Source: Basidioascus undulatus
Taxonomy: Eukaryota
Assembly: GCA_000826855.1 (NCBI GenBank)
Contig: JTLS01000059.1
Location: forward strand, 1 to 36,208
Direction of reading: 5' to 3'
Length of the DNA: 36,208 nt
The position numbers and the translations under genes are program-made. Below, piece by piece: positions 1 to 36,208 of this stretch. Position 1 is the stretch's first letter. Each line of letters starts with the position of its first letter. Below the pieces are notes generated by a model that was not told the origin of the DNA, searched no databases, and was given only the letters and a program-made list of their open reading frames with translations.

Positions 1-3
1 AAG

Positions 4-39
4 TCGTAGTCAGATACTCTACCATTGAGCCAGCCGGCC
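4..39 (-). tRNA. tRNA-Arg(ACG) 5' half (positions 1-37), followed by CTT (intron start or trailer) up to the window edge
   Basis: The reverse complement reads GGCCGGC TG GCTC AATGGTA GAGT A TCTGA CT ACG A|CTT. This gives the acceptor 5' strand, a D arm (GCTC/GAGT), the anticodon stem 5' strand and anticodon ACG at 7-5. It breaks at the canonical 37/38 intron position. Confidence 0.9.
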
Positions 40-40
40 A

Positions 41-76
41 TGACCGACGCAGGGATCGAACCTGCAACCCCCTGAT
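41..76 (-). tRNA. tRNA-Arg(ACG) 3' half (positions 38-73), located upstream of the 5' half
   Basis: The reverse complement reads A TCAGG GGGTT GCAGG TTCGATC CCTGC GTCGGTC A. TCAGG pairs with TCTGA (anticodon stem), the T arm is perfect with a GTTCGA B box, and GTCGGTC pairs with GGCCGGC (acceptor stem, two G-U). The discriminator A is at 41. Confidence 0.9.
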
Positions 77-81
77 CTCGA

Positions 82-95
82 CTACCATTTGCTCA
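82..95 (-). promoter_or_regulatory. Pol III A-box-like element upstream of the tRNA-Arg 3' half
   Basis: TGAGCAAATGGTAG aligns with the real A box TGGCTCAATGGTAG (32-19). T8G9 and AATGGTAG are identical and the stem positions have diverged. Function is inferred only. Confidence 0.45.
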
Positions 96-1301
96 CGCTC
101 CTGGTGCCGAACACTTTCAAAGTTCTTTAGAGCTTTCAAAATATTTTAGAACAGCTAAGAAACGGTACCCAAGAAGCTGCTAAAATATAAACCGATACCC
201 TACCATGCAGGGGGCTTTGAACCTGGTTTGAAACACGATCCTAGTGCGTTTAATTGATTTATGGGATGGGTATCTGCAGGGTTGTTGTGTAATTTGTGTA
301 GCCAGAGCGAGCTGCTGAAGATTGCGCAGGCAGGCAGGTTACTCTGAGAAGTATGGTTTCGCTAGCATGCTACTCTCGGGCTCGCGTACAGGGCTATTGG
401 ACCATAAATGAAAGATGTGTGAGGCTTTTTCTCGAGCGTAAACCGTTATTGTAGGCAACACTCTTGAGTTGGTACAGCTGTGACCTGAACAACCGCACTT
501 CTCTCTGTATTGCAACGGAACTGAGAGCTCACAGGGTCTGAAAGGGATTAAAATGTGCACAAAGAAAGAACCTGAGAAACTTAGAGAGATCACCTGCACA
601 GCCCGTCTCGCATGAAAGCGCAACCTGCAACCTGGGAAGATGCTGTGTTGCTAGCAAAAAGGGAATGGCTTCCCCTCCCACTAACTGTTCAAGTCATGGT
701 AAATCAGTCTTAGTAACCTCGGTTTGGTTTGTAATTCACGGGCCATTTGCGTAGTTTGTGAGGTGACGGGCAACTACTGCACCAGGACAAACAGGCACTG
801 AGAAGTTGCAAAGTGTGGCAGCCTTGGGCCAACCTCACTCTAGCATGGAAGTGTGGTATAGCGTCTCCAAAGCCATCATATCAGTCAAATCGAACAGGGA
901 GTTGCGGATGGCTTTAAGGCTGCGTGGCTTCGTCGAAGCCCCAGCGGACTGCAGCCTTTGAACAACTAACAACATTGATTCGCGTGTCCTTGTTCGGGCC
1001 AAGTCACAAAAGCTCTGAGACTTGTCACACATGGAAAGTAATTCGTGAAATGTCAAGCACACACCGATACCTAAAACGTTGCAAGTTGAGTGTTGCGTTT
1101 TAGATTGTGCTTCCTCGGGTCATCCACGGCCAGAAATTCGGAGCTCGGCACATCTCGCCCGACCCGGTCAAGCGTCTCGCGTTTTTCTGGCTTGGACTTG
1201 CCTTTCCACTTTGCCGCCTGGCTGCACCGCTCGCTTCGCTTTCCGCTCTTTGTACTATACCCGCATCTCCCCGGTCCACACACCCCTAGAAAAAAGCAGA
1301 G

Positions 1302-3046
1302 ATGTCTCCCCCGGCAGGCGGCAAGTATAAGGAGTCCGGCACCGCTCGTGTGCTCGGCTCGGGCGCGTCTGGTCAGTCCTCCCTCAGCTGCTTTTGATCT
1401 CGATGAGGAGACTGACGGCAGGTGCGTGCGGCAGGTATTGCGGAGCTCTTGGTGCGAAGGGTGTCCTCTGCTGGTGCCGTTGCCTGAGGTGCTGACAAGT
1501 GGCATGGCGGGACGTGCAGGTCTTCCACCCCATCGGTGGGTCGTCTTCCTTATCTCGGAGTCAAACTGCGGGGCTGGGACGAGGAGGGAGCGTCTGGCCG
1601 AAGAAGCCGTTTGGGACGCTGTCACTGGCGCATTCGATAGCATGGCGTTCTCAACCGCTCTCTCTTTTGTGCGAGGGGGCGTTGGATCCGCCGCAGGAGG
1701 CGTCTTCTCTTGTTCGCTGAGCTTCCGGCTGTCACTCCGGGCTCCGCGGACTCGGCGGTCCGCCGCCTCGTCGTCTTCTCGTCTCACGACTCTACTCGGC
1801 ATACACTCTTCAATGTCTCGAACTCGTGCTAACGTTTCGTCGCACGCTATGCAGACACCATCGCCAAGCGTCTCATGACCAACTCGTCGCACGTCGGCAT
1901 GTCCAACCTGAACACCGTCATCTTCAAGAACCACGCTGCCTCTCCCCTGACGACCAAGTTCTTCTCGCTCTTCCCCGGTCTCGGCTACGCGGCGGGCTAC
2001 AAGGTCGCGCAGCGCGTGTACAAGTTTGGCGGCCAGCCGTACTTCAACGACCTCATCAACTCGCACTACGGCTCGTCGTTCAAGGCCGCGTTCGGCGACA
2101 AGAACGGCAAGGCCATCATGTCGGCTACGGCGGGCAGGTGAGTAGTTTAGTAGGCAAAGTGTGATTCGAAGCGGAGGTTTACTAACGGTGACGGGGCAGC
2201 TTGACGGGTATCGGCGAGGTGGTGAGTAGCGGAAGGTGCACACGAGGCAAGGGGGCTCGATCTGATTCCGGGTCTCGCAGGTCCTTCTCCCGCTTGACGT
2301 CCTCAAGATCAAGCGCCAGACGAACCCGGAGGCGTTCAAGGGCCGGGGTATCTTCAAGATCGTGGCGGACGAAGGCTTTGCGCTCTACCGGGGATGGGGT
2401 TGGAGTCCGTCTACCTGCTTCACCCCGACTCGACCCGTCAGCTGACTGACGTTCCTTTCACAGCCATGGCCCGCAACGCTCCGGGTTCCTTCGCTGTGCG
2501 TCTCAATTCCTCACTGGGAAGCTGGGCGGGACGCTGCTGACCTTGTACGGGCTGCAGCTCTTCGGTGGTTCTGCGGTGACCAAGGGTTACCTCTTCGGCC
2601 TTGAGGACTACAGCAAGGCGACCTGGACCCAGAACTTTGTTGCGGTACGTCATTCATTCCCTCATTCCGCTTCCGCGAGGCCCGTGCTGACGGGAGGTGT
2701 CTGTGCGCTGGCTCAGTCCATCGGCGGTGCCGTCTCGTCCATCACCGTCGCTGCGCCGCTCGACGTCGTCAAGACTCGTATCCAGCAGGCGAACTTCGAG
2801 AAGTCCGTCTCCGGCGTTACGGTCATCAAGGACTTGATCAAGACAGAGGGGCCGACCGCGTTCTTCAAGGGCCTGACGCCCAAGGTGCGTCTTCCTCTCT
2901 CTCTCCCTCTCCACCCCTTCTCACCTCCAGACTTTTCTGACTCTTACCAATTATTTTGGAATTAGATTCTGGTCGTCGGACCCAAGCTGGTCTTCTCTTA
3001 CACCCTCGCCCAGTCCTTGATCCCCTTCTTTGGCAAATACGTCTAG
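1302..3046 (+). CDS. GGC1: Mitochondrial GTP/GDP carrier (SLC25 family), 10 exons
   Basis: Exons 1302-1371, 1435-1451, 1520-1535, 1855-2137, 2200-2221, 2281-2404, 2464-2495, 2558-2644, 2717-2884 and 2966-3046 are all GT-AG and phase-consistent. The protein contains ARVLGSGASGIAELLVFHPIDTIAKRLMTN, LFPGLGYAAGYKVAQRVYKFGGQP, LPLDVLKIKRQTNPEAFKGRG and APLDVVKTRIQ...FFKGLTPK. It has three PX(D/E)XX(K/R) motifs and closely resembles yeast Ggc1/Yhm1. Confidence 0.95.
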
Positions 3047-4603
3047 AAGCCGTTTGGCTCGCTTCTTTTCCTTGATTTCTCACTGTAGACATGTTGTTTT
3101 CTACATTTAGTTTCCCTTCTCCTTTACATCTCTTTGGGAAGTTGGACGCTGCCCATCTTACATACGTCCATCTGTCTTTTGCATTGCTTCACCTCACTTA
3201 CGTCCGCTTCACCGCCGCGCATGGATACTCGCTGCTCTTGATTCTTCATTGCCTGACTGAGATGACCTGAGAGTGTTTGAAAACGTTGAAGGCTATGTTT
3301 GACTCGTGCAAGTCTCCTGTGCAAGAGACCACGTACGGACGGCTATCGGCAGCTGTCTCGTCCTGTTGGGTAACGTTCCGCTGATGACCTGCCTACGGAG
3401 CCCGAGTCTGGTGAGTGCCACCAATTGCTGTTGCACGTTGAGCCAAATCAAATAAATTTGGTGGGATTGGTTCAAGCTTTAGGAAATCGAGGTATGATAA
3501 AGTGCTGTTGAAACTGTTCCTAATTTTTTTCAGACATAGCATACAGGCTTTCAGTATACATATTAGGTCCAGAAAGTTTTGCCGAATATCGCATTCAAGG
3601 GACGAGATGTGGCCTTGATCACGTCCCAGGTGGCATGGCTGAACATCCCTCATTCTGGAATACTCGGTAGCTGTTATAAAATTCAACTGCCATATATTTC
3701 AAACCGCCAAGTGATCATCAACCCAATGGATTGTGAGCCGCCTGCGGGAGAGCACCCGCCAACGGCTGGGCTTGCCTGGCTCCCTAGCTTCCGCTGCTCC
3801 GCACTTCCGGTCCTTTACCGTTCCATGAATACGGGTTATAGGTATGTGGGGATAACGTAAGATAGTTTGGAAGTGTTGAAGCCCCTTTCTTGAGCAACGC
3901 ATCAGCCGCCGGCTTGTGTGGAAGCTCAATTTCGCAAGAGGCCCGGTGGAAGACTTGAGTAATAACAGCACCTGTGTGTGGCTCTGATTCTGAGTGATAG
4001 ACTCTCATTAATACGACAGTTCGCACTCGGGTCGACGGGTTTGCTGAATGCATCAGGATTTGATGGGGAGCATTAATTTGCGTCGAAGGACCACGACTGA
4101 GAGTTAACTCTCACGGGTGCATGTCGAATCTGAAGGCGAAGGAGTGGCTCGGATACTACTCAGTGTGCATGTGCCTACAAATGCTGATTTTCTTGTTCCA
4201 GGTGGGGCGTTGGATGAACTCATACCTACGAAATGTCGAACAGTTCGACGGCCATGCCGAGCCTATCGAAAACTAGCAGCTAGCTAATGCCAGCCTGCGC
4301 ACGACTACGCAATTATGAGGAGACTCGACATGTGTTTCGTACATCGTCAGAAACGGACGCTGTACAGTTTGCACATATCCCACCACCAACCTGTAAACTG
4401 TGGAGCTCCACTGGATGATGATGATGGTGTTTCGCTGGCCGTCCAAAACGGCTCGTCGACACTCGAAAGGCAGTCGCATCAGTTCACGCTGGTCGCGCCG
4501 TCCGCAGAGTCTTCCATTCGATCCTTCTTCACTCAATGCACTTTACACTCCAACAACCTACTTAGGCTGGATCCTGACCCCCTCCTGCCCCGCCTCCCCC
4601 TCC

Positions 4604-4872
4604 TCATGGATAGCCGTGTCGTCCTGATCGAACTCTCTCGACGGCGGCCCGCTGCTCCCGCCCCCATCTCATTCAATCAGCTCGTTCCCCCTTCCCGAGG
4701 CGCGAATGGAGACGAAATACCTGCCACGAGGCCCAGTCCCCCTCATCTCATCCTTCGGGATGTCGCGCGGCCAGCCGGGCGGGTTCCGCGGCCTCGGGTG
4801 CGAGGAGGGGTCTTCGGACTCTGAGGGGTCGGGAATGTCGGGGCGCGTGGGGATGGGGGAGAGGCCGGACAT
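4604..4872 (-). CDS. Possible small orphan gene (about 70 aa, one putative intron 4720-4668)
   Basis: ATG at 4872 follows a pyrimidine-rich leader and gives MSGLSPIPTRPDIPDPSESEDPSS...GPRG. There is a GTATTT donor and a GCTGAT branch-like site, but only a weak GAG acceptor. No homology recognised. Confidence 0.25.
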
Positions 4873-6587
4873 GCTTTGGGTGAGATGAATATGTACTTTG
4901 AAAATGTGAGGTGGATAAGAGAGGTGGATGGGGCGAGAGCGAGGAAGGGACGTGGCACGAGTGAGGTCGGGAGCTTGGGTTCGAAAGAGTGAGTTGGTTG
5001 GATGACCGCACTGCGCGCTCACGGCTCGGAGTGGCTGCTCTGCCTTTCCAGAAGGTTGATAAGCCCAAGATTCTTCCTGGGTTACTCTAGAAATTGGGTT
5101 GTGGAGTAGGCCTGTATACGACGATGTCGCTGTTCAGTCGCGTTGGCTTGCAGCATGCTGGACGCTCACACGCGGTCGCGCAATGGCAACACACCTACAC
5201 CTTTAAGTCTGTGGAGAAAGATGTACAGATATTCACCACAGATAATCTTCGTCATAGTTCAGGCATGCTGGTCGTCTAGCGCACAGACTGAGAAAGTGGG
5301 CGACGTCCCTGCCGACAATGTCTCCTTGGCTCGGCTTCCCCTCTTCCTTGAGTGCCATACCCGCTGAGGACCTATAGCTTTTGAATTTAACACTCCACTT
5401 CACAGCTCCCAAAGACTCGAAGGGGCTCATCAACCCGGTCGGGATGAGGGCGGCGCTGCGAACAAAGGTTTAGGATGCCAGTGAGGCTACCAAAAAGCAT
5501 ACAGCTGCTTGGCTTCAGAATCCGACAGAGATCAAAAACAAAGACTCAACTGATTCTGCCGTACTCGTCATGTCGAAAATGGGAACGAGCAGAGGGCATG
5601 GGCTTTCTGACGGGGTCGGCCCAGAGCGGGCGGTGACTTGGGGTCGTGGGACTGTGGGGGAGCAAATGAAGATTGCGTGTGTGTGACCATGGAATGTATT
5701 GAACGCTACTCTTCTTAAATCCTGTTTCGGAATGTCGGTCACAACGACACGCACGCACATGTACACGACGGGAAGGAGGGAGAGCGGTAAGTGGTCAGCA
5801 TCTGCGTCCCAGTGCACTCGCAGGCTAAAGCTCGCTTGCCGTACCGAGCTGCTTCCACATTGAGGTGTACAAACATTATTCACAGCGAAATCTTCAATTG
5901 ATCTTCCAAGAAATTCGACCAAAGTGAGCCAGTGGCCGCCTGCGAAAGGGCGCCGTGTGCAGCCCCCACCCTCCCCTCCAGCTGGTCCCTCACACCCGCT
6001 GAAGCTTGCTCAATAATGATATATGCTAGGTTGCGAAAGATTTATAAGAGCTCTAGAGGTTCACCATACGTAGTCACAGATACCTCGGTAATTGCAAGTG
6101 GAGTCGTCGAGAACAGTTACGGTGTGCACGTGAGTGACCTTCGAACAGGCTCTCGGGCTAGAGGCCCCATGTAAGGAACCTCCATGAACTGGGAGTCTTT
6201 TACCAGTCTTCTTAATAAGCAGCTACGGGCTTATTCGTTGCCAAACGAAAGACGCAACAGCACAGACATTCTGTGTTCCACTGTTGCTGCTGAAGTTGAA
6301 AACGTGCCACCCGCTCATTGCGACATGCCTCACCATCGAGAGAGTCCATCTTTGTGTACCTATGTATTTCCAATGCTCATATATAACGTCGATAAGCAAG
6401 AATGCGGGTAAAAGGGAAAGGAAGGTGCACTGCGTCACGGATCGTGCCGATTAGTCATGAGCGAGGGGGCTTTGGGCGTTTGGCGTTTGGCCCCAAAGAC
6501 TGGCCTTCCTTGCGTTTGCCGTTCACCGCGACGCTTCCGTTCGTTCTCTTGCCCTGCTCGCTCGCCCCTCGCCGCCGGTCGAGGAAC

Positions 6588-9267
6588 ATGGTCACATCCC
6601 AAGTGCGTACGGAATCGAAATCACACGGGAAGGAATCAGTAGAACCCGAGAAATCAGCGCTGACCAAGGACATTACGCGCTCAGGCGACGGCGAGCACCT
6701 CCTCGCATCCTTGGGCGTTTGGCGAGCTCAGCGCGAGCGAGGCCTCCGATGCGCGCAGAATAGCAGCAGAGGGTGCTGGCGCCTCTGGAAACGGTCGTAA
6801 ATCGCAGTCTGGATCAACAAGTGAGTGTTTGTGTTCAGGTGAGGCTGGGGTGTCTGTCGGTTGCTGAGCGGTGGCGGTCGTGCGACTGTATCTTCGCTTG
6901 CACAGAAGGCTCGCCGCTGGCCACGCCCTCGCCGGCTCTGGCGCCATCCCCTTCCACATCCTTGGCAAAAGCACAACCGACACTCCTGAACGGCATGCAC
7001 CGCGCACCCTCCCCGTCGTCTTCCTCGCCTTCCCCAGCCACACCCGCCGTCGCCATGCCCGCCTCGCCTCCACCCGCCCGTCAGCGCAACGCCTCCGTCT
7101 CCTCCGCGTCCTCATCCACCTCCCGCCCAGCAGCTGCCCAGCAGCCCAACGGCCACAAATCCCCTCAGCCCCTCTCCTCCCCGCGCTCGTCCCTCTCTGC
7201 CGCATCCGCCTCGCGCATCCCAGATGCCACCATGCGCAACATGCGCTGGTCCCGCTTCCCCTCGCGCCCTGCGCCCGAATGGGCACCTGCAGTGACCGTT
7301 TGGGAAAAAGCGCGCCCCCCGCCCGTCATCAACCTCGTCACCTTCGTGCCCCTCATCCCGCCACCCGTCGCCAGCCGACATCCGCAAGCGAGCCCAACAG
7401 CTTCCCCTCCGCCCCAACCGCCCCCGCTCTCGACTCCCTCCTCTCCCGCTCCCCCCTCCGTTTCTTCGCCGCCCTCCTCTGCCGCATCACCCAAACCTAA
7501 ACCAACGCCGCGCTCATGGGCGGACCTGGTACGGAAAAACACGCCTGGCGCGTCCACCGCCGCTTCCACGTCCGCAGCGACGTCCGTCGCGCCGAGCGTG
7601 GTGGGCGATGGCGCACCGGGAGCGGAGGGCGGCCACGGTGGGCAGGCGGCACCTTTGACGGAGCTGAGGGGTCTGGTGAACAGCGGTAACTTATGCTTTG
7701 CGAATGCGGTTCGTCTTCCGCCCTACCTTTCCTCTCCACGCCCAGCAGAGTCGCTGACCAATGAGCGCCCTGTCACCCACCAGGTCTTCCAAGTCCTCCT
7801 CTTCTGCGCGCCGTTTTACAATCTTCTCAGCGCGGTCGGGCGCGACCTCGCGCACGACTTCGCGAACCGGACGCCGCTCCTGGACGCGACGATCATTTTC
7901 CTGCGTGAGTTCCGGGTGCTCGGGAAGGACGAGGCGAAGGAGGGCGAGCTGCAGATTGGGGACCCGTTCGAGCCGCAGCATGTCTACGACGCGATGAAGC
8001 AGTACAAGCGGTTCGACCAGATCCAGGTACGTCCTCCCTTCGGTGTGGGTGGTATCCGGGAAGACGGGCGGGACTGATTGTAGCGGGTTTGCAGCGCGGC
8101 CACCAAGAAGACGCGGAAGAGTTCCTTGGCTTTTTCCTCGACACGCTGCATGAGGAGCTCCTCTTGATCCTGTCCCGTCTTCGCACCCGCCCGCCCGCAT
8201 CCCTCGCGTCCCTCCTCCCCTGCCCGTCCGCGTCCTCCGCGGCGTCTTCCCGCTCCACTTCCGCGCACCCCGACGAGCGCGAGCTCGCCCGCCCCGTGAG
8301 CCCCCCGCCCGGAGGAGACGACGGCTGGCTCGAAGTCGGCGCGAAGAACAAGACTGTTGTTACACGCTCGGTGAGTGTAGGAGGAACGAGCGTCGGGGCG
8401 AGCGCGCAGTGGGGGGGCAGGGCTGACGTGGGGCTGATTGGGTGCGCAGACCGAGACGAGGGAGAGCCCCATCTCGCGGATCTTTGGTGGGAAGCTACGG
8501 AGCGTGCTCCGCACGCCTGGGCAGAAGGACTCGGTCACGCTTGAGCCGTACCAACCCCTGCAGCTTGACATCCAAGTTCGTCCCTCTCCTCACCTCTGCT
8601 CCCCCCCCACGCCGTCTGACTTACAACTCTAACCGTCCGCCAGCCTGACTCGGTCCGCACGATCGAAGACGCGCTCCGGAACCTCGCCCAGCCCGAGACG
8701 ATCCACGACGTCTTCTCGCCCTCGCGCGGCGGGCTCGTCGACGCCACCAAGCAGGTCACGATCGACATCCTCCCGCCCATCCTCGTCCTGCACTTGAAAC
8801 GCTTCTTGTACGATAATGTCGGGGGCGTCCAGAAGAGCCATAAGGTCGTCGGGTATGGGACAGAGCTGGTCGTGCCGCAGGGTGAGTGGGTCGCGTGAGC
8901 GAGAGAGGGGGAAAGAGAAGGGTGCTGATGGCTTTTTTCGGGGGGCAGAGGTTCTCTCGCCCGCGAGAAGAGGACGGGAGGTGCGGTATAGGTTGATCGG
9001 AGGTGCGTGTCTTCCGCAAATCCCATCCTCCACCCCACGCTGACATCGCGTCCGCCCTGTACAGTCGTCTACCACCACGGCAAGTCCTCCGCATCGGGGC
9101 ACTACACGGTCGACGTCCTCCGGCAGGACCACGCGTCGTGGGTGCACATCGATGACGTCGCGATGGAGAGCGTCGCGCCCGAGCAGGTCGCCGTCCCGCC
9201 CGGCGGTCCCGCGGGCTTGGCTCTCCCGGACCGCGTGGCGTACTTGCTGCTGTGGGCTAGAGTTTGA
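6588..9267 (+). CDS. UBP3: Ubiquitin-specific protease, Ubp3/USP10-like (peptidase C19), 9 exons
   Basis: Exons 6588-6602, 6685-6820, 6906-7708, 7784-8026, 8095-8370, 8450-8575, 8644-8881, 8949-9002 and 9065-9267. Motifs are the Cys box RGLVNSGNLCFAN, QEDAEEFLGFFLDTLHEE, SPISRIFGGKLRS, LVLHLKRF and the His box VVYHHGKSSASGHYTVDV. The Pro/Ser-rich N-terminus carries an RSWADL motif. The two 5' exons are less certain. Confidence 0.9.
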
Positions 9268-9776
9268 GAGGGGAGGGCATGGAAGTCGTTTGAGATGGTT
9301 TTGGGATGGTGGTTCGCGGGGGAAAGGTTGCGGTGGGGAAGGTGGGGGGAGAGCCGTGACACAGCATTGAGAGTTTGCTGCTACGCATTTTATACCGATT
9401 CTTTCTCCTCGTTTGAGCGTTCCATGCCACTTCAGTGTGTTTCGCACTCTGATCCTCAAGGCGAGTGTTTGAACTGTTGAAACGTTTTAAAAGCGGCAAG
9501 AGCTGCCTTCCTTCTGGAATGTTATCGGCGACCGAGGTTAGGGTTATCTGGACCCCGGCGGCATTTCGCGCCTTCCCCTTTCGATGTCATCCGGCCTGAG
9601 TCGACTACAACCGCTTCCACGACCATCGCACACGACCCGCTTGCACTCTTCCTCCTTTGAACCACTTGTATACACCTTCACTTTTCATCTACGCATCTAG
9701 CAGTACGTCTTTTGAGCATTCGCCATCTTGCTTGGGAAATGAAGAGCTCACACGACCCCAGTCCACCGAACAGAAG

Positions 9777-10623
9777 ATGGCGACTTCCGGCTGGGTTCGT
9801 CATTGCCACCACCGTTTGGAGGAGAGATATGGCGTGGCGGGATGGGTTGGCTGACCTGGTTGAATGGGGGTTGGGTTATGCAGGACGACAAGACCGTTAT
9901 TGGCTCCAAGGCCAACCGCGCGACGACCGCGCGTGGCAACACCGCCATCAACTGTGAGTCGCTGTTGGGGCTCGAGGGGGAGAGGAGATGAGAGGGAGAT
10001 GGAGCGGTTTGCTGAGGGTGGCGTTCTGTTCGTAGCGGTGGCGCGCAGCGGGGCGCTACAGGGCGAGCGGAAGATTTCGCAGGCCAACAAGGCGCACGTC
10101 GGTAAGTGGCGGTGTACCCATGCCGGTGTTCGCGAGGCGCAGGGCTAATGGGGAATGAGTGAGCAGGGACGGACCACCAGCGCATCGCCAAGCTTGACCG
10201 CGAGAACGAGGTGGCGCCGCCGCCGAAGGTCGCGCCGTCCGTAGGCAAGGTGCGTGGTGGCGAGGCGAGCACTCCAGATATGGAAGCAGGGTTGGCTGAC
10301 TCTGGAGTTGGGAATGGCGAACAGGCGATGATGACTGCGCGCCAGGAGCTCAAGCTCACGCAGAAGGACGTCGCGCAGAAGGTCAACGAGAAGCCGTCTG
10401 TCATCCAGGACTACGAGGTTCGTTCCTTCGTCCCTTTTTCGTCTTTGAACCACCTCGGTACATATCATTCATTGGGTACTCATGGTGCTGTCTCCGGAAC
10501 GAACAGGGCGGCAAAGCGATCCCGAACCCGCAAGTGCTCGGCAAGCTCGAGCGCGCGCTCGGCGTCAAGCTACGCGGCTCCGACATCGGCAAGCCGCTTG
10601 CGAAGCCTGGCGCGAAGAAATAA
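9777..10623 (+). CDS. MBF1: Multiprotein bridging factor 1 (MBF1/EDF1, HTH), 6 coding exons
   Basis: Exons 9777-9794, 9884-9953, 10036-10101, 10167-10249, 10325-10417 and 10507-10623. Protein: [15 protein letters not shown]...[19 protein letters not shown]...[45 protein letters not shown]. Confidence 0.95.
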
Positions 10624-12301
10624 GCGCCAGGCCTGCATCGGCGGGAGGGATGGGTGAGAGGTTGAAGTTGGGATTGGGGGATAGACGGCGATGGGGGGAT
10701 GCCAGTCGGTTTTCTTGGCCTTGTTGTTGAGGAGGAAAGGCATACCTGATGAGCAAGTTGACCCTTGATGTATTGACACACATTTTCTGACACGCGTGGG
10801 ATACGTGGGGGACGGAGTGCTGATGCTGGACGAGTGATGCGCTGATCTGACACCACACTACAGGCGGGCGATCTCGAGCGATTCAGGCATATTCGTGCCA
10901 GTCGATTGCAGTGCACTCTATTAAACCTTGTCCTTGCACACTCCAGCTTTCATACTCAGCTTTCAACCATGCTGTCTTGCCCAGATCGCATCACGTTTAT
11001 CGACTGATCACTCCCATATCGCTCGCTCGGCATGGCATGGATCAATCACCCTGACTAGACCTTGTCGGCGCTCACACACTCACCAACTTCTGATCAACCA
11101 CACTGATGTTTGCTCGATCGTGCCGTGTTTCACCTTCTTCACCTTGCCCGGGTTTGCCTTAGTTACACGAACCAAGGAGCGGTCACTATCGAGTAAGCTC
11201 ACGTCGTCCGGTGCACGACGCCGTCCAGTGCGTGTTCCCTCAAGTCCGCTGGCGGCCTCTCCCGCTTTAACAGCGCCTCCGACGTTGCGGGGCAACCCTC
11301 GCGTCCTCCTGCGCCTGTTGCTGGCGCATTCGCTCGTGGAGGTGCTCAGTATCCAGAAGCATGCACAGCAACTTGGCGCCGGTGCAGGAGCCGGAAAATC
11401 ACAGGGCCGGCCGGCGAGGGGCGTGTGAAGCGGTCGACATCGTGTGTGGGCTAGAGGAATTCGGCGTCATAGTGCATCGCAGATCTGTATGTTCCTCGAT
11501 TCGGATGTGAAGTCCGGTAAAATTGGGTGAAAGTAGGGAGAAGTCGGGACAGGCGGAATGAGAAGGTGGACGGAAAGGGTCGAGTGTGGCTTGCTACACT
11601 TTATACTCGCCTTGTAACGCTGCCTAGCCATTGGCGAACTGGAGTCAAAACGATAACTTTTCCTCTTTCTATGAGAGGGGCAAAGTAGACAGCAGCAGGC
11701 TACCGGCTCAAACGGTGTCTGGCGTCCGGCCCTGTCGGAAGGCCAGGCTCGCCGCTATTCCCTCGCGGTGTTGTGCGCGAAGGTTGCTCAACTATTTGAA
11801 CAGATCACCACCAGATATACGAGGAACAATAACGTAATTCCTACGGGTACTCTGGTAGACGCCTCGAGTTGGGATTGGCAGATCGCAGTTGTCGGTGAGG
11901 GCAAGGTAATCAGCTGTAGAAGCAGAGGCTCTCTCAAAGCGGAGCTTCACCAGCAGATGTTGTGCTGTTATGCGGGCCACGGAAGTATCTTCTGATCAGG
12001 CGCGTGGCCAACATCAGCCTGCAGAGGGAACACTCGCAAACTGCCGCTGGGACAGGCAGTCTCCAAGCTCCAAAAGCGCAGATCTTGACTGAGAAGGACG
12101 ATGCATTTGCTCTTCTTCCCTTTTGCTCCTTGAGCCTCGAAAGAAATAGTTTAACGAACTCAGGAGCGATCCCTTCACCAAGCTTACAAACAGACCTCGT
12201 TTCATCATTTTATGGATGGTGTTTGCAAGAACATGCCGCAGTGCAGGCGGAGCCATGGAAGAAGACAAATGATGTTTCTCCATGCCTCCTCGAGTATTTC
12301 T

Positions 12302-14001
12302 TCACTCCGACAACTTGACACAGACTTTGCCGAACATCTTTCCGGCCTTGACGTATTCGTACGCCTCCCTAAGCTGCTCGAATGGGAAGATCTGCAAACA
12401 CACCGCGCTTGTCAGCTAAACGTCGGCGCCGGGAATCAAGGCTAGAATGACCTTGTCGATGTAAGACTGCATGCCGCCGGCCTGGATGGCAGCGCACATG
12501 TCCTCGAACTGATCGCAGTGCCGACCAGGACGCCCTGCGGAGACCGGCATCGTCCGTCGTCAGCGCTGTTATCGTCCACCCCGACAGAGCCTGCAAATGC
12601 ACACCCGGACTGCAGCCTGCGAGTACAGGATAGCTTTGCTGATGTCTGCGAATTCGCCACCATTTTTAGCTCACCACTTCTAGTTTCAGCAATGCGAACA
12701 AGTCCACGCACCTTCCTGCTTCCCTTTCTCGGGAGCCAGGTACCAGATGATAGCGACATGTCCGCCAGCGGCGGTGCTGCTAATGCTCTTGGCGAGTGTG
12801 CCCTGCTCGCCGATCTCGATGATTTGGTGCTACGCCCTTGCCTCGGTGATCTCCTGCACCGCTTTGTCCCAGTCGGGCGTCATGCGGTAGTTGATCGTGT
12901 GCTTTGCGCCGAGCTGGCGGGCACTCATGAATTCAGGAGCGTGAGCCAGCTAGTATCCGATCCGAAATAACGGAGGCCACGGACGCACTTCTCGAGCTTT
13001 TCATCAGACGAAGACGTGATGATGACGTTGGCGTTGGAGAGAAGTGCCAACTGCAGACCGAAGACAGATAGGCTATTGGGAAGGAAGGGCATCAGCGCGA
13101 GTGTTGCACGGCGTGACAGGCCGACTTACCCGCCAGTGCCGAGGAGGAGGACGTTTTGACCGGGAAGAAGACGAGGAGTTTAACCGTGAAGGCAGTTCCA
13201 CGCATTCAAAGCAGCGCACTAAAATTAGAGCTCTTAGCTTCTGCGGTCTCGTGTAGATTTGCGGAAGCTCACAGGAAGGGTGGACGCCGCCTCGTAGGTG
13301 ATGTTGTCGGGATCTTGACAAGATCCTCCTGAGGGTTACGAAAAAAGCCTCGTCAGAGTGGTTCTGAAAGGTGCAAATGATGAACTTACTTCGTTGATGA
13401 CCACATAGTCAGCGGCAGAGCCGTGGACAGCACCTCCCATCGAGCGGTGCCTGCACGCGGAAAGTTAGCTAGTTGGAAGCCAGTACACCGAGAAATAAGC
13501 GCACATCGAGTGGTTCGTCTCCTCGTGATAGTGACCTCACATAATCAAGGCCGCGACGCGGTCGCCTGCGTCCCACTTTTGCACATCTTTGCCGGTGCGG
13601 ACAACGTCGCCTGCGCCGTTCTGCAAAGGAGACGTCATAGTTGGTCAAGAGGATAATCTCTGCGTACGAAACCCACGCTAATGGTGATGATCCCGTCCGG
13701 TATTTCGTGAGGAGCGGGGTAAGATCCCTGACGCTGTCAGCGGCTGGAACGACGCGAAGCACCTCAGCGATTTGCAGGTCGCGTGCGTTCAGAGACAGAG
13801 CGTGGATGCTAGTATACAGCAGAATGTAATTTCAGAAACTGCCTAAAAACTGATGCAAGTGGTTCGGGCGTACCGAACGAGAACATCATGATCGCCAAGT
13901 GCAGCGGGAACGGGCACCGACTTCTCGAAGGTTACGCCTTCGAAGCCGCTCTTGCCCTTGCGGAGGACGTAGCGACGCATCTTTTTAGGAAAGGGAGCCA
14001 T
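12302..14001 (-). pseudogene. Disabled MDR-family (zinc-type alcohol dehydrogenase-like / quinone reductase-like) gene
   Basis: Spliced translation: MAPFPKKMRRYVL...VLVRIHALSLNARDLQIAEGSYP...SNGAGDVVRTG..WDAGDRV...LVKIP/DNITYEAASTLPCAALNAWNCLHG*TPRLLPGQNVLLLGTGGLSVFGLQLA...TSSSDEKLE...INYRMTPDWD...GVLVGT/DQFEDM...IFPFEQLREAYEY...FGKVCVKLSE. Lesions are a -1 frameshift near 13310, TAA at 13182-13180, TAG at 12832-12830 and a -1 frameshift near 12515. Confidence 0.85.
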
Positions 14002-14569
14002 GATCGAAACACTTAGCAGCTCGAGGTCAGTGATGAGGAAGAAGTATTGGAGAGAAGGAAAGCGAAGGGGAAGGTTACACAGGACGTCAAGACGGCCGCG
14101 GGGGCTCAGTCGCTGACGCAACGGTGGAGGCAACTTGAGCTCCCGCTGCTGCCAAGACCATCGAAGGCCATCGTGCACTCAATCTCGCAAAGATTTGTCC
14201 GACCTAAGGCAGATAATATGCATACATTAATGCAAACCCGCAAATTGGCGACGTATTTAGAGGACGAGCCTGACGGGCTTAGGTACTGGACCCGGCGAGG
14301 TCTGCCCGAACAAACTGCCATGCACATGTGAGCCGGTCCTCCAGCGTAACCACACGTAACCGGACTCCGTCGGGAGTCTGCGCGGTTGCCTTGAAGTCTC
14401 AGCGATGCTTTCCGAAGGCTCACAACTGAAGACCAAGCAACATTGTCCACGGCGGTCTATGTAGTACATCAGTCGAGTTGTACAAAGGAGTGCCCAAAAT
14501 GCTAAGAAAGAAAGAAGAAAGAGCGGGTAAAGAACGGGAAGTGAAGACATGGGGGAGGACGTCTAAGCA

Positions 14570-17500
14570 TCAGTAGACGCCCATGAACGAACCCCAAGCC
14601 TGAAGGTCGTCCGCCTTCGTTTTTACGGGCGCCGGCTCGCCGAGGACTGGCTTGAGCTGTTAACGTGACAAAGTCAGGGCAAGCGCTGGAACAGGAGCGG
14701 AAGAAGACGCAGCGCACCCGGCCTTCGCGCTTCATTGCCGCCAACCGCTGCGCCTCGACACGCTGTCGAGTCAAAATCTGTAGCAAACGTTCTGCGTCAA
14801 CACCAACGGACACGCAAGAATGCACGAGTCCGTCTGGAGCGTACCTTTTCTTTTTCCTTCCTCTCCGCCCTCAAGCGCCTCTTCTCCTCCCTCTCGACAC
14901 TCTTGGTGCTCTTCCCGCTGCTCCCGTTGCTCATGATAGACGGCGCCTTGCTACCGGCGGTGCTCGTCGAGTACTCGCTGCTATTGAACGTCGAGCTAGT
15001 TGTGCTCATGAGCGAGGACCCCACCGTGGCGGTGATTGGCATGGGCGGTATCGACTCCCACGGCGCGGCACTGTTCTTAAGGCTCGCGAAGCCCTTCCAG
15101 AAGCCCGTCTTGCCCGAGCCGCTGCTGCGCGTAGACGGAGCGCTGAACGAGTGCGTCATGCTCGGCGCGACGCTGGCGAGAGACGTAGTTCGGTTCCGGG
15201 GCGGAGGCACAGCGGGGCTTTCAGGGTACGCGCTGAACGTGTCCGACTCGGCCGGCGTGGGCGGGCCGGTAGACACGGGCGAGGTCGGCCACGTGCTGAT
15301 AGAGCTGGCGGAGCTCTCGAGCTCGTCCTGCGGCGTGAGGGCTGGCGTGGTGGATGCGGATGAGGGGAAGGGTGACAGCGAGGGGCGTGGTTGAGAAGAC
15401 ACGGGCGGCAAGCTGCTTTTGGGAAAAGCGTCCAGGGGATCGGCGGACGACGAGCGCGCGCGGTAAGGCCTCCGGGAGGGGAAAGAAGCGACGCTGTACT
15501 GCGCGCTGAAGATGCGAGGTGAAGACGGTGGGGAGTCGGAGAGGACGGAGCTCGGGACGGAGCACGAGCGCTCGTTGGCGGTGGAGGGCCGGGAGGTGGA
15601 AGGCGTGCGCGTGTCGCTAGAGGTAGGAGAGGCGACGCCCTGGCTGTCGAGAAGGATTGCCTCGAGCGCCTCAGCCACCGGCGAGATGAGGGGAACGTGC
15701 GAAGCAGGCGAGGGGCGTCGGACGGGCGGAGGCAGTGCGGACGACGAGCGCCGGGAGGACGAGCACGAGTCGGCAAGCGGGATAGAGGGCGCTGTCGAGC
15801 TCGTGCGAATGGACGGGACCGAGGAGATTAACGCCGAGGACGGGGTGTCGTACGTCCTGCCGGCCGAGGCGACGTCCATTGCCGCGGCTTGGTGCATTCC
15901 CGCCACGTAGCCACCACCTGTTCAAGCGGAACCATCAGCACCTCATGTCCTCATTCGGCCCTAAGAAAGCAATAAATAAAATTACCGTATGAGGCTGAAC
16001 TGTCGCCGCGCATCCTGCCGCCGCCAGGCGCGAGCGAACTGCTCGTGCGCCCGCCGGCTGCACCGCCGTGTCCCGAACCACCGAAAGACGGTGCACCCGA
16101 CGCGCCCGAGTCACGGTCGCGTTGCGCTTGGTGCAGCGCGCGCTTGTTGCTGGCCTGTTTTATTCCCGTCGCATATTAGCAGCAGCTCTAGGCATAGTCA
16201 AAGTCGTGCTGCAGTCTCTCACCATAACGACCCGCAACGCCCGAATCTGCAGCATCTTCGCGCCGCACAAAGTCGCTGTTTCGTGCGTGGCGACAGCCGT
16301 CGCGGGCTCGAGGTGGTAGTGCATGGCATGCAGGACGTCCCGCTCGAGGTCCTCGATCCCGTACGTCTTCGCAAGCGTGAGCAGGCTGGCGAGGACGACG
16401 GGCGAGTTTTGCAGCGCCGTGACGAGCGCCTGCGCGTAAATCCATTGCAGAAACGCGAGAGCGACGGGGTACGACTCGGGGAACTTGAGCTGCCGCGGCG
16501 CGAGGCGCGCCTCGTCCAGCGTGGAAGTGGAGGAGGTGAGGGAGGAGAGCTGCGTCTCGTAGGTTGCGATGCGGTCTCTGAACCAGGGCCAGCGGGAGGC
16601 GAGGAGCTTGGAGGAGCAGCGGATCGAGGTCGGGTGGGGAGTGGAGGAGGGGTTGGGGGTTGCGGACGGAACGATGGAAAGGTCGGCAGCGGTCTCTTCG
16701 CGCAGGGCTTGGAGGCCGAGAAGCTGCGCGTCGAAGGAGAGAGGGCTGGGCGGAGGCTGATAGATCCCGAAAGCTTCGAGCTCAACGAACGCGATATGGT
16801 CCTGTGAAAGGGTAAGCAAAAAGCAGCTACATGCGTATAAGTGGCTTTTAAGACGCACGTAGTTCTGCTGGCGGTGATTGTAGTCCGTGACAAGCGACCT
16901 GTCCCGGTTGCCGAGCACGATATACCGGTTGCGGTCCTTCCAGAGCGTGCCGCGGTTCCACGAGCCCGTCGCGAGGTTGACGCCGGGGTCAATGCGCTAT
17001 TGGAGAGAAAGTCTTCAGTTCGCTTGCCTTCATATTCAAAGACTCGCCAGTAGTCGCACCTGCCAAGTGAGCGTGGAAAGCTCGAGTGCCCAGATGGAGA
17101 AGGATTGGGACGTGTTGGCCAAGTAGGTGCCCGAGATGACAAGGCTGCAGAGTAATACATAAGCGATGAGTTGCCGGGAAAGATTAAGGGACTGAGAGTA
17201 CAAATACAACGTACTGATCACCGAGGATTGCACCGGTCGGGAAACGCAGACCAGGAGGGAGCGCAGTGCCGCGCATGCGGTCGGACTGATCAGTAATGGC
17301 GTAGTCGGGCCGCGCGGGCGCTTGCATGATCTCGAGCTCCCGCTTGAGATCCTGAAAAATCTAAGTCAATCAGCCCCTTTCAGTGCCGTACCTGAACAGT
17401 ACGCAAGCGCAGCGCACCTGGAAGTTGTAGTTGGAGTAGACGTAGATGTCACTCGGGTCCTCCTCGGTGCACGGCGAGGCGTACGGGAGGCGCACGACGT

Positions 17501-18365
17501 CCTCGTTCCCGACGTGCACGCTCGCCGCCTGCGGAATCACGACGCGCTCGGACGAGGAGACAGCCACGGAGCGATACGACCCGCACTGATGGTTGTACGT
17601 GCGCGTGTGGAGCCATTGCAGCTTGGCCAGGTCGAGGACGGCGATCTCCTCGATGTACTGTACTCGACGCTAGGTGAGCGGACCGTCGGCGGAATTAATA
17701 CGCATCGTCCCCTTCATGCGAGCCGTTCGAATCTGCGACAACTCCAACATACCTGGTTCTCCTTGCCCTGACCACCCGCGATGACGAGCTTATCGCCGGA
17801 GAGAGAGGAGAGGTGCGCGTAGCGCGGACGAGGAGGAGTGCAGCCCGGTGCGCAGGTCGTCTGCGGCTGAGACCACCTGCGAGAGGTCACGTCGAAGAAG
17901 AGGATGTCGTCCAGCACGGTCAGCTCCTCGGAGCCTGCTTCCCCACCAGCATACGCCATGCCTGCCCACGTTCCCATTTCAGACCTGCCGTTGACAATGA
18001 AAGGAATGGATAGGAGTGCACCTCCGAAAAGCACCAGCTTGTCATGCCAAAGATCCACGGAATGGAAGTACCGCTCTCGTGGCACGAGCTCGCCTTCGGG
18101 GATGCGGACGTACTCCCAGCGGAGCGTCTCGAGGTCTAGCTCAAACATCTCCGCGGTCATCTTGCGCGTCGAGACCTTGCGCCCGCCAAAGAGGAAGAGG
18201 CGCGAGCCGACGACCGTCGTCGAGGCGCCCTGCAACGTGAACCCAGCGCCCAAGTCAGCCCCAGGCTGCCTCTCTTGATAACAAACGCGCACGTACGACG
18301 AGCCCGGGGGGAATCTCGCCAGAGCATGCTTTTGGCGAGCAGGTAAGATCGGAGAGGGAGTGCAT
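14570..18365 (-). CDS. Kelch-repeat + BTB/POZ protein with Ser-rich tail, Ral2/Mds3/Pmd1-like (multi-exon)
   Basis: The N-terminus MHSLSDLTC...GEIPPGLV|GASTTVVGSRLFLFGGR is followed by kelch motifs PRERYFHSVDLWHDKLVLFGG and PRPRYAHLSSLSGDKLVIAGG. Then come YSNYNF, PPGLRFPTG and the BTB-like CSSKLLASRWPWF...FPESYPVALAFLQWIY...LQIRALRVVM. A long Ser-rich exon (about 15917-14845) and two short last exons end in TGA at 14572-14570. The family name is from recollection of the domain architecture. Confidence 0.85.
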
Positions 18366-20507
18366 CGCTGCTGAAGGCGCGCAATGCGCAGCTGGCGGAC
18401 CTCGCTGGCGAGCGAGCGAGGGGAGAAGACGGGCGCTTGGATCGAGACGGCGCGTTTGAGGTCGAACCTGGCTGGCGCTCTTTCGCGCGTCGCTGCTGCT
18501 GAGTATCGGACGGCTGGGACGAGGGGAACAAGATCGGCGGGGGAGGGAAGAACGGAGATGGACGCGGAGGGTCAAGATGAGGGTTGTGTCAGAGCGAAAG
18601 ATCTCGAGGTCGAAGGGGCGCGCTAGGAAGATCGGGGGGAGCAGGTCGGGCGGCCCGTCGCACGCGCCAAAAGCTTGAATGCGCAGCCCAAACGCCGGGT
18701 TTCTTTGTCTGGATATTTGCAGGCTTCTGCCGTAAGCAACTCGGGACGTCTACTGCCTGCACTACACAGTGCAGCAGGACGAGTCCCGGAAGATGTCCGC
18801 ACCAGCAATCTGGGTGAGGCGCACGTGTGAGCACGACCGCCTGTCGATGGGCGCAGATGCAGAACATTCTGCAAGTCCATGGGAGGTTTAGTGGAAGCAA
18901 ATTTTGTTTGTCCGCCACCCTCCCATGTGAAATGGGTTTTAGCCCTAAAGTCTGTTGGTTCAACCAACCATCTTAAGCTGGACCGACTTTTCCCAAAGAC
19001 TTTTCTGCATCGGATCTTGCCCTTGCCGCTGTCTGATAAGCTCGGCCAAGCCGGTACGTAGATGCTGCTATATTCAAAGGCAGTTCAGAATCTCATTAAC
19101 CCATTCCTGGCGAGTGCGACGCACAAACAACGCCGAAAGATCTCCGGTGCTACTGTACAAATATCCACTAGCGATCAATGGCGTGTACATCAATTCCGCC
19201 CCGGTAACTTGGGTCCCCGTCGGGGGATCCGGGGTGGGCAAACCCTCACTGTCCCTTGCTGTCCCGATGAAGTCCAATATTACATCTCCAGTTGGGTCCC
19301 GAAGGAGCAGTAATCCTGCACCGGATCTTGTATAGCCTCCAAGCAATACGATCAGTCAGAAAAGTCTGATCATTAAGAACAACAGGGGATGCACAGGCGC
19401 CGATCAGTGTTCCTCCGCCGTGGACGCCTTCACTGCACAACAGCACATTGCCCCACTTCGTTAATTATCCAAGCTCAGTCCGGGAGTAATACTAAATGCG
19501 ACTCCGGTAACACCAAGCCCAGCACCCAACAACATCCAAGTACCATCATGGCACGCCATCATCATCGTCACTCGGTGATGGTCGTGTGCAGCCGCAGCTT
19601 TCACGCTTGTTGGTCCCTGTTCGTCCTCGCCCGCTCGGATCCTCTACACCGCTCCTCACACGACCAAATCTCACACCTATGATAATATCGCACGGCCTCG
19701 AGGCTCCACGCCGCCTTGCACCCCGCATTTCTCATGATGATCAGGAGGGCCCATGCCAGGAGCGACCGAGCGATGGTCGGTCGCTCATCCGACGACATCT
19801 TTGCTCCGCCCCAGTTCATTTAAACAACGCCTCAAGCCAAGCAGTCTCGCAGAAACCAGGACTCGAGATACTTCCACTTACGCTACTTTTCTTCAACCGT
19901 TTTTCACTCGAGCACCAGGTTCGATTTGATCGTGTGAGCGGGAAAGATCTTCAGCCTCATCGTCGTCGCCCCAGTGCCACGAACCCGGCTGCAGGAACGT
20001 GGCGACGTCGAACGTCTCTGCATGTCTCTTCGATCTTCCCCGATGCCTGCTGCGCGGGCCCATCGCATGGCCCTCCGCTGATCCGACGGACGAAACTTCC
20101 CTTTTCATCAGTAGTTGTTCATTACTTATGAGAGAGCGCGCACCCGAGCACTCATTGATCCCGTGTTCTTTCATCAATGAAAGTGCGCCATAGGGAGACT
20201 GGCTGGGATGCACTTGTATGCACATACGCGTCAACTGCACGGTTAGGAAAGAATGGCCGGCGGCGCAGAAGAGCGGATATAGGCTTGCAGCCAACGTCTG
20301 TGAAAATCTATCAACCCTCCCACATCCGAGCTCAGTCGGTTTGCTCCTTGATGCCTCGGAATGCAACCAGCTGGAGCAAAGCAAAATTGCAGGAAATGGG
20401 TATCGCATGAACGTAAATGGCAGGGTAATGCAAACTGCCAAAAAGCGAGTATGGACTATTGTAACATGAAGCAAGGAGAGAAAGAGGAGAAAGGATGGTA
20501 AAAGGCC

Positions 20508-23500
20508 TCAGGACCTGACGAGTTGTACGCCCGACCCGCCCATAACCGGTATCTGCGCCTTCTTGGCACGCTCGACAAGGTCCTTGACGCGAGCGTCGAG
20601 CTTCCGTGCCTCATCATGATGCCTCTTGAGCTGGCTCTGCGGCAGCCACGCGAAGCGCTGCCACTTCTGCCCGGGCCTCAGCGTACTGAGGTCGACGACC
20701 TTCGGGGTGGCGGAGAACGCGACAACTTCGCGGTAGAGCAGGCGCATCTCGGTCGCGAGTGTGCGCGGATCAGGCGCGGGCGAGTGGAAGGAGAATTCGG
20801 AGGAAGTCGGGGATGATGGCGGCGAGGGCTCGTCGTCGTCTGGTCCGCGCGTTGGCGAGCCGGGAGGAGTGAGCGGGGGAGAGAGGGGCGGAAGTGGCGT
20901 AAGGGAGTTGAGGGAGGAGAGGAGGTCTTGAGACTTGAGAAAGGAGTTTTCGGAGCGGAGGAAGCGGACCGCCCCACGGAGAGAGTCGATCTTAGGCTCG
21001 CTGTTAGCTTAGACGACGAACACGCATGTAAGGCTCGACGTACCTGCTCCAGAAGATACGAGGTCTCGAGGCTGCCCTCGATCGCAACGTGCTCGCCAGG
21101 ACCGGGCGCAGCGGGACCGGCACCTGCGCAGCATGATCAGTCTACCATTGCCGCCGACATACGCTGAGCACGAACACACACCTTGGTTCTCGGGCTTCGA
21201 CGCCGCTTGCTTAAGCTTGTCGTTCTCCTGCTCGACGGTGTTAAGGTCCGCCTGCAGCTGCTCGACAGCGTCTTGCAGCGTGCGCTCCTTCTTCTTCGAA
21301 CGAGCAAGCTCGCCCTCAAGTTCTTCCAGTACGTCGGTCTGTAGACACAATCGGCGCGTCAGTCGGTGCATCGGTCGACAGCGCCTTTGCCAAGCATGGG
21401 GCACACCTGCTTCTTGACAGTCTCGAGACGGCGCTCCATGACTTCAATTTTGACGGCGGCCTCCTGGAGGCTTTGATCCTGGATTACGTGAAGTGACATG
21501 TGTGAGTCGCGCAACTCTTGATAAGGGCGAGATCGACTGATTGTCTACCCTGGTCTTGATCTCGCGCAAAAGATCACGGTTCTCCTCGTTGAGCTTGGTG
21601 ACCTTGCGTTCCGCCTCGAGGTTCGTGGCAGCGCTCGACTTGATCTCCTCGACGCGCGCGAGCCAGGGCTCGTCCGCGATAACTAGAAAAACCGTATCGG
21701 TCAGCGTGATCGGTAACACGCAATGCCCGATCTGCGACTCACTCTTGACCACGCTCTCCGATTCGAGCGATGTCTGCAGTACGCTCCCGACCTCCTCCGT
21801 GAGCTGCGCGATGGCAGCCGACACGCCGTCCCAGCCCGAGCCGCTCTCCTTGCCGCCGAGCGCCTCCTGCGTCGCATGCTGCGTGAAGCGAATCGCGGTG
21901 CTGATCTGGAAGAGCTCCTTGGTCTCGCGGATGTCGTTCGCGTAGCCGGTCACCTTTTGTGCGAGCTGTGGAAAACGATTGTTTGGCAAGGACGACTCTA
22001 AAGCCGATAGAGACGAAACAGGCTCACAGTGACCGAGAACGTGACCAGCTTTGCACTGATGTCGACGAGGGCCGAGATGCGGGAGTTGACGTCTGGCTTG
22101 AGCGCCGCCGAATCGCGCACGCACGCGTCCACTCGGCTGACGAGTTTCCTGCGATTAAAAACGACATCAACATTTACCCTTCACAAAGAGCAAAACCACG
22201 GCGAGGACTTACTTGGACGCAATCTTGATGGTCTTGGTCTGGTTGAGGAGCTTCTGCATCGGCTCAAAGAACGTGACGTCCAAGTCGAGGTCGTCAAGCT
22301 CCTTCTCGACGTCTGCTCCGTCCCGAGGCCTCATCAGCATGAACACCTGAGGGCTTCCGATGAGCATTGCGAAAGTACCGTCGTCTCTGCTCAGGACCGC
22401 GAGCGTCTGCTTGGACAAGCCGATGGCAGCCGAGAACGTGTCGAGGTCGCGATCGAGCGCAATGACCGAGTCGAGCTCGCGCTCGCCCAGGTCGACTTGC
22501 GCGTTCTCGAGGTAGACCTCCGAGAGGTGGTCGAACTGGCCCAGGAACCTGTCGGGCACAAGCAGTCGGCACCGTTAGCGATCAAGGGCGCGGTAGCATC
22601 GCGGGACAGCGACAAGAACTCACATGATGAGCTCCCGCGCGCACTCGAACTCGCGGAACTCCTCACGGCGGAGGAGGTCAATCCACCCGTCGACCTTCTT
22701 CTCCATGCCGGAGAACTCATGGTACACGCGGCCCATCTTGATGTACATGTCCGCCGGGCAGCGGCGGAGAACGGCGGAGAAGCGGCGGTTGACGGCTGCA
22801 AAGTGAGAGAGCTTGCTCCGGAGCTGCAGGGCCCACGACATGCTTCAGCTATTGCGGCGTAGACAGGACGCAACCAGCTATCAGACCGCGAGACGCACCT
22901 CGCAGACGCCGACCAAGATCTCGGGCACGACGCTGTACAAGCTCTCGGGCATGCCGTGCTTCTGCGCGACGATCTGGTTGATGAGGTCGCTTTTGAACGC
23001 GAGGCGCTGGAAGAAGAGCAAGCACGCCGCAGCGTCCGCGTCGCCGGACTCGAAGAACGTCTGCGGCAAGTACGGGCGGACGATGCGGAGGTGCTCGCCT
23101 GCCTGGGCGGCCTCGAGCTTGCGCAGCTCGAGGTCGATCGTCTTCGCCTGGGACTTGACAGCCGAGGACTGCAGCTTCTGGTTGAGTGAGAGCATCGCTT
23201 GCGATTGCGAGGAGAGCGTCGCGGACTCGGTGCGCTGCGTGAGCTGCTGCGCGCGGAGTTGCTCGATGTCGCTGCGTATCGGACAAGAGCGAGTTCAGCG
23301 TGGGCCGAGACGGGTACAGATGGTATGAAGAGAGGATACCAACCTTTGCAGGTTCCCGACGAGGTCCCGGAACTGGCTGATGGTCGCCTGGTAGTCGGTG
23401 ACGGACTCCTCGAGCGCCTCGACGCGCCCTCGGCTCTCGCGCAGCTGGAGATCCTTGTAGTCTGCCCATCCCAGTCAAAAATGAGCAATCAATCACGCGG

Positions 23501-25850
23501 AGGAATTGGCAAGGCTTCATCGGACGCACCGATCTCCTCCTGCATCGCCTTCTCGTGCTCGATGTGCTGCTCCTCGAGCTCATCGCTGAGCTCCTTGAGA
23601 GCCTCGAGGTCCTCGATAGCCGCAGCCATGTCGTCGATTTTCTGCGAGATCACCAGGCGTGTAAGGCCAATGCCGCGCAATCCACGACAGCCAAGGAAAA
23701 CGAACCTCAGTGAGCGTCAAGTTCCGCTCAGTGAGCTGCTCGAGCATGTCCTCAGCGCCGAGCGCGTCGTCCAGCTGCTGCTTGAGGTCCTCGATGTGCA
23801 CCTCGGCATTCTCGAGCTTGGCGCGCGCGACCTCGTACTGGCCTATAAGAGCGCCACAACACAGATGAGACCCACGACTTCGGAGATCCTCTCCAGCAGA
23901 ACCGACGCACCTTGCAAGTCCTGCAACGAGTTGAGATCGTGCTCGAGCTCCGAGATGCGCTTGCGCTGCTCGGCATCCGTCTCGCTCGTTATGTCGCGGA
24001 TCCTGCGTGAAAACGTTTAGTATCTGAGTAAGATCGCCAGCAGGGACCAACGCACTTGATCAAAGCCTCCTTCAACCGCTCGTTATGCCGCTCGAGCTGC
24101 GTGTACGCAAGCGAGCTCCTATCCGCGTGCGTTACAGGTCCAGAGTCCAGCGCCTCTGCATCCCGTGCACGTCCACACACACGACCATCAGCACGAAGTT
24201 GGGTGTCCTTTGTCTTAGTTGACATAAGAACGACGTACCATCTTTAGCCTTCAGCATCTCGAGCTCCGTTTCGAGGTCAACCTCGCGCTCGTGCAGCGCC
24301 TCGAGCTCCGCCTGGGCGGCTTCAGCTTTCTCTTCAGCCATCTCCTTGTCAAGCATGGCCATCTCGAGGTTTTCCATGATATCGAGTTGGCGCGACTCGA
24401 GCGTCTCCTTCTCGGCCGTCAGGTCCTTGCACGTCCGCCGGAGGTCGCGCAGCTCGGCTTGCATCTGGGTCATCTTGGCTGCCGACCCAACGATCCTCAG
24501 TGAGCGATTAGACATGAGAGAAGGAAAGTATTGTATAGAGATCGCACATTGGAGCTTAGGCTTGATCAGATTGAACTGGTCCATCTCCTGTTTCAAGCCG
24601 TCCATCTCGCGAAGCTTCTCCCGATCCTCATCCCGCTTCCCCTCCAGCACCCGCAGCTTAACACGGAGCTCGTCTAGCTCCCGAAGCGGAACGAGCTGCT
24701 CGGCGCGCGCGACGGGCGGGGCCGATTCGAGCGAGAAGGGGTCTGGCTTCGTGGGCGAGAGGGAGCGGTTCGAAGCGGAAGGGGAGAGGAGAGCGCGGTC
24801 CGCCGGGGAGCGCAGGGAGCGTGATGGAGGACGGATGTCGGATGGTGGTGGGGGTTGGAGAGGCCGCGTGGAGAGGAGGGGCGATGACGGGGATGCAAGG
24901 TCTTCTTCGGGTGGAGGAGGGGAAGAGGAGGGTGCGCGGGGTATGGGTTCCGGTGCGGGAGGCTCGGGCTCCTCGGAGAGCTCGGACGTGAGAGCTGAGC
25001 GGATGCTCGATGACCGGCGCATTAACGCTGCTCGCTGCGCGGGGTCCGCCGCGCCCACCCCAGCTCCAGCTCCTGCCCCGCCAGCGAGCGACGCTCTCCG
25101 CGCGGCCGACCCGGGCACGGGCACAGGAGGCGGCGCCATGCTCGTGCGCGCACGAGGTGCCGTGCCGGGTGCTAGGCTTAGACGAGCACGCGGTGTGGCC
25201 GGAACGCTCGGCGTTGACGGCGGAGGCGCCATGGACGTGCGGCGCGCGGTAGTTGAGGGCGGGCGTGTGCCGGGCGTTACGGCGCGAGAAGACGCGGCAG
25301 ACGTTTTGGAAGGGGAAGATGCGCGGGAAGAAGCCGATATGGAAGAGACAGAGGGTCTGGCGGAAAGCGATGGACGCGCGGACAGGGATGCTCGGGGCGT
25401 GGCAGGGACTGTAGAGGTCCGCGGAGGGGCGGGAGTCGCAGATGGCGGACGCTGAGGCCGCATTCAGGTCAGTGCCCTGCTAATCGACGCTCGACACTCA
25501 ATGCCCAATATAGTGGACAGAGTGCGCTCACAGATCCGGTAGAAGAGCTTGCCCTTGATCTGGGCAGGGCCACAGGCTTGACCTGGCTCGGGCGTACAAA
25601 CACGCCGTAGCCCGGCTCGCAGGTAAAGTACCGCACGCCCTGGACCGAGCCATCGTTCTTGCCATTCGGCTACCACGTGTGCCCTCTTCAGTACAGTTTG
25701 TCTATTTTCCCAAGTATACGGCTGCCTACGCACCTCGTCCAGCTCGATGCCGACCCACTTCCCGGCAGCGAATTGGGTCGCGTCGAAGTACCGCACGATG
25801 CCCTGCCCCGCCTGAACCTCGGCGCGGGCGCCGATGGCGATGCTGGCCAT
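20508..25850 (-). CDS. DCTN1: Dynactin p150Glued subunit (DCTN1/NudM/Nip100), many exons
   Basis: CAP-Gly domain [36 protein letters not shown], then a basic Pro/Ser/Arg linker. The coiled coil includes [72 protein letters not shown] and [12 protein letters not shown]. The junctions I checked are GT-AG and in phase. Confidence 0.95.
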
Positions 25851-26381
25851 GCCGCCTTCCCGTAAGTTTGGACTTTGATCGATTTAGAGTGAACGAAAGT
25901 ATGCGCTGGTCAGGGAGTAGAGAGTGGTGAAAGGAGATCAGGCGCGAGCTGCGCGAGCTCGTCGCGTTCCCGTTCAGGCATTGGCGTCGCAAGGCGTCGG
26001 CCCGGGCACGACAGCCGTGGACTTTCCGAGGGCCTCATGGCACGGCAAATGGTTTGCAGCGGTTGAAAGCGGCTGAAGCGCCTGTTATCAACCTTTTATG
26101 CAAACTTCAATGTATAGTAGGAGTAGCTTTTTGATAAGACTAAGGTATGCAGGTGGATTCAGACGAGTTCAGGCAAGCCCAGCGGCAGAATCTACCACAC
26201 GGCACCCACCAGAGTCTGGCTTGCCACGTTTCGTGATACCTAACGGTGGATATCATAGCTATTGTTACACAATTAATCGTGCACCATGTCCCATGAAGCA
26301 AAGTAAGAAACCCCAATGAAGCAAGATCAGTCCGCCTACGACACCCTGCGTCGTTTCCCTTTCTCCACGCTGCCTCGAAAC

Positions 26382-29276
26382 TCAGTACAAGTACCTGCGC
26401 ACGAATCATCATGATCAGCTGCCGATTTCTCTCCGAATGCTCTGGCCACGTTCAGTAGCTCACCTGAACTGCGGGTGCCCATCTCCCAACTCCACAATCT
26501 GCTGCTCGCTGAGGTGCTCGAGTCCGAGGCGCCGCTTGAGCGCGACTGCATCCTCCTCCGCCCGGCCCTCGCCAAACGTCTCGCCCTCGACCTTCCCGAA
26601 TTTGGCGTCCCGCCGAGCGTTCTCCCGGGAGAGCGTGTACCACATGATCCCGGAGGTGATGACGTTGAGGAGGCAGAGCGAGAGACAGATCGAGTGCCCC
26701 ATCGTGTACTTCGGGCTGTCCGCAGCGGCTGTTGGATACCGATGGGCGAGGTTAATAACGTCTGCATCAGATAGAGAAGCTGAAAGAAGCCGAGGAAATG
26801 GGACGAACGAAAGGACCACGAAGAGACGATGCCTGCCCCCGTTCCAGTTTCAGCGGTTGACCTTTGAAGATACCAAAGCACCGCACGGACTCACCTCCAC
26901 AGTTACCGAAGGACATGATTATGCCCATTGCGGTAGCCCTCTGTTTGAACGTCTAAACTCAGTCAAGGCCCTCTCGGATTTTTTGAAGACCAAATACGCA
27001 CCTTGTACACGGGACTGTCGAGTCACTCCGCCTCAGGTTAGCAGTCGTTCCTCTCTTCCTTTCGAGAAGTTTCAAAAGCATACCCGAAAGAGCCTCCAGC
27101 GAATGCCTTCACCCAATGCGACACGTACATGTCAGAACTATTCACGAGACGAGCAGCAGGAAGACGGACGAGAGTGGTCGAAATGGAAGGTGCGACGCCG
27201 GCAACGCAAAGGAAGACAGCGAACAACCGCGGGCCGGAGTACCTGACGGGCACCGCGAGCAGGAAAATAAATCCAAGAGACGCAACGCTCATCCTGTTTT
27301 GTGACCCGTTAGCGCCATTCATTTTTCCAGGGCATTGCCCTGAGAAGACGCACGTGATGATGTTAACGATCGCCCTCCTGCCGGTGCGGTCCGAGTAGAT
27401 CGCCGCGCCGACAGTGCAGATGAAGGCAAGGACGTAAGGGGGGACAGAGAGAAGCTGCGCTTGCGGGCGAGTCCACGTCCCGAGCGCAGCGATGATGGTC
27501 GGCGCGAAGAGCGAGGTAGAGTAGAGCACTGAGCCGGCGCAGAAGTACATGATGCTGAAGACCCAGGTCTTGTCTGTATGTTCGTCCGAAATACGAACAC
27601 TCCTTCGTGAGCACATGATGGTGCAAAGGACGGACTGAAGAAGGGGCAGGAAGACGCACAGTCCTTGAGTGCCGCAGTGACCTGCGACCAAGTGAACTCG
27701 CCGGACGCAGCGACGCCCTGGTCCTTCCGCAGCCGGTCTAGGACGAACGTCCGCTCCCGCTCAGATAGAAAGCGAGCCTCCGCAGGGAAGTCGTGGACAA
27801 GCCAGATCCCGGCGACGCCGATAAGGAAGGTCGCAAGTCCCTCGAGGATGCTGCAGTACGCTCACCGAGGTCTGGTCAGACTCGCCACAAATTTGTCCAG
27901 GGGAAAACAGAGAAAAAGAACATACAAGATCCACCTCCAGCCCTCAAGTCCCCCAACGCCATCGTCCCCAACACGTCCCATGAATCCGATGGCCCAGGCC
28001 AGAAGACCGCCTGTTGTAAGGGGGGCGTTAGCTTGCTATCAAAGTGGCATGCAAGCGAGCTCTAGGGTATGTACCAAAGGCTCCTGCCAGGGTAGCTCCG
28101 GAGAACAGCTGCGGGTCGTACGGAACAGTTCAGCGACAGTGTACAACCTAGAACGGCAGACCTTCTTAAGAGACGTACGATGGCAATGCGGAACGTCTGT
28201 TCGCGGCGGCGGTACCACAGCGTCAAGAAGAAGACGACACCGGGGAAGAGTCCGCACTCGGCCAGACCTGCGAGTAGAGGCGCATGAGTACGCTGAGAGA
28301 TGATCCGGCACTCCGCAGCACAACCTCAACTTACCAAGGAAGATACTGTTCACGAAATCAGATGGGTAACACTTTTCCGCTGTCATGCTGAGTTACTATG
28401 ACCTACCGCGTGGCCAGCAATCCAGCGTAATTTTGGACAATGCCCTGAGAAGTCACTAAGCAGTCAGTCTCTCTTCTTATCGCCTTCGTCCCGCCTCTCC
28501 CTCACCATCAGCGTCATGACGATCGACCTTAGCAGAAACTCCACCGGTCAGCGCCCAACATCAAGACTGGAATTGAGTACACATTCTGACGTACCAGGCG
28601 ATCATCATTATGGGGATGCCAATGCTCGGTCGGTACATTTTAAGAAGGTGGTTCGTGACAGTCTCGAAGGCGACACTGCGTCCGGCCGCAGATGTCAGTG
28701 GACTGCACTGCACCTAGTGGCTCTGGTGCGAGAGACGGACTAGGTCGCAAAGAACACAGTGAGACAGATTTGATATTCCCGGGACGTCTTGTGTGGAAGG
28801 CTTGTGAGCACAACGACAGCAGCAAAGGGGTATAGTGCTAGAACTACTCACGAGATTCAAGTCTCTTTCCAACCCGTCCAATCTCGCCTGGCCGATGTTA
28901 ACCTGAAGAGCAGCAGCCCCCCGTGAGCTTCACTCTAACCATCCCTCAAGACCAGGAAGTCCATCGAGACCGCGAAGTCCCTTGAGACTAGGATGTCCCA
29001 TGAGACCGGCACGACGTACGCGATCCAAGAACGACACGAGATCTGGTAGCCCCACCGATCAGCATCACTTTGGAACCTTTCACAGAGGTGCGCGTACTCA
29101 CAGAGCAGACTCAGAAATGGAATAAGCCTCCAGTCGATCCTCCGAACAAGCCTCCTTTCCTCCTCCGCGCTGAACTCGACCTCCTCGAGCGCCTGCGCAT
29201 TGTTCTCGATGTTGCGCGCTTCGAACTGCGCCTTCTCGGCGCTTGAGACCGAGCTCACGTCGTTGTTCTTGCTCAT
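26382..29276 (-). CDS. MFS transporter, anion:cation symporter family (Tna1/Dal5-like), many small exons
   Basis: Motifs ERRLVRRIDWRLIPFLSLLYLVSFLDRVNIGQARLDGLERDL, RIFLGLAECGLFPGVVFFLTLWYRRRE, GLEGWRWIFILEG, AQLLSVPPY, YSDRTGRR and LGDGHPQFRYLY*. It includes an 11-nt exon (28345-28335). The substrate cannot be determined. Confidence 0.92.
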
Positions 29277-30499
29277 CGTCGAGGTGGTGATGGAGATGTC
29301 CAAGAGAGAGCCGGGTCAGGGGAAAGGCGGGTCAGGTGCCCAAGTCATCGAAGTTGGACGTTCAACAGGCGATACAGCCGGTGCGTCTTCTTTCCTCGGG
29401 CCGGGTCGGCCGAGCGGTGGCGCAAAGCCCACGCGGTCCCGCGGCTAACCCTTTATTAGCGAGGTTCGATTTGGTATTAATCCGTAGCTCCGATCTCAAT
29501 TCCATGCATGTTGTGCTCAAGACGATGTTCAGTGTCCTTGAGGAGCAGTGAAAGGCAACCGTCGACTGCGAAGACGGCGAGCGGAGCATTTGTACACGAG
29601 GTCGTGGAGAAGCGGAGACGGAGGTGGGGGTTGGATGTGGAGGGCAAAATGTGGCATGCACGTGAAATGATCAGGCGGCCGCCGAGCAGTCTTATCGGAG
29701 CAACTGGAGAGGCGGGGCTGCTACCCAATCGACCGCTTCACATTCAACACAGCAACATTCGCGGGGTGGAATGCAGTTCCCAAATTTGTTCTTGTCTACA
29801 TAGAATGTTAGAGCAGGGATCCCAATGGAGTTTCATGGCCAGCGGCCCGGGCAGAGCGCATGGAACCGACCCCGATGCGAATATGGAACCGACGCTGTTA
29901 AGGCGGCGACAATGTTGAGAGCACTGTCTTGGATTGGAAACTTGAGTTGAAGATGAACCAATATGTGACAGAGTTATTGTTTTCTTATGCCCGCCCAAAA
30001 GAGACAGAGTCAGAAGGCTGTCGGATTTACAGCGAGCAGTCATCCGCTCTACACCGTTGCTGTTGTGCTGTGCAGGCCGGTGGCGTTCTACAACCGCCAT
30101 TGAGGACCTCTTACTTTCCGGAGTATAGATCATTTATGATTCATATACTTTTAGCAGGCGCGGCCATTGTTGCTGCCTCAAGCCCGTGTCTAGAGGACGG
30201 GCTCCCTAGTCCCAATCGGTCCGCGACCCTCTTACACCACAAAGGGCCTGACGCACTCAAGTTCATCCACTCGGCTTTGTGCTGATCGCGAGCCTCGGTA
30301 CTAGGATTTCTGTTGGGTCTGCCGTCTTTTTTCGCAGTGGGTCGTTGAATTCGAAGGCCAAGCCACACTGGCGTTCAGCATCTCAAGAAACTATACATTC
30401 AGTCTTCGTAACGATCCTGCTGGCCGACATGATATAATTGAAACATCATCGACTACGACATTCTTTTCTCGGACGCGTGCACCCAAGCAACATCGACCA

Positions 30500-31080
30500 A
30501 CCATCAAGTCTACGCGTCCCTCACCTGTATCCCATGCTTGTCTACCAAGGTGATCCCGTGCGCCCGCAGCTGTGAATCCTTCTGTCCAAGTCACACATCG
30601 TGTCCGCCCCAAGTCTTCCGGCTCTGCAGAAGTTGATGTCGCGAAGATAACACGCTGCAGCCGAAGAAGTCGGTCGCGAGAACAGAACGACGAGAAGACC
30701 GGCTCGAGATTCTCGTTGTTCTCCATGCGCGATCGAAGCCGAAGAGTGGCAAGAGTGGGGTGGTCGAGCGCAAGAATGGCGGGCGAGGCCTCGTTGCCCA
30801 GAGCCATGGTGAACTGGAGGAGCTTCGGGCAGGTGCTGCGAAGATCACGAAACCACCGAGCAGGCGCCAGTTTTCGATGGGTATTCAAGCTGTCAGACGC
30901 CTTTTGACAGGCTCAATATCTTTTCGGCGGTTGGCGCCAATGTCACCGTCTCGAATAACAGGCGTAGACTAGTCAAAGCGGGCAGGTGCGCGTCGAGGAG
31001 CGTGCGTAGTAGTGGTCCTGCGTCCCCGTCGACAGTGATGCAGATGAGCTCAAGGTTGGGCAGGGCTAGCGCAATTGAAA
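30500..31080 (-). pseudogene. Degenerate 3' fragment of an LRR-like gene paralogous to 32705-33934 (ends approximate)
   Basis: LPNLELICITVDGDAGPLLRTLLDAHLPALTSLRL (from 31063) is identical at 20 of 35 positions to LPQLDVLDITLSSDSGPLLRTLSKAHLPVLTHVKL (from 33381). TGA at 30895-30893 is followed by a frameshift into PARWFRDLRSTCPKLL...DHPTL, which matches PSSWLPHLAHACPKLL...RHPLL. Confidence 0.75.
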
Positions 31081-32704
31081 GAGTACTTTGTACTCAATCC
31101 CCGACCAATCAACAAATACATTCAGATGCTGGAGGCTTTTCAAGCCAGAGAACAGCTCGAAGCTTCTCAGAGGACTGTCGGCCTGCCGATCGAGTGGCTA
31201 CAAGAGTAAAATTATCCAAGGGACACCTCGTGTAATGCAAGGATCGCGGTGAAGAGCTTTGGCCGGCATACAGCGCATCACCAAGGGGCGATGAACACGT
31301 CGGTGGAACCTCGGTCGCATGTCCCCCCTCTTTCATTCGGTCGCATGTCCACCCCGAATTTCCCTGCAACTTCATAGTTCATGAGACCTTGTACATACGT
31401 ACTGTGCTCCGCTCCCATCTGGATCTCTGGATCGCCCCAACTCAGTGCCAGTTACACCGTTCACCAGGTCTACCGTGCCGTCTGAAGAACAGCAGCGCCC
31501 AAATGTTCGGCACAACTGCAGGCGAATATCGGGAGCGAAATTTATATATACAAAACTGAGGCACTATACAGTCAGAGGTGAGGTGCAATCCGGCTGCGAC
31601 AAAGCGACCACGCAGAGCCAAGTGTGCACGTGATTATTGTTTTAAATGAAACAGTGAGTGAAGTGGTGTATTTTTCGGAACGTCGCAGTATGAAAGGGCG
31701 CCTAGACACTGGGATCTTGCGTCTCGTACCCACTGTAGACTGTCCAGAAAGAGTAGAGTCCCCACGACAAGGCAGCAAGCTCTTGCACTTCGCAGGAGAA
31801 AGGCATTACGAGTCGATTGGAGAAAGAGGCATGCATGTACGGCTATCGGGGTTTCAGGAGGAATTACAAGCCTGAACCTGGGGAGTTCAGAGTTTCAGGC
31901 CTACATGGAGTCTCTGAACAGGCATCAGGTGTCTGGACAGTGTGTATGTACGTGAGGGAGCGACAGAAGACCTCACTAAGAAAGATAGTGCCTACATCGA
32001 AATAAAAGCTAGTGCACTTTTCAGGAATAATCATTCAAGCACAAAAGGGAAGGTCTGCGGAGGTGCGTGTGAGGAGGTCAACGGAAGGTCTGCTCTTCGA
32101 CAGCTGTAGGGCACGACCTCCACACTTCCTTGTTTCATATGTGCACCTTCATAGGTATATTCGCCGAATCCTTAGATCGAGCCATATGCTGAGACTCCAG
32201 CCCTCTGTCAGATGCAAGCAAGGCTGGAACTGTGGAACTCGGACCTATGACATGCCCTAGGACGACCCCCACAAAGAATTGGCATGCTAAACTGAAGTTG
32301 GCTGAGGAATTGACGCTTCAAGACCTATATCAGAGGTTATCGCACTAGGACTTCACCTTTGCCGCTGTGGCCATTACGCTGTGAAACACCCGGATGGCAT
32401 CAGTCGGTCCGGTGAGTCGCTCGCGCGGACAAATCGCTCTGGGGACTATTAGAGACTTCATGCATGGACCGGCTTTTGATTGAAAGACGATACACCGTTA
32501 GCCCCAGTGGTATAGTTGCGTTTTGTATCAGGTTTAAGAATTCGACTGCACACTTCAAGCTACTTATCAGCCTCGCGCAGAGGCCGGGCAGCGGACATGA
32601 GAATGCTGCGTTCTTACAACCACAAGCATCCCCTCATCGCTTGGTTCGCCCTTTCTTTCATCGCCGATACCCAAGCTCGTCCTGCTCTCTATTCAAAACT
32701 CACC

Positions 32705-33934
32705 ATGATCACGGATATACTATTTCCCGAGCTTCTCAGACACATCTTCTCCTTTGCTACCGCCGCGCCGCCGCCGACGGCACACAAGGCTGCAGTGCAC
32801 ATTGTGGACAGAACCAAGTACGCGCTTCTGTTCGTGCGCACAGAATGGTGAAGTCTTCTTCAGTTTCTTGACTGATCTAGAAGGTTTTGTGCTTACCAGC
32901 CCTTGTGCTCTAGGAACTTGCCACGCCCTACCTCTACCACTCCATCGTCATTCGCACACCCTCCCAACTCGAGGCTCTCCTCCTCCATCTCTCCCTCACT
33001 CGCATCCCCGGCTCTCAGCCCACCTCGCACATTCGCCACATCTGACTCACTGTTTCGAGTGTGACGAAGTCCCCGACGACCAAGCCGGGTTCGACATCGC
33101 TGCCCCTCACACCATGGCTGACCTCTGCACGCTCGTCGGCCCCTGCGACAAGCTCCAGTCGCTCGAGATGCGCGGTGACAACAGTGCACTCAGAACCAGT
33201 TCAGCGCTTATCGGCCCTTTCAAACCTTCCTCCGGGCGCCATCTCGACGCTCAGGCAGATCAGCAAGGTGCACATGGGCTCTTCACCGGACACGCTCTTC
33301 GGCCTCCTAGCAGGATTCGAGAGACTCGAGGTCCTTGCAATCTCCCTGGACCCGCCAGTCTTTCATTGAAAGTGTTCGATTTGCCTCAGCTCGACGTCCT
33401 GGACATCACCCTTTCGAGCGATTCGGGCCCTCTCCTCCGCACCCTGTCCAAAGCGCACCTCCCCGTTCTCACTCATGTAAAGCTCGCACCCGCACCTCCA
33501 AATACGTCCAGTCCCAAGCTCCTCGAACTTTTCCGGCACCTCGGCTACCATCTCAAGACTATCGAATTCGATTCGACCGACATCGACCCCTCTTCCTGGC
33601 TGCCGCACCTCGCGCACGCCTGTCCCAAGCTCCTCAACCTCGCCCTGACGCTCGGCATGACTTCCCCGCCCTACATCCAGCTCCGCCACCCGCTGCTTGA
33701 GTGCATCCGTCTCGCGGGGCTCACGGACGTCCACCCTCCACTGGAGATGACGCTGCTCTAGCTGGGCTCGCGCGCGCTTCTGCCTAGGCTTCGCCGCGTC
33801 GTTGGGACCGCAAGATGTGGCTCTCGGCTGACACGATAGAGTGGCTCGACGACAGGGGCAGACAGCTGCTTGCGTCTGGGATTGCGCTGGAGGACAAGGA
33901 GGGAGTGCGGCTGGTTACGCCCGAGGAGACATGA
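32705..33934 (+). pseudogene. Disabled F-box-like / RNI-LRR-like gene
   Basis: MITDILFPELLRHIFSFAT...TKYALLFVRTEW|intron|ELATPYLYHSIVIRTPSQL is the usual basidiomycete F-box-like N-terminus, followed by LxxLxL repeats (LQSLEM, LEVLAI, LDVLDI, LKTIEF, CPKLLNLAL). There are in-frame stops at TGA 33043-33045 and TAG 33759-33761, and several frame switches are needed to keep the homology. Confidence 0.75.
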
Positions 33935-34209
33935 TGGTGTGCCCCGGTTGAAGATGTGGCTATGAGACGACAGCAGATTGAATGCTTTACGACCGTACAG
34001 CAGACCCGCATGCAAGTGCATATGTGCAATCGACTGGACTAAAAAGAAGAAAGCGTGGCATGTGAGGGCGTTTGAGTGTCGGTACCGCTATGTTTCAGTG
34101 AATCACTGTGAACGAGAAAGAACGACGGAAATGCATGCTAGTAGAGGGTGCAAACCCTTTAGTTGATATTGTCTGCAAGCGGCCGCACGGCTCACAGAGA
34201 GCGAGCGGG

Positions 34210-34216
34210 AAAAAAA
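34210..34216 (-). terminator. Pol III T7 terminator of tRNA-Pro
   Basis: A run of seven T on the minus strand begins about 12 nt after the discriminator base. Confidence 0.8.
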
Positions 34217-34227
34217 GAGGAGAAATT

Positions 34228-34312
34228 GGGCCTGACCGGGAATTGAACCCGGGACCTCTCCCAAACAGCCCCAAAGCCCTAAGGGAAAATCATACTACTA
34301 GACCATCAGGCC
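34228..34312 (-). tRNA. tRNA-Pro(AGG) with a 13-nt intron (34276-34264)
   Basis: GGCCTGA TG GTCT AGTAGTA TGAT T TTCCC TT AGG G [CTTTGGGGCTGTT] T GGGAG AGGTC CCGGG TTCAATT CCCGG TCAGGCC C forms a full cloverleaf with the intron at 37/38. Confidence 0.95.
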
Positions 34313-35152
34313 GATGGTGCTTCATTTTCCGAAAAGCATTAAGTGTAAAGAACTCCTGCTGGGGCAATTGCGGAGCAGAAATTCTCTAAAACTGCGTTAG
34401 ACCATCGTGAAGCAATGTGCCCATGAAGCAGTAGGCTCTTACCAAGATGTCGAAGAGCCACCGACAGTATCCTTCAAGAGCATGCCTCCTCCATCGTTCA
34501 GCATCACCCGCACTCCAACAAGGATCCCACTGGAGCCGGTACGCCGGAGAGCGATGTCAATGCCAAGACAAGCGGGGAAATCAGTAAAAAAAGAAAGATG
34601 GTGCCGCCGTGCCTCGCCGATGTGGATGTCTTGTAGGCAGTGCGGCATTTCTGGCCTAACTGTGGGGCTCACTCGGGTCCAGTCGCAAGCCGCTCCACCC
34701 CACCTCAATGAACGACGAAACCAACCACCCAAGTATAACTGCGACCCCCCGCCACACTTCCTGGAACGCCGGCGCTGCTCGCTTTCGCCTACCACCGCAC
34801 CCATAGCCCTCTCGGGACTCCCGGCCTTCACCGAATCCGTCGTGGGCCCGCGCAACACCTTCGGAGAATATGAGTGTTCGGAGAAAGCCATCAAGCATGG
34901 CGAGAGGAAGGATTAGCCCGGTACATGTGAGCGAAGTCGCGTTGGTGCGAGCGAGCGACGGGCAGCGTGGACAGTTCGGTCGCGACGCCGGAGGAAAGAG
35001 GGAGGGGGTTCGATCGATCGATAAGAGGTGAGGAAGGGAAACGTGAACGACGAAGAAAGCGTGAGCGGACCACGAATTCGAATCGAGAGCCCTCCGCCAC
35101 TCGTCGAGGGGTCATGCGAGTGGTTCATGATGCGATGCGTCCGTCCAGCCCC

Positions 35153-35554
35153 TCAGAACCCCTTAGCTTCCAACCACGCCTTGAGCTCGTCGACATGCAT
35201 GCCCTTCACAACGACATGGTTCTTCGGCAGCTTGACGGCAGCTTGGAGGTGGGGGAAGGCAGCGAGGAGGTCGCGCTTGAGTGCCTGGAGTGTTCGGATG
35301 CGGTTCAGTCTCGGCCCGGAGCGAGCGGAGGGGGGATGAGGAGGGAGGGGAAGGCGCACGCTAGCGTCGCCCTGTATCCGCCGGAGGATGGTTTCCTCGC
35401 GGGTGCCGTTGCGGTAAGAGGAGTAGACGGGGAGCTGGTTGGAGGCGGACCGGGAGATGAAGTACGCCGCTTTGGGCGCGGCGAAGGCGGCGGAGGAGGA
35501 GGGGGTCGCAGGGAAGGCGGCGGCTTGTTGCAGGAGACGGAGGGAGAAGCGCAT
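35153..35554 (-). CDS. IMG2: Mitochondrial large ribosomal subunit protein mL49/Img2 (intron 35359-35285)
   Basis: An Arg/Ala/Ser-rich presequence is followed by YFISRSASNQLPVYSSYRNGTREETILRRIQGD|ALKRDL...VVVKGMHVDELKAWLEAKGF*, the characteristic L49/Img2 pattern with a C-terminal KGF. Confidence 0.92.
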   Translation of the reverse strand: MRFSLRLLQQAAAFPATPSSSAAFAAPKAAYFISRSASNQLPVYSSYRNGTREETILRRIQGDASVRLPLPPHPPSARSGPRLNRIRTLQALKRDLLAAFPHLQAAVKLPKNHVVVKGMHVDELKAWLEAKGF

Positions 35555-35756
35555 CGTGGTTCCGCTGAGGGGTTTGGAGGTGGGAATGCGGTATCACGTA
35601 AGGATGGAGTTGATGGGGAGGGAGGCGAGGGAGGAAGACCGGGCCCGGTTTCTAGGGCCATCTTATAGCCGATACAGAAATCTTGCCCAAGCCCGACAGG
35701 CCACGCTCTCCTCCCTTGAATGCTCATCACCCCCTCCTCCTCACACATCCCTCAAC

Positions 35757-36208
35757 ATGGCGCTTCCCCCGCGCCCGCTCTCCCCCATGCGCTCCCCACC
35801 CCGCCGCCGCACAGGCCGCGGATCCGATCGCGGCTTCTCCCCTCCGCCACCGCCTCTCCCGCCTCCGTCCGGCCGGCGCAGCGGCGGCGGGGGAGCTGGC
35901 ATGGACTGGGACCGCCGTCGGTGGGAGGAGGAGGACCGACGGAGGGCGTGGGACGAGTATGAGCGCGATATGGCTATCCGTGGTAGCAGGTGCGTGATTC
36001 CATTTGGGTTGCCGTTGAAGAATAAGCTGACACGCTCGGTTCGCACAGGTACGACCCGCACCCGCCTCCGCCTCGGCGAAGGGGCGGCGGCGGAGGAGAC
36101 TATTCACCTCCTCCCCCGCCGCACAGGCGTCCGCTGTCCCCACCTTCCCTCAGAAGAGGGCGCGACTCGCTCTATCCCCTCCAACCGTTCCCCCTTAGTC
36201 GCCCACGA
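35757..36208 (+). CDS. 5' part of an Arg/Pro/Gly-rich protein (possibly RNA-processing), truncated by the window end
   Basis: ATG in CAACATGG context. Exon 1 (35757-35989) gives MALPPRPLSPMRSPPRRR...MDWDRRRWEEEDRRRAWDEYERD. The intron 35990-36048 reads GTGCGT..GCTGAC..CAG. Exon 2 stays open to 36208. Confidence 0.7.
   Translation, partial: MALPPRPLSPMRSPPRRRTGRGSDRGFSPPPPPLPPPSGRRSGGGGAGMDWDRRRWEEEDRRRAWDEYERDMAIRGSRCVIPFGLPLKNKLTRSVRTGTTRTRLRLGEGAAAEETIHLLPRRTGVRCPHLPSEEGATRSIPSNRSPLVAH

Follow-up and report, generated by a model that had tools for sequence, protein, structure and literature searches.

Does the left edge of a 36-kb stretch of Basidioascus undulatus DNA carry a fungal tRNA gene whose halves are encoded in reverse order, or do the reversed halves have a more ordinary origin? 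By the window we mean the whole stretch analysed, 36,208 nucleotides in length. The answer we favor, with a probability of about 0.5, is that this fungus, probably a basidiomycete, has a multi-copy family of circularly permuted tRNA-Arg(ACG) genes of type II, broken between nucleotides 37 and 38 and dispersed through the genome, and that the window edge cuts through one of them. Judged from sequence, the family probably comprises roughly ten or more units, each of which would consist of a short conserved leader, the 3′ half (tRNA nucleotides 38–73), one T, the 5′ half (nucleotides 1–37), and a T run.

The minus strand at the window edge reads leader, 3′ half, T, 5′ half, and CTT. The letters are as the original prediction described them, except that the 5′ half is one letter shorter. 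The 3′ half occupies 41..76 (minus strand) and runs, from 76 to 41, through A38, nucleotides 39–43, the variable loop, the T arm, nucleotides 66–72, and the discriminator A73; CCA is not encoded. This assignment draws on the letters, the tRNA call on the rejoined halves, stem pairing, and a single occurrence in the window. A lone T at 40 (minus strand) follows as the intervening sequence between A73 and G1, read from the letters and from contigs of four sequencing runs; it joins the acceptor ends and contains neither promoter nor terminator. The 5′ half (4..39, minus strand) runs from 39 to 4 through acceptor nucleotides 1–7, U8, G9, the D arm, A26, nucleotides 27–31, and the loop letters C-U-A-C-G-A that end in A37, with the anticodon ACG at 7..5. 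It is supported by the letters, an Rfam tRNA match, the rejoined call, and pairing. The D loop lacks one position, so the 5′ half counts 36 letters rather than 37 and ends at window position 4. The first letters after nucleotide 37 are CTT (1..3, minus strand), and the remaining trailer lies outside the window. Directly before A38 stands an 11-letter leader core, TGGTAGTCGAG (77..87, minus strand), recognized from the letters, comparison across copies, and predicted folds. A circular contig, which would have brought the two window ends together, was ruled out, as the opposite end is unrelated sequence.

The two halves belong together as parts of one tRNA. The acceptor stem built from both forms all seven pairs (five Watson–Crick and two G-U), the anticodon stem all five (four Watson–Crick and one G-U), and the rejoined halves have 21 standard stem pairs out of 21. 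When rejoined in normal order, they are called by ARAGORN as a 72-nt tRNA-Arg(ACG), while the sequence as written yields 0 genes. The expectation that each half completes the acceptor and anticodon stems of the other, with both breaking at 37/38, is thus borne out by the 7/7 and 5/5 pairs and the ARAGORN call.

The leader is less straightforward. Its segment GTAGTC (85..80) is the reverse complement of nucleotides 30–35 (11..6), and its G at 79, three letters ahead of A38, is able to pair with C32 (position 9). By eye, G79–C32 pairing leaves a 3-nt bulge of A78, G77, and A38. RNAfold, when made to keep the cloverleaf, did not choose this anticodon–intron register, placing instead C32 opposite the letter at −1 (C32:G−1), with both splice sites within a helix. 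Of the anticodon–intron pair first proposed, what stands is that G79 is present and can face C32, but the folding program prefers another register. Similarly, closure of the acceptor stem by a one-letter linker frays the G1:C72 pair in the fold, in keeping with the strain suspected at the outset, although a 1-bp intervening sequence has a precedent in the Thermofilum pendens tRNA-Tyr gene listed in Table 1 of PMC3978253.

Left unconstrained, RNAfold arrives at a different optimum (−32.3 versus −31.0 kcal/mol) in which the leader and the end of the 5′ half form a 10-bp helix. This fold would suit a noncoding RNA that mimics tRNA, such as a YrlA-type Y RNA, in which both RNA ends form a stem. 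YrlA (RF02553) shares the order T arm, closed acceptor-like stem, and D arm, with RNA ends that can pair, and the Rfam model matches 95..1 with 38.2 bits (E 3.8e-06). The score is far under the gathering score of 69, however, and such a score is expected from any permuted tRNA because the YrlA module resembles a tRNA in its own right. The family belongs to bacteria and phages, whereas the host here is a eukaryote. Moreover, both halves of the anticodon stem and loop are perfectly preserved, with the break exactly at 37/38, and a mimic has no need of either. We consider a tRNA-like noncoding RNA very improbable.

If the unit is instead a permuted tRNA gene, no conventional 5′ half should precede the 3′ half. 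Each half was found once in the window with up to three mismatches allowed, and 0 of 100 shuffles gave matches. No second 5′ half, intact or degenerate, was present across the 36 kb, in agreement with the original observation that an intact upstream 5′ half is lacking. A degenerate upstream copy was considered and rejected: the upstream stretch shares only the 8-mer AATGGTAG with the tRNA, at a score reached by 43 of 500 shuffles, which speaks for the lack of any upstream 5′ half, intact or degenerate. In Rfam searches of the window, no family reached its gathering score. Positions 1–39 of the tRNA model match the 5′ half (4..39) with 16.9 bits, the alignment being truncated at its 3′ end, and matches to snoR104, Vax2os1_3, and RF_site8 (E 0.7–5) were taken as chance. 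As an aside on the rest of the window, Pfam on its 52 reading frames recovered a mitochondrial carrier and a Kelch protein only.

A locus at a window edge, with a tRNA part that is repeated in the genome, invites the suspicion that assembly misjoined two tRNA fragments at a contig end, and the window's own contig does stop at 58 or 68 in contigs from two public runs (X1, 2014, and X2, 2025, respectively). Contigs from these and two further runs, X3 and the soil metagenome X4, were compared with the window, counting a contig as bridging position 40 when at least 31 letters matched on both sides. Three do so: X1 record 1 and X2 record 9, with five other letters each, and X4 record 21, with two. 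Eight further listed records cross the junction with fewer letters on one side. Among the contigs listed, the junction-crossing ones are X1 records 1–5, X2 records 9–13, X3 records 18 and 20, and X4 record 21; X3 record 20 is a rearranged, dimer-like variant. The assembly may itself derive from X1 and X2, in which case these two runs are not independent of it; the junction recurs in all four runs, and X4 carries it with only two other letters over 1..86. The 39–41 junction, for which the original prediction asked for confirmation in raw or long reads, is bridged by three read-derived contigs and carried by four runs, which makes a misjoin highly improbable.

The same contigs indicate that the junction is present in many copies. 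As a rough guide to copy number only, the short junction contigs reach depths of 175 (record 4) and 298 (record 5) in X1 against 17.5 for the window's single-copy contig (record 8), and 473 (record 12) against 46.1 (record 16) in X2, or about 10 and 17 times single-copy depth. The junction contigs that are most abundant match the window except for one letter in 53–56. The sequence beside the leader is by comparison single copy, X1 record 8 matching 58..1200 at depth 17.5 with 0 other letters. Among the rows listed, nine X1 and seven X2 contig ends diverge upstream at places 86–99 (86, 87, 93, 95, 96, and 99), with a consensus agreement of the upstream ends of 0.58–0.68 in six of eight groups; two single-read rows have a value of 1, and one X2 pair 0.95. 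There are thus about ten copies with distinct upstream flanks, which have in common at least the last 9–22 leader letters. Divergence of the flanks at 86–99 implies that the units are dispersed in differing surroundings with the leader end kept.

Several mobile or repetitive architectures were ruled out on the same grounds. An LTR retrotransposon primer-binding site, or strong-stop read-through of a nicked tRNA, conflicts with a leader flank that is single copy and with flanks that differ among copies. A site-specific retroelement or integrative element inserted at 37/38 conflicts with only 9–22 leader letters being common, and insertion at 37/38 would not place the 3′ half one letter ahead of the 5′ half. 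A tandem array with giant introns was likewise discarded, its "introns" being many kilobases of unique, gene-bearing DNA.

What follows the 5′ half separates a permuted gene from an ordinary tRNA-Arg(ACG) gene with an intron, truncated at the window edge, in which CTT would be the start of an intron and the upstream 3′ half the leftover of a tandem duplication. The window stops three letters past nucleotide 37 in this copy, and in a related basidiomycete most tRNA-Arg genes contain introns (PMC7588917), both of which would suit an ordinary gene. In sister copies, however, T runs follow straight past nucleotide 37. Among the rows listed, the loose ends before places 2 and 4 (five in X1, five in X2, and one in X3) are all A runs on the plus strand, so that the tRNA strand carries T5, T6, and T13 runs starting 0–3 letters past nucleotide 37. 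X1 records 1 and 2 hold T run and junction on one contig, with alignments that stop at place 4. The sequence and position of these T runs fit a putative Pol III terminator rather than an intron. Contigs run on past the 5′ half for 4144 and 2970 letters in X1 records 1 and 2, and for 841 and 665 in X3 records 17 and 19. X3 record 17 agrees with the window over 33..1, including CTT, with 0 other letters and then continues for its 841 letters as one unbranched contig, where a repeated 3′ half should break or joint it; no joint is listed. Among the contigs listed, which reach 0.7–4 kb downstream and 2.5–49 kb upstream, we found neither a 5′ half joined to a following 3′ half nor a 3′ half preceded by a 5′ half in ordinary order. 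The 3′ half is also intact, undecayed, and perfectly paired with the 5′ half, unlike what a leftover would be. An ordinary gene with a duplicated remnant is accordingly improbable. Of the two outcomes initially offered, the family as a whole favors a permuted gene over a tandem-duplication intermediate through its multi-copy junction, sister T runs, and lack of listed joints, although the terminator of this particular copy lies outside the window.

Searches further afield were negative. The junction pattern and the pattern of 5′ half plus T run each gave 0 stretches in the metagenome scan, and the junction pattern likewise gave 0 in prokaryote genomes. Two short tRNA stretches sought in the PMC7588917 supplement were both absent, and a 15-letter D-arm stretch returned one unrelated paper in the full-text literature.

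Multiplicity can also be read another way: the units may be nonfunctional or selfish tRNA-derived repeats, a rearranged (permuted or dimeric) tRNA-Arg locus copied around the genome while ordinary intron-containing ACG genes supply the tRNA. In Ceriporiopsis subvermispora, a related basidiomycete, tRNAscan-SE finds eight tRNA-Arg(ACG) genes of the ordinary kind, and introns interrupt 15 of its 16 Arg genes (PMC7588917 Table 1); ordinary genes may therefore coexist with the units here, making them dispensable, and could sit in the 98 shorter pieces and 12 loose-end rows beyond those listed. Junction depth, at about 10 plus 17 times single copy, exceeds both those eight genes and the roughly ten distinct flanks. 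The unit ends are fairly sharp (a 9–22-letter leader and a T run), as from a copied Pol III transcript, and the dimer-like X3 contig would fit rearrangement. Copies might arise, for instance, from a permuted or circularized pre-tRNA that was reverse-transcribed, and reverse-transcription models are proposed in section 10 of the review PMC3978253. Set against this, the units end in a T run on the tRNA strand, whereas retroposed copies carry an A-rich tail, and the upstream boundary varies among copies from 86 to 99 rather than falling at a single point. A dead repeat should decay, yet the halves, anticodon loop, and leader core are intact, with the one differing letter in 53–56. Ordinary 5′-to-3′ order is, furthermore, absent among the contigs listed. 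We regard a selfish or inert repeat as unlikely, if still a serious contender.

One property of the unit counts against a permuted gene, namely the order of its internal promoter elements. Fungal Pol III normally requires an A box before a B box. The block GGTTCGATCC in the T arm (53..62, minus strand) and the block TGGCTCAATGGTAGAG in the D arm (17..32, minus strand), which by their box consensus are B-box-like and A-box-like, respectively, stand in the reverse of the usual Pol III order. Upstream, no conserved A box is apparent, the leader sharing with the D arm only the 8-mer AATGGTAG. Permuted tRNA genes have been tied to organisms whose promoter systems are independent of internal A and B boxes. 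Upstream of the leader, the sequence is AT-rich (41% G+C over 77..200 versus 58% for the whole window), and an AT block, TAAAATATTTT (138..148, minus strand; 62–72 letters upstream of A38), is by its composition a candidate TATA-like upstream promoter element. A second AT block, TTTATATTTTA (181..191, minus strand; 105–115 letters upstream of A38), may on the same basis have a similar role.

Transcription, all processing steps, and decoding by the permuted units are matters that we infer, and they can be sketched as a pathway. RNA polymerase III would start in the AT-rich upstream region and produce a single RNA of leader, 3′ half, linker, and 5′ half, stopping in the T run just past nucleotide 37. 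This RNA would fold into a normal tRNA body with the acceptor stem closed by the one-letter linker, leaving an open-ended "intron" with the leader on one side, pairing with the anticodon loop, and an oligo-U trailer on the other. The Sen complex, the tRNA splicing endonuclease, would cut off leader and trailer at 37/38, and the tRNA ligase Trl1 would join A37 to A38. An RNase P cut would separate G1 from the linker U, and the lone U left behind A73 would then be trimmed and CCA added. Were splicing to come first, the intermediate would be a 73-nt circle, as in Cyanidioschyzon; were RNase P to act first, two base-paired halves would result, making a circle unnecessary. In yeasts, RNase P is nuclear and splicing cytoplasmic, a division that would fit the RNase P-first order.

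A stronger claim, possible but doubtful, is that the whole tRNA-Arg(ACG) family in this fungus is encoded solely as permuted genes with a one-letter linker. tRNA-Arg(ACG) reads the main CGN arginine codons, and under this claim Sen endonuclease, Trl1 ligase, and RNase P would make an essential tRNA from back-to-front transcripts. Such a case would be a first for fungi and for opisthokonts as a whole, with Pol III transcribing genes whose B box precedes the A box. Even short of this, if the favored reading of a permuted family is correct, the permuted layout can arise and spread under standard TFIIIC, Sen, and Trl1 machinery, and standard tRNA finders overlook part of the tRNA set of some fungi, as ARAGORN does here. 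The circular-intermediate pathway would become accessible in a culturable fungus. The finding would also bear on the tandem-duplication model of origin, because the leader resembles the 3′ end of an intron.

How, then, does the unit compare with known systems? It encodes the same tRNA as ordinary basidiomycete tRNA-Arg(ACG) genes, and has the same 37/38 break; its leader is the complement of the anticodon loop, a property expected of the 3′ end of an ordinary basidiomycete intron. It departs from them in its reversed halves and in the T run past nucleotide 37 of sister copies, which would stop Pol III within the intron. We found no permuted tRNA genes from fungi or other opisthokonts in the literature, consistent with the earlier statement that no fungal example is known. 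If the unit is what it appears to be from its sequence, a permuted layout in a fungus extends the known range from algae, a nucleomorph, and an archaeon, with a working tRNA as a candidate product. PMC3978253 lists 34 known permuted tRNA genes, found in one red alga, four green algae, a nucleomorph, and an archaeon. Their anatomy includes, for type II, a junction at 37/38; the intervening sequence spans 1–74 bp, a TATA-like element lies upstream, and a T stretch follows downstream. The review also notes inverted A/B box order.

Type II cases, as that review relates them, come from Ostreococcus, Micromonas, the Bigelowiella nucleomorph, and Cyanidioschyzon merolae (Soma 2007, Maruyama 2010, via PMC3978253). 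Like these genes as there described, the Basidioascus unit has its 3′ half before its 5′ half on one strand, a break at 37/38, no encoded CCA, and acceptor ends joined by a short intervening sequence; as in the algal genes, the upstream sequence is AT-rich, and a T stretch follows in sister copies. Unlike them, it resides in a fungal host and belongs to a multi-copy family, whereas theirs are single genes; its intervening sequence is one letter against 5–74 in the eukaryotic cases of Table 1 of PMC3978253, and its isoacceptor, Arg(ACG), is not among the 34 genes tabulated there. The closest match in linker length is the permuted tRNA-Tyr(GTA) of Thermofilum pendens, which Table 1 of the same review gives as having a 1-bp intervening sequence (Chan, Cozen and Lowe 2011, via PMC3978253). 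The likeness lies in that single base pair; the Thermofilum gene, as the review presents it, differs in being archaeal, in its 59/60 (type IV) junction, in encoding CCA, and in carrying an extra intron at 37/38.

The left edge of the window carries a tRNA whose two halves stand in reverse order on the minus strand. The 3' half (76..41) comprises A38, the anticodon-stem 3' strand, a five-letter variable loop, the whole T arm, and the acceptor 3' strand with the discriminator A73, after which the letters of this strand do not encode CCA. A single T at position 40 links it to the 5' half (39..4), which runs from the acceptor strand through U8, the D arm, and the anticodon-stem 5' strand to the loop letters C-U-A-C-G-A, up to A37; CTT (3..1) forms the last letters before the window ends. 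The 5' half is 36 letters long, and its D loop is one position shorter than standard numbering. The predicted order, 3' half before 5' half, is confirmed by the letters and by ARAGORN, which, once the halves are rejoined by coordinates in normal order, calls a 72-nt tRNA-Arg(ACG) with four intact stems (21/21 standard stem pairs); on the window as written, it calls no tRNA. With up to three mismatches allowed, each half has a single occurrence in the 36 kb, and the upstream stretch shares with the tRNA only the 8-mer AATGGTAG, a match equalled by 43 of 500 shuffles, which upholds the claim that the window holds no 5' half upstream. The Rfam tRNA match is cut off, covering the 5' half only at 16.9 bits, and no family reaches its gathering score anywhere in the window. 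YrlA also matches, with 38.2 bits where its gathering score is 69, a result to be expected of any tRNA that has the T arm ahead of the D arm; with a score under threshold and the anticodon parts intact, a tRNA mimic of the YrlA kind is very improbable.

Four public sequencing runs contain the stretch or parts of it, and their contigs were compared with the window over positions 1..1200. Runs X1 and X2 are possibly the source of the assembly and hence no independent check, X3 comes from the sample of X2, and X4 is a soil metagenome; what follows holds among the contigs and loose ends listed, and contigs drop rare variants. With 31 letters demanded on both sides, position 40 is bridged by three contigs—X1 record 1 and X2 record 9 (each 4..79, five mismatches) and X4 record 21 (1..86, two mismatches)—and at least eight more span it, though with a shorter overlap on one of the two sides (X1 records 2-5, X2 records 10-13, and X3 records 18 and 20). 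The junction is thereby established in read-derived contigs, and its recurrence in four runs makes an artefact of assembly scarcely credible.

The contig to which the window itself belongs is single copy from 1200 down to 58 in X1 (record 8, depth 17.5) and down to 68 in X2 (record 16, depth 46.1); it ends at those points because the genome contains the tRNA part repeatedly. Depth gives no more than a rough estimate of copy number; junction-only contigs in X1 reach 175 (record 4, 15..70) and 298 (record 5, 18..70), or about 10 and 17 times single copy, and X2 record 12, at 473, again stands at about 10 times. Junction depth of about 27 single-copy equivalents compares with roughly 10 distinct upstream flanks, an excess for which a haplotype-specific baseline or units in tandem could account. 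The reversed order is both real and repeated and shows the hallmarks of a permuted tRNA gene. We put at roughly one in two the probability that the locus belongs to a multi-copy family of permuted tRNA-Arg(ACG) genes.

The surroundings of the sister copies bear on this reading. These copies match the window to places 86-99 and then diverge, at nine contig ends in X1 and seven in X2. Consensus agreement of the upstream ends is 0.58-0.68 in six of eight groups, with values of 1 for the two single-read rows and 0.95 for one X2 pair; the divergence places the units in different surroundings, with at least the leader core TGGTAGTCGAG (87..77, minus strand) in common. Because the flanks of the copies are single copy, unrelated to one another, and gene-bearing, we rejected read-through from an LTR-retrotransposon primer site, an element inserted at 37/38, duplication by an integrase, and giant introns in a tandem array.

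On the downstream side, every listed loose end (before places 2 and 4) finishes in a plus-strand A run: five in X1, five in X2, and one in X3. Seen on the tRNA strand, the trailers are runs of 5, 6, and 13 T that begin 0-3 letters past nucleotide 37. Five or more T stop RNA polymerase III, so no tRNA intron can begin with such a run right after nucleotide 37. A 2014 review of permuted tRNA genes (PMC3978253) makes the same point, that a T run there would halt the polymerase, and describes a T stretch after the 5' half as a feature of permuted genes. Among the listed contigs, none joins a 3' half behind the 5' half, over extents past the 5' half of 4144 and 2970 letters in X1 records 1 and 2 (whose alignment stops at place 4, with the junction on the same contig) and of 841 and 665 in X3 records 17 and 19; nor does any carry a 5' half ahead of the 3' half, over upstream extents of about 2.5 to 49 kb (X1 records 3, 6, 7, and 8; X2 records 11, 15, and 16). 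That this copy alone might be an ordinary gene with an upstream remnant is improbable in light of the T runs of its sister copies and of X3 record 17, which reproduces 33..1 exactly, CTT included, and continues as a single unbranched contig, whose continuity another copy of the 3' half close by ought to have interrupted.

A selfish or dead tRNA-derived repeat is unlikely as well, but carries appreciable weight. The related white-rot fungus Ceriporiopsis subvermispora has eight ordinary tRNA-Arg(ACG) genes, and introns in nearly all of its Arg genes (PMC7588917); ordinary ACG genes may therefore exist in this genome too, in which case the permuted units could be dispensable or a selfish repeat. 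Yet their tail is T, not A, their upstream boundaries vary among copies, and both halves and the leader core are almost unchanged.

One contig, X3 record 20 (93 letters; window 19..81 and 19..48), starts with the acceptor 3' strand, T, and tRNA 1-21, passes directly into the final five letters of the leader, and goes on through a complete 3' half and T to a second tRNA 1-21. Its first and last 30 letters are identical, its period is 63, and its joint lies in AATGGTAG, common to the D loop (28..21) and the window leader (89..82); it may represent a dimeric or tandem locus from unequal recombination. Run X3 comprises 16 Mb of contigs; it contains a fraction of 0.18 of the words sampled from 1..3000, and of 1..1200 it covers only 1..120, as might be expected of RNA or of very shallow DNA. 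Should X3 prove to be RNA, its contigs over A73-T-G1 would provide a first indication that the unit is transcribed.

The leader resembles the 3' end of an intron: nucleotides 30-35 have their reverse complement in GTAGTC (85..80), and G79 is able to pair with C32, which would set A78, G77, and A38 around the 3' cut as a bulge of three letters. Such a leader fits the tandem-duplication origin of permuted tRNA genes proposed in section 10 of PMC3978253. Of the anticodon-intron pair in the original prediction, the possibility of G79-C32 pairing stands, but RNAfold with the cloverleaf enforced prefers another register, in which both cut sites are buried (-31.0 versus -32.3 kcal/mol for the free optimum, itself a different fold). 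The strain expected of a one-letter linker does appear, the last acceptor pair being forced open in the fold analysis. G+C is 41% over the 124 letters that precede the 3' half (77..200), versus 58% for the window, and AT blocks lie 62-72 and 105-115 letters ahead of A38. The unit holds its A and B boxes in inverted order; fungi are thought to depend on both, and a search of the leader for a conserved A box found none.

A likely maturation route can be outlined for such a gene. RNA polymerase III would start in the upstream region and stop at the T run, the tRNA body would fold within the transcript, Sen endonuclease would remove leader and trailer, and Trl1 would join A37 to A38; RNase P would cut before G1, and the single U after A73 would be trimmed before CCA is added. 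Splicing first would yield a 73-nt circle, as in algae, and RNase P first would yield two paired halves, an order that would fit the division of RNase P and splicing between nucleus and cytoplasm that PMC3978253 describes for yeasts.

Elsewhere in the window, a Pfam domain is found in 2 of 52 scanned reading frames (81 frames of at least 130 aa exist). One is a mitochondrial carrier exon (2450-2965, plus strand; Mito_carr, E 4.7e-11), with 55-67% identity to Ggc1, the GTP/GDP carrier of fungi; the twenty best named matches of this exon are nearly all from basidiomycetes, including Wallemia, Tremella, Rhizoctonia, and Fistulina. The host is accordingly supported as fungal and is probably a basidiomycete. 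The other is an exon of a Kelch-repeat protein (17714-18571, minus strand; PF24681, E 1.9e-21), with just three relatives, at 34-40% identity, within the length range searched. With G+C at 53-63% across positions 1-36208, most long frames are probably chance products of that composition, or else lineage-specific intron-bearing genes. A weak match to the plant H/ACA snoRNA snoR104 (283-386, minus strand; 22.7 bits, gathering score 40, E 0.89) is probably chance.

The layout is of a known kind, and it is the lineage that is unexpected. Table 1 of the 2014 review records 34 permuted tRNA genes, none of them fungal (PMC3978253), and the accessible text of a 2026 review on tRNA gene repertoires names only algae and nucleomorphs as carrying them. 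Within the library searched, no paper links permuted tRNA to basidiomycetes, and the matches listed for fungi (judged by title and opening of the abstract) and for the years since 2015 (judged by listing) likewise show no fungal case, in keeping with the earlier statement that none was known; scans of metagenomes and prokaryote genomes for the junction pattern gave no match. A one-letter linker has a precedent in the tRNA-Tyr of Thermofilum pendens (PMC3978253, Table 1). More broadly, that review describes the type II (37/38) genes of green algae and Cyanidioschyzon as starting from an AT-rich, TATA-like upstream region, which is followed by the 3' half, a short intervening sequence, then the 5' half, and finally a T stretch; the unit here matches this plan, with AT-rich DNA upstream and the T stretch seen in its sister copies.
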